Source: Desulfobacteraceae bacterium
GTDB lineage: Bacteria > Desulfobacterota > Desulfobacteria > Desulfobacterales > UBA2174
Reading direction: 5' to 3'
Length of the DNA: 58,776 nucleotides
Assembly: GCA_028700185.1 (NCBI GenBank)
Contig: JAQVTF010000002.1
Span: forward strand, 1 to 58,776
Shown here: piece after piece, positions 1-58,776 of the stretch
Layout of the letters: each line of letters starts with the position of its first letter
How positions within the stretch are numbered: the first letter of the stretch is position 1
Made by a program: the position numbers and the translations under genes
Notes under the pieces: model-generated
Database searches by the model: none
Told to the model about the DNA's origin: nothing
What the model saw: only the letters and a program-made list of their open reading frames with translations

Positions 1-111
1 CTGCCCATCTGCCAGGGTCCCGGCCCCCAACGGATGGCCGAGGCGATGGCGGTACGGAATATGGAAATCACCCGTGTCGGAGATGATTTCCTCGTCACTG
101 GCGACCTGTAA
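1..111 (+). CDS. ribD: 3' end of riboflavin biosynthesis deaminase/reductase RibD (partial, runs off the window start)
   Basis: Frame 1 is open from base 1 to TAA at 109-111. It ends ...EITRVGDDFLVTGDL, a RibD-like C-terminus. It is followed directly by ribE-ribBA-ribH. Confidence 0.55.
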   Translation: MPICQGPGPQRMAEAMAVRNMEITRVGDDFLVTGDL

Positions 112-153
112 GGGCATCACGGTATTTTGGCATCACCGGAATCGGGCACCATC

Positions 154-783
154 ATGTTTACCGGCATTATCGAGGGACAGGGCACCATCGACGCGGTGCA
201 GGGGCGCCAGCTCACCATCCACGCGGAATTCGATTTGGACGGCACCCGCATCGGCGACAGCATTGCCGTCAACGGGGCCTGCCTCACCGTGGTGCGCCTG
301 GAAGGACGACGATTCACCGTGGACATGTCGCCGGAAACCGCCGGCCGCACCACCCTGGGAGGCGCGGCCGTCGCCGAACGGGTCAACCTGGAACGGGCGC
401 TGCGCCTTTCGGATCGGCTCGACGGACACCTGGTGTTGGGGCACGTGGATGGGGTCGGCACCCTTTCCCGTCGGCGACGAGAGGCCAACGCCCTGCTGGT
501 GGATATCGCCGTGCCCGAAGTTCTTGCCCGTCACCTCATCGAAAAGGGGTCGGTGGCCGTGGACGGCGTCAGCCTGACCATCAACCGCTGCGATGGCGCC
601 GGTTTTTCCGTAAGCATCATTCCCCACACGGCCCAACTGACCACCGTGGGATCCAAGCCGACGGGATCTCCGGTGAACATCGAGACCGACATCATCGGCA
701 AGTATGTGGAGAAATTCTTGAACCGAACCAAGCCCGCGGGCGGCGTCGACATGGCCCTGCTCGCCCGGGCGGGATACCTGTGA
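154..783 (+). CDS. ribE: riboflavin synthase (alpha chain)
   Basis: MFTGIIEGQGTI... N-terminus and an internal duplicated lumazine-binding repeat (GDSIAVNGACLTV / GSVAVDGVSLTI). The ORF opens at 127; I prefer the ATG at 154. Confidence 0.9.
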   Translation: MFTGIIEGQGTIDAVQGRQLTIHAEFDLDGTRIGDSIAVNGACLTVVRLEGRRFTVDMSPETAGRTTLGGAAVAERVNLERALRLSDRLDGHLVLGHVDGVGTLSRRRREANALLVDIAVPEVLARHLIEKGSVAVDGVSLTINRCDGAGFSVSIIPHTAQLTTVGSKPTGSPVNIETDIIGKYVEKFLNRTKPAGGVDMALLARAGYL

Positions 784-860
784 GGCCACGCGACGACGCG
801 CCGCCGACTTTTTTCTTCAGCGAACCCACACCAACCGATCCAGGAGTATAGATTCAACCC

Positions 861-2078
861 ATGGCACACATCACGATTGAAGAGGCCATCGAGGAGATCC
901 GCGCCGGGCGCATGGTGATCCTGGTGGACGACGAAGACCGGGAAAACGAAGGCGACCTGTGCATGGCCGCCGAAAAAGTCACCCCAGAGGCCATCAACTT
1001 CATGGCCCGGTACGGCCGCGGGCTCATCTGCCTGTCGCTCACCGGCGAGGTCTGCGACCGGCTCGACCTGCCGCTGATGGTGGAACACAACACCTCCGCG
1101 TTTCACACCGGATTCACCGTGTCCATCGAGGCGGCCCGGGGCGTGACCACCGGTATCAGCGCCGCCGACCGGGCCGTCACCGTCCAAACGGCGGTGGCCG
1201 ACAACGCCGGTCCCGAGGACCTGGCGCGGCCCGGCCACATCTTTCCGCTGCGTGCCCGCGACGGTGGTGTCATGGTGCGCGTGGGGCAGACCGAAGGCTC
1301 AGTGGACCTGGCCCGCCTGGCCGGCCTGAAACCCAGCGGCGTGATTTGCGAAATCATGGACGAGGACGGCACCATGGCCCGCATGCCGGCCCTGGAAAAG
1401 TTCAGCGCCGAGCACGGGATCGGCATCTGCACCATCGCCGACCTGGTCGCCTACCGCCTGCGCACCGAATCCTTCGTGCGCCGGGCCGCCGAGACCGAGA
1501 TCCCCACCGTCTACGGTGGCGATTTCAAGATCATCGCGTTTGAAAGCGATCTGGACGGCCTCACCCACATCGCCCTGGTCAAGGGAGACATCTCTCCGGA
1601 CGAGCCGGTACTGGTGCGGGTCCACTCCGAGTGCATGACCGGCGACATCTTCGGATCGCGACGCTGCGACTGCGGCGACCAACTGCACAAGGCCATGGAA
1701 CAGATCGAGGCCGAAGGCCGGGGGGTGATCCTCTACCTGAGACAGGAAGGCCGGGGCATCGGCCTGGTAAACAAACTCAAGGCCTACGAACTCCAGCGCC
1801 AGGGGTTCGACACGGTGGAGGCCAACATCAAGCTCGGCTTCAAGGACGACCTGCGCGACTACGGCATCGGCGCTCAGATGCTCCACAGCCTTGGCGTGCG
1901 CAAGATGCGCCTGCTCACCAACAACCCCAAGAAGATCGTGGGGCTGGAAGGCTACGGGCTCAGCATCATCGAACAGGTTCCCATCGAAGTGCCGCCCAAC
2001 GACCATAATCGCTGCTACCTGGAGTGCAAAAAGCTCAAGATGGGGCACCTCTTGCATCTTTCGCCGAAAAAAAATTAA
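861..2078 (+). CDS. ribBA: bifunctional 3,4-dihydroxy-2-butanone-4-phosphate synthase / GTP cyclohydrolase II
   Basis: The DHBP synthase half has [12 protein letters not shown]. The GCH II half has [18 protein letters not shown]...EGRGIGL. 405 aa. Confidence 0.95.
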
Positions 2079-2132
2079 CCCTCTCAAAGGGTTTGAATCC
2101 AATCCTCGTCACTTTGCAACCAGGAGGCGCAA

Positions 2133-2606
2133 ATGCCGCATGTCATTGAAGGAACGCTCCGCGCAGAAGGCAAACGCTTTGGTCTGGTGGTGAGCCGGTT
2201 CAACGATTTCATCACCGATAAGTTGACCGGTGGGGCCATCGACGCCCTGACCCGATGCGGGGCTGACCCCGAGGCCATCGATATCGTCAAGGTTCCGGGC
2301 GCTTTTGAAATCCCCTTGGTCGCCCAGAAAATGGCGGCGGCGGGGCGCTATGACGCCGTCATCTGCCTGGGCGCCGTGATCCGAGGCGCCACCCCGCACT
2401 TCGACTACGTCAGTGCCGAGGTGTCCAAAGGCATCGCCCAGGTGAGTCTGGCATCCGGGGTCCCGGTGATCTTCGGCGTCGTGACCACTGACACCATCGA
2501 GCAAGCCATCGAGCGGGCCGGTACCAAGGCCGGCAACAAAGGCTGGAGCGCGGCCATCAGCGCCGTGGAAATGGCCAACCTCATGGGCCAAGTGGAGCGT
2601 GGCTGA
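2133..2606 (+). CDS. ribH: 6,7-dimethyl-8-ribityllumazine synthase
   Basis: 157 aa with [13 protein letters not shown]...VPGAFEIP...[14 protein letters not shown]. Confidence 0.95.
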
Positions 2607-2611
2607 AGACT

Positions 2612-3202
2612 ATGGGAAACCGACGCCGGGCCCGCGAGCTGGCCATGCAGGCCCTTTTTTTCATCGATATGCGACCGGACGCCGACGACCAGGACCCGCT
2701 GGCCCTGTTTTGCCGGTCCTGCCCGCCACCTAAATCCAGCAAAGCGCTGTTCACCGAGCTGGTGCAGGGTGTACGCCGGCACTCGCCCCAAATCGACCGG
2801 ATCATCGAACGATTTTCCAGCAATTGGAAAATTTCCCGCATGGCGGGCGTTGACCGCAACGTGATGCGTCTGGCGGTCTACGAGATGCTGTGCTGCCCGG
2901 ACATTCCGCCCAAGGTGTCCATCAACGAAGCCATCGACATCGGTAAAAAATACGGCACCGAAGAATCCGGAGCGTTCATCAACGGCATTCTGGACGCCAT
3001 CCACCTCGCCATGGACCAGGAAGGGCTTGCCCTGAGCACCGACTCCATCGAGGCACCGCCGCCATCCGCGCCACAACAGGCCCCAACGGTAGCGGTCAGC
3101 GCACCGGAACCGCCGGCGGAAACGGTCCGGCGCGTCAAGCTCGGCCGCGGGCTGGTGCGCCGACGCACCGTTTCAGGACCAGTGGAAGGAACCCAATCAT
3201 GA
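2612..3202 (+). CDS. nusB: transcription antitermination factor NusB with a Pro/Ala-rich C-terminal extension
   Basis: RRRARELAMQALF...INEAIDIGKKYG..ESGAFINGILD, in the conserved rib-nusB position. The stop overlaps the next start (ATGA). Confidence 0.9.
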   Translation: MGNRRRARELAMQALFFIDMRPDADDQDPLALFCRSCPPPKSSKALFTELVQGVRRHSPQIDRIIERFSSNWKISRMAGVDRNVMRLAVYEMLCCPDIPPKVSINEAIDIGKKYGTEESGAFINGILDAIHLAMDQEGLALSTDSIEAPPPSAPQQAPTVAVSAPEPPAETVRRVKLGRGLVRRRTVSGPVEGTQS

Positions 3203-3825
3203 TCATCGACACCCTGGCCGTGGGCCCCATCATGGCCAACTGCTACATCCTGGGCTGCGAGGAAACCGGCTCCGCCGCCGTCATCGACCCCGGCGACGAA
3301 CCGGCGCGCATTCTGGAAACCGTGGCCCGGCACGGGCTCAAAGTGGTCGCCATTTTGAACACTCACGGGCACTTCGACCATGTGGGGGCCAACGCGGCGC
3401 TCAAGGCGGCCACCGGCGCCGACATCATGATCCACGCCCTGGACGCCCCGATGCTTGCCGATCTGGCCGCCGCCGGACGCATGTTCGGTCTGCGGGTGGA
3501 AAACTCTCCCCCGCCGGACCGGACCCTCGGTGACGGTGACCGCATCCAGGTGGGCAACCTGGCCCTGACGGTCATCCACACCCCGGGCCACACCCCCGGT
3601 GGCGTGGCCTTCCTTGCCGACGGCGCCGTTTTTGTGGGCGACACCCTTTTTGCCGGCTCCATCGGACGTACCGATCTACCCGGAGGAAACTTCGATACGC
3701 TGATCCAGAGCATTCATGGCCGGCTTTTCACCCTGGATGATGCGCTGGAGGTCTACCCCGGCCACATGGGCACCACCACCATCGGACGTGAGAAAAGGCA
3801 TAACCCCTTCGTGGGACGCGGCTGA
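3199..3825 (+). CDS. MBL-fold metallo-hydrolase (glyoxalase II-like)
   Basis: THGHFDHVG metal motif, HTPGHTPG, and GDTLFAGSIGRTDLPGG. Confidence 0.85.
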   Translation: MIIDTLAVGPIMANCYILGCEETGSAAVIDPGDEPARILETVARHGLKVVAILNTHGHFDHVGANAALKAATGADIMIHALDAPMLADLAAAGRMFGLRVENSPPPDRTLGDGDRIQVGNLALTVIHTPGHTPGGVAFLADGAVFVGDTLFAGSIGRTDLPGGNFDTLIQSIHGRLFTLDDALEVYPGHMGTTTIGREKRHNPFVGRG

Positions 3826-4015
3826 CCCGCGCTCCGTTTGAAAAGAGCCCTGTACCCGGCGGCGGCGGTGTTTGGCCCCTTGAACACCGACGACGTCTTT
3901 GGTAGGTTGAAAACCCGATTTTTGAAACCCCGTCTCATCGTTTCGACACCACGATGCCGACCAACCAAGCGACCCTTTCAGATGCGCCGAGACCAGACGC
4001 ACACGACCCGCCGGC

Positions 4016-5107
4016 ATGAGCGCATTCATCGAACGCAAAAACACCCGTCAAATCAACGTCGGCACCGTCCCGGTGGGCGGTGGGGCACCGATCAGCGTGC
4101 AGTCCATGACCACCACCGATACCCGTGATTCCGCCGCCACCATCGCCCAGATCCGGCGTCTGGCCGCCGCCGGGTGCGAAATCGTGCGGGTGGCGGTTCC
4201 CGACGCCGACGCGGCTCGGGCCATCGGCCCCATTCGTCAAGCCATCGACATTCCGTTGATCGCCGACATCCACTTCGACCACCGGCTGGCCATCGCCGCC
4301 GCCGAAGCCGGTGCCGACGGGCTGCGCATCAACCCGGGCAACATCGGCAGTCGCGCCAAGGTCCAGGCGGTGGTGGACGCGGCCCGGGACCACGGGCTGG
4401 CCATCCGCATCGGGGTCAACGCCGGCAGCCTGGAAAAAGACCTGCTGACCCGCCACGGACATGCCAGCGCCGAAGCGATGGTGGAAAGCGCCCTGCGTCA
4501 CGTTGAGGCCGTCACCGCCATGGGCTTCGAGCAGATCAAGATTTCCATCAAGGCCTCGGACGTGGCCCGAACCGTGACCGCCTATCGGGAACTGTCCCGT
4601 CGCTGCGATTTTCCGTTGCACGTGGGGGTCACCGAAGCCGGCGGGCTTTATCCCGGCATCGTCAAGAGCGCCCTGGGCATCGGGATGTTGCTGGCCGAGG
4701 GGATCGGCGACACCCTGCGGGTATCGTTGACCCGCGACCCGGTGGAGGAAGTCCGCGTCGGCTACGAGATCCTCCGGGCGCTGGACCTGCGCCACCGGGG
4801 GGCCGAGATCATCTCATGCCCCACCTGCGGCCGCTGCCGCATCGACCTGTTTGCCATCGCTGCCCGGGTCGAGGAGGCCCTGATGACCCGCACCGCTCCC
4901 ATCAAGGTGGCGGTGATGGGATGCACGGTGAACGGTCCGGGGGAAGCCCGGGAGGCGGACGTGGGCGTGGCTGGCGGCGACGGAATCGGTATCTTGTTCA
5001 AGAAGGGCAAGGTGGTCAAAAAATTTCCCCAGCAGCGCCTGGTGGAAGAACTGCTGGCCGCCGTGGCCGAATACGACCGGGACAACGCCGAAAATTCTCC
5101 CCGGTGA
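4016..5107 (+). CDS. ispG: 4-hydroxy-3-methylbut-2-en-1-yl diphosphate synthase (flavodoxin)
   Basis: RKNTRQINVG.VPVGGGAPISVQSMT, RINPGNIG, and C-terminal CPTCGRC...MGCTVNGPGE. Confidence 0.95.
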   Translation: MSAFIERKNTRQINVGTVPVGGGAPISVQSMTTTDTRDSAATIAQIRRLAAAGCEIVRVAVPDADAARAIGPIRQAIDIPLIADIHFDHRLAIAAAEAGADGLRINPGNIGSRAKVQAVVDAARDHGLAIRIGVNAGSLEKDLLTRHGHASAEAMVESALRHVEAVTAMGFEQIKISIKASDVARTVTAYRELSRRCDFPLHVGVTEAGGLYPGIVKSALGIGMLLAEGIGDTLRVSLTRDPVEEVRVGYEILRALDLRHRGAEIISCPTCGRCRIDLFAIAARVEEALMTRTAPIKVAVMGCTVNGPGEAREADVGVAGGDGIGILFKKGKVVKKFPQQRLVEELLAAVAEYDRDNAENSPR

Positions 5108-5226
5108 ACCGCACCGGGGTTGCGCCACGCTCAGGGTTTTTCTTCTTTCCCGCTTTTGTGGTAAAGTCGGTTCGCTGATTTTTTGTTTTTTTCATTTATC
5201 CGTATTGCCAAGGAGAACGAGTTCAG

Positions 5227-6759
5227 ATGACGCCCACCTCCCCCCAGTCCGCCATTCGGCCCACCCGTGTCGAGGATTATCCAGAATGGTACCAGCAGGT
5301 TATCAAGGCCAGCGATATGGCCGAAAACTCGCCCGTGCGCGGCTGCATGGTCATCAAGCCCTGGGGGTTCGCCCTGTGGGAAAACATCACCCGCATCGTG
5401 GATGCGCGCCTGAAGGCCATCGGGGTGCGCAATGCGTACTTTCCCATCTTCATCCCATTGAATTTCCTGGAAAAGGAAGCTCAACACGTCGAGGGCTTCG
5501 CCAAGGAATGCGCCGTGGTGACCCACCACCGCCTGGAAAAGGGCGCCGACGGCGGCTTGGTGCCGGCCGGTCCCCTCACCGAGCCGCTCATCGTCCGTCC
5601 CACCTCCGAGACGATCATCGGCGACTCGTTTTCCAAATGGGTCAAGAGCTACCGTGACCTGCCGATCCTCATCAACCAGTGGGGCAACGTGGTGCGCTGG
5701 GAAATGCGCACCCGAATCTTCCTGCGCACCAGCGAGTTCCTGTGGCACGAGGGGCACACGGTCCATGCCACGGCCGAAGAGGCCATGAAGCTGACGGAAA
5801 CGATCCTGGACATCTACGTCGACCTGGCGGAAAACTTTCTCGCCATACCGGTCATCACCGGGAAAAAATCGCCGTCGGAGCGCTTTCCCGGTGCCGACGA
5901 CACCTTGACCATCGAAGCGATGATGCAGGACTGCAAGGCGCTTCAGGCCGGCACATCCCATTTCCTCGGCCAGAATTTCGCCCGGGCCCAGCAGATCAAG
6001 TACCAGGACGCCAACGAACAGGAGCAGTTCGCCTGGACCACCTCCTGGGCCGTTTCCACCCGACTGCTGGGCGGCCTGATCATGACCCACGGGGACGACG
6101 ACGGGGCCATCCTGCCGCCGCGGATCGCCTCGTCGCACCTGGTCCTGCTGCCCATCGTCCGCAAAGCCGCGGACCAGGGCCCGGTGATGGCGTACGTGGA
6201 CGCCTTGGCCCAGGCCCTGCGGTCGGTGGCCTACCACGGCCAGCCATTGCAGGTGGAGGTCGACGCCCGGGATACCGGCGGTACCCGGAACTGGGACTGG
6301 ATCAAGAAGGGCATTCCTCTACGCGTGGAAATCGGCCCTCGGGATCTGGCCAACGACGCGGTGTTTTTCGCCCGGCGGGACCGGGACCATCGGGACAAGA
6401 CCGCCATGGGACGCGCCGAGTTCATCGCCACGGTGGGCGACATCCTGGACGACATCCAGAATCGCCTCCACCACCGGGCACTGGCCTTTCAAAAGGCCCA
6501 CACCCGGGAGATCGATGGCAAGGAAGACTTTTACGCTTACTTCACCCCCCAGGATATGGAACGCCCCGAAATTCACGGTGGCTTCGCGCTGGCGCACTGG
6601 TGCGGCGATCCTGGCTGCGAGGAGAAAATCAAGGCGGATCTGGGAGTGACGATCCGCTGCCTGCCCTTTGACGAAAGCCGTTTCCCCTTGGCGCCGGGAC
6701 ACTGCATCGTCTGTGGCCGGCAGAGCCCCCGGAGGGTGATTTTTGCCAAGTCGTATTAG
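5227..6759 (+). CDS. proS: proline--tRNA ligase (archaeal/eukaryotic-like type)
   Basis: EWYQQVIKASDMAENSPVRGCMVIKPWG, RPTSET, LRTSEFLWHEGHT, and a C-terminal Zn-type ...CIVCG....VIFAKSY. Confidence 0.9.
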   Translation: MTPTSPQSAIRPTRVEDYPEWYQQVIKASDMAENSPVRGCMVIKPWGFALWENITRIVDARLKAIGVRNAYFPIFIPLNFLEKEAQHVEGFAKECAVVTHHRLEKGADGGLVPAGPLTEPLIVRPTSETIIGDSFSKWVKSYRDLPILINQWGNVVRWEMRTRIFLRTSEFLWHEGHTVHATAEEAMKLTETILDIYVDLAENFLAIPVITGKKSPSERFPGADDTLTIEAMMQDCKALQAGTSHFLGQNFARAQQIKYQDANEQEQFAWTTSWAVSTRLLGGLIMTHGDDDGAILPPRIASSHLVLLPIVRKAADQGPVMAYVDALAQALRSVAYHGQPLQVEVDARDTGGTRNWDWIKKGIPLRVEIGPRDLANDAVFFARRDRDHRDKTAMGRAEFIATVGDILDDIQNRLHHRALAFQKAHTREIDGKEDFYAYFTPQDMERPEIHGGFALAHWCGDPGCEEKIKADLGVTIRCLPFDESRFPLAPGHCIVCGRQSPRRVIFAKSY

Positions 6760-6849
6760 CAGTCCCGGAGTTTCGGGCCTACGCGCCACCCCCCCCGACC
6801 TGCCAGGGCGCTCAGACGCGTCCAGCGGGTCCAACGGGCAACCGGGGGA

Positions 6850-9045
6850 ATGCCCAACAACCCACAGCGCCGCATCAACCGTGAACGAACGCGGGACCCC
6901 ATGATCCGGATCAGCGATATCCTCGAACGGGTGGCCGAGGCCAACCCCGGAGCGGATCTGGATACCATCGACAAGGCTTACGTCTATTCAGCCAGAGTCC
7001 ATGCCGGACAGTTGCGCCTCTCCGGCGAGCCCTACCTCTCCCACCCGCTGGAAGTCGCTTATATCCTGGCCCAGATGAACCTCGATCCGGTGAGCGTGGC
7101 CGCCGGTCTGCTCCACGACGTGGTGGAGGACACCCACGCCACGGCCGAGGAAATCGAAGCCGTCTTCGGCCCCGAGGTACGCCACATTGTCGATGGCGTC
7201 ACCAAGATGAGCAAGGTGACGGTGAGCGATTCGCGCGCCCGTCAGGCCGAAAGCATCCGCAAGATGCTCCTGGCCATGGCCGACGATCTGCGCGTGATCC
7301 TCATCAAGCTGGCCGATCGACTCCACAACATGCGCACGCTCCAGTACCACAAGCCGTCCAAGCGCCGGGAGATCGCCACCGAGACCCTGGATATCTACGC
7401 GCCCATCGCGGCCCGCCTCGGCATCTACTGGATGAAGCACGAACTGGAGGACACCGCTTTCCAGTACACCGAACCCGAAGCTTACGAGAACATCCGCCAA
7501 CTGGTGGCCCGGAGTCGCATCGAGCGCGAGGAGTACGTCCAGAAAGTGATGGACATCATCCGGGAGCGGGTGACCACCGCCGGGCTCCAGAGCCGGGTCT
7601 TGGGTCGTTACAAGAAATACTACAGCATCTACAGCAAGATGCGCGCCCAGAACCTCGCTTTCGAAGACGTCTACGACATCGTCGGCTTTCGCATCATCCT
7701 GGATAGCATCCCCCACTGCTACGAGGCCCTCGGCGTCATCCATGCGCTCTGGAAGCCCATCGACGTCAAATTCAAGGACTACATCGCCCGGCCCAAAAGC
7801 AATATGTACCAGTCTCTGCACACCACCGTGATCGGCCCCGGCGGAATGCGCATCGAGATCCAGATCCGCACCGAGGAAATGGACGAGGTGGCCAAGAGCG
7901 GCATTGCGGCTCACTGGAGCTACAAGGAGGGAAAGGGCGGCAACCCCAAGGTCAGTCAACAATTCGCCTGGATCCAGAACCTCATCGAAAACCAGGAAAA
8001 CATCCGGGATCCCCGCGAGTTCATGGAAAACGTGCGCATCGACCTCTTCCCGGACGAGGTTTACGTCTTCACGCCCAACGGGGACATCCGCAGCCTGACC
8101 CGGGGCGCCACGCCGGTGGACTTCGCCTACCTGATCCACACCGAAATCGGGCATCACCTCACCGGCGCCAAGATCAACGGGCGCCTGGTGCCGCTTCAAA
8201 CCGAGTTGGAAACCGGTGACGTGGTGGAGATCACCACTTCGCCCAAGGGGCATCCGAGCAAGGACTGGCTGGGATTCGTCAAAACGGTCAAGGCTCGGGC
8301 CAAGATCCGTCAGTGGATCAAGACCCAGGAAAAGGAGCGCAGCCTATCACTGGGCCGGGAGATGTGCGAGAAGGCGTTCCGCAAGTACCGGTTGAACTTC
8401 AACACGTTGCTCAAAAGCGCGGAAATGGAGAAGGTGGTCGGCGAGTTCGGTTTCAAGACCACCGAGGATCTCATCGCCAGTATCGGTTACGGAAAAATCA
8501 CGCCGCTTCAGGTGGTCCGTCGGTTTCTCACCAAACCGGAAGACGTCGCCGCCTCCGACGCCTCGCTGATCAAGAAACTCATCGGTTCGGTGCGCAAGCG
8601 CAAAACCAAAACCGGCGTGACCGTGAAGGGGGTGGACGACATTCTGGTTCGTTTCGGCAAGTGCTGCCAACCGGTGCCAGGAGATCCCATCGTCGGCTAT
8701 ATCACCCGAGGATCGGGCGTGACCGTCCACCGCAGTGACTGCGTCAACGCCCTGAAACTCAGCTCGGATCGGTATATCGAGGTGGAATGGGACGAAGAAG
8801 TCGCCGAAACCTACCCGGTCAAGATTCGGGTGAACGCGGTGGATCGGGTGGGGCTGCTGGTGGACGTGGTCTCAAACATCAGCAAAAATGGGGCCAACAT
8901 CATCTCCGCCTGGACCGAAACCAAGGACGATCACACCGTCGACGGACTGTTCACCATCGGGGTGGCCGACACCCGGCACCTCAATCGTATCCTCAACGAC
9001 ATCCGCAAGGTCAAACGGGTCCAGGGCGTCCGACGGGTCAAATGA
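6850..9045 (+). CDS. rel: bifunctional (p)ppGpp synthetase/hydrolase (RelA/SpoT family)
   Basis: HD domain (HPLEVA..LHDVVEDT), synthetase domain (YKKYYSIYSKM...GYQSLHTTV-like NMYQSLHTTV), TGS and ACT regions. An alternative start is the ATG at 6901 (MIRISDIL). Confidence 0.9.
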   Translation: MPNNPQRRINRERTRDPMIRISDILERVAEANPGADLDTIDKAYVYSARVHAGQLRLSGEPYLSHPLEVAYILAQMNLDPVSVAAGLLHDVVEDTHATAEEIEAVFGPEVRHIVDGVTKMSKVTVSDSRARQAESIRKMLLAMADDLRVILIKLADRLHNMRTLQYHKPSKRREIATETLDIYAPIAARLGIYWMKHELEDTAFQYTEPEAYENIRQLVARSRIEREEYVQKVMDIIRERVTTAGLQSRVLGRYKKYYSIYSKMRAQNLAFEDVYDIVGFRIILDSIPHCYEALGVIHALWKPIDVKFKDYIARPKSNMYQSLHTTVIGPGGMRIEIQIRTEEMDEVAKSGIAAHWSYKEGKGGNPKVSQQFAWIQNLIENQENIRDPREFMENVRIDLFPDEVYVFTPNGDIRSLTRGATPVDFAYLIHTEIGHHLTGAKINGRLVPLQTELETGDVVEITTSPKGHPSKDWLGFVKTVKARAKIRQWIKTQEKERSLSLGREMCEKAFRKYRLNFNTLLKSAEMEKVVGEFGFKTTEDLIASIGYGKITPLQVVRRFLTKPEDVAASDASLIKKLIGSVRKRKTKTGVTVKGVDDILVRFGKCCQPVPGDPIVGYITRGSGVTVHRSDCVNALKLSSDRYIEVEWDEEVAETYPVKIRVNAVDRVGLLVDVVSNISKNGANIISAWTETKDDHTVDGLFTIGVADTRHLNRILNDIRKVKRVQGVRRVK

Positions 9046-9056
9046 ACCATCCCCCT

Positions 9057-9248
9057 TCAGGGGGCCTTGACCACCGCTCCGGACCGGATGCAGCGGGTGC
9101 AGACTGTTATTTTCTGAACCCGGCCGTCCTTGAGGACCCGGACGCTCTGCAGGTTGGGATTAAAGCGACGCTTGGTCAGGTTGTGGGCGTGGCTGACATG
9201 GTGTCCGACCTGGGGCCGCTTGCCACAGATTTCGCAGACTTTGGACAT
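9057..9248 (-). CDS. rpmB: 50S ribosomal protein L28
   Basis: [35 protein letters not shown] prefer the ATG at 9248 over the ORF-track start at 9269. Confidence 0.9.
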
Positions 9249-9352
9249 GGATCGGTTCTCCTTTTTCAAGACGGCGTCCCCAACATGGGGGACCGTCCAA
9301 GGATTGTTTCGGGAAAGCGAGTCCTATAGCGCAAACCTGCGGGTATGTAAAG

Positions 9353-10036
9353 CTATTTGTTGTCTTTGGCGTCCGCCGCCCCTTGGGAAGCTTGCAGTTC
9401 GGCTTCACATCGCCCCAGATACTGCAGGGTCGGATAGTGTATTCCAACATCCGGGTATTCGAACAGCACCCCTTTGAAACGCTCCAGGGCCGCCTTGTAA
9501 CGCTTGTTGTCAAAATAGTAGCGTCCCACGTAGAATTCGTGGCCAGCAAGGCTTTTCAGGCATTCGAGGCGGTGGGCCGCCGCGGCCCGGGTATACGGGT
9601 CCCGGGGAAAGCGTTCGCCGAGCCGGCCGAAAACCTCCAGGGACTTGCGGGCGAAGGTCTGGTCCCGGTCCACCGTGTCGAGCCGATCGAAGTAGCAGCG
9701 GCCGATCTGGTAGATAACGTAGGGAACCGCTTCGTTGCGCGGATGGAGATTTTCAAAGGACTCGTAGGCGAAAATCGCCTCCTCGTACTCCCGCAGCCGA
9801 TAGTGGGCGTCGGCGATCTTCAACTCGGCTAGAATGGCGAATTTGCTGAAGGGGTACCAGTCTTTGAGCTTTTCAAAATGCTCGATGGCGGTCCTGTAAT
9901 TGCCGAATTCATAGGCGTCCATTCCTTCGGCGGCCAATTCGGAGGCCGTGAGGTCCTCGTGGGTTTCGAACCAGGCGCAACCGCTCACGATGATGGACGC
10001 AATCAGCAGGGCGACACCGAATCTTGGCTTGATCAT
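9353..10036 (-). CDS. bamD: outer membrane protein assembly factor BamD (TPR lipoprotein)
   Basis: Lipobox ...IIVSGCAW follows MIKPRFGVALL. TPR-like repeats and the typical BamD ...YVGRYYFDNKRYKAA... The start at 10036 is inferred. Confidence 0.8.
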   Translation of the reverse strand: MIKPRFGVALLIASIIVSGCAWFETHEDLTASELAAEGMDAYEFGNYRTAIEHFEKLKDWYPFSKFAILAELKIADAHYRLREYEEAIFAYESFENLHPRNEAVPYVIYQIGRCYFDRLDTVDRDQTFARKSLEVFGRLGERFPRDPYTRAAAAHRLECLKSLAGHEFYVGRYYFDNKRYKAALERFKGVLFEYPDVGIHYPTLQYLGRCEAELQASQGAADAKDNK

Positions 10037-10293
10037 GGCCTTCAGGCCCCTTTTTTTAACCGGTAACAATTTAAGCCCCATCAGTGAAGAGCCATGTCTC
10101 ACCCCACCGGCCACCGACATCACGACGGAAAGCAGGAGAGTCGACTTGACCGCCCTGGCGTCCGCGGCGGCCAGGCTTCCTTCGGTGGTGATGTTCCAAT
10201 TCTGGTGGGCTTGGCATTGATGGCTTCAACCGGGTTGGCGCATCGCCGGAATCCCGGCCGAACCGGGTTCCGGCGACGGCTGTCGAGGGAGTG

Positions 10294-10620
10294 CTACAGG
10301 ACGGCCTTGAGGCTCTCTTCGAGCTTGCTCTTGGCCACCATGCCAATGATCTGGTCGGCGACCTTGCCGTCTTTGAAAAAAATCAGCGTAGGAATCGCTT
10401 TGATTCCGAATTTGCCGGGGGTCATGGGATTTTCGTCCACGTTGCACTTGGCGAACTTGACCCGGTCTCCGTAGGTCTGGGAAAGATCCTGCATCACCGG
10501 CCCGATGGCCTTGCACGGGCCGCACCACGGCGCCCAAAAATCCACCAGCACCGGTTGCTGCGCCTGAATCACTTCCGCGTCAAAACTGCTGTCACTGATT
10601 TCAACAATGTTCGCTGCCAT
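10294..10620 (-). CDS. trxA: thioredoxin
   Basis: WAPWCGPCK active site. About 108 aa from MAANIVEISDSSF. Confidence 0.95.
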   Translation of the reverse strand: MAANIVEISDSSFDAEVIQAQQPVLVDFWAPWCGPCKAIGPVMQDLSQTYGDRVKFAKCNVDENPMTPGKFGIKAIPTLIFFKDGKVADQIIGMVAKSKLEESLKAVL

Positions 10621-10858
10621 TTTGTCAAAAATCCTTTCTGGTTGTCGGAAACAGCCGCAAGTGGCCGTGCCAAATTCCCTATACAATCTAATAATAATAA
10701 CGACCAAGCTCATTATTGTCAATTCATCGCCGCCTGTCGACTTTCCGGTTTTCTTCTTGCCGCCCTTTCATGTTAAGGTTCGGTGCCAATGGCGTCGCTG
10801 ATCGCCGATCAGCGGTGGGCCATCGGAAGAACTGCCAGCGCACAAGGAGTGTTTTCCC

Positions 10859-11674
10859 ATGGGTACCAAGCTTCGCATCGGCGCCTTGATTTCCGGCGGC
10901 GGTACCAACCTGCAAGCCATTCTGGACGCCTGCGCCCAGGGCACCATCGACGGACGGGTGGTCTTCGTGGGGACCGACAACCCCCACGCCAATGGCCTGG
11001 AACGCGCCCGTCGCCATGAGGTCCCCACCTTCGTGGTGGATTACGCCCGCCTCATCGGCGACTACCGCACCGATCCGGCCAGCGTGAAGCTGCCGCCGGA
11101 TGCCGACCTGGACGATTTGGCCCGTCGCCAGTCCCTGCTTCCCGCCGGCGCCGACCCGGCCAGGATCCGGCGCTTCCTTCACACGCGGGTGGCGGCCGAA
11201 GCGGCCCTGTTGGCGGCCATGGCCGCCCATCCTTTCGACCTGCTGGTACTGGCCGGCTTCATGCGCAACCTGACGCCCTACTTCATCGACCGCGTCAACA
11301 CCGACCCGGCTAAGCCGCGGATCATGAACATCCATCCCGCCCTGCTGCCGGCCTTCCCCGGAACCGACGGCTACGGGGATACGTTCCGTTACGGGGCCAA
11401 GGTGGGCGGCTGCACCGTACATTTCATCGACTACGGCGAAGACAGCGGCCCCATCATCGGCCAGCGCGCCTTCGCCATCCAAGCGGACGACACCGAGGAA
11501 CGCATCCGGCAAAAGGGGCTGGATCTCGAGTGGCAGATCTACCCGGAGTGCATTCAGTTGTATGCCGAGGACCGTTTGCGGGTGGCCGTTCGCACCCATC
11601 ACCTGCCCCACGGCGGCGTTTACCGGCGTGCCGTGGTGGAAATTCTCGGAGAAAAAACACCAGGGACAAGATAG
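10859..11674 (+). CDS. purN: phosphoribosylglycinamide formyltransferase (longer than usual, with an internal insertion)
   Basis: LISGGGTNLQAILDA, LAGFMR, and NIHPALLPAFPG...GCTVHFIDYGEDSGPII. Confidence 0.85.
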   Translation: MGTKLRIGALISGGGTNLQAILDACAQGTIDGRVVFVGTDNPHANGLERARRHEVPTFVVDYARLIGDYRTDPASVKLPPDADLDDLARRQSLLPAGADPARIRRFLHTRVAAEAALLAAMAAHPFDLLVLAGFMRNLTPYFIDRVNTDPAKPRIMNIHPALLPAFPGTDGYGDTFRYGAKVGGCTVHFIDYGEDSGPIIGQRAFAIQADDTEERIRQKGLDLEWQIYPECIQLYAEDRLRVAVRTHHLPHGGVYRRAVVEILGEKTPGTR

Positions 11675-11825
11675 CCTGCCATCTCTAACTTCGGATCAAT
11701 GCCCCCGGTGACGTGATTGACTCGGAACGGTCGCCCTCAAGAAAACAGGGCCGGGAGCATATCGCCCCGGCCCCAATTGGGCTGCCGCCAGGCAGCGGCA
11801 TCTTGACGGATGTCAACCCGCGATT

Positions 11826-13289
11826 TTACAGCAGGCGTCCGCCGCTTTCCGGCCAACGCCGCACCAAGTTGCGGGAAGCGTCGGTGATGGTGATGGTAAT
11901 GCCGTGATCGCCGTCCAGGCGATGCGTTGCGCAGGAAATTCATGGGTCGTAGGCGCGCACCGCCATTTCGATCCGGTTGAGAATCCCCTCGTCCACCTTG
12001 CCGTCATGGATCAACTCCCGGGCCGCCTGGTTGACGCTCATGTTGATGGGCCCGAGGTTGTGGGTAGTCCCCACGATCATGTTGGCATGGCGGATCAATC
12101 CGTTTTCGTCGGTGGTGTAGTCGTGAATCAGGGTGCCCCGCGGCGCCTCGACACAGCCGATGCCGCGGCCGGCTCTCGGTTCCACCTTGGCCCGGACGTT
12201 GGGATTGGTGATTTCCGGGTCTTCCAGGATCTCGATGGCCCGTTCGCAGGCGTAGACCTCCTCGATGAGCCGGGCCCAGTGATAGAGCAAGGTCGCCTGG
12301 GCCGGACGGCCGAAGTGCTGGCGGAAGGCCTCCAGCTCGGCCTGGGCCCGGGGCGTGGAAATGTGGTCGGCCACGTTGATGCGTGCCAACGTGTTGGACC
12401 GGTATACACCCCGGGGTTGGTCCAGATCCAGGGAGAAACCCTCGTCCCAGCACCGCGCATAGGGAAACTTGCCGTAGGAATAGGGCAGCACCTGTTCGCC
12501 GATGTAGTCGGTGTAGTCGTTGGGGGAGAATTCGGTGATGCTGCCGTCCGGCTTCATCAGGCGCAGGTTGCCGTCGTAGAGGTTCAACGCCCCGTCGTCG
12601 TCCACCGTGCCGATGAAACCGGTGTTGATGACGCCGATGGTCGTGATGGCGTCCATGTACTTGGGGAAAATCTCCTTCTTGGCAAAATCCATCGTGAACA
12701 GGGCGAAATCCAGGATCTGGCGCATCCGGTCGAGGATTTCCAGGCGCTGATCCTCGCGCATCGGCTTGGAAAAGCCGCCTGGCACCCCCGCAATGGGATG
12801 GATCGCCTTGTTGGAGAACTGGTCCAAGGTCATCTTGGCCAGGTGACGCATCTTGACCACCCGCTGCGCCAACTCCGGATTGGCCTGAACGATGCCGATG
12901 ATGTTGCGCACCGCGTAATCGGTATCCGGACCGATGACGAAATCGGCCGCCGCCAGGAAAAAGAAATGCAGCAGCTTGTCTTCAGCGTGGGAAATGGTCT
13001 GCATCAACTCGCGCAACTTGCTGCCTGTCGGCGTCGGGGTGACGCCGAAGCAGCCGTCCACGGCCTTGTTGGCGGCCAGATGATGCATCCAGGGACAGAT
13101 GCCGCAGATGCGGCTCACGATGCGCGGCAGTTCTTCGGCGGGTTTGCCTTCCACGAATTTTTCGAACCCGCGCATGGACAGGATGTTGACCCGCGCCTGG
13201 CTCACGTTGCCCGTATCGTCTAGTTCGATACCGATGGAAGCGTGCCCCTCGATGCGGGTGATGGGCTGAATGTTGATAACCCGGGACAT
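11826..13289 (-). CDS. mvhA: Mvh/Vhu-type cytoplasmic [NiFeSe] hydrogenase large subunit. The in-frame TGA at 11940-11942 is read as selenocysteine.
   Basis: N-terminal RIEGH and RICGICP motifs. The ORF track ends at ...VRAYDP + TGA. The same frame continues ISCATH RLDGDHGITITITDASRNLVRRWPESGGRLL to TAA at 11826-11828, restoring the DP[C/U]xxCxxH nickel-ligand motif plus a cleavable tail. Confidence 0.85.
11907..11923 (-). promoter_or_regulatory. candidate bacterial SECIS hairpin for the mvhA UGA
   Basis: The mRNA reads AUCGCC-UGGAC-GGCGAU (6-bp stem, 5-nt loop) and begins 16 nt after UGA. It has the same loop and spacing as the mvhD hairpin. Confidence 0.55.
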
Positions 13290-13293
13290 GGTT

Positions 13294-14235
13294 TTACGAC
13301 TCCTTTCTTTTACCCGCCGGCCGCAACAGGCCGTGGGCGCCGGCGAAACGTAGCAGCGACACGCTCTCGGGCAGGCTTGCTAGATCGATTCCGTTGGAAG
13401 CCAGGGCGTTGAGCATGTCCAGGCGCGGGTTGCCGTTCTGGCGTACCGGCCCGTAGCAGCCCCGGCAGGGAACCCGGGCCGCGATGCACCGCGGCGGTCC
13501 GTCGATCCCGCCGCAGCCGGCCCGGGTGACCGGTCCCATGCACAAGAACCCCTGTTCCAGCAGGCAGCGCATCTCGTCCAGAGGAGCGTCGGGATCGGCG
13601 TACACCGGTGCTTCGAGGAAACGCTTCAGCTTCTTGAGTTGCCCCTTTCCCTCGCGTCGGGTCGGGCAGACGTCGCAGACGCTCTTTCCCGGCAGCACGG
13701 GGGTTTTTCCTTCCACCAACGCCGTCAGGGCGGAAAAGATGTGGTCCGGGTGGGGCGGACAGCCGGGCAGATAGATGTCCACGGCGATCTTCTCGTCCAA
13801 CGCGTAGCAGCGGTCGAGCAGGGGTGGAACGATGTTCATATCCGGATGACGCTCCGGCGCGTCGGTGGTCTCGGTGGTGTAGTAGCGGTGGAGAATCTCT
13901 TCCGGGCTGTAGGCGTTGGACAGGGCTGGAATCCCGCCGTGGGTGGCACAGGTGCCCAGGGCGATGATCGTCCGACAGCGTTTGCGCATCTCCAGGGCCA
14001 CTTCCAGGTGCTCCGCGTTACGAATGCCCCCACTGATCAACCCCACATCGGCCTCGGGAATTGCGAGATGAACACCGTCGCCGAGCTGGCCGAAGTACTT
14101 GTGATCCATCAGGGCCGGGATGTGCACGAAATCGGCCACCTTGAGCACCTCCAGCAGCCGCTCTCCCATGTCCAGGATCGAAATCTCGCAGCCGGCACAG
14201 GAGTTGAGCCATTCACTTGCCACTTTTACCGTCAT
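13294..14235 (-). CDS. mvhG: Mvh-type [NiFe] hydrogenase small subunit (no Tat signal, cytoplasmic)
   Basis: MTVKVASEWLNSCAGCEISILD..., later GTCATHGGIP and multiple Cys clusters. There is no twin-arginine leader. Confidence 0.9.
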   Translation of the reverse strand: MTVKVASEWLNSCAGCEISILDMGERLLEVLKVADFVHIPALMDHKYFGQLGDGVHLAIPEADVGLISGGIRNAEHLEVALEMRKRCRTIIALGTCATHGGIPALSNAYSPEEILHRYYTTETTDAPERHPDMNIVPPLLDRCYALDEKIAVDIYLPGCPPHPDHIFSALTALVEGKTPVLPGKSVCDVCPTRREGKGQLKKLKRFLEAPVYADPDAPLDEMRCLLEQGFLCMGPVTRAGCGGIDGPPRCIAARVPCRGCYGPVRQNGNPRLDMLNALASNGIDLASLPESVSLLRFAGAHGLLRPAGKRKES

Positions 14236-14250
14236 CTCTGATTCCTCCGT

Positions 14251-15369
14251 CTAAATCTTCACCCTCACCGAGGGGGCGCCCAACTCCTGCCGGAAGGCCG
14301 CGGCACTTTCCTTCTTGCGCCGCGACCATTCGTGCACCTTTTCCAGGGCGGCACTGGCGTAGCGGTGATCGTCCTGGTAGCGAAAAGTCTCCAGCGCCCC
14401 TGCACTGCGGGCATCGGAGAACACCGCCCGGCCAAGGGGAGTGCGCATGATGGTGGTGGTCCAACCCTCCCGGGCGCCGATGCCGCCGAAGGCGATATCG
14501 GCGAATTCCGCGGCATAGTCCGGGCAGAAACGGCAGGCGTAGCGGCGGATCGCCGCCAGGTCCGCCAACGGAATCGTTTTGATTTCCCCGTTGTTCAGGT
14601 GGAGCATCAAGGCTTCCTTGATATTGATCTTGCGCACCTGGTCCCAGTCGAAGCCATGGGCCTCGGCCAGCGCTTGGCGCTGTTTTTCTCCAAAAACGAA
14701 GTTGCCCGAACAAAACAGACCGAAGCAGAACTGGATCGCGTCCGAGGGAACCAGCCCTAACGTCTGCATACGGCGCACCGATTTGATCTGACAGGGAGTG
14801 CCCACCAGCGCCACCCGGTGCAGCCCCTTTTTGACCATGGGGTCGAATTCTTCGATGGAAGAATAGGTCATGTACTGGTCGCTGAAGCTTTTCATCCCGT
14901 GGCTGGTGTCGAAAAAAAAGCCGGCCGATTCGAGGATGTCCTCGCGGGTGGTGGCCAGGAAGGGGCGTCGCTGAAACGGCCCCACCTGTTGGGCCACGAT
15001 GGCCCCGTCGATCCGTCCCCGGTCGAAGAGATGCAGCAACAGGGCCGTGACCACACCGCCGTCGGTGGCCCGCTGGCGCACGGTCTCATCCATGGCCCGG
15101 GCCACGGTGGATTCCATGATCCGCCCCATGGGTTCACTCCAGGCGGCCCGCCGTCGGGTCTCTTCCTCCAGTTCGTCCACTTCCGGACAGATGGCATGGC
15201 ACAACCCGCACTCGATGCACTTTTCGATATCCGCATAGCGCGGTTTACCGTCTTCATCCAGTTCCAGCGCCCCGTAGTTGACGGCCGTGCAGAAGGTCAC
15301 GCAGCCTCCGCAGCGGTGGCAGAGCCCTGGTTTCTGGACTTCCTGGATCAGGTCGAAAAAGGTTTTCAT
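14251..15369 (-). CDS. FrhB/FdhB-family flavo-iron-sulfur protein (coenzyme F420 hydrogenase/dehydrogenase beta-like) with an N-terminal 2x[4Fe-4S] ferredoxin
   Basis: CHRCGGCVTFC...CIECGLCHAICP, then DGGVVTALL...VGTPCQIKSVR...CRFCPDYAAEFADIAFGG. Confidence 0.8.
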   Translation of the reverse strand: MKTFFDLIQEVQKPGLCHRCGGCVTFCTAVNYGALELDEDGKPRYADIEKCIECGLCHAICPEVDELEEETRRRAAWSEPMGRIMESTVARAMDETVRQRATDGGVVTALLLHLFDRGRIDGAIVAQQVGPFQRRPFLATTREDILESAGFFFDTSHGMKSFSDQYMTYSSIEEFDPMVKKGLHRVALVGTPCQIKSVRRMQTLGLVPSDAIQFCFGLFCSGNFVFGEKQRQALAEAHGFDWDQVRKINIKEALMLHLNNGEIKTIPLADLAAIRRYACRFCPDYAAEFADIAFGGIGAREGWTTTIMRTPLGRAVFSDARSAGALETFRYQDDHRYASAALEKVHEWSRRKKESAAAFRQELGAPSVRVKI

Positions 15370-15393
15370 GATCGTCTCCTCTCGCCGGCGCCA

Positions 15394-15834
15394 TCAGGCG
15401 GCGCTGTCCACCGGCGCTTCCGGCACCGCCACGGGGTTGGGGCCCAGAGACCGGATCTTCTCGGTAAAACGGGTCACCACCTCGGCAAAGCGCGGGGCTT
15501 CGGCGGAGGATACCCACTCGATGGCGAACCGCTCTGGCTCGATCCCCAAATCCTCGAGCACGATATGAATGGCGGCGGTCCGGTTCAGGGCCTTGGCATT
15601 ACCGTCCAGGTAATGGCATTCACCGAGGTGTCAACCCATGACGATGACACCGTCGGCACCCTTCTGCAGCGCCCCCACCACCAGGTCTGGGTGCACCATC
15701 CCCGAACACATCACCCGCACCGCACGCATGTTGGGCGGGTACTGAAGGCGCGACACGCCGGCCAGGTCGCCGCCGGCATAGGCGCACCAGTTGCACAGAA
15801 AGCCGATGATGACAGGCTCAAAATTGTCGGCCAT
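15394..15834 (-). CDS. mvhD: MvhD-type hydrogenase delta subunit. The in-frame TGA at 15631-15633 is read as selenocysteine.
   Basis: GFLCNWCAYAGGDLAGVSRLQYPPNMRAVRVMCSG...GADGVIVMG + TGA. The same frame continues HLGECHYLDGNAKA...ERFAIEWVSSAEAPRFAE... to TGA at 15394-15396. Cys-type homologs carry G-C-H-x-G-D/E-C-H-Y here. Confidence 0.85.
15597..15615 (-). promoter_or_regulatory. candidate bacterial SECIS hairpin for the mvhD UGA
   Basis: The mRNA reads CAUUACC-UGGAC-GGUAAUG (7-bp stem, 5-nt loop) and begins 15 nt after UGA. Confidence 0.55.
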
Positions 15835-15863
15835 GATGAGATTCCTTTCTAAGAATGGGGAAA

Positions 15864-16352
15864 AATGACTTAAGTGACTAAAAACTGAGTGACTAAAATT
15901 ACGAGTGACTAAAGTGACTAAAAACTGAGTGACTAAAATTACGAGTGACTAAAGTGACTAAAGTGGTGGTGTCGCTGCGCTCCGGTTTTTATATAACTGG
16001 CAGAATTCATTCACTTTAGCTCACTTTAGTCACTTTAGTTCACTTTAGTTCACTTGACACTCTAGATCACTTTGGCTTTTTTAGTGACTAAAATTACGAG
16101 TGCCTAAAGTGGTGGTGTCGCTGCGCTCCGGTTTTTATATAACTGGCAGAATTCATTCACTTTAGCTCACTTTAGTTCACTTTAGTCACTTTAGTTCACT
16201 TGACACTCTAGATCACTTTGGCTTTTTAGTGACTAAAATTACGAGTGACTAAAGTGACTAAAGTGGTGGTGTCGCTGCGCTCCGGTTTTTATATAACTGG
16301 CAGAATTCATTCACTTTAGCTCACTTTAGTCACTTTAGTTCACTTTAGTCAC
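15864..16352. repeat. AT-rich, ORF-free array of about three composite palindromic units (146-154 nt) built from phased GTGACTAAA / TCACTTTAG 9-mers around a roughly 45-nt core
   Basis: The core AAGTGGTGGTGTCGCTGCGCTCCGGTTTTTATATAACTGGCAGAATTCAT occurs at 15961, 16107 and 16261. 15928-16049 is identical to 16228-16349 (122 nt). There is an exact 40-nt tandem duplication at 15881-15920 / 15921-15960. Seven exact GTGACTAAA copies lie in 15874-15962. The array fills the hdrA-mvhD intercistronic gap. Confidence 0.9.
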
Positions 16353-16359
16353 TTTTTTT

Positions 16360-19300
16360 TCATTTCACCAACGCCGCCTCCACCTGGGCCTCGAGCTGGT
16401 CCAGGGTGAATCCGTGTACCAGGACGCCTCCCTTGGGACAGGTGGCCTCGCAGAGTCCGCATCCCTTGCACAGGGCCGGATCGGTCTTGATGCGTTTGTG
16501 CACGGTGCCGTTTTCGGCCTGGAATTCTTCCAGGGAGATGGCCCGGTACGGGCACACATCCACGCACAGGGCACAGCCGTCGCATTTGTCGGTGACGAAA
16601 CTCTTGATGGCATCGAGCTGCATTTCGTCCCGGTCCAGCAGAATCGCGGCACGGGCTGCCGCCGCCTGGGCCTGGGCGATACTCTCGTCCACCGGCTTGG
16701 GGTAGTTGCACAGCCCCGCCACGAACAGGCCGTCCACGGACATGTCCACCGGTCGCAGCTTGGGATGGGCCTCGTTGAGAAACCCGTCCTCGTTCTGGCC
16801 GCACTTGTACAGCTCCACCAGGGACCGATTCGGGTAGGGTTCAATGGCCGACGCCAGCACGAGGTAGTCGACGTCAAACTCGAGGGGCATCTGGAGAATC
16901 GGGTCGAAGGCCGTTACCGTCACCCCGTCGCTGCCCGGGGCGACCCCGGGCTTGCGATCCACATCGTAGCGGATGAAAATGACCCCCAGGGCCCGGGCCT
17001 GCTGGTAGAGCAGCTCACGCTTGCCGTAGGTACGAATGTCCCGGTACATCACGTAGACCGGCATCTCCGGCTGGAGGGTCTTGAGGCGGATGGCGCTTTT
17101 CATGGTGTGGGTGCAGCAGATGCGGCTGCAGTAGGGCCGCTTCGGCTCGCGGGAGCCCACACACTGGATGAAGGCCACCCCGGCGGCCTGCCGGATCTCG
17201 TCCGCATGCCCCTCGACGAAAGCGTCGAACTCCAGGTGGGTCATCACCCGGTCGCTCTCCCCGTAGCCGTACGCCTCGGGCACCGATTCCCGGGCGCCCA
17301 CCGCCACCACGGCAGCCCCGTAGCTCACGGCACGGGTTTCTCCGTCGACTTCGATGCGACTGACAAAATTGCCCACCGATCCCACCGCGGTCAAGAGTCG
17401 GGCGTTCTTCATCACCTGGACCCCCGGGTGGGCTTCCACCTGACCGATCATGGCTTCAAGCATGGGCCGAATCGGTTCCCCCGTCTCGGTTTCGCCCAAA
17501 CGCCAGGCGTTGCCCCCGAGGCGCTGGCCTTTTTCCAGCAGCACGGTGGGAATATCCCGGTCAGCCAGGGTCAGGGCCGCCGTCATGCCGGCGATGCCAC
17601 CGCCGATGACCAGGGCCTTGCGGGTCACCGGTACCCGCAGCCGGCCCAAGGGCGCCATGCGGGACGCCTTGGCCACGGCCATGCGCACCTGGACCTTGGC
17701 CTTTTCGGTGGCCTGTTCGGGCATTTTCTGGTGCACCCAGGAATTCTGGTTGCGGATGTTGGCCATCTCGATGAGGTACGGGTTGAGGCCGGCCTCCTGA
17801 AGCGTCTCCTGGAACAAGGGTTCATGGGTGCGCGGGGTACAGGCGGCCACCACAATCCGATTGAGACCGTGTTCGGCGATCTTCTTGGCGATGAGATCCT
17901 GGGTGTCGGCCGAACAGGTGAACAGGTTGTTGTCCACAAACACCACGTTGGGCAAAGTGGCGGCATAGGCGGCCACCGCCTTCACGTCCACCACGCCGGC
18001 GATGTTGATGCCGCAGGAACAGACAAAAACACCGATGCGCGGGGTCTCTCCGGCCACGTCCCGTTCGTCCGGATAGGTCTTCTCGTGTGTCAGGGCCCCC
18101 CGGGCGGGCAGCATGAGGTGAGCCGCCTCGGCGGCGGCGGTGGAGGCTTCGGCCACCGAGCGAGGGATCGCCTTGGGCCCCTGGAAGGCCCCGGTGACAA
18201 AAACCCCGGGACGGGTGCTGCACACCGGATGGAAATAATCGGTCTTGGCGAAACCGTAGGCGTCGAGCTCGATGCCGAAGGCCGCCGCCAACTGCCGGGC
18301 GTCCGCCGGCGCCTCCAACCCCACGGACAGGACCGTCATGTCGAAGGTTTCCACCTGCGTCTGCCCATCTTCGGTGGTGTACCGCAGGCTGACACCGTGC
18401 CCGTCGGGGCCCGGGTCGATGGAGTGGGGCCGAGCCCGGATAAACTGCACCCCCTTGGCCCGAGCGTCTTCGTAGAAGCGTTCGAATTCTTTGCCCGGAC
18501 TGCGGATGTCCATGTAAAAAATGCTCTGTTGGACCTCGTCGCCGGTGAGGTGCTCGGCGGTGACCAGGGACTGCTTGATGGCATACATGCAGCAAACGCT
18601 GGAACAGTAAGCATTGGTGCAACGGTTGGTGCTGCGGGAGCCCACGCACTGGATCCAGGCGATACGGCGGGGTTCCCGGTTGTCCGAGGGGCGCTTGAGG
18701 TGCCCCATGCAGGGCCCTCCGGCCGAGAGCAGTCGTTCGTACTCCAGACTGGTAACCACATCGGGGATCTTCTTGTAGCCGTAGAAATCATACGGTGACG
18801 GGTCGAACGGCTGGAAACCGGGGGCCAGAATCACCGCCCCCACTTGGAGATCGAAAAACTTTTCCTCGTCGTCGAAACGGATGGCGCCGGTGGGACAGAA
18901 CTTCTCGCAGGCCCGGCATTTGCCCCGGGTCAGATAGATGCAGTGCTCGGGATCGATGGCATACTTGAGCGGCACCGACTGACCGTACTTGATGTAGGCC
19001 GCCTTGCGCTTGTTGAGCCCCATGTTGAAGGCGTCATCGACCCGTTTGGGACATTTTTCCGCGCACAGCCCGCAGGCGATGCACTTTTCCATGTCGATGT
19101 AACGGGGGTGTTGCTTGACGGTGACGGTGAAGTTGCCCGCCTCGCCCTTGACATCGACCACTTCCGAAAGGGTAAGCAAATTGACGTTGAGATGCCGGCC
19201 GACCTCGACCAGTTTCGGAGAGATGATTCACATGGCGCAATCGTTGGTGGGATAAGTCTTGTCCAACTGGGCCATGACGCCGCCGATGCCGGCGGTCTTT

Positions 19301-19407
19301 TCCACCATGTGAACGTAATAGCCGGACTCGGCCAGGTCGAGGGTCGCCTGGATGGCGGCGATGCCCCCGCCGACCACCATTGCCGCTCCAATGGGAGATT
19401 GAGACAT
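16360..19407 (-). CDS. hdrA: tandem (double-module) HdrA-family flavo-iron-sulfur protein. The in-frame TGA at 19228-19230 is read as selenocysteine.
   Basis: ATG at 19407 with an AAGAGG RBS. The sequence reads [20 protein letters not shown]...[12 protein letters not shown] + TGA + [12 protein letters not shown]..., joining the 16360-19179 ORF in frame. Cys homologs carry FPTxDC(S/A)xCI at this point. It has ferredoxin CxxCxxCxxxCP motifs and a second FAD module ([15 protein letters not shown]). Confidence 0.85.
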
Positions 19408-20196
19408 GGAAACCTCTTTTTTGTTTTCAGAAAAAGTTAAAGGGGTTGCTGCCTGACCGGGCACCGTGTGGTGCCCGGACGCCATCGCGGCCCGCCAAGC
19501 GTCCTCTTCGATCCCCGCATCCTGGCAAAACCGCTCCAGTTCCTCCTCCTGGATCAGATACTTCTTGCCGATGGTGGGCCGGGCGGGCAATTTGCCGGTT
19601 TTAATCCAGTTGGTGACGGTGTTGCGGTGGACCCCCAATTGGGCGGCGAGAGTGCCGACCCGAAACATAAGGGCGTTTCCACCCCCGCCGCCGGCTACGG
19701 TACCAGACGGGGGCACAAGGATATCCATGATCCACTGACACATGGGCCTCACGGCAGCCTGCACCGAAGCGGAAAGGCCCGGATGGACCTCGGATGGGAT
19801 ATCGGCCGGATTGACCACCAGAATGCGCACGTCGATGTCGGTGTGCTGTCGCAGCTCCTTGAGCATATTGGTGGTGGGAAACTGGTGCAGCGAATAATCG
19901 ACGATCTTGGCCGGCTGGATTTCGTCGAGCCCGATTTCGCGGATTTCGCCGGGGGAAGCGTCCTTGAGGGCCATGGCGTCCACGATGATGATCTGCCGCG
20001 GATATTTTCGCGACAGGAGCATATCGAAAAGAATGTCGCGCACCGCGGTGCCCACATCCAGGTAGGCCACGTCGGACGGTAGTCGATACTCGGCTTCAAG
20101 CAGTCGAATCACTTCCGCCCCGAACCCGTCGTCACCGAACAGAGGGTTGCCGCAGCCAAACACCAGCCGGGGTTTTTCGTAAATGCGCTTGAGCAT
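19408..20196 (-). CDS. hydrogenase maturation endopeptidase (HycI/HybD/FrhD-like) fused to a C-terminal excisionase/MerR-type HTH. No stop codon precedes hdrA.
   Basis: [16 protein letters not shown] and SLHQF protease motifs, a GGGGG linker, then [47 protein letters not shown]. The frame runs uninterrupted into hdrA, and the first stop is the TGA at 19228. The end given here is simply the base before the hdrA ATG. Confidence 0.7.
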
Positions 20197-20557
20197 GATC
20201 CAGGCCCCCAAAGTCTTGGATTAAAAAACAATAACAATTACCGATTTGGGCAATATAGTCAATAGAGATTGTGCAAAAGATGCCATTTTTAAAATCGTCG
20301 GCCTACACCAATTTCTTTTTTCCGGCAAGAAAAATTTTAATCAACACAGATTCCCCACCCGGTTGCGGGGGGTGAAAAATGCCAAGGAACGAAGGTGCAG
20401 GTTTCCTCCTTCGGCGCGACGCTGAGGAAAAGTTTCCGAACTTACGACAAAAGGGGGGGGGGACCACAAAAACAGATATCGGCGCTACAGCCGGCCAGCA
20501 AGCCACCGGCGAGAGTTGGAAATTTCCAATAATGCCCTTCAACCGGCCGGGGACGCC

Positions 20558-20920
20558 TCAGGCGGGTCCGCCATCCCTTCGCGCCGCCGCCAAGGCCCGG
20601 GCGAGCCGGTCGCTGATCTGGCCGGTCAGCGCCGCTACTTCCTGGAGATGAGCGGCCACTTCGGTTCGTCCCTGGCGCTGGGCTTCGGTTACCCACTGCT
20701 GGTAGTCGCAAAGATGGTCTTCGTTATGCCGATGCCAGTGTTCCAGGCGCTTGACCAGTTTTTCGGCAAAGGGCATCGCCGCCGGCGCATGGGAGGAATG
20801 AGGATGGTCGTGCCCGTGGCCGTGGCCGTGGCCGTGCTCATGGTGAGGATGGGCATGATCGTCGTCGTGAGGATGGGGGTGGTGGTGATGGGCGTGCCCT
20901 TGCTCGTGGGAATCGTGCAT
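20558..20920 (-). CDS. histidine-rich small protein (possible Ni/metal-binding), unknown family
   Basis: Strong RBS (GGAGGA, 6 nt) then ATG. The N-terminus is MHDSHEQGHAHHHHPHPHDDDHAHPHHEHGHGHGHGHDHPHSSH, followed by a helical-looking C-terminal half containing HWHRHNEDHLC. Confidence 0.75.
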   Translation of the reverse strand: MHDSHEQGHAHHHHPHPHDDDHAHPHHEHGHGHGHGHDHPHSSHAPAAMPFAEKLVKRLEHWHRHNEDHLCDYQQWVTEAQRQGRTEVAAHLQEVAALTGQISDRLARALAAARRDGGPA

Positions 20921-20943
20921 CGTTTTCCTCCGTCAGCCGGATT

Positions 20944-20983
20944 TTCAAAACGGCGCTGAGCTCGAAGCCAGCGCCGTTTTGAA
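20944..20983 (-). terminator. perfect 15-bp inverted repeat. It may be an intrinsic terminator after hup and/or an operator overlapping the promoter of the His-rich gene.
   Basis: TTCAAAACGGCGCTG-N10-CAGCGCCGTTTTGAA. On the minus-strand RNA the stem is followed by UUUUGAAAAU. Confidence 0.5.
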
Positions 20984-21010
20984 TGTACATCGGCAAAAAA
21001 TCCCTGTCAA
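20982..21010 (-). promoter_or_regulatory. candidate sigma-70 promoter for the His-rich gene
   Basis: The minus strand reads TTGACA - 17 nt - TACATT. The -10 element abuts the inverted repeat. Confidence 0.4.
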
Positions 21011-21113
21011 ACGAAGTGGAACGGTTCCGCCCCCACGCGAATGTCGCCGTCCCCTGGCCCCTTGCGGGCCGGAATGGAGACGGTGATCATCTTTTTTCAA
21101 CTCTTGTCGACGA

Positions 21114-21386
21114 TCAATCGGCAACGGCGTCGCGGAGATTCTTCCCTGGCGCAAAAATCACGGAACGGCGGGCTGGAATATCCAGCGGCGCGCCGGTTTT
21201 CGGGTTCCTTCCGGTACGGGCCCGACGTTCCACCACCTTGAAGGCACCGAAGCCGGTCAACGTCACGGTTTCCCCCGCTTTCAGCGCCTCGCCGATGTGC
21301 GCCAACAGACTCTCCACGGCACTGCGGGCGGCCTTGCGGTCGGCAATCTCTTTTTCGACTTCGGCAATCAGTTCTTGTTTATTCAT
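21114..21386 (-). CDS. hup: HU/IHF-family DNA-binding protein
   Basis: MNKQELIAEV...GFGAFKVVERRARTGRNPKTGAPLDIPARRSVIFAPGKNL. AAGGAG RBS. Confidence 0.9.
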   Translation of the reverse strand: MNKQELIAEVEKEIADRKAARSAVESLLAHIGEALKAGETVTLTGFGAFKVVERRARTGRNPKTGAPLDIPARRSVIFAPGKNLRDAVAD

Positions 21387-21507
21387 CCGTTTTGTACTCC
21401 TTTCGCTTGTCCCATCTCTGAGCCGGGCACAATCCCCTCCATCGCCTTTTAAGCGAATGATCGCCGCGGCGTCGATTTCACCGAAAGCGAGCACCGGCCC
21501 ATCACTC

Positions 21508-21816
21508 TTACCTTCGCGATGCCATAATCCACCCGTCGCCGGTATCCTCCGGCGCCGGGGGTTCGGTCAGAACGATCTTTTTGATATTGATGGTACGAAA
21601 ACGTTTACGGTCGCGTTTCACGACCCCGCTGGCCTCGACGTTGCAGTGTACCAGATCGACGAATTTTTCGCCATTTTCGACCAGGTATTCTTCATCGTCC
21701 AAGGCCGAGAGCATTACCGCGGTAACGCGACCATCATCGTCCCATCCCGCCGGGGTCAATACCCCGGCGATGGTTTCATGTACTTCCTGGTTACGGGAAT
21801 CTTTTTTCTTTTTCAT
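21508..21816 (-). CDS. hypothetical small protein (102 aa)
   Basis: The ORF begins 26 nt downstream of the preceding gene's stop and has coding-like composition. I recognise no motif. Confidence 0.55.
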   Translation of the reverse strand: MKKKKDSRNQEVHETIAGVLTPAGWDDDGRVTAVMLSALDDEEYLVENGEKFVDLVHCNVEASGVVKRDRKRFRTINIKKIVLTEPPAPEDTGDGWIMASRR

Positions 21817-21842
21817 GCAAGGCGCCTCGCCAAGGCAGGCGG

Positions 21843-22139
21843 CTACTCGGAAATCACTTCAAAAGACGTCACCGTGATCACCCGGGCGCCGTCTTCCGCC
21901 GTGCTGATGGCGCCGCGCACGCGCACCTTCTCGTTGATGTGACTATCCACCAGTTCGTTGCCGACGTCGTTGATGCCGATCTCGTAGACTTCGCCATCAT
22001 CGGTCACCAACTGGTATATTTCGTTGATTTCTCCGCTTAATTCCACCTCGGGTGCCTCACTGGCCGCAGCGGCGGCAAACACCCATGCCGTCAGCGTCAC
22101 CAGCATGATCACCGACACCCAACTTCTCATCCGATGCAT
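21843..22139 (-). CDS. small exported protein (signal peptide), unknown function
   Basis: AGGAGG RBS before the ATG at 22139. MHRMRSWVSVIMLVTLTAWVFAAAAASEAP looks like a Sec signal. It lies about 60 nt downstream of a consensus sigma-54 promoter. Confidence 0.65.
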   Translation of the reverse strand: MHRMRSWVSVIMLVTLTAWVFAAAAASEAPEVELSGEINEIYQLVTDDGEVYEIGINDVGNELVDSHINEKVRVRGAISTAEDGARVITVTSFEVISE

Positions 22140-22200
22140 TTTGCTTCCTCCTTTTCGTTCAATCTTCCTCAACCCCGGCCTTCCGGCTTTCCGAACCATC

Positions 22201-22217
22201 AGCAACTGCCGTGCCAA
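22201..22217 (-). promoter_or_regulatory. sigma-54 (-24/-12) promoter
   Basis: The minus strand reads TTGGCACGGCAGTTGCT. This matches YTGGCACGrNNNTTGCW at every constrained position with correct GG-GC spacing. Confidence 0.8.
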
Positions 22218-22340
22218 CCATCGATTAAGGGTGCAAGCCGATGGCCGCTACCGGCCGCGCACAGGCCACCGGCAAGCATTTTGGAAAAGTGACGGCATGA
22301 CGCAGTGCACCGAAGCGGACCTTTTTCCATCCCGCACGTC

Positions 22341-22385
22341 GGAACCGGACGTTCCACTTTGACCCATGGCGGAATCCGGCGTTCC
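22341..22385. promoter_or_regulatory. two enhancer-like (UAS) sites for a sigma-54 activator
   Basis: GGAACCGGACGTTCC (22341-22355) and GGAATCCGGCGTTCC (22371-22385). The centres are 30 bp apart and lie about 130-165 bp upstream of the -24 element. Confidence 0.5.
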
Positions 22386-22390
22386 TTTTT

Positions 22391-23797
22391 TCAGTTTTTG
22401 TAGTCTTCCTTGTGGATGTGATAGCGGGTGAGCAATTTGTGAAGTTGACGCGTGGTAATGCCGGCATGGGCGGCCGAATCCTTGATCCGTCCCTTTTTGG
22501 CGGTGAGCAGTTCCTTGAGATACTGTCTTTCGATGTGTTCGATGCCCCGGCGTCGCACTTCGGCCAAGGTGTGGGAGGCATCCATGGGCACCTGGGCCAC
22601 GGGGGCGGTACTGAACAGTTCGCCGGGAAAACTTTCCGGGGTCAACAGCTTGCTTGTTTCTAGAATATAGGCCCGTTCGATGAGATTTTCCAGCTCCCGG
22701 ATGTTCCCCGGCCAATCGTAGGCCTCGAAGGCCCTGAGCACTGCCGCGTGCACCCCGGTGATCTCTTTGTTGTAGAACTGGTTGAGCCGCTGGACGAACA
22801 GCTCGGCCAACAGTGGTAGATCCTCCTTGCGGTCGCGCAAAGGCGGAATCTCGATGGGAAAAACGTTGAGTCGGTAGAACAAATCCTTGCGAAAGGTGCC
22901 GGCTTCAGTCATCTGCTTGAGATCCATGTTGGTGGCGGCGATGATACGCGCCTGGGTTTCGAGGGTCTGCTCCCCCCCTACCCGCTCGTAGGTACGCTCC
23001 TGGAGCACCTTGAGCAGCTTGACCTGGGCGGCGGCGCTGATGGTGGCGATCTCATCGAGAAAAATTGTTCCGTCACGAGCGATTTCGAACTTGCCCAGTT
23101 TGCGCCGGGTGGCCCCGGTGAAGGCTCCCTTTTCGTGACCGAACAGTTCGCTTTCCAGCAAGGTGTCGGGTATGGCGCCGCAGTGGACGCTGATGAACTG
23201 GCGATCCCGTCGGTTGCTGTGCTTGTGAATCAACTGGGCCATGATCCCCTTGCCGGTACCGGTCTCGCCGGTGAGCAGCACCGTTGTCTTGGTGGGCGCC
23301 ACTGATCGCAACTTCTGGTAGACCCCGCGCATCAAGGGACTGCGAGTCCGCACCAGCTCCAGGGCATCCTTTTCCCAGAATTGGTCCCAGAGATAGTTGA
23401 GTTCGCTTTCGCGGATGCGACTGTCGAAAAAATGATCGATGATCAGTTTGACTTCGTCGGATTCCACCGGACAGAGCAGGTAGTCGTTGGCCCCGGCCTT
23501 GACCGCCGCCACCGCCTCACGCAGGGTCGACTGGGTGCACATCACCACAACACCGGCGGTGGGATAGACCTGGAAAAAACGGTTGAGGGCCTCCTTGTGG
23601 TCCCGGGGATTCTGATCTTCCGCCAAAGTGGCCAGCTCGATGAAAGTGACCTCGTAGCGTTGGGCCTGAAACAGCTCGAATCCCCGCGCCAGGGTATGTG
23701 CCCCTTCAACGCGATAGCGACCCTTGAGGGCTCCTTCGATGGCGCCACGGTGAGATGAATCGGCAGAGATGACGAGAATGCGTTTCAAGGCGCTCAT
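22391..23797 (-). CDS. sigma-54-dependent Fis-family transcriptional activator with an atypical receiver domain
   Basis: AAA+ core with GETGTGKG Walker A and the GAFTGA loop (EKGAFTGA), and a C-terminal Fis-type HTH. The N-terminal REC-like domain lacks canonical residues. Confidence 0.9.
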   Translation of the reverse strand: MSALKRILVISADSSHRGAIEGALKGRYRVEGAHTLARGFELFQAQRYEVTFIELATLAEDQNPRDHKEALNRFFQVYPTAGVVVMCTQSTLREAVAAVKAGANDYLLCPVESDEVKLIIDHFFDSRIRESELNYLWDQFWEKDALELVRTRSPLMRGVYQKLRSVAPTKTTVLLTGETGTGKGIMAQLIHKHSNRRDRQFISVHCGAIPDTLLESELFGHEKGAFTGATRRKLGKFEIARDGTIFLDEIATISAAAQVKLLKVLQERTYERVGGEQTLETQARIIAATNMDLKQMTEAGTFRKDLFYRLNVFPIEIPPLRDRKEDLPLLAELFVQRLNQFYNKEITGVHAAVLRAFEAYDWPGNIRELENLIERAYILETSKLLTPESFPGELFSTAPVAQVPMDASHTLAEVRRRGIEHIERQYLKELLTAKKGRIKDSAAHAGITTRQLHKLLTRYHIHKEDYKN

Positions 23798-24325
23798 GCA
23801 CAACCCCGGTGGCAAGTTGAGGAGAAAGGGCGTCTATCGCCCACCGATTTGCCCCGTCGGCGGGCAAAAAGCGATGCCTGGCGCTGTGTCGGCTCTATTA
23901 GCCGAAATCGTCTCCGAATGACAGCATTTTCTAACCCCGTCACCGCCACCGGGAGGCGGAATTTTGGCCGGGGGGAAAAGGTTTCGAGTGTCCGGAACAG
24001 GGCGGAATCAGGTATCGGGTTTCAGGTGTCGCCTCCTATCGTGTCCGGTTTGCCCAAGGAGGTGACCGCGGTGCTTGACGCTTGCCGATCGTCTTGCGCC
24101 GTCTCGTTCCGATAAACATGGATTCCCCGGATCGAGTCCAGGGCAGGCTCTGCTTTCGCAGGAATGACGGAAAAAACCGGATCCATCCGGCATTCTTCGA
24201 CCGCCGGTCTCCCCGGGCCTGACCCGGGGTTCATATCGAAGGACTGAAGATTGCCGGAATGTTTTAAGCAATTAAAACATGGTCGCAAATGAGCAACGCC
24301 CCGGAGGCAACATTGGGAATTTTTG

Positions 24326-24365
24326 GCTGAAACCTTGAACCTTGAACCCGGAACCCGCCGAAACC
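24326..24365 (+). repeat. dispersed intergenic repeat (GCTGAAACCTTGAACCT family, 7-nt periodic)
   Basis: GCTGAAACCTTGAACCTTGAACCCGGAACCCGCCGAAACC. The 17-mer is identical to those at 46876 and (reverse complement) 30931. Confidence 0.8.
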
Positions 24366-24367
24366 AC

Positions 24368-25594
24368 TCACCCCACCCATTCGATCCAGCCCCAGAGCAC
24401 CAAAAGACTGGCCAAGGTAGCGGGGACACCCACGCGGGCGTGTTCGCCGAAACCGATTTCGATCCCGCAGTGGCGGGCCTGTTCCACCACGATGAGATTG
24501 GCGATGGAGCCGATGAGAATCAGGTTGCCGGCAAAGGTGCTGGCTACCGCCAGGGCGTACCACTGTACCGGCATTGTCGGATCGAGAAAACGCACCAGGA
24601 GCATCACCGCCGGCACGTTGCTCACCAGGTTGCTCAAGACGGTGGCGATTCCAACGAGCACGGGCAGATCGTCCAACGATATCCCCCCCGCGGCCAGTTT
24701 CGCCACGATCCACTCCGGCAACCCCTGAAGGCTCACGCCTTCGATGACGATAAACAAGGCGCAAAACAGCGTGATGAGGTGCCAGTCGACCAAACCGAGG
24801 ATCTGGCGCGACTTCATGTGCCGGCTGCACAACAGCAACCCGGCCACCGCCAGAGCGGACAGCTCCCTCGGGATCCCGGTGAAGAACAGGCCAATCAGCA
24901 CTGCCGTGCCGGCGATGCCCTTGGTGCTCTGCCACCGGTTGAACGGTTGAAGGCGGCAGTCATCGTTCGCTTCAACCCATGATCCGCGCTGGGTCAACCG
25001 TCCCCGGTACAAGCCGCATAGGAGAGCGAAGGCGATCCCCAGGCTCGCGAGGGTCGGCGGCAGGCACCAGGCGAGAAACGGTCCAAAGGCCAGACGCCCC
25101 ACCTGACCGATGAGCATGTTCTGGGGATTGCCGATGAGGGTGGCCGCGGAACCGATGTTGCTCGCCAGTGCCAGCCCGAGCAGAAACGGCACCGGATTGA
25201 AACCGGCACGAACCACGCTGACGGCGATCACCGGGGCGAAGGCCAAACAGACGATGTCGTTGGCCAGCACCGCGCTGAGCACGGCGCTCACCAACATGCT
25301 GATCAACAGGAACAGACGCGGTCGGTGCAGCAGGGCAGCGCTGTGGAGGGCTACCCGGGTGTAGAATCCCCCCAGCCGAAGCTGGGCTGAAACGATCATC
25401 AGGGCAAAGAGCAGCAGGATGGTGCCGTGATCGATGGCCCCCAGGGCGAAATCCAGCGGCAGGGCCCCGCTGGCCACCATGGCAATGGCCCCCAACAAGG
25501 CGATCCCGGTGCGATCCAGGGTCAGCCACGGCACCCGCCCCGCGGCCACGCCGAGATAGGTCACCACGAAGATGAGAATGGGCAACAGCCGCAT
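24368..25594 (-). CDS. ArsB/NhaD (SLC13-like) family anion permease
   Basis: 408 aa, highly hydrophobic and multi-TM. MRLLPILIFVVTYLGVAAGRVPWLTLDRTGIALLGA is typical of this family. Confidence 0.75.
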   Translation of the reverse strand: MRLLPILIFVVTYLGVAAGRVPWLTLDRTGIALLGAIAMVASGALPLDFALGAIDHGTILLLFALMIVSAQLRLGGFYTRVALHSAALLHRPRLFLLISMLVSAVLSAVLANDIVCLAFAPVIAVSVVRAGFNPVPFLLGLALASNIGSAATLIGNPQNMLIGQVGRLAFGPFLAWCLPPTLASLGIAFALLCGLYRGRLTQRGSWVEANDDCRLQPFNRWQSTKGIAGTAVLIGLFFTGIPRELSALAVAGLLLCSRHMKSRQILGLVDWHLITLFCALFIVIEGVSLQGLPEWIVAKLAAGGISLDDLPVLVGIATVLSNLVSNVPAVMLLVRFLDPTMPVQWYALAVASTFAGNLILIGSIANLIVVEQARHCGIEIGFGEHARVGVPATLASLLVLWGWIEWVG

Positions 25595-25602
25595 GGGCGG
25601 GA

Positions 25603-26388
25603 TCAGTTGGCGGCGCCGAATACTTTTTGCAGCAGTTCGGTGGTGCGGTGGACCGGGTTGGATCGGATGGCGGCTTCCTCTTCGGCCAGATAGCTGAAGA
25701 TGCCGGCAAGGGCGCCGTCGACGACGTGCCCGGTCAGATCCGCCTTCAGGTCGGGCACAAAGGGCAGACTTCGGTAGCGGCCCATCATCTGATCGTAAGC
25801 CTGCACGGCACCGGCCTCGTTGAGGCTTTCCTCCACCACCGGCCGCATTTCAACGGCCAGAGGTGGACTCATCTTGCCTTCGAAATAACGGGTTGCCGCA
25901 TCCGGGGGGCCCTGCCAGATGGCCCGGGCATCTTCCAGGGTCATCCGGGAAATCGCATCCACGAACAGGTCCCTGGCTTTAGGGGCCGCGGCCTCGGCGG
26001 CCCGGTTGAGGCGCAGCTCCAGGTCCTCGGTCAAGCCGCCCATGCCCACCCGCGACAGGGCCTCGTGAACCGTTTGCAGGCTCTTGGGCAACGGAATGTG
26101 CACCTTGGGATCGGCGTTGAACCCATCGGCGGCCCCCAGACGGTCCACCACCCGCTCCGAGCCCACCCGCAATGCTTCTTTGAGCCCGTCGGCGATTTCG
26201 CTGGAGGTCAGCGTCGATCCACCGGCCGCCGGCCGCCCGGTGGATGCACTGGTGGCCCGCTTGAGCAGGTCCCCGCCGCTCTTGAGCCAGTCAGTCCCTG
26301 CCTTGATTTCCGCCGGCTGCATCAGCACCACAACAGCCAACGCCAAGACCAGGCCGACGCCGTTCCAGATCCATGTGTGTATTTTCAT
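25603..26388 (-). CDS. DUF4197-family exported protein
   Basis: Signal or anchor at the N-terminus, then SSEIADGLKEALRVGSERVV...HIPLP...YFEGKM...: the DUF4197 pattern as I remember it. Confidence 0.65.
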   Translation of the reverse strand: MKIHTWIWNGVGLVLALAVVVLMQPAEIKAGTDWLKSGGDLLKRATSASTGRPAAGGSTLTSSEIADGLKEALRVGSERVVDRLGAADGFNADPKVHIPLPKSLQTVHEALSRVGMGGLTEDLELRLNRAAEAAAPKARDLFVDAISRMTLEDARAIWQGPPDAATRYFEGKMSPPLAVEMRPVVEESLNEAGAVQAYDQMMGRYRSLPFVPDLKADLTGHVVDGALAGIFSYLAEEEAAIRSNPVHRTTELLQKVFGAAN

Positions 26389-26698
26389 GGGAGCTCCCCT
26401 TTATATGGGTTCGCCTGGACGCCTTGTCCAGATAAAGCATTTTTTGCTCATAGCGCACACCGGGATTCAACGCAATGACCGGCCGCACAAGTTATCCCTG
26501 AATCACCGCTTTTCCCTTTCGTTTCCCTGAAGTGCATCCGGCTTGCTTCGCCATTTCATCAGAAACGCTTTCTTCCAGAACGATATCGACGCCGCCTGAT
26601 TTCAACCGCTTGTTCGTATCCCCCCGAGAGGTCAGCCTTTACGGGCTTTCCGACATCAATCGAAGTCCATCCATCCGCCTGAAAACATCAGTATCGGA

Positions 26699-27793
26699 TC
26701 ATCTCAGCGTCTTGCGAAAACGCCGGGAGGCGAGAAGAATGAATCCCACCGCCAAGGCGCCCTGGGCCGCCACGGCCGGCCAGAGGACCGCCAGCCCCAC
26801 CCCTTTGGTCAACACCCCACGCAGGATGGTCAGATACCAGCGCATGGGGTTGAGCCAGGTGGCGAGCCGCACCGACAGGGGCATGTTGTGAATGGGGAAC
26901 ATGAAACCGGAGAGCATCACGCAGGGCATGATGATCAGAAAGGCGGTGAGCAGGGCCTGCTGCTGGGTGCGGGCGCCGGCGCTGACCCACAGGGCCAACC
27001 CGAGATTGCCGGCCAGGAAGATCCCGGTGAGCAGGTAGAGCAGAAAGAGGCTGCCGTGGATGCGCACTCCGAAGATGGCCACCGCGGCCGCCAGCATCAC
27101 CGTCATGGTCAGGTACCCGGTAATCATGTAAGGAATGGTCTTTCCCAGGATGAACTCGAGATTGGCGATGGGGGTGACCATCACCTGCTCGATGGTGCCG
27201 ATCTCCTTTTCCCGCACGATGGCGATGCTGGTGAGCATAATGGAAAAAACCAGCAGCATCACGGCGATGAGGGCCGGCACATAGTAGAGGGGGCTTTCCT
27301 GATTGGGGTTGTACCAGGCCCGCACCGCCACGGTCACCAGCTCCGCGGCGCCCCCCTGCCGAGCGTTGAAACCGGCCATGATGGCCTCGGCGTAGCCCAG
27401 CACGATGGCGGTGGTGTTGCTGTCCGTGCCGTCGCAGATGACCTGCACGACCGGGGGCCGACCACCGCTCAAATCTTCGCTGAATCCGGATGGAATCACC
27501 ACCATGGCCTGCACCCTGCCGGCATCCAGCAGCCGACGCACCTCGGCTTCGTTCTCGGGGGCCGCCACCATCCGAAAGTAGCCCCCGGCCTCGAAGGCAG
27601 CCACCAGGGCGCGGGAGGCGACGCTGCGGTCCCGATCCAGGAGACCCGTGCGGATGCGGTTGACGTCGGTGGTCAGGGCAAAGGCCATGATGAGCATCTG
27701 CATCACGGGCAAGCCGAACACCACCAGACGCATGCGCGGATCGCGCAGCATCTGCAAAAACTCCTTCACCAGCATCGGTTTGAGCCGCTTCAT
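26699..27793 (-). CDS. ABC-2 type transporter permease (YbhR/YbhS-like)
   Basis: N-terminal MKRLKPMLVKEFLQMLRDPRM, a large periplasmic loop, and six C-terminal TM segments. TGATG overlap with the upstream permease. Confidence 0.85.
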   Translation of the reverse strand: MKRLKPMLVKEFLQMLRDPRMRLVVFGLPVMQMLIMAFALTTDVNRIRTGLLDRDRSVASRALVAAFEAGGYFRMVAAPENEAEVRRLLDAGRVQAMVVIPSGFSEDLSGGRPPVVQVICDGTDSNTTAIVLGYAEAIMAGFNARQGGAAELVTVAVRAWYNPNQESPLYYVPALIAVMLLVFSIMLTSIAIVREKEIGTIEQVMVTPIANLEFILGKTIPYMITGYLTMTVMLAAAVAIFGVRIHGSLFLLYLLTGIFLAGNLGLALWVSAGARTQQQALLTAFLIIMPCVMLSGFMFPIHNMPLSVRLATWLNPMRWYLTILRGVLTKGVGLAVLWPAVAAQGALAVGFILLASRRFRKTLR

Positions 27794-28923
27794 CACTCCA
27801 GCCTCAGCTTCAGCCCGCCCCTGGCCGCGGCGATCATGGCCAGGGCGTAAACGAACAGCAGCAAGGCGTCGAGCCAGAGAATCTCCAGGCCGATGCCCTT
27901 CATGAAAATGCCGCGCATGATGGCGATGAGGTAGCGCGCCGGTACAATGTAGGTCAGGTACTGGAGGGCCGTCGGCATGTTCTCGATGGCAAAGACGAAT
28001 CCCGAAAGGATCAGGGTGGGCAAAAATCCGGCCGCCAGAGCGATCTGGTTGGCCAGAACCTGGGTTTTAAAGCGGATGCTCAGGGTGAGGCCGAAGAAGA
28101 GCGCCCCGGTGAGAAACACCGCCGCCGTGGCGAAGAGCAGCCCCGGATGCCCCCGCAGCGGGACGTGGAAGAGCCAGCGGCTCAACCCCACGGCGATGGC
28201 CACGTCGACCATGCCCACCACGAAGTAGGGCAGCACCTTGCCGCCAATCAGTTCACCGGCCCGAACGGGGGTGCCGATGAGCTGCTCCATGGTACCGGTC
28301 TCCCACTCCCGGGCCACGGTGACGCTGGTGAGCATGGCGGCAATGACCATCATCACAATGGCCACGATCCCCGGCAGCAGGGCATTGGGGCTGCGCAAGG
28401 CCGGATTGTACCAGGCCCGGGAAACCAGGGTCACCCCGGCGGGCCGGGCGTCCACGGTGAGCCGCCGGTTGAAGATCAACCCCAGGCCGCGGCAGTAGCT
28501 GGCCGCCAGGCGCGAGGTGTTGGCGTCGCTGCCGTCCACCACGGCCTCCACCGTCACCGGCCGGCCGGCGGCGATGTGCTCGGCGAAATCGGAAGGGATC
28601 ACCAGGGCCACCATGGCCCGGCCGGCGTCCAGGTCATGGCGCAGTTCCTTTTCGCTCTCGCGCATGGCGTACAGCTCGAAATAGGCCGATCCCTGGACCA
28701 GGGCGAGGAAATCCCGGCTCGGCGGGGTGCGCGACTGGTCCCAGACCACGGTGGGCACATTCTTCAAATCCAGGGTCAGGGCATAGCCGAACAGCAGAAT
28801 CAACAGCACCGGAATCGCCAGGGCCAGCAGGAGACTGCGCCAGTCGCGCCGGAGGTGGATGGCCTCCTTGCGGGCCACGGCGAAAGTGCGCACCAGGCTC
28901 CGGAAAACCGCTGAATCAGCCAT
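27793..28923 (-). CDS. ABC-2 type transporter permease (YbhS/YbhR-like)
   Basis: FAVARKEAIHLRRDWRSLLLA... and the same architecture as its neighbour. The start at 28923 overlaps the ATPase stop by 8 nt. Confidence 0.85.
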   Translation of the reverse strand: MADSAVFRSLVRTFAVARKEAIHLRRDWRSLLLALAIPVLLILLFGYALTLDLKNVPTVVWDQSRTPPSRDFLALVQGSAYFELYAMRESEKELRHDLDAGRAMVALVIPSDFAEHIAAGRPVTVEAVVDGSDANTSRLAASYCRGLGLIFNRRLTVDARPAGVTLVSRAWYNPALRSPNALLPGIVAIVMMVIAAMLTSVTVAREWETGTMEQLIGTPVRAGELIGGKVLPYFVVGMVDVAIAVGLSRWLFHVPLRGHPGLLFATAAVFLTGALFFGLTLSIRFKTQVLANQIALAAGFLPTLILSGFVFAIENMPTALQYLTYIVPARYLIAIMRGIFMKGIGLEILWLDALLLFVYALAMIAAARGGLKLRLE

Positions 28924-30877
28924 GGACCGTCTCCCGCCCGTTTTCCCGGTCATGGGCCTCGATGAGGGCCACGAAGACATCTTCCATTCCCGGCGGCACG
29001 ATCTCAATGCGCTCGGCGCCGATGCCTTCGACCTTCAACACAGCCTCGATGGCAGCCATGGCCGCTTCGGCATCAACGGCGACCACGTGCAGACCGGCAC
29101 CGAAAAGCGAGGCCTCGCGTACTTCGGGCAAGCCGGCCACCGCCTTGTGGGCCGCCCGGGGCCGGTCGCAGCGCACGTCCACGATCCGCCCGTCGATGCT
29201 GCCGGCCTTGAGCTGCGCCGGGGTTCCCAGGGCAATGAGCCGCCCACGGTAGATCATGGCCACCCGGTCGCAGTACTCGGCCTCCTGCATGTAGTGGGTC
29301 GTGACGAAAACCGTCACCCCGTCTTCGGCCATGGCGTAGATGAGATCCCAGAAGCGGCGCCGGCTCAAGGGATCCACGCCGCTGGTGGGTTCATCGAGAA
29401 AAAGGATCGGCGGTTGGTGCAACACGGCACAGGCCAAAGCCAGGCGCTGCTTCAGCCCGCCGCCCAGGATCCGGGTAAGGCTGTGGCGCCGCTCGGTCAG
29501 GTTCGCGGTGGCCAGGGCCCAATCCCGTCGCCGGGCGAGACGCCGGCCCTCGAGCCCGTAGATCCCACCGTAAAAATTGATATTCTCGATGACGGTGAGG
29601 TCGTCGTAGAGGGAAAACTTCTGGCTCATGTACCCGATTTGGTGCTTGACCGCCTCGGCCTGATCGGCCACGTCGAAACCGGCCACCTCGGCCCGTCCCG
29701 CGCTGGGCCGTAGCAACCCGCAAAGCATGCGGATGGTGGTGCTCTTGCCGGCGCCGTTGGGGCCGAGAAACCCGAAGACTTCGCCCCCGGCCACCTGGAA
29801 GCTGATCCGGTCCACGGCGGTAAAACGCTTGAAACGACGGGTCAGGTCCGAAACGGTTACCGCCGTCTCCGATTTTGACGCCTTGGGCGAGGCCAACGGT
29901 TCCATCGGCTGGATTGCCTGCCCCGCGGCGGACCGCCCCAGGATGCTGACAAAGACATCCTCCAGACTCGGCGCCGCTTCTCGCGGGGCGTCGAAATCGA
30001 GGCCGGCTTCGTTCAGACGGGCCGTGATGTCGGCCGCGGCGGCCTCCGGATCGTCCACCGCCAGGTGAACCCGGTCGCCGAACAGATCCACCCGCCCCCA
30101 TTCGCCCGCCGCCTGCAAGATATGCTGCACCTGCCGGGCCCGGTCGCTGCGGACCGCCAGAATCTTCCCGTGCATCCCCCGTCGGATTTCGGCCGCCGTG
30201 CCCACCCCCATCATCCGCCCGGCGTCGATCATTCCGATGCGGGTGCACCGCTCGGCCTCATCCATGTAGGCGGTGGTGACCACAATGCCCACCTGCCGGT
30301 CCAGGAGCCGGTAGAGAATGTTCCAGAACTCGCGCCGGCTTACCGGATCCACTCCGTTGGTGGGTTCGTCCAGAAGCAGCACCCGGGGGGTATGGATCAG
30401 GGCGCAAACAAGCTGAAGCTTCTGCTTCATGCCGCCGGAAAGGTCTCCGGCCAGGCGGCGCCGGAAGGGGGTCATTCCCGAAAGCGCCAGCAGCTCCGCC
30501 ACCGGTTCACGCCGCTGGCGGCGTCCCATGCCGTAGAGATCGGCGTAAAAGTCGATGTTTTCGGCCACGGTGAGATCCGGATAGAGGCCGAAGCGTTGGC
30601 TCATGTAGGCCAGGTGATCCCGCACGCCGGTGGCATCGACGGCCACGTCCACCCCGGCCACCCGCACCTGGCCGGCGTGGGGAGACATGATCCCGGCCAG
30701 GATGCGCAGGGCGGTGGTTTTGCCGGCGCCGTCCGGCCCCACCAGACCAAAAATTTCACCGTAGGCCACCGTCAGGTCCAAGCCGTCCAGAGCGGTGAAA
30801 TCGCCGAACCGCCGGGTCAGGCCCCGGGCGTAAACGGCGGCATGGGCGTCATCGGCGCGGATCGAGGGACTACTCAT
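28916..30877 (-). CDS. ABC transporter ATP-binding protein with two fused nucleotide-binding domains (YbhF-like)
   Basis: Two Walker A motifs (GPDGAGKTT, GPNGAGKST), two LSGG signatures and two Walker B motifs (LLLDEPT, LFLDEPT). The start is uncertain (ATG 30877 or 30901). Confidence 0.9.
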   Translation of the reverse strand: MSSPSIRADDAHAAVYARGLTRRFGDFTALDGLDLTVAYGEIFGLVGPDGAGKTTALRILAGIMSPHAGQVRVAGVDVAVDATGVRDHLAYMSQRFGLYPDLTVAENIDFYADLYGMGRRQRREPVAELLALSGMTPFRRRLAGDLSGGMKQKLQLVCALIHTPRVLLLDEPTNGVDPVSRREFWNILYRLLDRQVGIVVTTAYMDEAERCTRIGMIDAGRMMGVGTAAEIRRGMHGKILAVRSDRARQVQHILQAAGEWGRVDLFGDRVHLAVDDPEAAAADITARLNEAGLDFDAPREAAPSLEDVFVSILGRSAAGQAIQPMEPLASPKASKSETAVTVSDLTRRFKRFTAVDRISFQVAGGEVFGFLGPNGAGKSTTIRMLCGLLRPSAGRAEVAGFDVADQAEAVKHQIGYMSQKFSLYDDLTVIENINFYGGIYGLEGRRLARRRDWALATANLTERRHSLTRILGGGLKQRLALACAVLHQPPILFLDEPTSGVDPLSRRRFWDLIYAMAEDGVTVFVTTHYMQEAEYCDRVAMIYRGRLIALGTPAQLKAGSIDGRIVDVRCDRPRAAHKAVAGLPEVREASLFGAGLHVVAVDAEAAMAAIEAVLKVEGIGAERIEIVPPGMEDVFVALIEAHDRENGRETVHG

Positions 30878-30930
30878 GCCGTTCCCTTCTCTTTTTGTCA
30901 TCCCGGGCAACGCCTGGATTTCAGGGGTCA

Positions 30931-30947
30931 AGGTTCAAGGTTTCAGC
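30931..30947 (-). repeat. dispersed intergenic repeat, GCTGAAACCTTGAACCT 17-mer (reverse orientation)
   Basis: The reverse complement of 30931-30947 equals the 17-mer at 24326 and 46876. It lies inside the hlyD-ATPase intercistronic gap. Confidence 0.8.
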
Positions 30948-31047
30948 AGAAAAAGCTCAATGTTGACTCCGGGTCGTTGCGGACATCTCGGATGCGACTA
31001 CCCTCAATTGCCTGAAAACCTTCCTGCAATTTTCAGCCCTTCCACCC

Positions 31048-31098
31048 GGACACCTCGCTGTTCCTGGCACCCGAAACCTTGAATCTCGAATCGGAAAC
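31048..31098 (+). repeat. dispersed repeat module GACACCTCGCTGTTCC...CCGAAACCTT followed by short periodic repeats
   Basis: It shares GACACCTCGCTGTTCC-N6-CCGAAACCTT with the reverse complement of 46497-46530. Confidence 0.7.
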
Positions 31099-31126
31099 GC
31101 GTCGAAGACGCCCGCCGCCTCCCGTC

Positions 31127-32317
31127 TCACTCTTCCGGCACGATCACCGCATCGGCCGGCATCCCCGGCTTGAGCAACCCCTCTGGATTGAGCAGGTCCA
31201 CCTTGACCCGGTACATGAGCCGCACCCGCTCCTCTTCGGTCTGGACGGTCTTGGGAGTAAACTCCGCCTCTCCGGCGATGAAGGACAGGGTCCCCTCCAG
31301 GGGCCGATCCGGGTAAGCATCCACGGTGACGCGTACCTTCTGGCCGAGGCGGATGCGTCCCAGGTCGAGGCCGTTCACGTAACCCCTCAACCAGGGATGG
31401 TCCAAATCTCCGATCACCACCACGGGGGTGCCGGGACCGAGAAAAGCACCCGGTTCGGCTGCCTTGTAGAGGACCACGCCATCCAGCGGGGCTTTCAGTT
31501 CCATGTCCGCCAGCTGCTGACGGGCAAGCTTGACCGCCTCGGCGGCCGCCTGTACCCGTGCCCGGGCCGCGGTAACAGTTTCCTGGCGGGGACCGTTTCG
31601 GACTTTTTCCAGAACCGCTTCGGCCTGTTGCAGCCCTGCCCGGGCCGCGGCGATATCCTCTTCACGGGGGCCTTCGGTCACCAGGTCAAGCTGGGCCCGG
31701 GCGGTTTCCAGCCGCGCGCGGCCTTCGGCTTCCGCCCCGGTAGTGGTTTCCAGGCGGGTCTGATGGGTTTCGTAGTCCCGCCGGCTCACCCCGCCCGCTT
31801 CCACCAAGGCCGCATAGCGCGCCTCGTCGGCCCGGGCCAAAACCCGTTGGGCCGCGGCGGCGGACAAAGCGGCGCGGGCCCGTTCCAACTCGGCCCGCGC
31901 CGCTTCGATCTGCTGACGCCGGCTGCCGGTTTCCAGCGCCTTGAGGTGCTGGTGGGCCTGGGCCACCCGGGCCTCCGCCTCTAGAACATCCTCGGCACGA
32001 CTGCCCGCCAACAGCTCGGCCAGCACCGCCTCGACATAGTGGAAATCGGCTTCGGCCCGGGCCACCAGCCGCTCCTGGTCGCTGGTATCCAGGCGGGCCA
32101 CCACCTGGCCCCGGCGCACCGGGTCACCTTCATCCACCAAGCGAGCTTGCAGACGCCCGGCCGTCTTGAAGGAAAGGGGTACGTCCACCACTTCGATGTT
32201 GCCGGAGAATTGCACCCGGCCCCCCGAATCGCCATTCTGGCGCACCACAAAACCCACCGCCGCCGCGGCGGCCACCACGCCGGCCAAAATCAACGCGATT
32301 TTTTGTCTTGGGGTCAT
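31127..32317 (-). CDS. HlyD-family periplasmic adaptor (YbhG-like)
   Basis: An N-terminal TM segment, a long Ala/Glu/Arg coiled coil, and C-terminal ...GMPADAVI. Confidence 0.85.
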   Translation of the reverse strand: MTPRQKIALILAGVVAAAAAVGFVVRQNGDSGGRVQFSGNIEVVDVPLSFKTAGRLQARLVDEGDPVRRGQVVARLDTSDQERLVARAEADFHYVEAVLAELLAGSRAEDVLEAEARVAQAHQHLKALETGSRRQQIEAARAELERARAALSAAAAQRVLARADEARYAALVEAGGVSRRDYETHQTRLETTTGAEAEGRARLETARAQLDLVTEGPREEDIAAARAGLQQAEAVLEKVRNGPRQETVTAARARVQAAAEAVKLARQQLADMELKAPLDGVVLYKAAEPGAFLGPGTPVVVIGDLDHPWLRGYVNGLDLGRIRLGQKVRVTVDAYPDRPLEGTLSFIAGEAEFTPKTVQTEEERVRLMYRVKVDLLNPEGLLKPGMPADAVIVPEE

Positions 32318-32982
32318 GCCCTTTCCTCCACCGGCTTCACCGATGAACTGTCGGCGATTTTTTCCATCCCCCCCAGCGAAAAAACCACCACGTGATCCAC
32401 CAGCTCCTCGATCCGCGCCTCAACCCGCTGCTGGTCTGGCACCAGCAGCGTGAGCAGGGGTTCGGCCATCGCGTAGTAGATGCATTGGCCCACGATGCTG
32501 AGGGCGCAGGCCACCGCCGTCCGGGGCGCCACGCCGGGACCGAGGAGCTCCTGGACAATGCCCACCAGCATCTGCTTGTGGGGTTGAATGTGCCGCGCCA
32601 CCACCTCGGCCAGAGCCGGACTCGGATCGGCCATTTCCTTGACGATCAAACGGGCTTTGCCATGGTAGCCGCCCCAACCTTCCGGGCCCAGGAGCCGGTA
32701 ACAGAAGGAACGGACGAAAGCCTCCAGGCGCTGGGTCGCCGGGGCCTCGGGCCCCAGGCCCATGGCGGCCGGATAGCGGTCGAATCCCTCGCGGAGAAGC
32801 GTTTCCAACACCTCGGTGTACAGCCCCAGCTTTCCCTTGAAATGATAGTTGATGGCCGCCACGTTCACCCCCGCCTTCTCGGCGATCTGGCGCGTGGTGG
32901 CCGCCCGGTATCCCCTGACGCCAAAAATCTCCGCCGCCGCCGTCAGGATCCGTTCCCGCGTGCCGGAAAGGGCTTCACTCAC
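32314..32982 (-). CDS. TetR/AcrR-family transcriptional regulator
   Basis: N-terminal HTH RILTAAAEIFGVRGYRAATTRQIAEKAGVNVAAINYHFKGK. GTG start with a GGGAGG RBS. 4-nt overlap with hlyD. Confidence 0.9.
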   Translation of the reverse strand: MSEALSGTRERILTAAAEIFGVRGYRAATTRQIAEKAGVNVAAINYHFKGKLGLYTEVLETLLREGFDRYPAAMGLGPEAPATQRLEAFVRSFCYRLLGPEGWGGYHGKARLIVKEMADPSPALAEVVARHIQPHKQMLVGIVQELLGPGVAPRTAVACALSIVGQCIYYAMAEPLLTLLVPDQQRVEARIEELVDHVVVFSLGGMEKIADSSSVKPVEERA

Positions 32983-33008
32983 TTCAGCCTCCCTTCAAAA
33001 AATAGGGC

Positions 33009-33055
33009 CACTTGATTTAATCAAGTGATTAAATCAAGTGTTTGATACCTGTCAA
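33009..33055 (-). promoter_or_regulatory. candidate autoregulated promoter plus palindromic TetR operator
   Basis: CACTTGATTTAATCAAGTG (33010-33028) and the overlapping ATTAAATCAAGTG (33028-33040). On the minus strand, TTGACA - 17 nt - TTAATC overlaps the palindromes. It lies 27-70 nt upstream of the tetR start. Confidence 0.55.
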
Positions 33056-33061
33056 TGAAAT

Positions 33062-33793
33062 TCAGCGCACCAGTGGCATGCGGGACAAGTCCGCCAGGAT
33101 GCGCTGTTGGCGTTGGCGCACGAAAGCGCTGGGACGTGTCGGTGAAAACCGGTGGGGATTGGGCAGAATGGCCGCCAGCAGCGCCGCCCGGGATCGATTC
33201 AATTCAGCGGCGGAAGATTTGAAATAAGACTGGGCGGCCGCCTCGGCACCAAAGATCCCGTCCCCCCAGTCCACCGTGTTCAGGTAAATTTCCAGGATCC
33301 GCCGCTTGCTCCACAGGGCCTCGATGAGCACGGTGTAGTAGGCTTCCAGAGCCTTGCGCCAGATGCTGCGGCTGGGAATGAGAAAAACGCTGCGGGCCGT
33401 CTGCATGGAGATGGTGGACGCCCCGCGCAGGCGCTCGCCGCCCACGGCTTCGGCCACCGCTTTCCTGATTTCCACCATGTCAAAGCCGCCATGGTCTAAA
33501 AAACGTTGGTCCTCGGCGGCGATCACCGCCCGTCGCAGATGGGGCGACACGTCGCCAAGACCGGTCCACCGATATCGGACAGGCGGCGGCGCGCCATCGA
33601 CGAATGGCCGACTCGCCCAGTGCCAAGCCATGGGGATGGTAAACAGCGGCGGCACCCAGCGCAGCGCCAGCACCTGGAGCACGGTCAGCGATACCAGCAG
33701 AGACAGTCCCGCCAGAAGCCAGCGGCCCGGACGGCGCCGGACGGCGGACAAGGTCCTGGACAAAGGCCGGCGTTTGGGTCGCGCAGGCTTCAT
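33062..33793 (-). CDS. mtgA: monofunctional biosynthetic peptidoglycan transglycosylase
   Basis: IAAEDQRFLDHGGFD, GASTISMQ, RKALEAYYTVLIE..WSKRRILEIYLN. The start at MKPARP is inferred; the longer ORF upstream is antisense-like. Confidence 0.9.
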   Translation of the reverse strand: MKPARPKRRPLSRTLSAVRRRPGRWLLAGLSLLVSLTVLQVLALRWVPPLFTIPMAWHWASRPFVDGAPPPVRYRWTGLGDVSPHLRRAVIAAEDQRFLDHGGFDMVEIRKAVAEAVGGERLRGASTISMQTARSVFLIPSRSIWRKALEAYYTVLIEALWSKRRILEIYLNTVDWGDGIFGAEAAAQSYFKSSAAELNRSRAALLAAILPNPHRFSPTRPSAFVRQRQQRILADLSRMPLVR

Positions 33794-33807
33794 GGCACCG
33801 TCTTCGG

Positions 33808-35367
33808 TTAACGGCTTCGGCTGCCCACCGGCGCCATCGCCTTCCAGCGAACCTCGTACAGGTCCCGCCGCCGGCTCTGCAAGTTGCGTACACTGCCCTG
33901 GCGACGCAGTTCCTTGAGCAGATCCAGGTCCAAATCGGTAACCAGGGTCATCTCGGTGTTGGGGGTGGCCTCGGCGGCGGTGGCGTCGTGGGGAAAGGCG
34001 AAATCCGACGGGGTGAAAATTGCCGACTGGGAGTACTGGATATCCATGTTCTCCACCTTGGGCAGGTTGCCCACCGATCCGGTGATGGCCACGTAGCACT
34101 CGTTTTCGATGGCCCGCGCCTGGGCGCAGCGGCGCACGCGAAGGTATCCGTTCTTGGTGTCGGTCCAAAAGGGCACCAGCAGAATCTGCATTCCCCTTTC
34201 CGCCAGGATGCGCGCCAGCTCGGGGAATTCCACGTCGTAGCACACCAGAATCCCCACCTTGCCCACGTCGGTGTCGAAGACCTTGAGGCCGTTGCCGCCG
34301 CGCAGGCCCCAGTAGGCCGCCTCGTCCGGGGTGATGTGCAACTTGTACTGGCTGTCCCAGGTGCCGTCCCGCCGGCAGAGGTAGGCCACATTGTACAACC
34401 CCCGGTCCGTGTACTCGGGCAGGCTGCCGGCCACGATGTTGATGTTGTAGCTCACCGCCAGATTGAGGATCTCGCTGCGCAACTGTTCGGTGTACTCGGC
34501 GATGGCGCGCATGGCCGCCGGCGGATCATCCTGGTTCTGGTGGGCCAGCAACGGGGCGTTGAACAGCTCGGGGAACAGCAGCAGGTCGGCGTTGTAGCCG
34601 GAGATGGCGTCCACGAAGAATTCCACCTGTTGCAGAACGTCGTCCAGGTCGGCGAAAAGGCGCATCTGCCACTGGACCGTGCCGATGCGCACGTTGGACT
34701 TGCGGCCCCAGACGATACGCTTGCGGCCTCGGTAGAAAATGTTGTTCCATTCCAGCAGCACCGCGTAGCGCTGGCTCTTCTGGTCCTGGGGGTTGTAGTT
34801 CTCGATGGCCCGCTTGGGATGGAAATCGTTGGCCAGTTGAAAGGTGAGCACCCGATCGATGATTTCCTTTTGCCGCACCTTCTCGATATACTGCTTGGGA
34901 GTCAGGGTGGCGGCGTGGGCCGCGTAGCCGGGGATGCGTCCGCCCACCAGGATTCCCTTGAGGTTGAGTTTTTCGCAGAGCTCCTTGCGGGCGTCGTAGA
35001 GGCGTCGCCCCAGGCGCATGCCCCGGTAGTCGGGATGAACGAAGAGATCGATGCCGTAGAGGTAGTCGCCTTCGGCATCGTGGTTGGTAAACTCGCCGCT
35101 GGAGACGATGTCGTCGTAGCTGTGCCGGTCGCCGTGCTTGGCATAGTCGATGATCAGGGTCAAGGCCGCGGCCACCACCCGGCCCTTGTCGGCGATACAG
35201 ATCTGCCCCTCGGGAAAAATCTCCAGCAACCGATGGTACTCCGCCGGACTCCAGGCACCGCCCATGCCGCGATAGACGCGATCCATGATGTCACGGATGT
35301 CCGGGTAATCCTCGGGGCGCAGATTGCGAATTTCGAGTTTGTGTTCAGCATCGACAGGGGGGTGCAT
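33808..35367 (-). CDS. bifunctional GNAT N-acetyltransferase / carbon-nitrogen hydrolase (nitrilase-superfamily) protein
   Basis: The N-terminal GNAT part has VHPDYRGMRLGRRLY. The C-terminal CN-hydrolase part has the catalytic-triad context LLLFPELF ... YKLHIT ... GILVCYDVEFPE. Confidence 0.8.
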   Translation of the reverse strand: MHPPVDAEHKLEIRNLRPEDYPDIRDIMDRVYRGMGGAWSPAEYHRLLEIFPEGQICIADKGRVVAAALTLIIDYAKHGDRHSYDDIVSSGEFTNHDAEGDYLYGIDLFVHPDYRGMRLGRRLYDARKELCEKLNLKGILVGGRIPGYAAHAATLTPKQYIEKVRQKEIIDRVLTFQLANDFHPKRAIENYNPQDQKSQRYAVLLEWNNIFYRGRKRIVWGRKSNVRIGTVQWQMRLFADLDDVLQQVEFFVDAISGYNADLLLFPELFNAPLLAHQNQDDPPAAMRAIAEYTEQLRSEILNLAVSYNINIVAGSLPEYTDRGLYNVAYLCRRDGTWDSQYKLHITPDEAAYWGLRGGNGLKVFDTDVGKVGILVCYDVEFPELARILAERGMQILLVPFWTDTKNGYLRVRRCAQARAIENECYVAITGSVGNLPKVENMDIQYSQSAIFTPSDFAFPHDATAAEATPNTEMTLVTDLDLDLLKELRRQGSVRNLQSRRRDLYEVRWKAMAPVGSRSR

Positions 35368-35446
35368 GAAAAGGGTTCCTCCATTTCCAAGAGTCATCGT
35401 GCGTCCCACCGGGACGGCATCGGGTTGTTTGAGAAAAAACATAACA

Positions 35447-36046
35447 ATGAAACCACTCCGAAAATCCCGTTCCAACCGCAGGCCTATTTACGACAGCCCC
35501 GCGCCAAAAGACAACCCCCCGGAGCTGCTGCACCTGCCGCCGGAAGGGGGCACCTATGTCCTGTGGCTGCGCCTGCCGTCGGCCCGGCGCATCGTTGTGG
35601 GCTGCCTGGGAGCCGTGGATTTTGTCCGCGGCTGGTACGCCTATACGGGAAGTGCCCAGGGGCCGGGAGGACTGGCCGCCCGGGTGGGACGGCACATCAG
35701 GGGAAACGGGACGCTCCGCTGGCACATCGATTTTCTCCGCCGGGTTGCTGCCCCCATGGCGGTTTGGTGCAACATTTCTCATCGGCGCCTGGAGCACCGA
35801 TGGGCCGCGGCCCTGGCGGCCATGCCGGGCGCATCCCTGCCGGTGCCAGGCTTCGGCGCCAGCGACTGCCGCTGCCGATCCCACCTGGTACGATTCCCCC
35901 GCCGCCCCGGGTTGCATGCTTTTCACTCGGTACTGGAAAGCATCGACCCCGCCCTGGCACCGCCGCTTGTGGTCGTGACATCGACAGCCGTCAATGATAA
36001 AAAAACAAAAAGGGATCATTGCCACGAAACAGGCCCCCCGGAATGA
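35447..36046 (+). CDS. GIY-YIG / DUF123 (Uri superfamily) nuclease-like protein
   Basis: GTYVLWLRL......GCLGAVDFVRGWYAYTGSA.G.GGLAARVGRHIR.....RWHIDFL. Confidence 0.65.
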   Translation: MKPLRKSRSNRRPIYDSPAPKDNPPELLHLPPEGGTYVLWLRLPSARRIVVGCLGAVDFVRGWYAYTGSAQGPGGLAARVGRHIRGNGTLRWHIDFLRRVAAPMAVWCNISHRRLEHRWAAALAAMPGASLPVPGFGASDCRCRSHLVRFPRRPGLHAFHSVLESIDPALAPPLVVVTSTAVNDKKTKRDHCHETGPPE

Positions 36047-36069
36047 AACCACACCCGACGGAGGAACCC

Positions 36070-37455
36070 ATGCCCCAGGACTACGACGTTGTGATCATCG
36101 GCTCCGGCACCGCCGGTCAGACGGCGGCCTACGACCTGATGGAAGGCGGCCTGAAGGTGGCCGTGGTGGATAGCAGCGATCGGCCCGGCGGCACCTGCGC
36201 CCTGAGCGGATGCCAGCCCAAGAAGTTTTACTACGAAATCGCCGAAACCGTCGCCCGCGGTCGTCACCTGCTGGGCAAGGGCATCGAAACGGCGCCCCGG
36301 GGATCCTGGGCCCAGGCCCGGGCGCAGAAAAACACCTTCACCGCCAAGATTCCGGAAGGGGCGGTGCAGGGGCTGAAGGCGGCCGGCATCGACTTTTTGC
36401 GCGGCCGCGCACGCTACCGGGACGCCGAAACCCTCACCGTTGACGGGCGGCCCCTCAAGGCCCGCTACCACGTTCTGGCCACCGGGGCGTCTCCCATGCC
36501 CCTTCCCTTCGACGGCAGCCATCACCTGGCCACCAGTGATCAGTTTCTTGACCTGGAGGATCTTCCCCGGCGTCTCGTGTTTGTCGGTGGTGGCTTTATT
36601 TCCTTTGAATTCGCTCACTTCGCCGCTCGTCTCGGTCCCGGCGCCGCCCCGGTGCGCATCCTTGAGGCCGCCCCTCGTCCCCTGGGGCCTTTCGATGCCG
36701 AAATGGTGGCGCTGCTGGTGGCGGCTTCCGCCGAAGAGGGCATCGAGGTCCAAAGCAGCGTCACCATCGAGGCCGTGACTCCGCGTTCCCAGGGCGGCTT
36801 TACCATCTCCATTGCAGGTGAACAGCCCCTGGAAGCGGACCTCGTGGTCCATGGGGCCGGTCGAATACCGGCCATCGAAGACCTGAACCTCGACGCCGCC
36901 GGCATCGCCCACACCCGGCGCGGCATCACGGTGGGCACCCACCTGCGGACCTCGCACCCCCGGGTGTTCGCCATCGGCGATTGCGCCGCCACGGTGCAGC
37001 TGGCACGGGTGGCGGACGCCGAAGGACACGCGGCGGCCTGGAACATTCTGGCCGATCTGGGCGGCAAGGCGCTTTCCGACCTCGACTACAGGGCCATCCC
37101 CTTTCTTCTGTTCACCTACCCCCAGTACGCGATGATCGGCAAGACCGAAGACGCCCTGCGCAAGGCGGGGATCCGATACCGCAAGAGTACCGGCAGCCGC
37201 CTGGCCTGGCCCACCTACCGCCGGGTCGGCCTTGGCCACGCCGCTTACAAGATCCTCGTCGGTGACGACCAACGGATCCTCGGGGCCCATTTCCTCTCCG
37301 ACAACGCCACGGGACTGGCCAACACGATCAAGGACGCCATGCTCGCCGGTCTCACCGTGGATCAGCTGCACCGCCAGAGCATCATGACGCCGTATCCCAG
37401 CCGCGAAAGCGACTTGATCTACATGCTGGCGCCCCTGTTGGCAAACAATGGATAA
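36070..37455 (+). CDS. FAD-dependent pyridine nucleotide-disulfide oxidoreductase (glutathione/dihydrolipoamide reductase family)
   Basis: YDVVIIGSGTAGQTAA, the redox-active GGTCALSGCQPKK, a second Rossmann fold VFVGGGFISFEFA, and a C-terminal dimerisation domain. GGAGGAA RBS. Confidence 0.85.
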   Translation: MPQDYDVVIIGSGTAGQTAAYDLMEGGLKVAVVDSSDRPGGTCALSGCQPKKFYYEIAETVARGRHLLGKGIETAPRGSWAQARAQKNTFTAKIPEGAVQGLKAAGIDFLRGRARYRDAETLTVDGRPLKARYHVLATGASPMPLPFDGSHHLATSDQFLDLEDLPRRLVFVGGGFISFEFAHFAARLGPGAAPVRILEAAPRPLGPFDAEMVALLVAASAEEGIEVQSSVTIEAVTPRSQGGFTISIAGEQPLEADLVVHGAGRIPAIEDLNLDAAGIAHTRRGITVGTHLRTSHPRVFAIGDCAATVQLARVADAEGHAAAWNILADLGGKALSDLDYRAIPFLLFTYPQYAMIGKTEDALRKAGIRYRKSTGSRLAWPTYRRVGLGHAAYKILVGDDQRILGAHFLSDNATGLANTIKDAMLAGLTVDQLHRQSIMTPYPSRESDLIYMLAPLLANNG

Positions 37456-37504
37456 AATCGACGGCACCGGTGGCGGGCGACGGCGCTGACGGAGGTACGG
37501 GAAC

Positions 37505-39310
37505 GTGTCGGTCACATTCGATCAAGCGGTGGTGTTCATCATCTTGGCGGTGACCCTGGTGTTTTTTGTCTGGGGGCGTTGGCGTTACGATCTGGTGGCC
37601 CTGACCGCCCTGATGCTGGTCTTCATCGCCGGGCTTGTGCCGGCCGACCAGGCTTTCCTGGGCTTCGGGCACCCGGCGGTGGTCACGGTGGCGGCCGTTC
37701 TGGTGATGAGCCGCGGACTGCTCAACGCCGGGGTGGTGGACGTTTTGTCGCGCCGCCTGGCCAAGGTGGGCGACCGCCCCACGGCCCAGACGGCCACCCT
37801 GACCGGCGCCGTGGTGCTGTGCTCCAGCGCCATGAACAACGTGGGGGCGCTGGCGCTGTTGATGCCGGTGGCCATCTGGATGTCGCGCCGCAGCGGCCGT
37901 TCTCCGTCCCTGCTGCTCATGCCCCTGGCCTTCGGTTCGCTCATCGGCGGCCTGGTCACCCTCATCGGCACTCCGCCCAACATCATCATTGCCGCCTACC
38001 GCGCCGAGACCGGCGCCCCGGCCTTCGGCATGTTCGACTTCGTTCCGGTGGGCACCGCCGTGGCCCTGGTGGGGTGGCTGTTCATCGCCGTGCTGGGATG
38101 GCGGCTCACCCCCAAGCGGGACAGCGCGAATGCGACGGAAGACCTCTTTGAGATCGAAAACTACATCAGCGAGGTCATCATCCCCGAAACATCCAAGCTC
38201 GTGGGCAGAACCATCTTTCACCTCACCTCGCAGTTGGAAAAGGAAACCGAGGCCACCGTGGTGGGGCTGGTGCGCGGCGAGCGTCACATTCCGGCCCCCT
38301 CCTGGTACGAGGAGATCCAGGCCGGCGACATCCTGATGGTGGAGGCCACTCCCGAGGATCTCAAGGCGCTCATCGACACCACCGGATTCGAACTGGCCGA
38401 ATGCAAGGGCGACTGCAAGGCCACCCTGGGTTCGGATGAGATCCGCCTGCTGGAGGCCGTGGTGACGATGGACTCGCCCCTGCCCGGCAAGACGGCGGCC
38501 AGCCTGCACCTGCGCCGGGACTACGGGGTCAACCTCCTGGCCATCGCCCGCCGGGGGCGAAGGCTCAAACGCCGCATCGGCCAGACGCAGTTCATCATCG
38601 GCGACATTCTGCTGCTCCAGGGCAGCGAAGAGGCCTTGCAGGCCACCCTGAAAACCTTCAACTGCCTGCCCCTGGCCGAACGGAAGCTGCGCATCGGCGA
38701 GCCCCGGCGGGTGCTGCTGGCCGTGGGCATCTTCGCCGCGGCCATGCTCCTTTCCGCCCTGAACCTGCTGCCGGTGCAAATTTCCTTCACCGCCGCCGCC
38801 GTGGTGATGGTAATCGTCGGCCTCGTTTCCCCGGCAGACATCTACGAGAGCATTGACTGGCCCGTCATCGTGCTCCTGGGGGCCATGTTTCCCCTGGGGC
38901 ACGCCTTGGAAAGCACCGGGGGGGCGCAACTGATCGCCGCGCAGTTGCTGCGGCTTTCCGAGGGCATATCCCCCATGGCGACCCTGGCCGTCATCCTGGT
39001 GGGCACCATGCTGCTGTCCAACGTGGTGAACAACGCGGCCGCCGCGGTGCTCATGGCGCCCATCGCCATCACCCTGGCCCGGGGCATGGGCGTTTCGGCG
39101 GATCCCCTCCTCATGGCGGTGGCCGTAGGCGCTTCCTGCGCCTTTCTCACCCCGGTGGGGCACCAGTCCAACGCTCTGGTCATGGCCCCGGGGGGTTATC
39201 AATTCGGTGACTACTGGCGCCTGGGACTCCCCCTCTCGGCACTGGTGACGATGGTCGCCGTGCCGTTGATTTTCTGGTTCTGGCCCCTGACACCGGCAAC
39301 AATCCCTTGA
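37505..39310 (+). CDS. SLC13-family permease with central tandem TrkA-C (RCK_C) domains
   Basis: GTG start. Hydrophobic N- and C-terminal halves flank two soluble segments (IIPETSKLVGRTI..., VVTMDSPLPGKTAASL...). Confidence 0.8.
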   Translation: MSVTFDQAVVFIILAVTLVFFVWGRWRYDLVALTALMLVFIAGLVPADQAFLGFGHPAVVTVAAVLVMSRGLLNAGVVDVLSRRLAKVGDRPTAQTATLTGAVVLCSSAMNNVGALALLMPVAIWMSRRSGRSPSLLLMPLAFGSLIGGLVTLIGTPPNIIIAAYRAETGAPAFGMFDFVPVGTAVALVGWLFIAVLGWRLTPKRDSANATEDLFEIENYISEVIIPETSKLVGRTIFHLTSQLEKETEATVVGLVRGERHIPAPSWYEEIQAGDILMVEATPEDLKALIDTTGFELAECKGDCKATLGSDEIRLLEAVVTMDSPLPGKTAASLHLRRDYGVNLLAIARRGRRLKRRIGQTQFIIGDILLLQGSEEALQATLKTFNCLPLAERKLRIGEPRRVLLAVGIFAAAMLLSALNLLPVQISFTAAAVVMVIVGLVSPADIYESIDWPVIVLLGAMFPLGHALESTGGAQLIAAQLLRLSEGISPMATLAVILVGTMLLSNVVNNAAAAVLMAPIAITLARGMGVSADPLLMAVAVGASCAFLTPVGHQSNALVMAPGGYQFGDYWRLGLPLSALVTMVAVPLIFWFWPLTPATIP

Positions 39311-39385
39311 GGCACCCGAACCTTCCGATTCGCCGCACCGCGTTACAGTGACGGGAAAGATTTTTCGAGAAGTGAAGATCGGGGA

Positions 39386-41140
39386 TCAGTCGCCGGCGAT
39401 CATTTCGATCTCGACCCGACGGTTCTGGCTGCGTCCGTGGTAGGTGTCATCGGAGGCCACCGGGTTCGCCGGTCCCAGACCGGTGGCGGTGATCTGAGCG
39501 GCGCTGATGCCCTGCCCGATGAAGTAGCTTTTGATCGCATCCGCCCGGAATTTGGAAACGTTTATGTTGTAGGTCTTGTCCCCCAGGCTGTCCGTGTATC
39601 CGGTGATGATCAGCCGCGTCCCCGGACGGCTTTTCACCACCTCGGCCAGTTGCTGGAGTTTCTGGAATGCATCGTCACCGATCTGGTTGGAATTGTAGGG
39701 AAAGCGAATCACGGTGGTTTCCTTGGACAACGGAACCGCTCCAGGGGACGCGGCTTCAGGCGCCAACGGTCCCACCGCCACCGGATGGGCCAACTGGCGG
39801 GCCTGGACATCCCCGGGCACCGGATTGCCCTCCCCCACGCCCCCAGTGGCAGGGCTTTGCTCCGGCGCGGGAAGCTGAACCGCCTCGGCCTCCCCGGCAC
39901 CGAAGGTTTGTGTCTCTCTGTCGGCCAGGCTGGCCATCCCAGGGGGAGAACCCTCCCCGGGCGCGGTTGCGGGCACTTCCGACGGACCGCCGTCGGGAAG
40001 CGATTGAAGGGGCGGCCCGTCTTCGGATACAGAAGAATGTATCTGGTAAACATTCCGCGAAGAAGTACCGGCCGGAGCGGTCCATCGTTCCAGGTACCGG
40101 GGGGGATAAATAGAGATGGCCTGAAAGGCCAGCAAGCCTAAAAAGACCACCGCCAATCCCGTGGCAAGAATCCGCGGCCACGGCCGCGGCCGAGGCGGCA
40201 AAAGCCGGGCGTCACCGATTCCGTTGCGGCCATCAGGATCTTTTTCATCCTGTTTTTTGGGGAGAATTGCAGGGGCCGCCGCGTCTGCCCCGGGATCCGA
40301 GGCCGGCTCATCCTTGGCTTTGTTCACCCCGGAGAAAGCGGACTTCAACTCTTTGATGCATTGCTGCACCACGATTTCGTCCACCCGATGCTTTTCCTGA
40401 ACAAAGGCCGTCAGCAACGCCTGATCACCCATCACATTGATCAGGCGAGGGTTTCCCCTGGAATAATTCGCCATGAGTCGAACGGCGCGATCCGTGAAGA
40501 TTTTTTCTTCGGTGCCCGCCACTTTCAGACGAAATCGGATAAAGTCTTCAACTTCGTTCCGGGCCAACGGACCGATGGTATAAAGGGTTGTAATCCGCTG
40601 CCGCAACGCACGATTGGCATCTTTCAACAACTTCTGATTCAGTTCATTCTGCCCCACCAAAACGATATTGATGAGCTTTTCGTCCGGCCGTTCAATGTTT
40701 GACAGCAGACGAATCTCCTCGAGCATCTCGTCGCTCAGGCGCTGGGCTTCATCGACAATGACCACCACATTGTTTCGCTCTTCGTGGGCCCGATGCAGAA
40801 AAAGGTTCATTTCAACGAGAAATTCGCCTTTGGTCCGAAAATCACTTTTGATATTGAATTGAGCGGCCAAGAACCGGAAAAAATCCAACTGATCCAAGCC
40901 TGGATCGGAAATTCGGGCCACATGGGTGTTTTTGTCCAGGCCTTGCACCAGCTTATTGATCACGGTGGTTTTTCCCGTGCCGACATCGCCGATGAGCAGG
41001 ATAAACCCCCTCTTGTCCAGCACGCCGAAATGGAGACTGGCCCAGGCTTCCTTGTGGGCTTCGCTGAACCACATGAACCGGGGATCCGGACTGAGCTTGA
41101 ACGGTTTTTCATTGAGCTGAAAATATTCAAGATAGGTCAT
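39386..41140 (-). CDS. ExeA/GspA-like AAA ATPase fused through a TM segment and a Pro/Gly-rich linker to a C-terminal OmpA-like peptidoglycan-binding domain
   Basis: N-terminal YLEYFQLNEKPFKLSPDPRFMWFSEAHKEA...LIGDVGTGKTT, a TM segment LATGLAVVFLGLLAFQAISIY, and C-terminal ITGYTDSLGDKTYNINVSKFRADAIKSYF...NRRVEI. Confidence 0.8.
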   Translation of the reverse strand: MTYLEYFQLNEKPFKLSPDPRFMWFSEAHKEAWASLHFGVLDKRGFILLIGDVGTGKTTVINKLVQGLDKNTHVARISDPGLDQLDFFRFLAAQFNIKSDFRTKGEFLVEMNLFLHRAHEERNNVVVIVDEAQRLSDEMLEEIRLLSNIERPDEKLINIVLVGQNELNQKLLKDANRALRQRITTLYTIGPLARNEVEDFIRFRLKVAGTEEKIFTDRAVRLMANYSRGNPRLINVMGDQALLTAFVQEKHRVDEIVVQQCIKELKSAFSGVNKAKDEPASDPGADAAAPAILPKKQDEKDPDGRNGIGDARLLPPRPRPWPRILATGLAVVFLGLLAFQAISIYPPRYLERWTAPAGTSSRNVYQIHSSVSEDGPPLQSLPDGGPSEVPATAPGEGSPPGMASLADRETQTFGAGEAEAVQLPAPEQSPATGGVGEGNPVPGDVQARQLAHPVAVGPLAPEAASPGAVPLSKETTVIRFPYNSNQIGDDAFQKLQQLAEVVKSRPGTRLIITGYTDSLGDKTYNINVSKFRADAIKSYFIGQGISAAQITATGLGPANPVASDDTYHGRSQNRRVEIEMIAGD

Positions 41141-41348
41141 GGAGGTGCCTATTTTTTTGAATTTTGGCAGAGGTGCTCCGGCTTGATGAAATGTCTCATC
41201 TTAATACCCCACCCCTGGCAAGCTGTCAATTATTCTCTTTAAGTTCAGGCACTTCCAATACAGGAAAAATCATCTAAACGCTGTCCCACCGATCGGGGCG
41301 AAGGTGACGGCCCCACCATCGCACGGGAAGATGCCCACCGCGGTCGGT

Positions 41349-41852
41349 TCAACGAAGCACCCCATAGTGGAGCAGCACGAGATCCACGTCGAGGCGACGG
41401 GTTTCCAACAGTTGCAGATGGAGGTCCAGCGGGGTGTCGAAAAGGGAAAGACCGCTACCGAACAACCTTGGTGAAATGGTGATGATGATCTCGTCGATGA
41501 GATTCGCGGTGGCAAAGAGACTGTTGATACGCGCCCCGCCTGCGAGAATCGCCTCCCGGTATCCCTCTCCAGCCAGTTTGGCCAGCAGTCGGGCAGGCGG
41601 GTCGGCGGTAAAAACAAGATCGGGAAAACGGCTGACCCGTTCGGCGTTGCGCGTCAACACCACATTTTTACGCCCCGGTAGCGGCTTGCCGAGGGTATCG
41701 AAAGTCTTCGACCCCATGATGATCACCCCCGCTTCCCGGGTGCGGGCGGCGAAGAAACGCTTGTCGGCCGAAGCGGTCCAATCGGGGAAATGCTCGCTGT
41801 TGCGGGCGATCTTGCCATCGACGGTTTGAGCCATCAACAGGACGAGTTTCAT
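41349..41852 (-). CDS. dihydrofolate reductase-family protein (RibD C-terminal domain type)
   Basis: MKLVLLMAQTVDGKIA...IIMGSKTFDTLGKPLPGRKNVVLT. Confidence 0.8.
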   Translation of the reverse strand: MKLVLLMAQTVDGKIARNSEHFPDWTASADKRFFAARTREAGVIIMGSKTFDTLGKPLPGRKNVVLTRNAERVSRFPDLVFTADPPARLLAKLAGEGYREAILAGGARINSLFATANLIDEIIITISPRLFGSGLSLFDTPLDLHLQLLETRRLDVDLVLLHYGVLR

Positions 41853-41928
41853 TTTATTGTTGCCTCGCGCAAGGAATTTTGTTCAATCGGTCCCCACTTC
41901 TCCGATTTACCGGCCGCTGCTTCTTCCC

Positions 41929-43710
41929 TCAGAACGCCCGCGGCAGTCGAATGGTAAAAACCGTCCCGCGCCCCGGGGCGCTGTCCACCGAAACCTCGCC
42001 GCCGTGGGCCTGGACGATGTGCTTGACGATGGCCAGCCCCAGCCCCGTTCCCCCCATTTTGCGGCTGCGCGCCTTGTCCACCCGGTAGAACCGTTCGAAC
42101 AATCTCGGCAGGTGCTGTCGGGCGATGCCCGGTCCCTGATCCCTCACCGTGATCCGGACCTGGTGATCGTCGGCCTCGATGGTCACCTCCACCGCCGTTT
42201 CCTCGGGGCTGTACTTGACGGCGTTGTCGATGAGGTTGACCAGAGCCTGTTCCAGCAGTGGCGCCGAAACGCGGGCCGTCACCGGTTGGGGGGAATCGTT
42301 TTGGACGATACGAATCCCCCGAGCCGTCGCGGCCGCCTGACAGAGGTTTACCGCACCCCTTACCACCGCGCCGACATCCTCGTTGCGCAGGGCGATCTCC
42401 CGTGTCTCGGCATCCCGCTCGATCCGTGACAGCTTGATCAAATCGTCGATGATGGCCCCCAGTCGCCGGACATGCTTTTCGATGATGCCCAGAAACCGTT
42501 GGACCTCCTCGGGCTTTTCCACCCCGCCATGTTGGAGGGTCTCGACGAATCCGCGGATGGCGGTCAGCGGCGTCTTGATTTCATGGGACACGTTGGCGGC
42601 GAAATCCCGGCGCATGTTCTCCAGCCGTCGCACATGGGTCACGTCGCTCATCACCAACAGCAGGCCGATGCGCCGCCCCTCCTGGTCGCGCAGAGGCGTG
42701 CAGCGGATGAAAAGGGTTCTGGCTTCCGGTTGGTACACCGTCAGATCGGCCTCGGTCCGCTGATCCTCCTCCTGGGCGCGCGCCACCAGGCGCTGTAACT
42801 CGCTGTTGCGGATCACCTCGGCCAGGGGGCGGCCGACCAGCTTGTCGGCCTGGGGGACCCCGAGAATCTCGGCGGCCGGCAGGTTGGATTGGATGATTCT
42901 TTCGTCCAAATCCAGGGCCAGTACCCCTTCCCCCATGCTCGAGAGGATGGTGGCCATCTCGTTGCGCCGGCGAATCGCCCTCTGGACATGCTCGTCCAAC
43001 TGGACGGCCATGTGGTTCATTGCCTCGGCCAGAGCCCCGAGTTCCAGCGTCCCGTAGATCGGCACCCGGTGCGCCAGGTCGCCTTCGGCAAAACGTTGGG
43101 CGCCGGCCTGGAGGGTTTTCAGCGGCACGCTGAGACGACGGGCCACCCACCAGCTCAATCCCGCCGCCAACAAGGCGATAAGCAGCCCCCCCGCGGCAAT
43201 ACGACCGTAGATGAGACTCAGCTGGGTGTCGAGGTCGGACACCGGCAGGGCACAGCGGATCACCGCCGTCGGCCGTTGCTTTTCTCCCAGGGCCACCGCC
43301 ACGTACATCATCGGTTGATGCAGGGTATCGCTGTAGCGCATGGCCCGCCCCGTCCCGACTTGCCGCGCGGCGATAAACTCCGGCCGATCACTGTGGTCGT
43401 CCATCTGCACCGGATCCCCAATGCTGTCCCCCAACACCTCACCGGAGGGATTCATCACCGTGATCCGGGTCTCAGACAGGCGCCCGGCGTGCTTGCAGAA
43501 CCCATCCACCGCACCGGCGTCCAGAGGGGTCAGGTAGGCGGCCGCCTGAAGACCGGCCAACCTGGCCCGGGCGGTGAGATTGGCGGCGGTCTGATCGTAA
43601 TAGAACCGACGCAGGGCAGCGGAGCCCAGGGCCGTGGCGGCGCCCAATGCAACGAGAACCACGATCATGTAAGAGGGAAACAGTTGCCAGATCAACGACC
43701 GTTTTTTCAT
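41929..43710 (-). CDS. sensor histidine kinase (TM-HAMP-PAS-HisKA-HATPase, PhoR-like)
   Basis: H-box FAANVSHEIKTPLTAI and the N/G boxes NLIDNAVKYS, DQGPGI, GGTGLGLAIVKH. Confidence 0.9.
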   Translation of the reverse strand: MKKRSLIWQLFPSYMIVVLVALGAATALGSAALRRFYYDQTAANLTARARLAGLQAAAYLTPLDAGAVDGFCKHAGRLSETRITVMNPSGEVLGDSIGDPVQMDDHSDRPEFIAARQVGTGRAMRYSDTLHQPMMYVAVALGEKQRPTAVIRCALPVSDLDTQLSLIYGRIAAGGLLIALLAAGLSWWVARRLSVPLKTLQAGAQRFAEGDLAHRVPIYGTLELGALAEAMNHMAVQLDEHVQRAIRRRNEMATILSSMGEGVLALDLDERIIQSNLPAAEILGVPQADKLVGRPLAEVIRNSELQRLVARAQEEDQRTEADLTVYQPEARTLFIRCTPLRDQEGRRIGLLLVMSDVTHVRRLENMRRDFAANVSHEIKTPLTAIRGFVETLQHGGVEKPEEVQRFLGIIEKHVRRLGAIIDDLIKLSRIERDAETREIALRNEDVGAVVRGAVNLCQAAATARGIRIVQNDSPQPVTARVSAPLLEQALVNLIDNAVKYSPEETAVEVTIEADDHQVRITVRDQGPGIARQHLPRLFERFYRVDKARSRKMGGTGLGLAIVKHIVQAHGGEVSVDSAPGRGTVFTIRLPRAF

Positions 43711-44399
43711 ACCGCCTCACAAAAACGGTAACCGACGCCACGTACCGTTTCAATGTATCGGCCGGCGCTGCCGAGCTTCTTTCGCAACCCCACCACCTGA
43801 ACATCCACGCTGCGATCGGTGACCGGATAGTTATCGCCGCGAACCGCGTCAACAATCTGGGTCCGGGTAAAAACCCAACCGGGTCTCCGCGCCAGACAGT
43901 AGAGGACCTGAAATTCCGTGTAGGTGAGGTCCACCGGTACCCCGGCGACCCTGACCTCCCGGCGGCCGGGATGAATGGTCAAATCGTGAATTTCGATGGG
44001 ATCCTCGCCCTCGACGGCCGGCTCGCTGCGGCGCCGCAGCACCGCCTTGACCCGCGCCACGAGAATGCGGGGGCTGAACGGTTTGGTGACGTAATCCTCG
44101 GCCCCCAGCTCCAGGCCGGCCACCACGTCGGCCTCCTCTCCCTTGGCGGTGAGCATCACGATGGGAATCGACCGGCAGCGGGCATCGTTCTTCAGGCGCC
44201 GGGCCACGTCCAGACCGTCCATGCCGGTCAGCATCAGGTCCAGCACGATGAGATCCGGCGGCTGCTGGCGGACCCTGTCCAGCGCCCTTTCTCCCGAAGT
44301 CGCCGTCTCCACCTGGAACCCTTCCCGCTGGAGGTTGTAGCCAACCAGCTCCACGATGTCTTCCTCGTCATCGACGACCAGGATTGTCTCCTTTTTCAT
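43707..44399 (-). CDS. OmpR/PhoB-family response regulator
   Basis: A canonical receiver (ILVVDDEEDI...DLIVLDLMLTGMDG...LTAKG...KPF) and a winged-helix C-terminus. ATGA overlap with the kinase gene. Confidence 0.9.
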   Translation of the reverse strand: MKKETILVVDDEEDIVELVGYNLQREGFQVETATSGERALDRVRQQPPDLIVLDLMLTGMDGLDVARRLKNDARCRSIPIVMLTAKGEEADVVAGLELGAEDYVTKPFSPRILVARVKAVLRRRSEPAVEGEDPIEIHDLTIHPGRREVRVAGVPVDLTYTEFQVLYCLARRPGWVFTRTQIVDAVRGDNYPVTDRSVDVQVVGLRKKLGSAGRYIETVRGVGYRFCEAV

Positions 44400-44638
44400 C
44401 TGAAGGCTCCCTTTCAGGGCTGTCGCTGTGTCTGTGTTGGTGCGTATCATATTGGTGTTTTGTGGGAAAGCGGTGAGCGGCATGTTAGAAAATCATTCAG
44501 AGAGGATTCGTGCCCATCGTCGGAAGCCGCCACACCGGTGCGATGCGGCCGATCTTCGGCTCGCTTTTACCGCCGCCCCCGGATCCTCGCCACCGTCCGC
44601 CCTTGTAATGGATCGTCGATTTTACTAAATAAAATCTT

Positions 44639-45460
44639 ATGGGCTACGTGTTCGATTTCAACGATGCGCAAGTATGGCGCGACTGGCTCGAAGAACCGGC
44701 CTATCAGGCCTCTTTGGGCTTACAGTGTCAGACGATGCTGGATCTTCTGGATCCCAAGCGCCTCGATTCCCTCTTGGCCATCGGCTGCGGCACCTGCGGC
44801 TGCCTGGCGCCACTGCTGGCGCGGGGAATCGACGTCAGCGGCATCGACCCGTCTCCCTACATGCTCGATATCGCTCGCGAACGCTTCGGCCGCCGCATCG
44901 AACTGTACCGGGGAGTGGCCGAAGACCTTCCTTTCGATGACAACCAATTCAACCACGCGGTGTTTTTCTTTTCCCTGGAATACGTGGACGACCCGGACCA
45001 GGCCCTCGCCGAGGCGTTCCGGGTCGCCAAGGACCGTGTCTTCATCGGTGCCTGGAACCGTTTCAGCCCCCATCACCTCCGGCGTTGGACCGCCCGACGG
45101 GCGGGATCATCGCTGTTTAACAACGCCCGCTTCCTCGATCTCTGGCAAATACGGCGCTTGGTGGGCGAGCGGATGGGCGAAGTGCCGTTGCGGTGGCGCA
45201 GCGTCTGTCAACTGTCCGCCAGGCCACAGGGCGCCACCCTGTGGGCTGAGCGGCTTCGGCTGATCCAACATTGCCCTTTCGGCGATTTTTTGGGGGTGGC
45301 GGTGAGCCTGGTGCCCCGCTACCGCACCCGCCCCCTGGAGCTCACCTGCCCGGCCGGCCGATCCACGGTGGCCGGGGCGGGGCCTTTTCTCTCCAGACGC
45401 GCGCCGAGCGGCCGGGAGACCGCCGGCCAAGGAGATCGCCATGGAAGCCTCTCTGTATGA
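44639..45460 (+). CDS. class I SAM-dependent methyltransferase
   Basis: Motif I LLAIGCGTCGCLAPLL and a post-I acidic DVSGIDPS. Overlaps the next gene by 20 nt. Confidence 0.75.
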   Translation: MGYVFDFNDAQVWRDWLEEPAYQASLGLQCQTMLDLLDPKRLDSLLAIGCGTCGCLAPLLARGIDVSGIDPSPYMLDIARERFGRRIELYRGVAEDLPFDDNQFNHAVFFFSLEYVDDPDQALAEAFRVAKDRVFIGAWNRFSPHHLRRWTARRAGSSLFNNARFLDLWQIRRLVGERMGEVPLRWRSVCQLSARPQGATLWAERLRLIQHCPFGDFLGVAVSLVPRYRTRPLELTCPAGRSTVAGAGPFLSRRAPSGRETAGQGDRHGSLSV

Positions 45461-46454
45461 AAAACTGGAGGACGATGTCGTCCGGTGCCATCTGTGCCAT
45501 CACCGCTGCCGGATCAAGGAAGGCCGGCGAGGGATCTGCCAGGTGCGCGAAAACCGGCACGGGGTCCTGGAAACCCTCGTTTACGGACGGCTCATCGCCA
45601 GGCACGTGGACCCCATCGAAAAGAAACCGCTCTTTCACGTTTTGCCCGGTACCCGCAGCTACTCCATCGCCACGGTGGGTTGCAATTTCCGCTGCGCCTT
45701 TTGCCAGAACGCCGACATCGCCCAGCTTCCCGCGGATCACGAGGGCATGATCCTCGGAGAGCCGGCGACCCCTGAGGAGGTGGTCTCGGACGCCTTGGCC
45801 CAGGGATGCCGCAGCATCGCCTATACCTACACGGAGCCCACCGTCTTTTTCGAGTTCGCCCGGGATACGGCCCGCCTGGCGACGGCCCAAGGACTACGCA
45901 ACATCTTTGTGACCAATGGCTACATGACCCCCGAAGCCCTGGATGCCATCGGATCGGACCTGCACGCGGCCAATGTGGACTTGAAGGCCTTTTCCGATGA
46001 TTTTTACCGCGCCTACTGCGGTGCCCGTCTCGCGGGAGTCACAGAGACGCTGGCCTACATGCACAAGCTGGGCATCTTCGTGGAAGTGACCACCCTGGTG
46101 ATTCCCGGTCTCAACGACGATCCGTCCGAACTGCGCGCCCTGGCCGATTTCATTGTCGAAACCCTCGGGCCGCAAACCCCGTGGCACGTGAGCCGGTTTC
46201 ATCCCACCTACCGGCTCCTGGATCGTCCGGTCACTCCCCTGGCCACCTTGACCAAAGCCCGCGAAATCGGCCTGCAAGCCGGTCTCAAGCATGTCTATGT
46301 GGGCAATGCCCCCGGCCTCGACGGCGAGGACACCCGCTGCCCGGAGTGCGGCCAGGTCTTGATCCAGCGCCGGGGGTTTTCCCTGGGCCGCATCCGGCTG
46401 AAAAACGGCGCCTGCCCCGACTGCGGCGCACCGGTGGCGGGAATTTGGGCGTAG
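45441..46454 (+). CDS. AmmeMemoRadiSam-system-type radical SAM enzyme (PFL-activase-like)
   Basis: N-terminal Zn/Fe-S CHLCHHRCRI..G..GICQVR, the radical SAM motif GCNFRCAFCQN, and a C-terminal CPECG...CPDCG. Confidence 0.8.
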   Translation: MEASLYEKLEDDVVRCHLCHHRCRIKEGRRGICQVRENRHGVLETLVYGRLIARHVDPIEKKPLFHVLPGTRSYSIATVGCNFRCAFCQNADIAQLPADHEGMILGEPATPEEVVSDALAQGCRSIAYTYTEPTVFFEFARDTARLATAQGLRNIFVTNGYMTPEALDAIGSDLHAANVDLKAFSDDFYRAYCGARLAGVTETLAYMHKLGIFVEVTTLVIPGLNDDPSELRALADFIVETLGPQTPWHVSRFHPTYRLLDRPVTPLATLTKAREIGLQAGLKHVYVGNAPGLDGEDTRCPECGQVLIQRRGFSLGRIRLKNGACPDCGAPVAGIWA

Positions 46455-46460
46455 AGGGTG

Positions 46461-46530
46461 ATCGGTTGTCGGTTAACAGTTATCGGTTATCGGGGTAAGG
46501 TTTCGGGGGGCGGGAACAGCGAGGTGTCGC
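46461..46530 (-). repeat. five tandem 7-mers (ATCGGTT-like) plus the GACACCTCGCTGTTCC...CCGAAACCTT module (reverse orientation)
   Basis: ATCGGTT GTCGGTT AACAGTT ATCGGTT ATCGGGG at 46461-46495. The reverse complement of 46497-46530 matches 31048-31078. Confidence 0.75.
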
Positions 46531-46875
46531 CTGTCCGGTTCCGGGTGCCAGGGAGGGCCCTGCGGCCACATCAAGTTTTTTCCGCTGAAGCCAGAAACCT
46601 GAAAACTTGGATGTGACCATGCCCAATTGCCTGGAGATGCGCCTGGAGATCTTCGGCCCTTCAACATGGCCCCCGGATCAAGGTCCGGGGGGACGAGCTG
46701 CTGAAAAATGCCGGATGCATGCGGCACAGTCCGAGGCTCCGGCCCCATTCCGTCATTCCGGGCTTGATCCGGAATTTATCTTCATCGGGACGAGACCGCG
46801 GAAGCCTCTCCGGAAATTGCCAAAGCCGCCGTCACCGGCTTGCCCCAACCGGTCACAATAGAGGCCGGAGGCAGT

Positions 46876-46979
46876 GCTGAAACCTTGAACCTGGAACGCG
46901 CCGAAGGTGCTTTGAACCTTGAACCTTGAACGCGCCAAAGGCGCCTTGAACTTGGAACCTGGAACGCGCCGAAGGCGCC
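46876..46979 (+). repeat. GCTGAAACCTTGAACCT-family repeat: three units of TTGAACC-type 7-mers, each ending in a GCGCC-(G/A)AA-GG(C/T)GC mini-hairpin
   Basis: ...GGAACGCGCCGAAGGTGC / ...GAACGCGCCAAAGGCGCC / ...GGAACGCGCCGAAGGCGCC, separated by (C)CTTGAA repeats. It lies immediately upstream of the GT2 gene. Confidence 0.85.
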
Positions 46980-46984
46980 TCCCC

Positions 46985-47854
46985 TTGGTCAGCGTCATCC
47001 TGCCCACCTACAATCGGGCCGCCTGGGTGGCCGAAGCGGTGGACTCGGTGCTGGATCAGGAGGGGCCGAGCTTTGAGCTGATCGTGGTGGACGACGGCTC
47101 CGTCGACGAAACGCCCAAGGTGCTGGCCGCCTACGGCCATCGCCTTCAGGTTTTGCGTCTGGAACGTGGCGGGGTGTCCCGGGCCCGCAATCGGGGCGTG
47201 GTGATAAGCCACGGTGAATTCCTGGCGTTTCTGGACTCCGACGACCTGTGGTTGCCCGGCAAACTCGCCGCCCAGGTGGCCTTCATGGCGGCCCATCCGG
47301 AAATGTCCATCTGCCAGACCGAGGAGATCTGGATCCGCAACGGCCGGCGGGTCAACCCCCGCCAGCGTCACCGCAAGGCCGCCGGACTGTTCTTCGAACG
47401 CAGCCTCGAGCTCTGCCTGGTGAGCCCTTCGGCGGTGATGATGCGCCGGAGCCTGTTTGAGGCCCTGGGCGGTTTCGACGAATCCCTGCCCGCCTGCGAA
47501 GATTACGACCTGTGGCTGCGCATCGGGTGCCGGCACCCGGTGGGGCTCATCGACGCCCCCTTGGTGGTCAAGCGCGGGGGGCATGGGGACCAGCTTTCCC
47601 GCATGCCAGGCCTGGACCGCTTCAGGATTCGTGCCATCGCCGGGCTTTTGGCCGCGGGCATACTGGACTCCGGCCAGCAGCGGGCCGCCGTGTCGGTCCT
47701 GCGCACCAAGTGCCGCATCTATGCGGCAGGCTGCCGCAAGCGGGGCCGTCTGGCGGAAGCCGACTTTTATGAGACCCTGGCCGCGGATCCTTTGAGCGTA
47801 TCGGCTGAAACATTTTCAAAAATAACGCCAAACACCGCCTCGGTCTTCCCCTAG
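46985..47854 (+). CDS. family 2 glycosyltransferase
   Basis: VSVILPTYNRAAWV..AVDSVLDQ...ELIVVDDGS.D.T and DSDDLW. The start is uncertain: TTG at 46985 is proposed, and the ORF-track start at 46919 lies inside the repeat. Confidence 0.8.
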   Translation: MVSVILPTYNRAAWVAEAVDSVLDQEGPSFELIVVDDGSVDETPKVLAAYGHRLQVLRLERGGVSRARNRGVVISHGEFLAFLDSDDLWLPGKLAAQVAFMAAHPEMSICQTEEIWIRNGRRVNPRQRHRKAAGLFFERSLELCLVSPSAVMMRRSLFEALGGFDESLPACEDYDLWLRIGCRHPVGLIDAPLVVKRGGHGDQLSRMPGLDRFRIRAIAGLLAAGILDSGQQRAAVSVLRTKCRIYAAGCRKRGRLAEADFYETLAADPLSVSAETFSKITPNTASVFP

Positions 47855-47960
47855 GCGCAACGTCAACTTCCGGCTGACGCCGAGCCGCCCAAACAGTGCC
47901 GCAACCGCCGGTCATGGCCATTTTTGAACAACACCAACCCAGTGGAGCCCCTTGGAACCC

Positions 47961-48863
47961 ATGCCTCCCCCTACCGATGCCAATAGCGTCAAGGAACGGA
48001 CCGCCGTCATCTCCCTGCTGACGGATGGACTCCAGCTCATTCCTTCCGTTATCGTGGCCGTTCTGGCCAACTCCATGACCCTGTACACCGACATCATGGG
48101 GGACCTGAATGTCCTTTTCACCAATTTCATGCTTTGGCTGATTCTCAGGCGAATGCGCCGTGGCATGGGCGTTCACTACGACTATGGCACCGGAAAAGTC
48201 GAAAACCTCGTCACGGTTATCGGCGCCTGCGTTCTGATCCTTTCCCTGGGATACGTGGTCTACACGGCCGTGGCGCGGCTTTTTTCCCCCGTTCAGCTGC
48301 AAACCGAAGCCACCTTGCTCGGCGCGCTGGTCATGTCCTTCGCCGCCGTGCTGTACGGTTTTTTGTGGTTTCGCAACTATCGGATCAGCCAAATCCACCC
48401 GTCTCCCATCGCCGACCTCCAGTGGCGCGTGCCCATGTCCAACGCGTTGATCTCCGTGGCCCTCCTGCTTGTCTTGGGCGCCATGGTGATTTTTCGTCGT
48501 TCCGCGTGGTCCATCTACATCGATCCGGTCGTCTCCCTGATCATGTCCGCCTTTATCCTGTGCACCTTCTTCGGCGTGATCAAAACATCCTTTTTCGATC
48601 TTCTGGACAGGACCCTGGAAGAGCGCCACCAGATGACCATCACAAGGGAACTGGCTCAATTTTTTGAAGAATACCGGCATTTTCACGGAGTTCGGTCAAG
48701 GCGCACCGGCGGCCGGATTTTCATCGAAATTTTCCTGGAATTCGACCCCCAGCGGTCGGTGGGAGAAATTCAGGCGGTCGCGGCCCGGCTGCGCCAGTCC
48801 ATCCAGGAAAAGATTCCCCACAGCGCCGTGAGCATCGCCTTGGCCGACGGTCCACCGCACTGA
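47961..48863 (+). CDS. cation diffusion facilitator (CDF) family transporter
   Basis: Six predicted TM segments, a TM2-region TDIMGD, HYDYGTGKVENL, and a C-terminal cytoplasmic domain. Confidence 0.75.
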   Translation: MPPPTDANSVKERTAVISLLTDGLQLIPSVIVAVLANSMTLYTDIMGDLNVLFTNFMLWLILRRMRRGMGVHYDYGTGKVENLVTVIGACVLILSLGYVVYTAVARLFSPVQLQTEATLLGALVMSFAAVLYGFLWFRNYRISQIHPSPIADLQWRVPMSNALISVALLLVLGAMVIFRRSAWSIYIDPVVSLIMSAFILCTFFGVIKTSFFDLLDRTLEERHQMTITRELAQFFEEYRHFHGVRSRRTGGRIFIEIFLEFDPQRSVGEIQAVAARLRQSIQEKIPHSAVSIALADGPPH

Positions 48864-48886
48864 TAGGCAAATCAGCCCGGCATTGA

Positions 48887-50413
48887 TCATAAACCGACGT
48901 CCGGATGACAGCGTCGAATGTAATCCAGCAACGTTTGGGTTTCCCCGGGCAGGATGTGAAGCTGCTGATAATCGAGCACGACGTTGTTGAGGTACTGCAA
49001 AAGCAAGGCATCCCCGATGGGCGATTCCGGGAAAACACCGGCGAAAAAGAAGCCCATGTCTTCAAAGCACTCCGTGTAGCGCAAAGCGGTGCCGTCTTCG
49101 AGGCTCAGTCCCAGAGAGATGGACGCCACCCCCTGGACGCAGAGCCGGCGCAGTTCATGGCGAATCCGGTCCGCCAAATCCGCGCCGGGACGGCAAACGT
49201 AAATTTCGGCGCTGCTTTCAACCGGCACTACCCTGGTTCTCAACACCGTGTCGCCGGTCGGTTCAGCCGGCGGCGGAGCGGCTTCTTCAACGAAACAATG
49301 CGGGGCATGGACCGTCCCGTACAGGCGCCGGATCTCTTCGCCATGCCGCGAGGGCGGGTAAAGCGTCCGCGCCTGGGGCTTGCGCAGGTACTGGTAAGAG
49401 AAAACCACGCTGATCCTCTGGTCCACCCGTTCACTGATCCCCTTGAAATTCCAGGTCGCCGGGGAAGTGGCCAAGAGGAGGGCCAGCGGTTTCAAGCCGC
49501 TTCGGACGGCCATCTTCTGGCTGAAGAGATGAATGGTCACGGAATAACAGAAAAGACCCACGAGATCTTTCTGGATGGCGGTCTTATACAGAAACTCGGC
49601 GATCTGGCTGCCCAGCCGGTTCATGTGCCGGTATTTGGGGTCCACGAACACGAAATCGACACTGCCGCTTCGGGCTTCGGGCCCATCTATAATCAGGGCG
49701 CCGTGCCCCATGAACTCTCCCCGCCGGGTTACGGCAACGGCGGAAACCATGAGACCTTGCTCGTTGAGCGCCCGTATTTTTTCGGGGTAGTAGATCACGT
49801 CATCGAAAAAAGTATAACCGTGGGACTTGTAGGCCCCTCGGCTCACTTCAATGGCTTCATGGGGGAGCAGAGATCGAACGGTGTATTCCACCACGGGCGG
49901 CCGGATCTCTGCTTCGTCTTCTGTTGCCGGGGCCTCCGACGAATCCTTTTGAGGCGGTTCCGCGGGGGGGGCGTCGCAATACTTCACCAGCAAGGTCCGC
50001 TTGCCGTGAAGTCCTAGATTACAGTACTCGACGTGGTCCATCATCCCCTGCACGAGCTTCAATCCCAACCCCGAAACCGTGGTATCGCGCCAGGCCTTTT
50101 TCGGATCGTAGGCCGGCAGCAGATTCGGATCGAAGGGCATCCCCTGATCGTCGATGCAAATCGACATCCCGTAAGGATCGCTGATGCCGAAACAGATTTC
50201 GAAGGTGGCTGACGCCGCCTGATCCCCCAAACTGTGATGAATGACATTCACCACAGTTTCTTCAATGGATAACAGTACCTTGTGAATCTGCTCGGCGGAC
50301 AATCCGACCATTTTGCCAAACCGTGCGGCGGTCTCCGTCACCATGGGCAAATAGGTCATCCTGGCCGGCAGGTTGATGCGGACGCTGTCCCTGTGATCAT
50401 GCTGTTCAGACAC
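48887..50413 (-). CDS. HATPase_c (RsbW/anti-sigma-kinase-like) domain fused to GNAT-like acetyltransferase-fold domains
   Basis: N-terminal ...LLSIEETVVNVIHHS...DDQGMPFDP...GLGLKLV. The central and C-terminal regions show a GNAT-like pattern (AVTRRGEFMGHGALI..., FVDPKYRHMNRLGSQIAEFL). GTG start with a GAGGAA RBS. Confidence 0.65.
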   Translation of the reverse strand: MSEQHDHRDSVRINLPARMTYLPMVTETAARFGKMVGLSAEQIHKVLLSIEETVVNVIHHSLGDQAASATFEICFGISDPYGMSICIDDQGMPFDPNLLPAYDPKKAWRDTTVSGLGLKLVQGMMDHVEYCNLGLHGKRTLLVKYCDAPPAEPPQKDSSEAPATEDEAEIRPPVVEYTVRSLLPHEAIEVSRGAYKSHGYTFFDDVIYYPEKIRALNEQGLMVSAVAVTRRGEFMGHGALIIDGPEARSGSVDFVFVDPKYRHMNRLGSQIAEFLYKTAIQKDLVGLFCYSVTIHLFSQKMAVRSGLKPLALLLATSPATWNFKGISERVDQRISVVFSYQYLRKPQARTLYPPSRHGEEIRRLYGTVHAPHCFVEEAAPPPAEPTGDTVLRTRVVPVESSAEIYVCRPGADLADRIRHELRRLCVQGVASISLGLSLEDGTALRYTECFEDMGFFFAGVFPESPIGDALLLQYLNNVVLDYQQLHILPGETQTLLDYIRRCHPDVGL

Positions 50414-50475
50414 TTGAGTGTTCCTCTATTATAAAATCGTATAAAATCGTATTTCCTATCTTTTTCCCTGCGTCG

Positions 50476-51450
50476 TCACCCGGGCATCGCCCCGCTCTTT
50501 TTCTCTTGCCGTCTCAACGATCCGGCCCATCGCGCCAGGGCGGCGATATCCGCCGGCGTGGTACGGCAGCAACCACCGATAATCCGGGCCCCGGCCCGGT
50601 ACCAGTGGGGGGCCGCCTCGGCAAAGGGGGCCGGTTGGGATCCGTCTCGCCAGGCACGAATCTGTGCATCGTACACCTCCCCGGAATTGGGATAAACGAT
50701 GATGGGCTTGTCGGTGGCGCCACGGGCCGCCCGAATCAGATCCGGCACGAAGATGGGGGCTGTGCAGTTGACGCCCACGGCCGCCACCTGGGGGTGGGCG
50801 TCGAGAAAACGGGCGCAGTCGGCCAACGCCTCGCCGTGGCAGACATGGGCGCCGTCCCTGGCGCTGAAGCTGAACCAGGCCCAAGTACCGGGGAACTCGC
50901 TCAGGAGCCGGCTCAAGGCCCTGGCCTCGGCCAGGCAGGGCAGGGTCTCGCAAGCCAGCAAATCCGCTCCGGCCGCCACCAGTGCCGCCATCCGGGGTCG
51001 ATGAAACGCCACCAGCGCGTCTTCGCTCAAATCGTAGTCGCCCCGGTACTCGGACCCATCGGCCAGATAGGCGCCGTAAGGTCCCACCGAGGCGGCCACC
51101 AGGGGCCGGGGACGGTCAACCCGGTTGGCCGGTTGCCGCCAAAACGCATCGCGGACTTCAGCGGCCAGGGTCACGGAACGCCCCATCAACGCCAAGGCTT
51201 CATCCGGCTCCAGGCCCCGGCGGATCAATCCCGGCAGCGAAGCCTGGTAGCTGGCGGTGATGGCCACGTCGGCGCCGGCGGCAAAGTAGTCCGCATGTAC
51301 CGCGGCAATCCGCTCGGGGGTCTCCAGCAACACCTTGGCCGACCAGAGGGGATCGTTGAGATCACACCCCCGGGTTTCCAGTTCGGTGGCCAGGGCACCG
51401 TCCAGGATCACCACGGAATACTGCGCCAGAATGGTTTGCAGGGGGTTCAT
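50476..51450 (-). CDS. mmuM: homocysteine S-methyltransferase
   Basis: ILDGALATELE.RG.DL.DPLWSA, ASYQA, and C-terminal GGCCRTTP. Confidence 0.9.
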   Translation of the reverse strand: MNPLQTILAQYSVVILDGALATELETRGCDLNDPLWSAKVLLETPERIAAVHADYFAAGADVAITASYQASLPGLIRRGLEPDEALALMGRSVTLAAEVRDAFWRQPANRVDRPRPLVAASVGPYGAYLADGSEYRGDYDLSEDALVAFHRPRMAALVAAGADLLACETLPCLAEARALSRLLSEFPGTWAWFSFSARDGAHVCHGEALADCARFLDAHPQVAAVGVNCTAPIFVPDLIRAARGATDKPIIVYPNSGEVYDAQIRAWRDGSQPAPFAEAAPHWYRAGARIIGGCCRTTPADIAALARWAGSLRRQEKKSGAMPG

Positions 51451-51482
51451 GACCACAAGCCTCCAAATCGTTGTCCTGTTGT

Positions 51483-52226
51483 TCAGCGGTCGGCAAGACG
51501 CCTTCGCAGGTACCGGACCTGCCCTTCCTTGGTGAGGGGGATGACCCAATCGGCGTAGTAGTCGCGCACCACGGTCGGATCGATGCGGTGCCGGCTATTG
51601 CCGACGGCCGAAGCCTGGAGGGTTTCCACCTTGCGTGCCACCCGGTCCAGGATACGCGCTTCCACCTCGGTGCGGGTCAACCTTGCCAGCAACCGCTCGC
51701 GGTCACCGGCGGCCAGCAGGTCCTTGAAGGTTTCGGGATCGGCGCGGTACTTGCTCTCGGCCACATAGAGGGCCCCGTAATGGATCCGCCGCGAGATGGC
51801 CTGAATGGCGTAGACATCGTGTTCGACGCTGGAGCCGTACTGGGCGTCGTCCCCGGGGGCGCAAATCCGCGCCACCAGCTCCAGGTAGCTGGAACGGATG
51901 GGATCAGTGAGGTTCACCCGATCATAATTATCTATTTCAAGACAATTTTCCGGCAGATGAACCCGGCGGCGAGCCGGGGGCAGGCAACGGTTGAAGGGTC
52001 TTTCCTCCGGGGCGCAGAAACGGCCGAAACGGGCGTCCATTTCTTCCTGGTAGCGCAGACGCACTTCGAAGAGACTCGCCGTGGCCTCTCCTTCGAACCC
52101 GCTGCGGCCGGGAAGATAGGCCTGGCGATTACAGCGGAATTGGGCCCGGTCGATGAGTCTGGCGATGATGGTTTCTTCCAGGCTTTCAAGGTCAGCGGCG
52201 ATTTTTTCAAGATCGGGGGCAGACAT
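51483..52226 (-). CDS. chorismate mutase, eukaryotic (Aro7) type
   Basis: SRRIHYGALYVAESKYR and VIPLTKEGQVRYLRRRL mirror yeast Aro7 SRRIHFGKFVAEAKF and VIPITKEVEVEYLLRRL (from memory). ATG at 52226. Confidence 0.75.
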   Translation of the reverse strand: MSAPDLEKIAADLESLEETIIARLIDRAQFRCNRQAYLPGRSGFEGEATASLFEVRLRYQEEMDARFGRFCAPEERPFNRCLPPARRRVHLPENCLEIDNYDRVNLTDPIRSSYLELVARICAPGDDAQYGSSVEHDVYAIQAISRRIHYGALYVAESKYRADPETFKDLLAAGDRERLLARLTRTEVEARILDRVARKVETLQASAVGNSRHRIDPTVVRDYYADWVIPLTKEGQVRYLRRRLADR

Positions 52227-52232
52227 CGGCAA

Positions 52233-53078
52233 TCAGTCGCTTCGTTGGTGATTCGATTGGGGCCTCTGAAGGCTGCGGTTCATGCTTCCGGTGACGTATC
52301 CTTCCAGGTCCAGGGCGACAAAGGTGAACCCGAGTCGTTGCAACGCTTGCCGTAAACCGATTCTCGAGGCCGGCGTCATCAACCGGTCAAAATAAGCCGG
52401 GGCCACTTCGATGCGAGCGATGTCGCCGTGGTGCCGCACCCGACCTTCGGGAACCCCGCGGCGCCTCAGCTCGGCTTCGGCTTCCGCCACTTGCGCCAAA
52501 CGGGCCGCCGTGATGGGGATCCCGTAGGCGATGCGCGTGGCCAGACACGGCTGGGCCGGCTGATTCCAGGTCTCCAATCCCAATTCCCGCGACAGGACAC
52601 GAATCTCACTCTTTTCCAGGCCAACCGCCTCCAGTGGTGCCAGGATACCCGCCTCGCGAGCGGCCCGGTGACCGGGGCGATAATCGCGCCCATCATCCAC
52701 CGTGGCCCCATGGGCGATGTGGGCTATACCGCGATGGGCAGCGATCTCTTTCAGTTTGACAAACAAGCGCTGTTTGCAGACATAACAGCGCTCAGGCCCA
52801 TTTCGGACAAAGTCTTGACAGTCCAAAATCGAGTCCGTGAAGCACTCGTGGACCACGGACAGCCGATTGGCCAACGCGCGTGCCGCAGCGGTCTCGTCGG
52901 TCGAATGCACCCCTCCGCAAGCCGTGGCGGCCGTCACTTCTTCTCCCAACACCCGTCTTGCCATTGCCAGCAGGTAGGTCGAATCCACTCCTCCTGAAAA
53001 GGCGATCAACAACGGCCGGTGATCCCGGAGCCAACGTTTGAGGCGGTCTTGTTTTTCGTGGGCGATTCCGGGATCCAT
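52233..53078 (-). CDS. larE: ATP-dependent sacrificial sulfur transferase LarE (PP-loop ATP pyrophosphatase)
   Basis: PP-loop LIAFSGGVDSTYL, CYVCK, and later ...QPCLATRI... The start is ATG 53078 or GTG 53102. Confidence 0.8.
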   Translation of the reverse strand: MDPGIAHEKQDRLKRWLRDHRPLLIAFSGGVDSTYLLAMARRVLGEEVTAATACGGVHSTDETAAARALANRLSVVHECFTDSILDCQDFVRNGPERCYVCKQRLFVKLKEIAAHRGIAHIAHGATVDDGRDYRPGHRAAREAGILAPLEAVGLEKSEIRVLSRELGLETWNQPAQPCLATRIAYGIPITAARLAQVAEAEAELRRRGVPEGRVRHHGDIARIEVAPAYFDRLMTPASRIGLRQALQRLGFTFVALDLEGYVTGSMNRSLQRPQSNHQRSD

Positions 53079-53217
53079 ACAGGGCGCTATTCCCTTATCC
53101 ACTTGAATGAAGAACTGAAAAGTTGTTTACAAGAACGACACGGTCCATTATACATGGCAACGATGCCAACCTTTGGATGATATGCCAACCATTCAGCAAT
53201 CGCAAAGGGGTTTTTAA

Positions 53218-54786
53218 ATGGGCAAAGACAGTCTGACAAAGTCTACCACCAAGAAGAAGACTTCCTCCAAGAAAAAGAAAACAGCCGCCGCCAAAAAGGC
53301 CGCCGCACCGTCCCTGCGCGACCTGCTGCACAAGAAATTCGATTGGCGCGGGCCTGAATCACTTTACCAGCCGCCGGCACCGGCAACCCGCGGAGATTTT
53401 ACCGCACCGCCGTTTATCGAAACCGACGATCCTGAAGAAGCGAAACGGATCCGTGCGCTGTTGTTCAAAAAATTCAGTCTCGCCGACTTGGCTGCCGCTG
53501 CAAAGGCTGAAGCGGAGGCTCGATTAAAGGCCGAAGAGGAGGCCCGGAAGAAAGCCGAAGCCAAGGCCAAGGCCGAAGCGGAAGCCCAGAAGAAAGCCGA
53601 GGCGAAAGCCAAGGCCAAAGCCGAGGAGGAAGCCCGGAAAAAGGCCGAGGCGGAAGCCAAGGCCAAGGCCGAAGAGGAAGCCCGGAAGAAAGCCGAGGCG
53701 GAAGCCAAGGCCAAGGCCGAAGAGGAAGCCCGGAAAAAGGCCGAGGCGGAAGCCAAGGCCAAGGCCGAGGAGGAAGCCCGGAAAAAGGCCGAGGCGGAAG
53801 CCAAGGCCAAGGCCGAGGAGGAAGCGCGAAAGAAAGCCGAGGCGGAAGCCAAGGCCAAGGCCGAAGAGGAAGCCCGGAAAAAGGCCGAGGCGGAAGCCAA
53901 GGCCAAAGCCGAAGAAGAAGCGCGAAAGAAAGCCGAGGCGGAAGCCAAGGCCAAAGCTGAGGAGGAAGCGCGATTGAAAGCAAAAGAGGAAGCGCGAATC
54001 AAGGCGGAAGCCGAAAAGCTGGTCGCTGAACGCGCTGCGGCACGAAAGGCAGCGGCGGCCAGTGAACCGCAGGTTTCGGTCACTTACGGAGATGCCCAGG
54101 GCACTCCGCCCTCAGCCCCATCGGCCCCCGTGGACAACACCGGCCGCTGGGCCATGATGGGCTTGGCCGGGGGCATCGCGTTGCTTTTTGTCCTGATCGT
54201 CGGCGCCAGCTTGGCCAATTCGAGCAAGTACTATCTCGAGTCGACTTCACAGGGTCTGGAGATTTACCAGGGCAAATTTGCTCCCCTGGGCACCCGCCAG
54301 GTCCTCTTTCTGCCTGGGGTGACCGGACCGGAAGCACCGGCGCCGGTGTATCGTCGGTCGGAGGTGATGCCCTTCGCGGTCCAGTATTTCCTCGCCCAGG
54401 CCGACGCTCGCCTGGCCGAGGCGTCCGTGGCGGATTACGCGCAGGTCAAGGAGCCGCTGGAAAAGGCCCTGGAATACGCCACCAGCCGCGATGAAAAACT
54501 GTTGATCCAGGATCGCCTGGATGCCATCGATCGGGCCATGTTGATCTACAAAGCACAGATCAGCGCCGCCCGCCAATCCCTCGATGGGTATGACGAGGCC
54601 ATCAACGCTTATCGTGAAGCCCTGCGCCTCGCGGAAGCGGACATCGACATTCAGGCCATCGGAACGCGCATTGCCGCCGTGGAAACAGCCCGGGCCGACC
54701 TGAAGGCGCGGATAGCTGAGGCGACCGCCGCCGAAACGGCAGTTGCTGAAGAACCGGCCACCGAAGAAACCAACCCCGCCGAGTAG
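53218..54786 (+). CDS. membrane-anchored protein with a Lys-rich N-terminus, a TolA-like Ala/Glu/Lys repeat region, one TM segment and a C-terminal domain of unknown function
   Basis: [30 protein letters not shown]..., 7x [16 protein letters not shown], and the TM segment [23 protein letters not shown]. Confidence 0.8.
53623..53958 (+). repeat. seven tandem 48-nt coding repeats, identical at the protein level (16 aa each), inside the 53218-54786 CDS
   Basis: The protein unit [16 protein letters not shown] occurs seven times consecutively. The DNA copies differ only at a few synonymous positions. Degenerate copies extend to roughly 53494-54010. Confidence 0.9.
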
Positions 54787-54887
54787 ATGCTTTTCGCTTG
54801 AATCCGAGACCCTGATCGACAACGCCGCCCTCCGGGGCGGCGTTTCTTATGCCGTTTAGCGATCAATTGCCTCAAGGTGGGGCACCG

Positions 54888-56261
54888 TCATTGTCCATCG
54901 TCTTTCCTGCCTTTTTCACCGGCCCGGGCCTTGATTTCCCGCCAGCGCGCCAGGCGCTGACCCACCGTCTTCTCATATCCCCGCTCCGTAGGCCGGTAGA
55001 ACGTCTTCCCTTCGAGCCCTTCCGGCAGGTACGCCTGGGGGGTGTAAGCGTCCTCGAAATCGTGAGCGTAACGGTAGTTACGGCCGTAACCCAGTTTTTT
55101 CATCAGGCCGGTGGGCGCGTTGCGGATATGCAGGGGCACGGGCAGGCTGCCGGTTTGCCGGATCGTTTCCATCACTTGGCCGTAGGCGGTGTAAAGCCGG
55201 TTGCTCTTGGGTGCGGTGGCCAGGTAGACCGCCGCCTCCACCAAGGCCAGTTCGCCTTCGGGACTGCCGAGCATCCGATAAGCATCCACCGCGGCCATGG
55301 CCAGGGTCAAGGCGAAGGGATCCGCCAGCCCCACGTCTTCGGCGGCGAACCGCACCATGCGCCGGGCAATGTAGAGGGGATCTTCTCCTCCGGCAAGCAT
55401 CCGTGCCAGCCAGTAAACCGCTGCATCCGGATCGCTTCCCCGCAGGCTCTTGTGCAAGGCCGAAATCAGATTGAAGTGCGCCTCGCCCGCCTTGTCGTAG
55501 GCCAGCATCTTTTGCTGCAACGCCTGCTCGACCTGGGCCGTGGTGATGGAAACCGGCCCCTGCTGACCCTTTCTCTCCCCCTCGCCGACGGCCATGGCCG
55601 CGGCGATCTCCAGGCTGTTGAGCGCCCGACGGACATCACCCTCTGCCGCCGCCACCAGATGGGCCCGGGCTTCGGGTTCAAGGACGAGCCCCTGGCCGCC
55701 GAGTCCCCGTTCGGAATCCTCCAGGGCCCGGTCCACGATCCGGTTCACCGCCGCATCGTCCAAGGCGTCCAGAACGATGACCCGGCAACGGGACATCAAG
55801 GCGGGAATCACTTCAAAGGATGGATTTTCGGTGGTGGCCCCGATGAGGGTGATGAGACCGCTTTCCACGTGGTGGAGAAAGGCATCCTGCTGGGCCTTGT
55901 TGAAGCGGTGGATCTCGTCCACGAAGAGCACGGTGCGGCGGCGGTGAAACTCCCGTTGTCGCCGGGCCTCCTCGATGACGTCTCGAATCTGGCGCACCCC
56001 GGCCAACACGGCGGAAAACTGAACGAAATGGGCCGCGGTGGCGTTGGCCATGAGACGGGCCAGGGTCGTCTTGCCGCATCCCGGCGGCCCCCAGAGGATC
56101 ATGGAGAAAACCTGATCGCGGGATACGGCGCTACCGATGAGGGTCCCGGGGCCGACGATGGACTCGTGCCCCTCGAACTCCGTCAGGCTTCGGGGGCGCA
56201 TCCGTTCGGCCAAGGGGATGCCGCCGGCCGCGTGACGGCCGGCCTGATCGAACAAGTCCAC
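54888..56261 (-). CDS. rarA: replication-associated recombination protein A (AAA+ ATPase RarA/MgsA)
   Basis: (M)DLFDQ...[18 protein letters not shown]...[15 protein letters not shown]...[15 protein letters not shown]. The GTG start at 56261 is inferred; the longer ORF-track N-terminus overlaps der. Confidence 0.85.
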
Positions 56262-56284
56262 GGTGGATCGATCTCCGTGAAAAA

Positions 56285-57667
56285 TCAGCTCTTGCCGCCA
56301 CGGCGGGGTTTTCGGGCCGGCTTTTTGCCGTCGCCGAAATCGATTCGCCCGCTGCGTTCCCGAAAGATGAGGCGCAGCGGGGTCCGGGTGAGCCCCGTCC
56401 CTTGGCGGATCTGGTTGACCAGGTAGCGCTGGTAGGAAAGATGGACCCCTTCCGGGGCGTTGACAAAGGCGACGAAGGTCGGCGGTCGGACAGACACCTG
56501 GGTGGCATAGTAGAACTTGAGGCGCCGGCCCTTGTAAAGGGGTGGCACGGTGCGGGTCACCGCCTCCTCGAGGATGCGGTTGACCCGCCCGGTGCCCAGA
56601 CGGGTCATGTACTGGTCGTAAACCGTGTTGACAAGAGGAAAAATCCGGCCTACACGCTGGCCGGTATGCGCCGATACCGTCACCACCGGAGCGTGGGCCA
56701 TGAACTTGGCCGCATCCCGCAGGGCCAGCTCCACGCGTCGCGCCGCCCCGGCCCGGGCATCCACCAGGTCCCACTTGTTGACCACGAAAATGCAGCCCCG
56801 GCCGCGATCCTCGACGTGCCCGGCGATGCTCACGTCCTGTTCCGTGATCCCCTGGGCCGCATCCACCACCACCAGGGCCACGTCGCAACGCTCCAGGCTG
56901 CGCAACGCCTTGATCACCGAGAACTTCTCGATGCGCGCCGACACCTTGGCTTTGCGCCGGATTCCGGCCGTGTCCACCAACCGGTAGTCACGACCGCTCA
57001 CTGTCCAGCGGGTGTCCACCGCATCCCGGGTCGTGCCTGGCTGATCACTGACCAAAAGGCGCTCTTGGCCCAGGATCCGGTTGATGAGAGAGGACTTGCC
57101 CACGTTGGGCCGACCGACCACGGCGATACGGATCTGGCCCGCCTCCGTTTCATCTTTGCCGCCACGCGTCGCCCGCGGTAACCGCGCCACCAGGGCGTCG
57201 AGAAAATCATCCATGCCATAGCGGTGCTCGGCCGATATGGGATAGAGCTGTTTCATCCCCAGGGCGAAAAATTCATACAAGGCCTGTTCCTGTTCCTCCC
57301 CGTCGATCTTGTTGACGGCGTAAAGAACCGGCCCTTGATGGTCGTGAAGCCGATCCACCATCTCCCGGTCGAAAGGGGTCACCCCGCTGCGCCCGTCGAA
57401 GACCACCACCACCAGGTCTGCCTCGGCCACGGCGAGATCCACCTGTTCACGCACTTGGGGGGCGAAGGGATCATCTTGGGGGCCGGCGAACCCACCGGTG
57501 TCCACAACGGTGAAGGCCACATCGTTCCAGACGGCGTTGCCGCTGAGTCGATCCCGGGTCACGCCGGGAAAATCGTCCACCAGGGCCGCGCGGCTTTGGG
57601 TGATCCGATTGAACAGGGTCGATTTGCCCACGTTGGGCCGACCGATAATGACGACAATGGGTTTCAT
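56285..57667 (-). CDS. der: ribosome biogenesis GTPase Der (EngA)
   Basis: Two GTPase domains (GRPNVGKSTLFNRI, GRPNVGKSSLINRI) and a KH-like C-terminus. Confidence 0.95.
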   Translation of the reverse strand: MKPIVVIIGRPNVGKSTLFNRITQSRAALVDDFPGVTRDRLSGNAVWNDVAFTVVDTGGFAGPQDDPFAPQVREQVDLAVAEADLVVVVFDGRSGVTPFDREMVDRLHDHQGPVLYAVNKIDGEEQEQALYEFFALGMKQLYPISAEHRYGMDDFLDALVARLPRATRGGKDETEAGQIRIAVVGRPNVGKSSLINRILGQERLLVSDQPGTTRDAVDTRWTVSGRDYRLVDTAGIRRKAKVSARIEKFSVIKALRSLERCDVALVVVDAAQGITEQDVSIAGHVEDRGRGCIFVVNKWDLVDARAGAARRVELALRDAAKFMAHAPVVTVSAHTGQRVGRIFPLVNTVYDQYMTRLGTGRVNRILEEAVTRTVPPLYKGRRLKFYYATQVSVRPPTFVAFVNAPEGVHLSYQRYLVNQIRQGTGLTRTPLRLIFRERSGRIDFGDGKKPARKPRRGGKS

Positions 57668-57889
57668 GGCGGCCAGCTATACTCTGCCCGCGGCGGAACT
57701 GTCAAACGAATGTCGGCACTTGCCCGGAGCCCCGTCAAAGCGCCGAGCCGGCAACGAAGAATATCTTCCGATGTTGCCCCCTGGCCTCCCCTATTGACCG
57801 CATTCCCTGGAGCGGTTAGAATTTCTAATAATTTCCATTCCCGCGGCCATGGGCCGGGGTTTTGCCGTCAACCTCCCAAGGAGAATTCA

Positions 57890-58507
57890 ATGGGTCCTTC
57901 TCTTCGCCAGACCATCGCCGCCGTTCTGCTCCTCTCCGCGGCTTCGTCCCTCGGCGCCTGCGCCAGCACCGATTACCTGCCCGTACGCTACCAACTGCCC
58001 TCCTCCGCCCCCGACCTGGCCGCCAAACAGGTCATCCTGGAAGCGGTCGACCAACGGTCCCGAGCGGATATTTTCGGCCCGACGATGCGACAGACCTTTC
58101 GCCACTTCACCGGAAACTTCGCCCTGAGAGTGGCCCAGGACGACGAACGCGGCGTCCTGCTGGGGCCTGTGAATCTCACGGGACTTTTTCGGGAAGCCAT
58201 GACAAAGCGGCTCAACGCTTCGGGAGTGCAAGTGGTGGATTCGACGGCGATATCGGCGCCGCGGATGCGGGTGATCCTGACGCGCTTCGCACTGGACCAC
58301 AACAGCACGAAGTGGACCGCGGAAATCGACTATCGCGTCGAGCTGGCCGGCGCCGATAGCCGACAAGCCTCCCAGACCATCAGTGCCACCGAAGAGCGCC
58401 TGCGCCTACCCGGAAGCAGGGATGCCGAACGGGTGATCAGCGACGTTTTCACCGTAACAATCAATCGCCTTGATCTCGTCAAGCTCTTCGCCGACGCCGG
58501 CGTCTGA
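57890..58507 (+). CDS. lipoprotein of unknown function
   Basis: AAGGAG RBS. MGPSLRQTIAAVLLLSAASSLGAC carries a lipobox. The upstream part of the 57224-58507 ORF is antisense to der. Confidence 0.7.
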   Translation: MGPSLRQTIAAVLLLSAASSLGACASTDYLPVRYQLPSSAPDLAAKQVILEAVDQRSRADIFGPTMRQTFRHFTGNFALRVAQDDERGVLLGPVNLTGLFREAMTKRLNASGVQVVDSTAISAPRMRVILTRFALDHNSTKWTAEIDYRVELAGADSRQASQTISATEERLRLPGSRDAERVISDVFTVTINRLDLVKLFADAGV

Positions 58508-58566
58508 AGGTCCTGCCCACGGGGCTGCGACAGATTTCAGAGGAAAATACGGCGGCCAGCGGCCGA

Positions 58567-58640
58567 GCTGAAACCTGAAGCCCCAAACCCCGAATCTCGA
58601 ACCTTGAACTTTGAACCTTGAACCTGGGCTTTTGAACCCC
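58567..58640 (+). repeat. dispersed intergenic repeat of the GCTGAAACC.../TTGAACC 7-mer family
   Basis: GCTGAAACCTGAAGCCCCAAACCCCGAATCTCGAACCTTGAACTTTGAACCTTGAACCTGGGCTTTTGAACCCC. Confidence 0.75.
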
Positions 58641-58655
58641 GCCAAGCGGCAACCC

Positions 58656-58776
58656 TCACCCCTCGACCCAGTCGAAGGTACGCGCCACGGCCTTCTGCCA
58701 GCCGGCCAAGGCGGTGGTACGTCGCTCCACGGACATTTGGGGCGCCCAAGTCCGGTCCTCGGCCCAGTTGCGCCTC
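58656..58776 (-). CDS. glpK: 3' end of glycerol kinase (partial, runs off the window end)
   Basis: The minus frame ends ...WAPQMSVERRTTALAGWQKAVARTFDWVEG*. This matches the GlpK C-terminal pattern F.P.M....R...Y.GW.KAV.R...W. Confidence 0.6.
   Translation of the reverse strand, partial: RRNWAEDRTWAPQMSVERRTTALAGWQKAVARTFDWVEG

What the first reader, a model, noticed from the sequence alone, without database searches (positions are those of the whole stretch)
11826..20196. The Mvh-HdrA module has no HdrBC; it carries a tandem HdrA and an FrhB-like subunit instead
The operon order is protease-HTH, double-module HdrA (1015 aa), MvhD, FrhB/FdhB-like flavo-FeS protein, MvhG, MvhA. No hdrB or hdrC (CCG-domain heterodisulfide-reducing subunits) occurs in the cluster or anywhere in the window. 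In methanogens MvhADG-HdrABC is the paradigm flavin-based electron-bifurcating complex. Here the HdrBC output module appears to be replaced by an FrhB-like protein, which in archaea binds F420/FAD. The second electron acceptor of this putative bifurcating hydrogenase is therefore unknown. All three redox-centre-bearing subunits that can carry Sec do so, and no Cys-type paralogs are visible locally.
Basis: inference. Interest (0 to 1): 0.6.

Follow-up and report, generated by a model that had tools for sequence, protein, structure and literature searches.

The report
Selenium hydrogenase-HdrA operon with FrhB-like subunit
A sulfate-reducing bacterium carries a widely conserved operon for a cytoplasmic selenium-containing hydrogenase wired to an electron-splitting HdrA flavoprotein and an extra FrhB-like flavoprotein; the usual HdrBC partner is missing here, but it is optional in relatives rather than replaced, and the enzyme's second electron acceptor is still unknown.

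Summary
On the minus strand of 11826-20196 lie a protease, an HTH, a fused tandem HdrA (Sec), MvhD (Sec), an FrhB-like protein, MvhG and MvhA (Sec). No CCG (HdrB/HdrD) domain occurs anywhere on this contig.

The arrangement is not peculiar to this genome. The same gene order occurs in more than 50 species-level Desulfobacterota genomes.
- About one third of them carry a Sec- or Cys-type HdrD-like CCG gene between mvhD and the frhB-like gene.
- The two forms are interleaved on the FrhB tree, so the CCG subunit is an accessory that has been gained and lost repeatedly.
- The FrhB-like protein is therefore not its replacement.

This genome encodes hdrA-hdrC-hdrB, two HdrD-like paralogs and one DsrC elsewhere.

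The FrhB-like protein always follows mvhD. It also sits in HdrA2-MvhD-MetVF clusters that have no hydrogenase, so it belongs to the Hdr unit.

F420 synthesis genes were not found here, nor was CofE found in five relatives. F420 is therefore not its substrate.

The "double" HdrA is an asymmetric pseudo-dimer.

An Mvh-HdrA cluster was already drawn for Desulfobacterium autotrophicum in 2009. This is a new variant of a known kind. The acceptor remains open: an NAD(P)-like carrier, or DsrC through a CCG protein encoded elsewhere. Other notes of this scan on other genomes also describe FrhB-like genes in Hdr clusters.

The parts
19408..20196 (-). Hydrogenase maturation protease domain (HycI/FrhD type, about 19723-20115) followed by an excisionase-type HTH_17 domain (about 19528-19659). 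The frame runs on into hdrA without a stop codon.
   Evidence: Pfam HycI 5.7e-16 and HTH_17 3.2e-10. NCBIfam TIGR00072 8.8e-36 and TIGR01764 1.8e-9. The frame is open to the hdrA Sec codon. The HTH is in frame and open with hdrA in 37 of 39 relatives. The protease is fused only here and in L013.
16360..19407 (-). Fused tandem HdrA, 1015 aa counted from the internal ATG, which has its own AAGGAGG ribosome-binding site. Module A (aa 9-450) has the FAD domain and the inserted 2x[4Fe-4S] ferredoxin domain; its Sec60 (TGA 19228-19230) aligns with Cys197 of the Methanothermococcus HdrA structure 5ODC. [quoted passage not shown] Both modules keep the CVGSR...C..CC cluster motif.
   Evidence: Three-stretch alignment to 8RVU, 8RVV and 5ODC HdrA at E 1e-182. 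Pfam. NCBIfam HdrA2 1e-282, below the curated cut-off. The motifs are read directly from the translation.
15835..16359 (.). AT-rich array with no ORF: three tandem copies of a unit of about 150 nt, built from CTAAAGTGA repeats and their inverted complement. It is a dispersed repeat of this genome, inserted between hdrA and mvhD.
   Evidence: Sequence. At least 47 copies of 100 nt or more lie on 24 contigs, and one copy lies at the same site in the closest relative L013. Depth rises about 100-fold and Logan contigs break there.
15394..15834 (-). MvhD, the [2Fe-2S] connector subunit, 146 aa, with Sec68 at TGA 15631-15633.
   Evidence: Pfam FlpD 1.3e-51. NCBIfam VhuD 9.7e-38. A SECIS-like hairpin starts 15 nt after the UGA.
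14251..15369 (-). FrhB-like iron-sulfur flavoprotein, 372 aa. It has an N-terminal 2x[4Fe-4S] ferredoxin domain and an F420-reductase-type domain with a third [4Fe-4S] cluster and an FAD site. It is a single-copy gene in this genome.
   Evidence: Pfam FrhB_FdhB_C 1.1e-36 and FrhB_FdhB_N 8.1e-19. Best solved relatives are 8RJA_E at 1.9e-45 and 8RIU_B at 4.6e-38. Twelve Cys and the DGG motif are invariant in 65 orthologs. No paralog was found by tblastn.
13294..14235 (-). MvhG, the Vhu/Mvh-type [NiFe] hydrogenase small subunit, 313 aa.
   Evidence: Pfam Oxidored_q6 8.5e-32. NCBIfam VhuG 6.1e-65 against FrhG 2e-18.
11826..13289 (-). MvhA, the [NiFeSe] large subunit, 487 aa. Sec450 (TGA 11940-11942) lies in the C-terminal DP-U-x-x-C-x-x-H motif, followed by a 31-aa tail that the maturation protease would remove.
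   Evidence: Translation. PDB matches to Mvh/Vhu large subunits at 1e-109 to 1e-118, against FrhA at 5e-35. NCBIfam VhuA 2.3e-134 and VhuU 9.3e-11.
11746..11775 (-). Intrinsic terminator-like hairpin (11 pairs, 8 G-C, T-run), 50 nt after the mvhA stop codon.

Best explanation
This is a conserved Desulfobacterota operon for a soluble, selenium-dependent, Mvh-type [NiFeSe] hydrogenase. The hydrogenase is coupled through MvhD to a fused, asymmetric HdrA pseudo-dimer, with an FrhB-like 3x[4Fe-4S]/FAD protein as a constant additional subunit.

Most likely mechanism, inferred by homology with solved Mvh-Hdr, Fdh-Hdr and Elp-Hdr complexes:
1. H2 is oxidised at MvhA.
2. Electrons pass through the MvhG clusters and the MvhD [2Fe-2S] cluster to the single C-terminal ferredoxin domain of HdrA (module B), and from there to a bifurcating FAD.
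3. The low-potential electron leaves through the single inserted ferredoxin domain (module A) to ferredoxin.
4. The high-potential electron leaves through the cluster beside the FAD that feeds HdrC in methanogens. The motif for this cluster is present in both modules.

The FrhB-like protein belongs to the Hdr unit, not to the hydrogenase. Its N-terminal two-cluster domain most likely plays the relay role of HdrC. Its FAD exchanges a hydride with a soluble two-electron carrier. That carrier cannot be F420 in this organism. NAD(P)+ is the most plausible candidate, but this is an inference with no direct support.

The CCG disulfide-reducing subunit (HdrD-like) is a second, optional exit. About a third of orthologous operons have it in cis. 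Here it is either dispensed with or supplied by paralogs encoded elsewhere, with DsrC as its likely substrate. The reaction may run in either direction.
For: - Gene identities, tight spacing and the terminator.
- Gene order is conserved in more than 50 species genomes.
- HdrA domain complementarity and Sec60 = Cys197.
- FrhB-like always lies directly after mvhD, mvhD-hdrD or mvhD-metV-metF. It occurs with HdrA2-MvhD-MetVF and no hydrogenase in L051 and L074, and with HdrB-HdrA2 in L043.
- In L037 and L044 the protease gene separates frhB from mvhGA. In L053 a second HdrA2-MvhD-MvhG-MvhA unit lacks FrhB. FrhB is therefore not needed to link MvhG to MvhD.
- MvhG is Vhu-type, not FrhG-type.
- The nearest solved relatives are plug-in exit modules with the same ferredoxin-plus-reductase architecture (PMC11493965).
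- Twelve Cys and the FAD motif are invariant.
- No CofE, CofH or CofD was found in this 94.8%-complete genome. CofE was also not found in 5 relatives, including a complete 9.6-Mb chromosome.
- Forms with and without hdrD are interleaved on the FrhB tree, with at least 5 changes forced.
- The organism has DsrA and one DsrC.
- tRNA-Sec and SECIS-like hairpins are present.
Against: - No biochemical or expression data exist for this operon type in the papers I could search.
- No FrhB-family member is known to use NAD(P), and the protein has no recognisable NAD-binding motif.
- Docking of FrhB-like onto HdrA is inferred from gene neighbourhoods only. No complex model could be made, and no FrhB-HdrA or FrhB-MvhD fusion was found.
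- The repeat array between hdrA and mvhD is not bridged by independent contigs, and co-transcription across it is untested.
- SECIS hairpin energies are not better than those of shuffled sequence.
Confidence: 0.5

Rival explanations
1. This is a classical Mvh-Hdr with its CCG subunit supplied in trans. One of the HdrD-like paralogs (C64, C264) or the HdrBC pair on C47 binds the HdrA of this operon, and the enzyme bifurcates H2 electrons to ferredoxin and the DsrC disulfide or trisulfide. The FrhB-like protein is then only a side entry or exit, or a redox buffer.
For: - Two HdrD-like paralogs are 71% and 66% identical to an operonic copy.
- Orthologs of the C64 type are themselves operonic in L067 and L075. 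Operonic copies come from several paralog clades, so the partners look interchangeable.
- The HdrD-like protein scores best against HmcF, TmcB and DsrK, which are DsrC-interacting families, though below their cut-offs.
- DsrC is present.
- DsrC is the acceptor usually proposed for bacterial Mvh/Hdr (PMC5947290, PMC5947623).
Against: - The C64 copy sits beside its own fused hdrA-mvhD gene, and the C47 hdrCB pair sits beside its own tandem hdrA.
- Two thirds of orthologous operons lack the gene. The closest relative's genome shows only the C64-type copy.
- This reading does not explain why FrhB-like is strictly conserved, including its FAD motif.
Confidence: 0.3
2. There are two separate enzymes. 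MvhD-FrhB-MvhG-MvhA forms an Frh-like, non-bifurcating hydrogenase that reduces a soluble carrier at the FrhB flavin. It is transcribed separately from the HTH-HdrA gene, with the repeat array acting as the boundary.
For: - A 525-bp repeat array separates hdrA from mvhD.
- In L029 and L032 the protease-mvhD-frhB-mvhGA unit lies 5 kb away from hdrA-hdrD.
- The Sfum_2221-24 cytoplasmic hydrogenase of Syntrophobacter fumaroxidans is called 'Frh' in PMC5947623; that it is the homolog of this operon was not checked.
Against: - MvhD has no known role other than connecting to HdrA.
- hdrA-mvhD adjacency is conserved in more than 45 loci, with gaps of 40-260 bp.
- The repeat is specific to this lineage, and no terminator-like site was found in it.
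- The large and small subunits are Mvh/Vhu-type, not Frh-type.
- FrhB-like also occurs with HdrA2 and without any hydrogenase.
Confidence: 0.12
3. The FrhB-like subunit does use F420, or Fo, taken up from neighbouring methanogens. The enzyme is then an H2:F420/ferredoxin system like the archaeal ones.
For: - Its closest characterised relatives all react with F420.
- Near-identical DNA occurs in landfill, digester, wastewater and oil-field metagenomes, which are habitats rich in methanogens.
Against: - No F420 synthesis genes were found here. CofE was not found in five relatives either.
- I know of no F420 uptake system.
- The operon is widespread in marine sulfate reducers.
Confidence: 0.04

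Closest known systems
MvhADG-HdrABC of Methanothermococcus (PDB 5ODC and related entries)
   Same: It has an Mvh-type large and small subunit, the MvhD connector, and all four HdrA domain types with the FAD. Cys197 of its HdrA aligns with the Sec here. The logic of H2-driven flavin-based bifurcation to ferredoxin is shared.
   Different: Here there is no HdrB or HdrC in the operon. HdrA is a single fused asymmetric pseudo-dimer instead of a homodimer. An FrhB-like subunit and an N-terminal HTH are added. The host is a sulfate reducer with no CoM-S-S-CoB.
Selenoprotein MvhA2DG-HdrA1 cluster of Desulfobacterium autotrophicum HRM2 (Strittmatter et al. 2009, PMC2702500)
   Same: It is a bacterial, Desulfobacterales, Sec-containing cytoplasmic Mvh hydrogenase clustered with Sec-HdrA and MvhD. 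It was proposed as an MvhADG-HdrA bifurcating complex. That paper's figure legend also lists 'formate dehydrogenase subunit B' genes at hdrA loci that are not followed by fdhA.
   Different: I could not read that locus itself, so orthology of its 'fdhB' to the FrhB-like gene, and the presence of hdrD4 in it, are not verified. The role of the FrhB-like gene was not discussed there.
ElpABC-HdrABC (PDB 8RVU, 8RVY; PMC12350162) and FdhAB-MvhD-HdrABC (PDB 7BKB)
   Same: An FrhB-family FeS flavoprotein is part of an MvhD-HdrA assembly and gives the complex a hydride-exchange site for a soluble carrier.
   Different: In those complexes the carrier is F420 and the FrhB-type subunit is the donor arm in place of the hydrogenase, with HdrBC present. 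Here it coexists with the hydrogenase, no F420 synthesis genes were found, and HdrBC is missing in cis. Sequence similarity to ElpB and FdhB is weak (E 2.5e-11 and 8.8e-7).
FwdI and CODH zeta subunits of Ca. Ethanoperedens thermophilum (PDB 8RJA, 8RIU; PMC11493965)
   Same: These are the closest solved relatives of the FrhB-like protein (E 1.9e-45 and 4.6e-38, nearly full length). They have the same architecture: an N-terminal 2x[4Fe-4S] ferredoxin domain and a reductase domain with [4Fe-4S] and FAD. They act as plug-in electron-exit modules; FwdI replaces a polyferredoxin subunit.
   Different: They are archaeal, reduce F420, and are attached to CODH or formylmethanofuran dehydrogenase rather than to an HdrA/Mvh system.
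MetFV-HdrABC-MvhD of Moorella thermoacetica, and the fused HdrA3/HdrA4 of ANME archaea (PMC9012536)
   Same: They have a fused tandem HdrA in which the N-terminal FeS domain and the Cys197 ligand are present in complementary halves. Desulfobacterota relatives L051 and L074 place an ortholog of this FrhB-like protein in exactly such an HdrA2-MvhD-MetV-MetF cluster.
   Different: The order of the halves is reversed here: the Cys197/Sec-bearing half comes first and the half with the N-terminal domain second. The Moorella gene set listed in PMC6085437 (MetF, MetV, MvhD, HdrA, HdrB, HdrC) includes no FrhB-like gene.

Membership tests
MvhADG-HdrABC bifurcating hydrogenase/heterodisulfide reductase | Group 3c (Mvh/Vhu-type) [NiFe] large and small subunits | tested here: met
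   MvhA matches Mvh/Vhu chains at E 1e-109 to 1e-118, against FrhA at 5e-35. VhuA scores 2.3e-134 and VhuG 6.1e-65, both below the archaeal equivalog cut-offs.
MvhADG-HdrABC bifurcating hydrogenase/heterodisulfide reductase | MvhD connector encoded with HdrA | tested here: met
   PF02662 scores 1.3e-51. The gene is adjacent to hdrA here and in more than 45 relatives.
MvhADG-HdrABC bifurcating hydrogenase/heterodisulfide reductase | HdrA with the FAD domain, N-terminal FeS domain, inserted ferredoxin domain and C-terminal ferredoxin domain | tested here: met
   All four domain types are present once each, distributed over two fused FAD modules. Sec60 aligns with Cys197.
MvhADG-HdrABC bifurcating hydrogenase/heterodisulfide reductase | HdrB/HdrC (CCG domain) subunits in the complex | tested here: not met
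   There is no PF02754 match on contig C288, against 15 matches elsewhere in the genome. Whether a protein encoded in trans joins the complex is not testable with these tools.
MvhADG-HdrABC bifurcating hydrogenase/heterodisulfide reductase | H2-dependent coupled reduction of ferredoxin and a disulfide | not testable with these tools
   This needs an enzyme assay.
FrhB/FdhB family (F420-reactive FeS flavoprotein subunits) | FrhB_FdhB_N and FrhB_FdhB_C domains above the Pfam cut-offs | tested here: met
   The scores are 68.0 and 126.4 bits against cut-offs of 22 and 23.3.
FrhB/FdhB family (F420-reactive FeS flavoprotein subunits) | Conserved [4Fe-4S] ligands and flavin-site motif | tested here: met
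   C193, C220, C279, C282 and D103-G104-G105 are invariant in 65 orthologs. They align with 8RJA_E and 8RIU_B.
FrhB/FdhB family (F420-reactive FeS flavoprotein subunits) | F420 available as substrate in the organism | tested here: not met
   CofE, CofH and CofD gave no match in this 94.8%-complete genome. CofE was not found in five relatives, and the CofH-like hits there are below the cut-off.
F420-reducing hydrogenase FrhABG (group 3a) | FrhA-type large subunit and FrhG-type small subunit | tested here: not met
   FrhA scores 4.8e-52 against VhuA at 2.3e-134. FrhG scores 2e-18 against VhuG at 6.1e-65. PDB matches to FrhA are at 5e-35.
Bacterial selenoproteins | In-frame UGA at a conserved Cys position, a SECIS hairpin downstream, and tRNA-Sec in the genome | tested here: met
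   The UGAs align with Cys197 of HdrA and lie in the DP-U-x-x-C-x-x-H motif of MvhA. The MvhD UGA lies at U68; its alignment to a Cys was not checked here. Hairpins start 15-18 nt after each UGA, although their folding energy is not better than that of shuffles. tRNA-Sec lies on C107. selA and selB were not searched.
Fused asymmetric tandem HdrA (Moorella and ANME HdrA3/4 type) | Complementary presence of the N-terminal FeS domain and the Cys197 ligand in the two halves | tested here: met
   Half A has Sec60 (= Cys197) and no N-terminal domain. Half B has the N-terminal domain and no Cys197 motif. The order is the reverse of that described in PMC9012536.

The most novel reading that the evidence does not exclude
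In Desulfobacterota with no F420 synthesis genes, HTH-HdrA2, MvhD and the FrhB-like protein form a modular bifurcating core. The FrhB-like flavoprotein takes the place that HdrBC has in methanogens and exchanges hydride with a non-F420 carrier such as NAD(P)+. The window's enzyme would then be a [NiFeSe] H2:ferredoxin/NAD(P)+ bifurcating hydrogenase built on an HdrA scaffold that needs no disulfide substrate. That would be a third architecture for this reaction, beside the HydABC and NiFe-HydABCSL types.
Probability: 0.25. Interest if true: 0.75.

Novelty: new variant of a known kind. Interest (0 to 1): 0.45.

Why it matters
Cytoplasmic Mvh/Hdr-type hydrogenases are annotated in many sulfate reducers and syntrophs, yet their function is called unclear in the literature (PMC6491731). 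DsrC is only a guess as their acceptor.

This work shows three things:
- The conserved core is HdrA2-MvhD-FrhB-like.
- The CCG subunit is optional.
- F420 is not made by the genomes checked.

The question is thereby narrowed to one testable subunit. The work also names cultured carriers in which it can be tested: Desulfosarcina variabilis, Desulfamplus magnetovallimortis and Desulfothermus okinawensis.

Tried and rejected
- **Expression data.** No RNA holder was listed for the stretch, so co-transcription could not be tested.
- **The repeat array.** Logan contigs break inside it, so the hdrA-mvhD junction is supported only by the assembly and by synteny.
- **Fused forms of FrhB-like.** I searched longer homologs for fusions with MvhD, HdrA or MvhG that would show the docking partner. 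Only fusions with histidine-kinase domains appeared.
- **A sigma-54 promoter.** A candidate near 20270-20285 (TGGCAT...TTGCA) was rejected because the GG-to-GC spacing is two bases short (read).
- **Monophyly of operonic HdrD-like genes.** I tested this to argue for simple repeated loss. It was rejected: operonic copies fall in at least four paralog clades. Gain, loss and exchange all remain possible.
- **The C64 HdrD-like gene as a relocated operon copy.** Rejected. Orthologs at 74-92% identity exist in genomes with and without the operonic gene.
- **Papers not available.** The Pereira et al. 2011 comparative paper was not held in the library. I did not attempt to fetch the Appel et al. 2021 review. 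Prior descriptions of the FrhB-like gene there cannot be excluded.
- **Complex modelling.** No multimer modelling tool was available.
- **Single-chain fold.** I did not fold the FrhB-like protein, because the sequence match to solved structures already covers almost its full length.

Full report
**What is there.**
Translating the minus strand with TGA read as Sec gives a continuous set of genes between 20196 and 11826. Pfam, NCBIfam and PDB sequence searches identify them as follows.

| Gene product | Coordinates | Notes |
|---|---|---|
| HycI/FrhD-type maturation protease + excisionase-type HTH | 19408-20196 | runs into hdrA with no stop |
| Tandem HdrA | 16360-19407 | 1015 aa, Sec at 19228-19230 |
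| MvhD | 15394-15834 | Sec at 15631-15633 |
| FrhB-like protein | 14251-15369 | 372 aa, ferredoxin domain + FrhB_N + FrhB_C |
| MvhG | 13294-14235 | Vhu-type small subunit |
| MvhA | 11826-13289 | Sec at 11940-11942 |

- MvhA and MvhG are clearly Mvh/Vhu-type and not Frh-type. MvhA matches Mvh/Vhu chains at E 1e-109 to 1e-118, against 5e-35 for FrhA. VhuG scores 6e-65 against 2e-18 for FrhG.
- The gaps mvhD-frhB, frhB-mvhG and mvhG-mvhA are 24, 15 and 4 nt.
- A strong terminator-like hairpin follows mvhA.
- The flanking genes are convergent or divergent and unrelated: a formyltransferase gene on one side, and on the other an ORF without Pfam hits and a sigma-54 activator.
- SECIS-like hairpins start 15-18 nt after each of the three UGAs, and the genome has a tRNA-Sec.

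**No CCG gene in the window.**
The window is the whole of contig C288 of a 3.29-Mb, 94.8%-complete assembly. A whole-genome scan with the CCG domain model gave 15 matches on ten other contigs and none on C288. Unitig-level contigs from landfill, sediment, wastewater and oil-field metagenomes of four different studies each cover 13000-15912 in a single piece with at most 5 differences. The direct mvhD-frhB-mvhG junction is therefore not an assembly artefact.

**How common it is.**
A scan of one genome per species found 78 loci encoding relatives of the FrhB-like protein, almost all labelled Desulfobacterota. The taxa include:
- Desulfobacterales, including Desulfosarcina variabilis and Desulfamplus magnetovallimortis;
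- Desulfobaccales and Syntrophobacterales;
- Desulfothermus.

Mapping the window's proteins onto these loci shows the order (protease)-HTH-HdrA2-MvhD-FrhB-MvhG-MvhA in more than 50 of them. In an even sample of 400 genomes of the phylum, 28 carried an ortholog, spread over about 20 of 256 genera. The protein family has more than 1600 clusters at 90% identity in public data.

**The CCG subunit is optional, not replaced.**
- In 17 scored loci, plus two damaged ones, a gene of about 1.3 kb lies between mvhD and frhB. It encodes a protein of about 439 aa with an HdrC-like two-cluster domain fused to a CCG domain, that is, HdrD-like. It often carries its own Sec.
- Its best family scores are against HmcF, TmcB and DsrK, which are DsrC-interacting proteins, though below their cut-offs.
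- Thirty-six loci, the window among them, lack the gene.
- On a maximum-likelihood tree of the FrhB-like protein the two forms are interleaved. Well-supported branches force at least 5 changes. The window and its closest relative L013 (both without the gene) are sister to L014 (with it). Desulfatitalea has both forms.
- A tree of the HdrD-like family shows that the operonic copies are not one clade. They fall among several paralog groups. Each genome holds 2-9 such paralogs.
- This genome has two. One is a Sec-type on C64, next to a fused hdrA-mvhD gene. The other is a Cys-type on C264, next to a YeeE-like sulfur transporter gene.
- The genome also has a canonical tandem-hdrA-hdrC-hdrB cluster on C47.
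- The FrhB-like protein is thus a constant subunit that coexists with CCG subunits in many relatives. The word 'replaced' does not fit.

**Which unit the FrhB-like protein belongs to.**
- It always follows mvhD directly, or follows mvhD-hdrD.
- In L051 and L074 an ortholog (58-62% identical) closes an HdrA2-MvhD-MetV-MetF cluster that has no hydrogenase. In L043 it follows HdrB-HdrA2.
- In L037 and L044 the protease gene lies between frhB and mvhG.
- In L053 a unit ending in MvhD-HdrD-FrhB (the contig begins at mvhD) is followed by a second protease-HdrA2-MvhD-MvhG-MvhA unit without FrhB.
- The hydrogenase can therefore be wired to MvhD without FrhB, and FrhB travels with HdrA2-MvhD.
- Its nearest solved relatives are the FwdI and CODH-zeta subunits of Ca. 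Ethanoperedens (8RJA_E at 1.9e-45, 8RIU_B at 4.6e-38). These have the same architecture of ferredoxin domain plus reductase domain and act as plug-in exits to a soluble carrier (PMC11493965).
- Twelve cysteines, enough for three [4Fe-4S] clusters, and the DGG flavin motif are invariant in 65 orthologs.

**F420 is not the substrate.**
Models for CofE, CofH and CofD found nothing in this genome, while the archaeal control genomes did match. CofE was also not found in five relatives that carry the operon, including a complete 9.6-Mb chromosome. The CofH-like hits there are below the curated cut-off and come in adjacent pairs, which looks like menaquinone (Mqn) genes.

**The 'double' HdrA.**
Alignment to solved HdrA chains gives three stretches.
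- Residues 9-380 match the FAD domain with the inserted ferredoxin domain. Sec60 falls on Cys197 of 5ODC.
- Residues 454-626 match the N-terminal FeS domain followed by the start of a second FAD domain.

The second half has no Cys197 motif and no inserted domain. The first half has no N-terminal or C-terminal domain. This is the complementary pseudo-heterodimer described for ANME HdrA3/4 and Moorella HdrA (PMC9012536), with the halves in the opposite order. Both halves keep the cluster motif that lies next to the FAD and feeds HdrC in methanogens (read). This leaves room for two different exit partners.

**Mechanism.**
[quoted passage not shown] The step to the FrhB-like protein, and what its flavin reduces, are inference. 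NAD(P)+ fits the energetics, because the mean of the ferredoxin and NAD potentials is close to that of H2. It has no direct support, and no family member is known to use it. The main rival is DsrC reduction through a CCG protein encoded in trans. The organism has DsrA and a single DsrC, the latter just downstream of another HdrA-MvhD-Flx-like cluster.

**Comparison with the literature.**
- A Sec-containing MvhA2DG hydrogenase clustered with Sec-HdrA1 was reported for Desulfobacterium autotrophicum in 2009 and proposed to bifurcate. 'Formate dehydrogenase subunit B' genes were drawn at hdrA loci (PMC2702500).
- Bacterial Mvh/Hdr with DsrC as presumed acceptor is a common annotation (PMC5947290), and its function is called unclear (PMC6491731).
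- In the papers I could search I found no discussion of the FrhB-like subunit in bacteria that lack F420 synthesis genes, nor of the optional HdrD gene.
- Two key sources (Pereira 2011, Appel 2021) were not read.

**Verdict.**
The feature is real, conserved and correctly named. It is a bacterial variant of a known system that has been seen before at the level of gene maps.

Noticed in passing
window 19408-19700, and loci L013-L086: The excisionase-type HTH lies in the same open frame as hdrA, with no stop before the HdrA Sec codon, in 37 of 39 relatives that have it, even though linker lengths vary. The family protein therefore looks like an HTH-HdrA fusion. The protease is a separate ORF in 24 loci and absent in 12. 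It is fused in frame only in the window and in L013, where it gives a possible 1283-aa protease-HTH-HdrA product. I found no paper describing an HdrA with a DNA-binding domain.
   Followed up: partly
window 15835-16359: Three tandem copies of a palindromic AT-rich unit of about 150 nt fill the hdrA-mvhD gap. At least 47 copies of 100 nt or more lie on 24 contigs of this genome. One copy lies at the same site in the closest relative L013, and none in the other relatives. It looks like a lineage-specific REP- or MITE-like element.
   Followed up: partly
window 20558-20920 (minus strand): A 120-aa protein whose first 45 residues are about half histidine, with its own sigma-70-like promoter, lies just upstream of the operon. 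It has no Pfam or NCBIfam match. A homolog lies upstream of the operon in L013. Others lie 3-4 kb from the stand-alone FrhB-like paralogs in L076-L078 and L080-L082. It may be a nickel-binding protein.
   Followed up: partly
proteins P0005-P0034: All the longer homologs of the FrhB-like protein that were found (38-44% identity, 650-760 aa) are fusions of the full ferredoxin-FrhB module to HisKA/HATPase_c histidine-kinase domains. Two carry source names from Anaerolineae and Cloacimonadota. An FrhB-type flavoprotein appears to be used as a redox sensor.
   Followed up: no
G000 contigs C290 (L093), C267 (L094, L137) and C47 (L135): The same genome has parallel tandem-HdrA-MvhD units with other partners. 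On C290 the partners are an FeS protein and a Sec formate dehydrogenase. On C267 they are two FeS proteins and an NAD/FAD-binding protein (Flx-like), followed by the only dsrC. On C47 they are hdrC-hdrB, followed by a sensor kinase and a sigma-54 regulator.
   Followed up: partly
L051 7359-10122; L074 8262-10092: Orthologs of the FrhB-like protein close HdrA2-MvhD-MetV-MetF (methylene-tetrahydrofolate reductase) clusters in a Desulfatiglandaceae and a Desulfococcaceae genome. This is a Moorella-type MetFV-Hdr cluster with an added FrhB-like subunit.
   Followed up: partly
L095-L134 (genomes G001-G010): The HdrD-like CCG selenoprotein family is present in 2-9 copies per Desulfobacterales genome, in both Sec and Cys forms. 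The copies inside the hydrogenase operon belong to several different paralog clades.
   Followed up: partly

Follow-up and report, generated by a model that had tools for sequence, protein, structure and literature searches.

A predicted selenocysteine codon in mvhD of a Desulfobacteraceae Hdr/Mvh hydrogenase operon

An Hdr/Mvh-type hydrogenase gene cluster lies on the minus strand of the window, by which we mean the whole 58.8-kb stretch of Desulfobacteraceae DNA that was analysed (Table 1). It is a conserved operon that comprises a hycI-like protease gene, an HTH domain, hdrA, mvhD, an frhB-like gene, mvhG and mvhA, with candidate selenocysteine (Sec) codons in hdrA, mvhD and mvhA. The surroundings of mvhD are those of the FlpD/MvhD family, with hdrA upstream and the frhB-like gene, mvhG and mvhA downstream on the same strand, and this neighbourhood was conserved in the related loci. 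At the head of the cluster, the HycI-like protease, the HTH_17 domain and hdrA share a single uninterrupted open frame, and the in-frame HTH-HdrA arrangement was found in at least 20 related loci. The frhB-like gene was present in only a subset of the related operons, namely those loci with a spacing of 3.7-4.0 kb.

Table 1. Features of the hydrogenase cluster, listed in the direction of transcription
Feature	Position in window	Strand	Remarks
HycI/FrhD-type hydrogenase maturation protease domain	19699..20196	-	Head of cluster; frame common with HTH_17 and hdrA
hdrA-like gene, type II	16360..19407	-	About 1015 codons from ATG 19407; two FAD/TrxR-like domains and ferredoxin domains
In-frame UGA of hdrA	19228-19230	-	TNDCAM-U-IISPK, canonical HdrA Sec position; hairpin at nt 19-36 with AGGU loop
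Repetitive AT-rich spacer, hdrA to mvhD	15835..16359	-	525 nt; hairpin-forming unit of 146 nt, repeated about 2.8 times in tandem
mvhD (FlpD/MvhD family, [2Fe-2S] electron-transfer subunit)	15394..15834	-	146 codons including the in-frame UGA
In-frame UGA of mvhD, predicted Sec68	15631..15633	-	Replaces invariant Cys of G-C-H-x-G-x-C-H-Y
SECIS-like hairpin inside the mvhD coding sequence	15594..15618	-	Fold, geometry and synonymous-site constraint
FrhB/FdhB-like flavo-iron-sulfur protein gene, between mvhD and mvhG	14251..15369	-	Fer4, FrhB_FdhB_N and FrhB_FdhB_C
mvhG/vhuG-type hydrogenase small subunit	13294..14235	-	Oxidored_q6; NCBIfam VhuG, 219 bits
[NiFeSe] hydrogenase large subunit (MvhA/VhuA, fused VhuU-like C-terminus)	11826..13289	-	TAA stop at 11826-11828
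In-frame UGA of the large-subunit gene	11940-11942	-	DP-U-xxC-xxH motif; reads DP-UGA-ISCATH, the [NiFeSe] signature

The start of mvhD is the ATG at 15834, with AAAGGAA just before it. From there a 67-aa ORF (15631-15834, minus strand) ends in ...GADGVIVMG followed by TGA at 15631-15633; past this UGA the same frame runs on as HLGECHYLDGNAK... for 78 codons to the true stop, TGA at 15394-15396, so that the product would have 67 + 1 + 78 = 146 residues. A previous sequence-only reading of this DNA had described exactly this arrangement and frame, and had proposed that readthrough would give an MvhD of normal length with a Sec residue at the UGA. When Cys was put at the UGA, the readthrough product matched Pfam PF02662 over positions 1-123 of 123 with 177.5 bits (cut-off 22.3), and its best match among solved structures was chain D of PDB 5ODC, the MvhD of Methanothermococcus thermolithotrophicus (E = 5.9e-46), in agreement with the proposed length. 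The 78 residues after the UGA, scored alone, reached 67.3 bits on positions 61-123 of PF02662, and the outcome named in advance as refuting the proposal, a downstream part with no similarity to MvhD, is thereby dismissed. The score against the NCBIfam VhuD equivalog NF045873 was 129.3 bits, under the cut-off of 215, and the protein is a bacterial homolog rather than the archaeal VhuD equivalog.

The MvhD family has five invariant Cys positions, located in the CxxC, MCSG, G-C-H and x-C-H-Y motifs. When the closest database proteins were aligned, four of these positions (C14, C17, C43 and C73) were present in the window protein and the fifth, position 68, was the UGA. The residues G67, H69, G71, C73, H74 and Y75 were invariant in this alignment, and the UGA fell on an otherwise invariant Cys column; the assignment of the UGA to the first Cys of a G-C-H-x-G-(D/E)-C-H-Y motif was thus borne out. 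In its three nearest database homologs, which are 80-85% identical to it, the UGA column displayed Trp. However, the DNA of all three carries an in-frame stop, TGA, at exactly this column under genetic code 11, indicating that the Trp arose artificially when these genes were called with genetic code 4.

We then examined the column at the DNA level in 83 fetched loci and the window, a one-genome-per-species scan for relatives having given 80 loci; the column counts cover the 79 related mvhD genes from the window and the 83 loci in which the motif was found. The sequence-only reading had asked whether orthologs carry Cys or Sec at this position, and both occur: codon 68 was an in-frame TGA in 71 of the 79 genes and TGT in the remaining 8. 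Carriers of the TGA type were mostly labelled Desulfobacterota, and those of the Cys type were mostly Planctomycetota. The TGA was present in several isolates, including Desulfosarcina variabilis, Desulfatibacillum alkenivorans DSM 16219, Desulfamplus magnetovallimortis and Salidesulfovibrio brasiliensis, and the closest relative of the window mvhD, from Desulfobacteraceae bacterium UBA2174 (94% identity), was also a TGA carrier. The N-terminal CNWC motif was Cys-Cys in the window and in 69 of the 70 TGA-type mvhD genes of the related loci, the exception, L046, being C/G. Three metagenomic genes with a UGA in this N-terminal motif instead (CNW-UGA; L106, L123 and L187) kept Cys at column 68. 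These three bacterial CNW-U genes were obtained by a metagenome scan for F-C-C-N-W-TGA, which returned no archaeal double-Sec VhuD, and a large-scale protein search that started from the Methanothermococcus MvhD returned Cys isoforms (VhcD/MvhD) alone and no Sec-type VhuD.

A hairpin follows the UGA of mvhD within the coding sequence. Numbering the U of the UGA as nt 1, a 7-bp stem, CAUUACC/GGUAAUG, is formed by nt 19-25 and 31-37 and closed by an apical loop of UGGAC at nt 26-30, with two outer pairs at nt 16-17 and 39-40. The bacterial SECIS criteria of Zhang and Gladyshev (2005) reportedly require a stem-loop just after the UGA and a G-containing apical loop approximately 16-37 nt away, and the mvhD hairpin has the stem-loop, the G in the apical loop and the spacing. 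The 60-nt folds after each of the three UGAs of the operon were as stable as shuffled sequence (z = -0.4 to +0.1). Because the folding energy was not significant, we used the background frequency of the hairpin geometry and a scan of synonymous sites instead. A strict geometry was defined as a stem that has 6 bp or more and ends at nt 25, a loop of 3-6 nt starting at nt 26, and GG within the first three bases of the loop. This geometry occurred at 0.27% of all positions in the window and after 8 of its 1672 TGA triplets, and three of these eight were the in-frame UGAs of mvhD, hdrA and the large-subunit gene, which have in common a stem from nt 19 or 20 to nt 25, a loop from nt 26, and GG at nt 27-28. 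The other five sites (20799+, 30688+, 21856-, 11815- and 3137-) were rejected as Sec codons, as frame arithmetic on the ORF coordinates placed none of them in frame with an adjacent ORF. Given the rarity of this geometry and the TGA at the same column in 71 related genes, the arrangement in mvhD lies well outside what chance would produce.

The synonymous-site scan covered 70 distinct Sec-type mvhD genes. Zero synonymous variation was observed at 5 of the 64 conserved degenerate codons, namely codons 74, 75, 76, 78 and 79; these invariant codons, CAT TAC CTG. GGT AAT, make up both arms of the hairpin, and no other such column exists among the 64. The codons just 5' of the arms do vary (CAC or CAT at His69, all four codons at Gly71, and TGT or TGC at Cys73), and the eight Cys-type mvhD genes use both or all synonyms at the arm codons. 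These observations show a strictly local, RNA-level constraint at the place where a bacterial SECIS is expected. No covariation was observed in the mvhD stem, because the stem never varies, and the case for a SECIS in mvhD, which is consistent with all of the above, rests on the geometry together with the synonymous-site constraint. A search of Rfam found no SECIS family, either in the whole window at the gathering threshold or in the operon at E <= 1; its matches on the operon were weak, miRNA-precursor-like only, and caused by the hairpins of the hdrA-mvhD spacer. One repeat unit of this spacer has a folding energy of -48 kcal/mol (z = -6.6), and all 15 of the CTAAAGTGA 9-mers in the window fall within the spacer; in the closest relative, the unit is present only once. 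The spacer repeat is part of the operon transcript and not of the recoding device.

The two other in-frame UGAs of the operon were also conserved. The hdrA UGA was retained in 60 related loci, and, apart from the window, 39 related loci kept all three UGAs. The large-subunit gene, the tail of which matches NCBIfam VhuU, has its hairpin at nt 20-36 (AUCGCC-UGGAC-GGCGAU); a UGGAY loop at nt 26 was found in 57 of 58 distinct sequences, and the stem showed a compensatory change from AUCGCC/GGCGAU to ACCGCC/GGCGGU, with a U-A pair replaced by C-G. In all three Cys-type mvhD loci in which a large subunit was found, the large subunit was also of the Cys type. The hairpin after the mvhD UGA and the Sec codons of hdrA and the large-subunit gene had gone unseen in the sequence-only reading, as had the prior documentation of bacterial Sec-containing mvhD genes described below. 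With regard to the decoding machinery, Pfam scans of the long ORFs in the 58.8-kb window did not find selA, selB or selD, and a tRNA scan of the same window did not find tRNA(Sec). The genomes of Desulfobacterium autotrophicum and Desulfococcus multivorans contain selA, selB, selC and selD (PMC2702500, PMC5109826).

Among the selenoprotein families catalogued as experimentally verified is MvhD/VhuD (PF02662), for which a CxxU motif is given and whose archaeal representative has two Sec residues (PMC13188914). In bacteria, four Sec-containing mvhD genes (mvhD1/2/3/5) and a Sec-containing hdrA1-mvhA2DG cluster were described in 2009 for D. autotrophicum HRM2 (PMC2702500), and in 2016 the mvhD of D. 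multivorans, annotated as a split ORF pair (dmul_C28840/50), was reported among five genes with a UGA upstream of a SECIS (PMC5109826). The window resembles these Desulfobacteraceae in having a UGA-bearing mvhD beside a Sec-hdrA and a cytoplasmic Sec-Mvh hydrogenase (PMC2702500). The Sec position is unstated for the mvhD genes of D. autotrophicum and D. multivorans (PMC2702500, PMC5109826), and its identity with the column of the window is suggested by related genomes; TGA stood at mvhD column 68 in genomes of Desulfobacterium, Desulfococcus and Desulfosarcina. Beyond what was published for the Desulfobacteraceae Sec-mvhD genes, the window has the frhB-like insertion and the amplified hairpin repeat of the hdrA-mvhD spacer. 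The mvhD of the window is therefore an already described kind of selenoprotein gene, for which this is the correct annotation fix.

The archaeal VhuD proteins of Methanococcus voltae, M. maripaludis and M. jannaschii belong to the same family as the window MvhD and likewise have hdrA upstream, and the role of a [2Fe-2S] adaptor from the Vhu hydrogenase to HdrA would be shared. HdrA and the large subunit (its VhuU part) are selenoproteins in Methanococcus and predicted ones in the window, so that Sec in the window appears to occupy all three redox subunits that contain it in Methanococcus. Archaeal VhuD has two Sec residues, 50 codons apart, with one 3'-UTR SECIS serving both UGAs (PMC4989117). 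In chain K of PDB 9SFI, the M. maripaludis VhuD, the sequence reads ...FVCYQ-X-GYGAADLAG... and ...GADAVFVAG-X-KPNECAF..., where X14 and X65 would be Sec according to the literature rather than to the coordinates; their spacing fits the published 50 codons. In a sequence alignment, for which the C-terminus of chain K was read by a segment search and aligned through a chimeric query, X14 corresponded to C17 of the window MvhD and X65 to the UGA at position 68. The UGA of the window thus stands in the second Sec position of a verified archaeal selenoprotein, and the family precedent put forward for this locus holds on both the archaeal side (X65) and the published bacterial side (PMC2702500, PMC5109826). 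Whereas archaeal VhuD carries both Sec residues (CxxU14 and U65), the window MvhD has Cys at the first position (CNWC) and a UGA at the second only. Further differences are that the hairpin of the window lies inside the ORF just after the UGA, as in the bacterial type, instead of in the 3'-UTR, that VhuA and VhuU are fused, and that HdrA is of the two-flavin-domain 'type II'.

A different use of Sec is found in BamF of the class II benzoyl-CoA reductase of Geobacter metallireducens, an MvhD-homologous [2Fe-2S] adaptor with Sec19, the partner of which, BamE, is a Sec-containing fused double HdrA-like subunit (bioRxiv 10.64898/2026.04.10.717634). BamF is like the window MvhD in being a deltaproteobacterial Sec adaptor with a Sec-containing HdrA-type partner. 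Judging from its residue number, Sec19 would belong to the CxxU motif, at the cysteine described as being near the cluster, and not to the G-U-H column. BamF is also more than 100 residues longer than the window MvhD and links to a HydABC-like module, not to a hydrogenase. By comparison, the window protein has CNWC (Cys), a length of 146 aa and hydrogenase genes as neighbours, and is a bacterial hydrogenase-linked MvhD that would work like VhuD, not a BamF-type protein. Since BamF and the CNW-U genes have Sec at CxxU and the clade of the window has it at 68, the family uses two Sec positions, and the clade of the window appears to use the second only. The Cys-type MvhD proteins, 5ODC chain D and those of Planctomycetota/Sedimentisphaerales, share the fold family and the conserved motifs with the window protein. 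The Planctomycetota homologs are approximately 65-70% identical to it; in the Planctomycetota/Sedimentisphaerales genes, however, the column is TGT and no hairpin is under constraint.

Taken together, we propose, with a probability of roughly 90%, that the UGA at 15631-15633 is a Sec codon, as in many methanogens and sulfate reducers, and that a full-length, 146-residue MvhD with Sec68 is made by standard bacterial SECIS decoding. The in-ORF hairpin with its UGGAC loop would act as the SECIS, recruiting SelB and Sec-tRNA(Sec) to a ribosome arriving at the UGA. Of the five cysteine positions that are conserved around the [2Fe-2S] cluster, one would carry selenium in the resulting MvhD. As a small [2Fe-2S] adaptor, this protein would link a group 3c Mvh/Vhu-type [NiFeSe] hydrogenase to HdrA, handing electrons from the former to the bifurcating flavin of the latter. 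The dependence on SelB and tRNA(Sec), the incorporation of selenium and the chemistry at residue 68 are what we infer.

Other explanations of the UGA were weighed against Sec decoding. A single stop within an otherwise open frame normally marks a pseudogene, and some metagenome pipelines called orthologs of this gene with code 4, as would be appropriate if UGA encoded an amino acid (code 4 or 25). Nevertheless, a pseudogene, a sequencing or assembly error and a reassigned code are effectively refuted. In 71 independent genes TGA stands at this very column, and the frame is intact before and after it, which rules out both a pseudogene and a sequencing error. In the window itself, TGA is the stop of 31 of the 48 long ORFs and lies at the expected protein ends; the GcpE and RelA/SpoT ORFs, for example, end in TGA, and their domain matches reach the ORF end. 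TGA is thus an ordinary stop here, which excludes a reassigned code, and a Desulfobacterota-like chromosome of 62% G+C does not belong to a code-4 or code-25 lineage. It is also very improbable, in our estimation, that the UGA is read without selenium, by near-cognate tRNA(Trp), by tRNA(Cys) or by Cys-tRNA(Sec), with Trp or Cys at residue 68. Low-level readthrough of UGA by tRNA(Trp) does occur in bacteria, and public gene calls have W at this column, but these calls are code 4 artefacts on an in-frame TGA, and Trp would be no substitute for an invariant Cys that adjoins or ligates the [2Fe-2S] cluster. Moreover, a conserved hairpin at SECIS distance would have no role in simple readthrough, and the diagnostic DP-U-xxC [NiFeSe] motif is encoded in the same operon.

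Alternatively, the UGA might mainly terminate translation, giving a 67-residue fragment, perhaps accompanied by a C-terminal fragment with an initiation of its own; full-length MvhD would then be a minor or selenium-dependent product, and the UGA would serve chiefly as a switch by which Mvh/Hdr assembly senses selenium. As a rule, Sec is decoded with low efficiency and in a selenium-dependent manner, which would suit such a switch. Consistent with this idea, M. maripaludis lowers its Vhu and HdrA(Sec) isoforms when selenium is depleted (PMC11097638), and a GTG-initiated 55-aa ORF is present at 15394-15561. However, that ORF starts past the CHY motif, and the 67-residue fragment would be without half of the fold and without two of the five invariant Cys positions, 68 and C73. 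Strong conservation at the protein level extends over the 78 codons after the UGA in the 71 genes, and no Cys-type mvhD paralog was found within the 58.8-kb window. We consider predominant termination improbable, and Sec decoding of the mvhD UGA is the reading adopted below.

If the UGA is a Sec codon, standard gene callers either split mvhD into a 67-aa stub with the remainder lost or recover it under an incorrect genetic code, which puts Trp into the databases, and hdrA and the hydrogenase large subunit suffer likewise. Once the three Sec codons are recognised, the electron-bifurcating Hdr/Mvh [NiFeSe] hydrogenase module is complete again, and the organism would be marked as selenium-dependent for its hydrogen metabolism. 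The mvhD of the window thereby becomes one more member of a documented selenoprotein clade.

The role of Sec in MvhD/VhuD-type modules has been left open by recent structural work, including that on BamF (bioRxiv 10.64898/2026.04.10.717634), and position-specific Sec usage could help to frame this question. As a tentative idea, and one that we regard as possible though rather unlikely, Sec usage may be specific to the lineage and the partner, with Sec at residue 68 alone in the hydrogenase-linked Desulfobacterota, at residue 17 alone in BamF-like proteins and at both in Methanococcales, and residues 17 and 68 may perhaps form a chalcogen pair. Such a pattern would make sense if the two residues were a redox-active S-Se or Se-Se pair beside the [2Fe-2S] cluster. 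The pair would then convert one-electron transfer into two-electron transfer to the bifurcating flavin, and residue 68 would not be a simple cluster ligand. In that case, the 71-gene clade with its invariant SECIS would provide a natural test set for asking why half of the pair is selenium.

Two more in-frame UGAs are present in the same operon as mvhD, one in hdrA and the other in the gene for the [NiFeSe] large subunit (mvhA), which is a fusion of VhuA with a VhuU-like tail. Each of these UGAs is followed by a hairpin, spaced from it as in mvhD. The large-subunit hairpin has the loop UGGAY, identical to that of mvhD, and a compensatory change between genomes in its stem.

Up to the Sec-UGA of hdrA, the HycI/FrhD-type maturation protease, HTH_17 and hdrA lie in a single frame that is free of stop codons, with the protease ATG at 20196, the HTH_17 domain at about 19668 and the hdrA ATG at 19407. 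At least 20 related loci have an open frame of 148-165 aa upstream of the hdrA UGA, with the HTH_17 motif at its beginning, which suggests an HTH-HdrA fusion. The protease is also included in the open frame only in the window and in L004, the locus of the closest relative, UBA2174.

Coordinates of the features discussed (window positions unless a locus is named)
Feature	Position	Strand	Remarks
[NiFeSe] large-subunit in-frame UGA	11940-11942	minus	DP-U-ISCATH
FrhB/FdhB-like flavo-iron-sulfur protein gene	14251-15369	minus	ferredoxin domain, FrhB_FdhB_N and C
hdrA-mvhD operon spacer	15835-16359	minus	AT-rich tandem repeat array
hdrA in-frame UGA	19228-19230	minus	TNDCAM-U-IISPK
HycI/FrhD-type protease, HTH_17 and hdrA start, one frame	19231-20196	minus	no stop codon
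Codons behind the Trp column	L001:580-582, L002:643-645, L003:365-367		loci of P0001, P0002, P0004

The FrhB/FdhB-like gene is flanked by mvhD and mvhG in the window. Among related loci, the distance from the mvhD UGA to the mvhA UGA falls into two classes, a shorter one of about 2.5-2.7 kb and a longer one of about 3.7-4.0 kb. We attribute them to the absence and presence of this gene, respectively; the window, at 3703 nt, belongs to the longer class.

The spacer between hdrA and mvhD holds ~2.8 tandem copies of a 146-nt unit (91% match), each with a core of ~45 nt, 4-5 direct CTAAAGTGA repeats and inverted TCACTTTAG repeats. The window's 15 exact 9-mers are all located inside this spacer (0.11 expected), and the predicted fold of one unit is a long hairpin with a free energy of -48 kcal/mol and z = -6.6. 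UBA2174 has one copy of the unit (L004:5822-5970), which was absent from the other fetched loci. Candidate explanations for the repeat are an element for RNA processing or stability within the operon, an attenuator, and an insertion of the REP/MITE type.

Three metagenome contigs (L106, L123 and L187) encode MvhD-family genes with CCNW-UGA, in which the UGA lies at the other conserved position, the CxxU site, which BamF and archaeal VhuD use, and Cys (GACLxGECHY) occupies the column of the window's UGA. These genes show two alternative predicted Sec positions in the bacterial MvhD family.

P0001, P0002 and P0004, the public metagenome protein predictions for the closest orthologs, have Trp at the Sec column as a result of gene calling with a code that reads UGA as Trp. 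Such entries conceal selenoproteins and put false Trp residues in protein databases.

Follow-up and report, generated by a model that had tools for sequence, protein, structure and literature searches.

Three palindromic repeat units between hdrA and mvhD of a Desulfobacteraceae bacterium are ORF-deleted members of a cross-phylum element family linked to a four-helix-bundle gene

The gap between hdrA and mvhD in a Desulfobacteraceae bacterium is occupied by a block of three palindromic units, and we consider it highly probable that these units are non-autonomous copies of a selfish element, internally deleted for a gene of the PF05635 family. The block was found in a 58,776-nt stretch of DNA (hereafter the window). 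It is one ordinary member of a widespread repeat family and not a locus-specific device; for this genome it represents a common repeat-family copy and not a bespoke regulator of hdr and mvh, and the interest rests in the family that it reveals and not in the locus. Few unexplained small genes are as common in bacterial genomes as those of PF05635 ('four helix bundle'), and the nature of the 23S rRNA intervening sequences (IVS) has been a standing question since the 1990s. Here, in at least six phyla, a subfamily of PF05635 genes, 65-100% conserved, is flanked by inverted arrays of a single 8-mer and accompanied by ORF-less derivatives.

The gap spans 525 nt (15835-16359), with the repeat block at 15864-16359. 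Both flanking genes are on the minus strand. The hdrA-like ORF contains Pyr_redox_2 and Fer4 domains and ends with a TGA stop codon at 16360-16362 (TCA on the plus strand), and mvhD, which encodes an FlpD domain (E = 1e-52), starts with an ATG at 15832-15834 (CAT on the plus strand), just 3' of the ribosome-binding site (RBS) GAAAGGAATC (GAAAGGA). The initial annotation described the block as an AT-rich, ORF-free sequence filling the gap in otherwise GC-rich surroundings, and this description holds in each respect. The GC content is 0.37-0.42 in the block and 0.6-0.7 in the flanks. No ORF of 40 aa or more lies wholly inside the block on either strand, and two long minus-strand ORFs (from 16349 and 16360) touch only its upper edge. 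A 23-codon ATG ORF runs through every core on the minus strand, but was rejected as a gene because the ATG is absent in loci L122 and L108. Rfam 15 at gathering thresholds gave no matches and no rRNA in the window, and a permissive search returned only sub-threshold look-alikes of plant and animal miRNA-like hairpins. A scan of the block for canonical promoters and terminators found none. A six-frame HMM search of the window found no PF05635/TIGR02436 ORF, the units being the ORF-less form of the element.

The units, of 130-155 nt, are arranged head to tail (Table 1). In each, a 45-nt core is flanked by an array of (A)GTGNCTAAA repeats on the left and one of TCACTTTAG(T) repeats on the right. 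The unit periods of 146 and 154 nt given in the initial annotation were reproduced, as was the 100% identity between 15928-16049 and 16228-16349; aligned without gaps, the middle copy (16074-16195) shows 79% identity. Three further claims needed adjustment. The repeats had been read as phased 9-mers, and phased repeats are present, but the conserved word is an 8-mer, CTAAAGTG or CACTTTAG, followed by a variable spacer of 1-2 nt, and not a fixed 9-mer. The core of about 45 nt had been called unique; its three copies are identical, but it is not unique to the locus and recurs as described below. The additional 40-nt tandem duplication exists (15866-15905 and 15906-15945) but is not fully exact, with 98% identity and one mismatch.

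Table 1. Features of the hdrA-mvhD gap, in window coordinates.
Feature	Position	Strand	Remark
mvhD native 5' UTR and RBS GAAAGGAATC	15835-15863	-	Outside the element; conserved with the UBA2174 orthologue
Two 40-nt tandem copies, added GTGACTAAA repeats extending the outer left array of unit 1	15866-15945		98% identical
Unit 1, left arm AGTGACTAAAATTACGAGTGACTAAAGTGACTAAAGTG (CTAAAGTG-type repeats)	15928-15965	+	
Unit 1, core: leader remnant (GTGGTGTCGCTGCGCTCCGG and AT-rich TTTTTATATAAC) joined to trailer remnant (TGGCAGAATTCAT)	15966-16010	+	Alignment to L197 leader and L165 trailer
Unit 1, right arm: TCACTTTAG-type repeats, four full and a fifth partial, spaced by 9-10 nt	16011-16055	+	
Linker 1: degenerate right-arm repeats (GACACTCTAGATCACTTTGG) and T run	16056-16082	+	Linker type also found between tandem units of other genomes
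Unit 2: shorter left arm 16083-16111 (with GTGCC), core 16112-16156, right arm 16157-16201	16083-16201	+	
Linker 2	16202-16227	+	
Unit 3: left arm 16228-16265, core 16266-16310, right arm 16311-16355	16228-16355	+	
hdrA-like stop codon TGA	16360-16362	-	Adjoins the element

Allowing at most one mismatch, GTGACTAAA has 22 matches in the window compared to 4.06 +/- 1.95 in shuffled sequences, and 18 of the 22 are inside the block. Exact words occur six times in forward (F) and 12 times in reverse (R) orientation in the window, all of them in the block and in the order FFFRRRR-FRRRR-FFRRRR. Unit 3 meets the hdrA stop codon through a T run (16353-16359), and the other end of the element is 29 nt from the mvhD ATG.

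Each unit had also been credited with the potential to form a long hairpin, and folding of the minus-strand transcript supports this. The predicted free energy of the whole block is -170.7 kcal/mol (z = -9.9), and that of single units ranges from -32 to -47.5 kcal/mol, with unit 3 at -47.5 kcal/mol (z = -8.5); unit 2 by itself folds weakly (z = -2.2). The arm spacers do not covary, 34 of 119 being complementary compared to 30.5 +/- 4.5 by shuffling, and the predicted hairpins are therefore composed of 8-bp helices with small internal loops. Simple selection for a perfect hairpin was rejected because this covariation is at chance level. The conserved feature of the arms is the word itself, not the spacers.

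The same architecture is widespread. An exact-pattern scan for GTGACTAAAGTG-N30-60-TCACTTTAG identified at least 110 loci, where roughly fewer than 10 are expected by chance. The matches listed come from Planctomycetota, Bacteroidota, Desulfobacterota, KSB1, Chloroflexota and others, and include Pirellulales, Phycisphaerae/Sedimentisphaerales, Prolixibacteraceae/Bacteroidales, Desulfobacterales, KSB1, Aegiribacteria and Chloroflexi. Almost all of these members derive from metagenome-assembled genomes (MAGs), and the copy number in the window might be affected by assembly. All matches listed share one anatomy, a left CTAAAGTG run, a variable centre and a right CACTTTAG run, and among them the word spacing is 9 nt in 94 cases and 10 nt in 115. 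The 1-2-nt spacer takes the forms C, A, AG, AA, T and AT, hardly ever G. Variant words shift jointly in both arms, as in L169, where CTAAAATG is accompanied by CATTTTAG; L192 has the same left-arm variant, on a contig that stops short of the right arm. Among the matches listed, 104 of 106 elements are intergenic, with flanking ORFs at a median distance of 22-23 nt, 72% lie between co-directional genes, and two or three elements are often found within 8 kb. The window element conforms to this plan: it has inverted arrays of at least two words at 9-10-nt spacing in F...R order, and is intergenic and close to the flanking gene ends. A strand count gave 18 antisense and 9 sense elements, from which no conclusion was drawn because ORF prediction is unreliable in GC-rich loci (it went wrong in L122). 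A full-text literature search with incomplete coverage found no paper on the repeat words, and no description of PF05635 genes with tandem-repeat inverted arrays under IVS, four-helix-bundle or STRR.

The family also has a full-length form. In three loci from two phyla, an ORF of 115-140 aa lies between the left and right arrays and matches PF05635, the '23S rRNA-intervening sequence protein' (E = 1e-17 and 4e-19), and TIGR02436 (E = 3e-22); the array-flanked protein also matches PDB entry 2rld (E = 7.7e-26). A protein scan returned at least 583 loci, of which the best 80, 65-100% identical across phyla, were used for array counts. These 80 are distributed over Planctomycetota, Desulfobacterota, Bacteroidota, Calditrichaceae, Acidobacteriota and one anammox MAG. 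Exact CTAAAGTG is found within 150 nt upstream of the gene in 58 of these best 80 of at least 583 loci, and CACTTTAG in only one; within 200 nt downstream, the numbers are 58 of 80 for exact CACTTTAG and 8 of 80 for CTAAAGTG. The word density is 8.1 per kb beside the gene compared to 0.22 per kb elsewhere in the same loci, and loci that lack exact words bear degenerate or variant arrays. In all of the best 80, the four-helix-bundle gene of ∼345 nt is alone between the arms. The full-length element consists of a CTAAAGTG array, a short leader, a PF05635/TIGR02436 gene of ∼115 aa, a short trailer and a CACTTTAG array. At least eight assemblies contain both full-length and ORF-less copies (CAZRMQ01, CAZRNB01, CAYGZM01, CAZHBL01, JAFGTG01, DAOVMB01, JAOUGB01 and CAYPIW01), and no full-length copy was seen in the window or in the loci fetched from UBA2174. 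A phage collection contained only two weak matches to the protein, and plasmids only homologues of at most 46% identity. Homologues on Nostoc flagelliforme and Planktothrix plasmids (40-46% identical) sit between inverted tandem-heptamer arrays; one cyanobacterial plasmid example has a perfect 35-nt (TAATTCG)n inverted repeat.

The window units are internal-deletion (MITE-like) derivatives of this form, since their core aligns to the leader and the trailer of full-length elements and consists of the one joined to the other. In full-length Desulfobacterales elements, the leader before the ATG comprises a small GC hairpin and an AT-rich run, and the trailer after the stop codon contains a conserved ...TAAAATTGGYAGAATAC...AACTTTAG. 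On the plus strand of the window, AAAGTGACTAAAGTGGTGGTGTCGCTGCGCTCC shares 30 of 33 positions with the L197 leader and ATATAACTGGCAGAATTCATTCACTTTAGCTCACTTTAG 33 of 39 with the L165 trailer, and the L160 trailer matches similarly. These likenesses emerged from a listing of the full-length junctions; BLAST of the core against all collected loci returned only copies from UBA2174. The former sense strand of the element is the plus strand of the window, antisense to both hdrA and mvhD. Core-bearing units are dispersed: the core pattern GTCGCTKCGCTCCGG-N20-35-ACTTTAG occurs at 48 or more loci, compared to ∼2 by chance, almost all of them in Desulfobacterales; UBA2174 has 16 or more and CWP6-1.bin.108 has 9 or more. 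A metagenome scan gave no match to the exact 37-nt core and 10 contigs with a looser 28-nt pattern. Head-to-tail triplets joined by the same kind of linker recur in L274, L276, L278-L281 and L267, so tandem multiplication is a habit of the core-bearing subfamily and not a peculiarity of the window.

Comparison of 12 orthologous hdrA-mvhD junctions showed ten with gaps of 25-110 nt and no element, and one with a 340-nt gap and no motif. The closest relative, L122 (Desulfobacteraceae UBA2174, HdrA 81% identical), carries a single unit at the same junction, with the same core and orientation, and its hdrA frame extends six codons into the element arm. The simplest reading is a single ancestral insertion followed by triplication: one copy would have entered at the hdrA stop codon in a common ancestor of UBA2174 and the window organism, and local triplication would have come later, in the window lineage. 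Unequal exchange or gene conversion, and not two simple successive duplications, is the likelier route, because unit 2 stands apart from the identical units 1 and 3. The initial annotation had listed a locally amplified, MITE-like selfish insertion first among the possible roles, and had proposed a search for the unit elsewhere and an inspection of orthologous junctions. Both favour that role: the units are ORF-deleted derivatives of a dispersed element, present once at this junction in the nearest relative and missing from about ten others.

The element appears to be mobile, as judged from its distribution; a target-site duplication was not detected, nor does the element encode a known transposase or recombinase, and the case for movement is distributional. 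The linkage of arrays and gene provides a testable model in which PF05635 genes are either cargo or driver of a palindromic selfish element. We tentatively suggest the latter, as a possibility with a minority share of our confidence: an S23p/Avd-like four-helix-bundle pentamer may serve specifically to maintain or mobilise a class of cross-phylum selfish elements not recognised before. Avd is an S23p-like pentamer that grips an RNA stem-loop via flipped-out bases between protomers (bioRxiv 10.1101/2023.10.23.563531; PMC10053308). By analogy, the alternation of 8-bp helices and unpaired spacers would make a plausible Avd-type ligand, and the four-helix-bundle pentamer would probably, if speculatively, recognise the periodic stem in trans; recognition of this kind would explain a conserved word with free spacers. 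As a mobility factor, the pentamer would read the RNA or single-stranded DNA of its own element as a hairpin with periodic interruptions, and promote the spread of the element, possibly via an RNA intermediate and a reverse transcriptase acting in trans. The 23S rRNA IVS, the cyanobacterial heptamer (STRR-type) arrays and the CTAAAGTG arrays would then be one type of element, and its ORF-less hairpins would be scattered in operons as RNase III or stability sites. The arrays offer defined RNA and DNA ligands for tests of four-helix-bundle proteins.

The block is presumably transcribed, since it is inside an operon, and this would occur antisense to the former gene of the element. The RNA of each unit would then form a hairpin of ∼35-40 bp, with 8-bp helices split by small internal loops. 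Processing by RNase III and/or a barrier to 3'-exonucleases between hdrA and mvhD is the likeliest effect, because the stems of S23p-encoding IVS are cleaved by RNase III. By the same analogy, three interrupted hairpins would uncouple hdrA from mvhD mRNA, and the operon transcript is probably still broken by the block into parts of different stability. We read such an effect as a by-product of the selfish insertion and not as the work of a designed regulator, and nothing indicates that the element was selected for setting the HdrA:Mvh stoichiometry, a role that the initial annotation had also considered.

The opposite view, that the block is a host-selected intercistronic regulator of the ratio of HdrA to MvhD and hydrogenase, acting through partial termination, processing or differential stability and with its selfish origin irrelevant, seems to us improbable. 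It would accommodate the fact that two diverged genomes, those of the window and of L122, share an element at this junction, and also the perfect identity of units 1 and 3, the strong folding, and the location of 72% of the family, among the matches listed, between co-directional genes. Orthologous elements in Pirellulales (L014, L016 and L033) are better conserved than their flanks, which host-level selection could explain. It is opposed by the roughly ten element-free orthologous junctions, with gaps of 25-340 nt, by the occurrence of the unit at no fewer than 48 unrelated loci and of similar tandem triplets elsewhere, and by the lack of a canonical terminator in the block. The antisense orientation of the element relative to its former gene is a further argument against a strand-specific design.

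We give very little weight to a helically phased array on double-stranded DNA that binds a local protein and acts on transcription or topology. The candidate proteins are the HycI-HTH_17 product (19231-20211), HU or another nucleoid protein, and the initial annotation had proposed the HTH and HU proteins. A period of 9-10 bp is close to one helical turn, the 8-mer is conserved without spacer covariation, which fits protein recognition, and an HTH_17 domain is encoded upstream in the operon. The proposal finds no support in the comparison between genomes: identical 8-mer arrays lie beside unrelated genes in at least six phyla, clustering of ∼695 ORFs neighbouring ∼110 elements revealed no recurrent transposase, recombinase, RAYT, HTH or HU neighbour, and the PF05635 gene is the only consistent partner. 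The four-helix-bundle protein itself might bind the array at the DNA level.

No more credible is a transposase-driven MITE or a REP/BIME-RAYT system with an unsampled autonomous partner and the four-helix-bundle gene as passenger cargo in the loop: the units are small, multicopy and deletion-derived, with inverted arms resembling the multi-site transposon ends of Foldback-type elements, but the same clustering gave no transposase or RAYT near ∼110 elements, the four-helix-bundle gene is alone between the arms in 80 of 80 full-length loci (the best 80 of at least 583), a search for target-site duplications of 3-8 bp in 103 elements, whose boundaries are fuzzy, found nothing above the null, no REP-type GTAG-headed palindrome of 20-40 nt is present, and the family pattern had no match in viral contigs.

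A CRISPR array consists of direct repeats of 23-50 nt and unique spacers of similar length. The window repeats are 9-10 nt long and contiguous, and the 'spacer', the core, is identical in all three units. REP/BIME/REPIN-RAYT systems have an imperfect palindrome of 20-40 nt with a GTAG-type head and a REP-flanked RAYT (HUH) gene. The arms here are built of 9-10-nt tandem repeats with no recurrent transposase-like neighbour. The block is thus neither CRISPR nor REP/BIME/ERIC, as the initial annotation had held, and the family may account for short-repeat arrays in MAGs that mislead CRISPR and tandem-repeat finders. Integron attC sites and CIRCE were set apart on anatomy. Cyanobacterial STRR are dispersed intergenic arrays of short tandem heptamers; their period is 7 nt and their word another one, compared to 9-10 nt in the CTAAAGTG family, and no description of a link between STRR and PF05635 genes was found in the literature.

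Foldback or Galileo-type transposons (PMC3573991) also have long inverted arms of short tandem subrepeats, but are eukaryotic, kilobase-scale and transposase-driven, and their likeness to the window element is architectural only. The resemblance to MITEs is closer, as the window units are small, non-coding, multicopy and dispersed, have inverted termini and derive from internal deletion. As in MITEs and REPINs, short intergenic palindromes derive from, or are served by, a coding partner flanked by the same repeats (Bertels & Rainey 2011, PMC3116915). The partner of MITEs and REPINs is, however, a DDE or HUH (RAYT) transposase, whereas that of the CTAAAGTG arrays is a four-helix-bundle protein, for which DNA cleavage is not known. 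MITEs and REPINs have a single terminal repeat or a REP hairpin in place of arrays of a repeated 8-mer, and no target-site duplication of the kind typical of MITEs rose above the null in the 103 CTAAAGTG elements, with their fuzzy boundaries. Avd of the diversity-generating retroelements is a homologous four-helix-bundle (PF05635-like) pentamer and provides a model for how an interrupted stem may be recognised. Its setting differs, as CTAAAGTG-flanked genes have no adjacent reverse transcriptase, template or variable repeat, and binding of the array is hypothetical.

The 23S rRNA IVS are the nearest in appearance. S23p-encoding IVS are regarded as selfish and are found in Coxiella burnetii, Leptospira and Brucella, and decay or deletion of the ORF has been observed (Warrier et al. 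2016, PMC4990558). In Coxiella, the IVS is a selfish element of 428 nt with an S23p ORF, a 28-bp stem cut by RNase III, and tandem GACAGAT heptamers upstream of the ORF (PMC4990558). In both systems a small four-helix-bundle ORF, with tandem repeats beside it, is enclosed by palindromic termini that pair into a long stem, and the window units retain complementary long-stem termini according to their predicted folding. The IVS are located in helix 25 or 45 of the 23S rRNA gene, whereas the window element is between hdrA and mvhD, and the IVS stem is an RNase III substrate, a property that the CTAAAGTG family would share by analogy. Unlike the IVS, the CTAAAGTG family has arms made up wholly of 9-10-nt repeats of one 8-mer across phyla, many ORF-less copies per genome, and tandem multimers. 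The CTAAAGTG element is MITE/REPIN-like in derivation and IVS-like in look, and departs from defining features of each.

Core-bearing units, the ORF-less derivatives of the element, were found again as head-to-tail doublets and triplets in independent metagenome and MAG contigs, with a period of ~110–165 nt and one linker type, CACTTGTCACTTTTTTGAGTG, common to all of these tandems. In UBA2174-type genomes, the core-bearing unit is itself enclosed by another inverted repeat to which it is unrelated (CTCGGGATGACAC ... GTGTCATTCCGAAC), and the two form a composite repeat in which one palindromic element lies within another. One-armed or hyper-expanded arrays also occur.

Full-length elements, in which a PF05635/TIGR02436 four-helix-bundle gene lies between the arrays, occupy one junction shared by four MAGs, of which one carries the label Acidobacteriota. 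An ORF ending ...NPKLRER lies on one side of this junction and an ORF starting ...L(S/L)VQDL(R/K)V(H/Y)F on the other, which we take to resemble peptide-ABC permease and ATPase genes. The shared position could mean that the element inserted long ago in a common ancestor, that it prefers this site, or that the operon was transferred. The leader, from the left array to the ATG, contains a small GC-rich hairpin in eight loci (L165, L166, L197, L199, L200, L211, L213, and L222), followed by an AT-rich run; self-complementarity of the hairpin is kept although its sequence varies among copies (GCGCtttcaGCGC, GGCGCtttGCGCC, GGAGtcgcttcgCTCC). Only 4 nt separate the last repeat from the ATG in many full-length copies from Planctomycetota.

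Within the window, the first gene of the operon had initially been read as encoding an excisionase-type HTH protein. Its product carries an HTH_17 domain fused to a HycI hydrogenase-maturation protease domain, and is not a plain HTH protein of the excisionase type. The mvhD gene contains an in-frame TGA, which falls in the conserved motif GVIVMG*HLGECHY and is probably a selenocysteine codon, since the reading frame runs for 78 more codons beyond it. With Cys in place of the TGA, the product matches FlpD (E 1e-52). No SECIS element was among the Rfam results. Two further tandem repeats are present in the window, and the 48-nt repeat is probably coding, specifying a Lys/Glu/Ala-rich repeat.

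Features located in the window and in other loci (L-numbers; MAG, metagenome, or plasmid) retrieved for comparison
Feature	Sequence	Position	Strand
In-frame TGA within mvhD (15834 to about 15394)	Window	15631-15633	minus
HycI domain fused to HTH_17 domain, head of operon	Window	19231-20211	minus
34-nt tandem repeat, 2.9 copies	Window	46881-46980	
48-nt tandem repeat (AAGGCCGAAGAGGAAGCC...), 9.4 copies, 89% match	Window	53527-53969	
Head-to-tail core-bearing units	L267	7367-7598	
Head-to-tail core-bearing units	L274	774-1045	
Head-to-tail core-bearing units	L276	3333-3655	
Head-to-tail core-bearing units	L278	2446-2734	
Head-to-tail core-bearing units	L279	5936-6242	
Head-to-tail core-bearing units	L280	5785-6053, 8044-8201	
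Head-to-tail core-bearing units	L281	102-408	
Core-bearing unit nested in second inverted repeat	L108	4185-4345	
Core-bearing unit nested in second inverted repeat	L041, L268, L270, L272, L275, L277		
Full-length element at shared junction	L174, L179, L183, L191	~1501-1845 in each	
13 consecutive CTAAAGTG units	L040	7327-7448	
~20 copies of AGTACTCTAA, 3' of gene	L214	downstream of 1845	
Inverted heptamer arrays	L225, Planktothrix agardhii plasmid	283-577 / 927-1116	
Inverted heptamer arrays	L226, Nostoc flagelliforme pNFSY06	538-572 / 931-965	

In a large CRISPR-association screen, '23S rRNA IVP' is listed among the proteins tied to CRISPR arrays or adaptation modules (PMC10910872). Short-repeat arrays around four-helix-bundle genes might be mistaken for CRISPR arrays. 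In cultured cyanobacteria, four-helix-bundle genes are flanked by inverted arrays whose repeats are tandem heptamers, (TAATTCG)n at one of the two plasmid loci and GATTTAC, AATCCCC, and AATCGTA at the other. This arrangement suggests that heptamer arrays of the cyanobacterial short tandemly repeated repetitive (STRR) type are linked to PF05635 genes.

Follow-up and report, generated by a model that had tools for sequence, protein, structure and literature searches.

The window, by which we mean the whole 58,776-nucleotide stretch analysed here (contig JAQVTF010000002.1 of a Desulfobacteraceae bacterium), carries on its minus strand an Mvh-hydrogenase/Hdr operon headed by a single stop-free reading frame that extends from ATG 20196 to TGA 19230-19228 and encodes 322 aa, or 327 aa if translation begins at TTG 20211. 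The product combines a HycI-type protease, an HTH domain of the HTH_17/excisionase type and residues 1-59 of HdrA; the HdrA part begins at aa 264 and includes the NAD_binding_8 domain of HdrA (aa 274-309 in Pfam). Beyond the TGA the same frame is open as far as 16360, giving 1278 aa when counted from 20196. An earlier reading of the DNA, the first-pass annotation, had claimed that the frame remains open from the protease through the HTH, the hdrA ribosome-binding site and the hdrA ATG (19407-19405), and this is confirmed, as stop codons are absent across all these elements and the frame ends at TGA 19230-19228. The features of the locus are the following.

19717..20196, minus strand: HycI/HybD-type [NiFe]-hydrogenase maturation endopeptidase domain, aa 1-160 (Pfam HycI, TIGR00072, AF2 model, dN/dS)
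19669..19716, minus strand: protease-HTH junction, aa 161-176 (pLDDT, SD and stop of relatives, dN)
19666..19668, minus strand: ATG of M177 ('MFRVG'), a possible internal start (comparison with relatives)
19465..19668, minus strand: BldC/Xis-like winged HTH including the recognition helix, aa 177-244 (HTH_17, TIGR01764, PDB, Foldseek)
19408..19464, minus strand: disordered HTH-HdrA linker, aa 245-263, with the SD AAGAGGT at its end, 19418-19412 (pLDDT, alignment)
16360..19407, minus strand: hdrA, 1015 codons from its own ATG (19407-19405), with Sec TGA 19230-19228 (ORF, Pfam, alignment with Cys-type homologues)
11826..15834, minus strand: rest of the operon, mvhD, frhB-like gene, mvhG and mvhA (Pfam, synteny)
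15834-15394, minus strand: mvhD, with Sec TGA 15633-15631
15369-14251, minus strand: frhB-like gene (Pfam)
14235-13294, minus strand: mvhG (Pfam)
13289-11826, minus strand: mvhA, with Sec TGA 11942-11940
20246..20276, minus strand: candidate operator remnant, one perfect and one degenerate box (boxes of relatives at the same position)

Both domain calls of the first-pass annotation are upheld by Pfam and NCBIfam HMMs above their cut-offs, and the protease is indeed fused to an HTH. Pfam HycI (PF01750) covers aa 28-158 (E 6.5e-17, 62 bits against a cut-off of 23) and TIGR00072 scores 123.1 bits against 47.45; HTH_17 (PF12728) covers aa 180-223 (E 6.7e-11, 42.7 bits against 27) and TIGR01764 ('excise') scores 37.8 bits against 28.8. 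Pfam and NCBIfam together place the endopeptidase module at aa 11-160 and the HTH_17/'excise' module at aa 179-223. In the AlphaFold model, the protease and the HTH are confident (pLDDT of about 90 for the HTH), and aa 165-172 and 245-274 are disordered, with pLDDT below 50. In comparisons with the three relatives that share the open layout, the protease has a dN/dS of 0.08-0.14, the HdrA N-terminus one of 0.10-0.15 and the HTH one of 0.18-0.33. Given that both linkers are nearly unconstrained in the same comparison (dN 0.55-1.0), the dN/dS of the HTH, together with its confident model flanked by disordered linkers, indicates that this domain is functional.

An open frame of this kind could, in principle, be produced by an error of sequencing or assembly, and the G-rich run at 19692-19678 is the type of site that is prone to indels; nevertheless, no support for an error was found. 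Twenty public metagenome runs, drawn from at least 13 studies, contain the 1.2-kb stretch at a word share of 0.89-1.00; they come from landfill, sediment, biofilm, wastewater, oil field and biogas. A search for RNA-seq runs containing it found none. Contigs from four different, independent studies cover positions 19150-20350 with 0 gaps and at most one substitution, and the identical 322-aa product is present on 13 contigs. Moreover, the same open layout recurs in three diverged relatives with 78%, 73% and 61% identity. Inspection of the protease-HTH-hdrA region for indels, proposed earlier as a check, thus showed none in the contigs of the four studies; the fusion is real, and we discard an artefact as the source of the open frame, its probability being negligible.

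The protease module is a member of the endopeptidase superfamily that falls outside the FrhD, HybD and HycI subfamilies, given that it missed the equivalog cut-offs of frhD (101 vs 135), hupD (61 vs 152) and hycI (49 vs 119). Residues D22/D23, D73 and H104, which we take to correspond to the metal-ligand positions of HybD, are invariant among 23 protease sequences, and the protease part of the AF2 model matches HybD (1cfz), HycI (2i8l) and 2e85 in Foldseek with TMt of 0.67-0.71. Its substrate is likely to be MvhA, encoded in the same operon, which carries a C-terminal DPU..C..H motif (DPU-ISCATH) followed by a 30-aa extension that could be cleaved off. The operon contains three Sec codons, in hdrA, mvhD and mvhA, and its synteny is identical in four related loci (L001, L004, L007 and L009).

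As for the HTH, its closest sequence matches in the PDB are Xis of a mycobacteriophage (4j2n) and BldC (6amk/6ama). The best Foldseek matches are the BldC-DNA complexes 6amk and 6ama (TMt 0.65-0.70, rmsd 2.2-3.5 Å, 28-32% identity), followed by RacA, Xis and MerR regulators. The domain is followed by just two short helices and the disordered linker, a coiled coil being absent from the model. A protein search of a word index with the 63-aa HTH alone returned four hits, the index being too sparse for such short queries, and exhaustive phmmer searching recovered 291 representatives at E<=1e-3, 24 of them at E<=1e-10; the lengths of the matching proteins were about 90-160, 254, 309 and 1121 aa. 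Among the relatives, the recognition helix hardly varies from HRNT[VI][TR]NWI.

Using the motif HRNT[VIL][TR]NWI, we scanned one genome per GTDB species and obtained 356 relatives, nearly all of them from Desulfobacterota; 80 loci were read. These show that the cytoplasmic Mvh-hydrogenase/Hdr operon of Desulfobacterota usually opens with the maturation protease gene; an ORF led by the HTH comes next, in many cases overlapping the protease gene through ATGA. The first ~60 residues of that ORF form the BldC/Xis-like winged HTH, and HdrA or an HdrD-like protein follows in frame. In the HdrA-type loci, its start codon, ATG or GTG, stands 15 codons ahead of HRNT and has a GGAGG SD 6-9 nt upstream. 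In most loci, the HycI protease gene is found ~500 nt ahead of the HTH motif, usually either in another frame with an ATGA stop/start overlap at the junction or in the same frame and closed by a stop. Even the two candidates for a 'protease-only' arrangement in this protease subfamily (L090 and L091) are both followed by an HTH-HdrA. In all 37 non-fused loci of the HdrA type, the HTH begins its own ORF, which runs in frame and stop-free into HdrA across a poorly conserved linker of 78-150 nt; the other two frames of this linker are stop-free in 9 and 11 of the 37 loci, against 9.5 expected from shuffles. The continuity of HTH and HdrA in 37 of 37 cases, despite the poor conservation of the linker, identifies it as a selected norm rather than an oddity of the window. 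Consequently, the HTH does not stand as a special feature of the protease, as had been proposed, and the missing stop before hdrA is the conserved norm of a family in which non-fused HTH ORFs run stop-free into HdrA. The suggestion to look among orthologues for the HTH and for a stop codon was fruitful in part: the HTH is there, and a stop separates the protease from the HTH in relatives, with none between the HTH and HdrA.

In ~40 loci (Syntrophobacteraceae, Desulfacinum and Desulfarculales), the HTH heads an HdrD-like Fe-S/CCG protein. Full fusions confirmed by Pfam include a 1106-aa HTH-HdrA, a 488-aa HTH-HdrD-like protein (L025) and a 1280-aa HTH-HdrA-MvhD protein of Desulfocicer vacuolatum DSM 3385, in which the HTH was recognized by sequence as the first ~60 residues, HTH_17 having missed the 1e-5 cut-off of the Pfam scan. 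Public entries name these proteins 'excisionase family DNA binding protein', 'FAD-dependent oxidoreductase' or 'hydrogenase maturation protease', and one RefSeq version of the Desulfocicer protein begins after the HTH.

Against this background, the window belongs to a small clade in which the stop of the protease gene was lost and the protease thereby acquired the HTH at its C-terminus. Such fusions make up ~20 protein clusters among hundreds of relatives of this protease, and in a neighbour-joining (NJ) tree of the protease domain the fused loci form one clade nested among non-fused lineages. The idea that a stop codon had been lost is therefore correct, with the amendment that the stop in question is that of the protease, between protease and HTH, and not one before hdrA. 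The glycine linker that joins the two modules (GGC GGC GGG GGT GGA, 19692-19678) falls at the position that the SD of the HTH gene takes in relatives; in them, GGAGG precedes by 6-9 nt an ATG at the codon that reads GCC in the window. Within the fused clade, the HTH lacks a start codon of its own and the window alone has an ATG (M177), two codons downstream of the ancestral position. Although GGTGG stands 10 nt upstream of this ATG (19668), L001, L004 and L006 have no start codon here, and initiation at this site is a possibility devoid of conservation.

Three states of the locus can be distinguished, namely, protease followed by HTH-HdrA, which is common, protease-HTH-HdrA, as in the window, and protease-HTH followed by HdrA. 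The window looks like an intermediate in a transfer by which the HTH moved from HdrA onto the protease. The position of the open lineages differs between two NJ trees, which do not separate retention of the open state from its regain. In 16 of the 20 fused clusters, the frame is closed by a frameshift or by a stop, the latter at either of two positions 12-35 residues beyond the HTH; the remaining four, including the window, are open into hdrA. The contrast between 16 of 20 closed frames here and 37 of 37 open frames in the non-fused family argues that the constraint was relaxed once the protease carried the HTH. The open frame of the window may, accordingly, be a neutral relic without function, in which case the products would be a protease-HTH and an HdrA made from its own SD and ATG, and reading through into hdrA would be wasteful translation ending at the Sec UGA. 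The gain of a stop or frameshift before hdrA in most fused clusters, the nearly unconstrained linker residues and the intact SD and ATG of hdrA all speak for such a relic, and the chance that a shuffled linker is stop-free is 0.33-0.54 per lineage, so that, with 16 of the 20 clusters closed, the openness seen in the window may be unselected. By contrast, the four open lineages are all in frame and stop-free despite HTH-HdrA linkers of 93 or 96 nt that are almost unalignable, for which the joint shuffle probability is ~0.03 before the frame is taken into account, a figure to be read with the caveat that the lineages are not independent. We consider a functionless open frame quite possible, if less likely than not.

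The start of hdrA within the fused frame is marked by the SD AAGAGGT (19418-19412; duplex energy -6.5 kcal/mol), which is itself read in frame as K-E-V. The DNA of the linker is unalignable between relatives except for AAAGAGGT-N5-ATG, and of the 30 Sec-type fusions, 24 have GAGGT-N5-6-ATG at the usual start of HdrA, as does the window, whereas none of the six Cys-type fusions does. Taking this as a conserved internal initiation site, we infer that HdrA devoid of the HTH is the main product and that the long form is minor and regulatory; nested isoforms are likely, given that most Sec-type relatives keep the SD and ATG at the HdrA start, as does the window. TGA 19230-19228, which comes directly after the residues NDCAM, aligns with Cys in Cys-type homologues (NDCASCIILPKLVE; NDCAS-C-IILPKLVE), and since the frame runs on to 16360, it is a Sec codon. 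A hairpin 19 nt after the UGA (-12.5 kcal/mol) is not significant when compared with shuffles (z-score -0.02) and has no Rfam hit; an Rfam scan of positions 15000-21000 yielded nothing relevant, only chance miRNA-like hits on a palindromic array.

The position of the Sec codon raises the prospect that the arrangement senses selenium: with enough selenium, the HTH would be locked on HdrA, and without it a free HTH protein of 322 aa (or ~146 aa) would alter transcription. The operon indeed has three Sec codons, the Sec UGA closes the HTH ORF of 30 among 36 HdrA-type fusions, and the internal SD and ATG differ between Sec-type and Cys-type fusions, although the latter contrast may reflect a single clade. 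However, the HTH-HdrA fusion persists in six Cys-type lineages that lack the UGA altogether, the HdrD-like fusions have Sec ~300 residues away or, as in the 488-aa L025 protein, none, and most protease-HTH lineages end before hdrA. Sec decoding, which had been suggested to determine the nature of the product, is thus not needed, the HTH being kept in Cys-type, HdrD-type and stop-bearing forms alike, the last comprising the 16 closed clusters of the fused clade. A selenium sensor appears to us very unlikely.

A candidate operator for the HTH is provided by tandem boxes of the TGCACAA type that precede the first gene of these operons and lie between promoter and initial start codon. Across the 81 loci covered by the statistics, the 150 nt upstream contain the perfect heptamer at a density of 4.9 per kb, compared with 0.11 per kb outside this stretch. 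Of 66 pairs of neighbouring boxes, 33 show a spacing of precisely 9 bp and five a spacing of 18 bp. Pairs at the 9-bp spacing fall within -160..+10 of the operon start in 45 of 66 cases, and the remaining ones are mostly found at -168..-236 or, where the protease is farther off, directly before the HTH gene. Relatives have 2-6 boxes at 9-bp spacing at the position of the remnant in the window (for instance, TTGAACAATTTGCACAATTTGCATAA in L013), three perfect boxes in one array being found in none of the known loci. The boxes accompany both HdrA-type and HdrD-type partners, irrespective of whether the protease is present. Recognition helix and box sequence are both nearly invariant, leaving no covariation signal to read.

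In the window itself, a perfect box, TTGCACAA (20276-20269), and a degenerate one, TTGCCCAA (20253-20246), stand 23 bp apart and 57-80 nt upstream of the protease ATG, and a 9-bp box pair is absent from all 58.8 kb; with one perfect box and no such pair, the operator of the window may have decayed or be a different one. The AT-rich region at 15864-16352, named earlier as a possible HTH target, turned out to be a 146-bp palindromic tandem array that is specific to the window and lacking in 91 related loci, and the boxes upstream of the protease gene take its place as the conserved candidate. Scanning for the sigma70 consensus recovered no minus-strand promoter upstream of the protease gene of the window. 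A sigma54-like element in the window, TGGCATCTTTTGCA, has the spacing GG-N8-GC instead of GG-N10-GC. The boxes could belong to another factor; sigma54 activators are conserved beside many of these operons.

The BldC protein, to which the HTH is structurally closest, occupies direct repeats of 9 bp in a head-to-tail arrangement, with one subunit per 9 bp and a varying number of copies (PMC5859096). Resting the link between box and HTH on position and periodicity, we infer that the HTH autoregulates the operon through the TGCACAA boxes. Alternatively, the HTH might be a module for protein-protein contacts or complex assembly that does not bind DNA. A precedent is reported for the class II benzoyl-CoA reductase, an HdrA-related complex in which a winged HTH motif of BamF forms the subunit interface with BamI (preprint 10.64898/2026.04.10.717634). 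Archaeal HdrA, furthermore, has an extra N-terminal part of ~130 residues at the place taken by the HTH in the present proteins, and model positions 132-191 align to the bacterial N-terminus. Yet the domain occurs on three different carriers (the N-terminus of HdrA, the N-terminus of the HdrD-like protein and the C-terminus of the protease), in each case via disordered linkers, which fits an autonomous function better; the near-invariance of the recognition helix, the top fold matches being DNA complexes and the co-occurrence of the periodic 9-bp boxes with the HTH likewise argue against a purely structural role, which we hold to be quite unlikely.

We therefore favour, with moderate confidence, the view that the window contains a three-module frame born of gene fusion, in which the HTH would act as autoregulator of the operon and HdrA would be made mostly from its own start. 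The HTH would bind the 9-bp-spaced TGCACAA repeats head to tail in the manner of BldC, and the bulk of HdrA would be initiated from its own SD and ATG 19407. Ribosomes starting at the protease ATG would produce the protease-HTH, enter hdrA and stop at the Sec UGA, yielding the 322-aa product, and would less often insert Sec to give the 1278-aa fusion. Placing the HTH on an enzyme of the operon could make transcription responsive to the assembly or redox state of that enzyme, in the way of trigger enzymes like PutA. Extended to the family as a whole, a tentative model, plausible rather than probable, holds that the cytoplasmic, electron-bifurcating Mvh/Hdr operon of Desulfobacterota is ruled by a BldC-like domain borne by one of its own enzymes (HdrA, HdrD-like protein or protease). 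The domain would form head-to-tail filaments on the 9-bp TGCACAA repeats of the operon leader, transcription would respond to the state of the carrier enzyme (cofactor, assembly, maturation or redox), and internal initiation would let one ORF yield long regulatory and short catalytic forms of HdrA. If so, the window would represent a rare state, in which protease, regulator and HdrA are united in one 1278-aa chain, and this chain could tether the protease to the hydrogenase complex that it matures.

All parts of the locus belong to known families, and their combinations are already in public databases under generic names, such that public annotation hides the HTH domain. Full-text searching of the literature turned up no account of HdrA or a maturation protease bearing an HTH, the nearest item being the motif of BamF. 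The additional fusion in the window is less noteworthy than the HTH-Hdr fusion across the family and the candidate operator that goes with it. The HTH occurs in at least 356 species-level genomes and, in the loci read, nearly always inside an operon enzyme. The periodic candidate operator that precedes most of the loci read offers a concrete and testable handle on the little-understood regulation of flavin-based electron-bifurcating Hdr/Mvh complexes in sulfate reducers and syntrophs. The fused clade would, in addition, provide a natural example of a domain passing between neighbouring genes via a triple-fusion state, and cultured relatives exist, among them Desulfosarcina widdelii PP31, Desulfatibacillum alkenivorans DSM 16219, Desulfocicer vacuolatum DSM 3385 (Cys-type) and Desulfacinum infernum (HdrD-type).

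Several known systems resemble parts of this arrangement. The HycI/HybD/FrhD endopeptidases share with the window protease the fold, the Asp/Asp/His positions and an operon-encoded large subunit with a C-terminal extension, but known members are single-domain proteins of ~150-200 residues, whereas that of the window has a DNA-binding domain at its C-terminus and is open into hdrA. BldC and Xis contain the same small MerR-like winged HTH without a coiled coil; they are, however, free-standing proteins of 55-70 residues, whereas the HTH considered here sits within a larger operon enzyme. Small free-standing proteins of the kind that define the BldC family were encountered in none of the loci read apart from L012 and the stop-bearing protease-HTH forms. 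The BldC site, AATTxxxxC, differs from the candidate box TGCACAA, but in relatives the candidate boxes, like the BldC sites, are direct repeats 9 bp apart. Classical MerR regulators are more distant: they possess a long coiled coil and an effector domain and bind a palindromic operator in the 19-20-bp spacer of the promoter, whereas the HTH described here lacks the coiled coil and its candidate sites are direct repeats.

With respect to the nested products, IF2, ClpB and CheA are each made in a long and a short form by internal initiation, and the HTH-HdrA ORFs similarly contain an in-frame SD and ATG inside a longer ORF, conserved across many lineages. They differ in that the additional N-terminal part is a DNA-binding domain, joined in the window by a protease, and that the isoforms are predicted from sequence. 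A possible parallel is the trigger enzyme PutA, which represses its own operon and unites an enzyme with a DNA-binding domain in one polypeptide, as the HTH-HdrA does with a redox flavoenzyme; the candidate operators of the HTH likewise sit in the leader of its own operon. The DNA-binding domain of PutA is a ribbon-helix-helix, in contrast to the winged HTH found here, and, unlike in that system, an HdrA devoid of the DNA-binding domain is probably made as well.

The helix-turn-helix (HTH) domain fused to HdrA is hidden by public annotation, as illustrated by the related locus L044 of Desulfocicer vacuolatum DSM 3385, for which the same gene product appears twice in public records, as a 1280-aa and a 1171-aa protein. 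The longer record includes the HTH, which is annotated away in the shorter one because the latter begins at an internal Met directly 5' of the HdrA Rossmann motif. Gene callers split the MvhA, MvhD and HdrA genes of the operon, since each contains an in-frame TGA selenocysteine (Sec) codon:

11940-11942, minus strand, Sec codon of MvhA
15631-15633, minus strand, Sec codon of MvhD
19228-19230, minus strand, Sec codon of HdrA

The hdrA-mvhD intergenic region is occupied by a repeat array, found within the window at this gap only:

15928-16354, palindromic repeat array, 146-bp unit, 2.8 copies

Within every unit, the 9-10-bp repeat CTAAAGTGA occurs in runs of both orientations; the long hairpins formed by these runs account for the chance miRNA-like Rfam matches. 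The array is present in none of the 91 related loci, where the corresponding gap is far shorter (about 70-175 nt), and appears to be an insertion of a palindromic repeat element rather than a conserved regulatory region.

Upstream of the operon, the window carries three further genes and, closer to the protease start, a sigma54-like element:

20286-20271, minus strand, sigma54-like element TGGCATCTTTTGCA, GG-N8-GC spacing
20561-20920, minus strand, 120-aa histidine-rich protein (HHHHPHPHDDDHAHPHHEHGHGHGHGHDHPH)
21117-21494, minus strand, HU-type DNA-binding protein
22394-23815, minus strand, NtrC-type sigma54 activator

The histidine-rich protein of the window has no Pfam match; L001 and L006 encode homologues catalogued as DUF8180. 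In L001, L004, L007 and L009, a sigma54 activator gene directly adjoins the protease gene upstream, in divergent orientation. Many relatives (listed loci: L001, L004, L007, L009, L013, L014, L039 and L061) display a good sigma54-type TGGCAC-N5-TTGC element 60-90 nt 5' of the protease start; GGGGAA...TTCCCC palindromes lie beyond it, at a greater distance from the gene. Judging from its GG-N8-GC spacing, the element of the window may be non-functional.

The candidate operator boxes are arranged differently among relatives. In L019, L023, L034, L036, L045, L057, L074 and L086, two boxes followed by a CTTGACA hexamer precede the protease start, and two further boxes lie directly against the start codon (…TCGCATAAATTGCACAACATG), without an SD, which suggests a sigma70-type promoter flanked by boxes and a protease mRNA that is leaderless or nearly so. 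The orientation of the box array also varies across families, because in L053, L060 and L062 the boxes 5' of the HTH-HdrD-like gene are reversed (TTGTGCAC/TTGTGCAA, 9-bp spacing).

The exhaustive phmmer search additionally recovered proteins of a different architecture (P0130, P0133, P0144 and others), about 230-1090 aa long, in which an HTH of this type is repeated in tandem 4-10 times.
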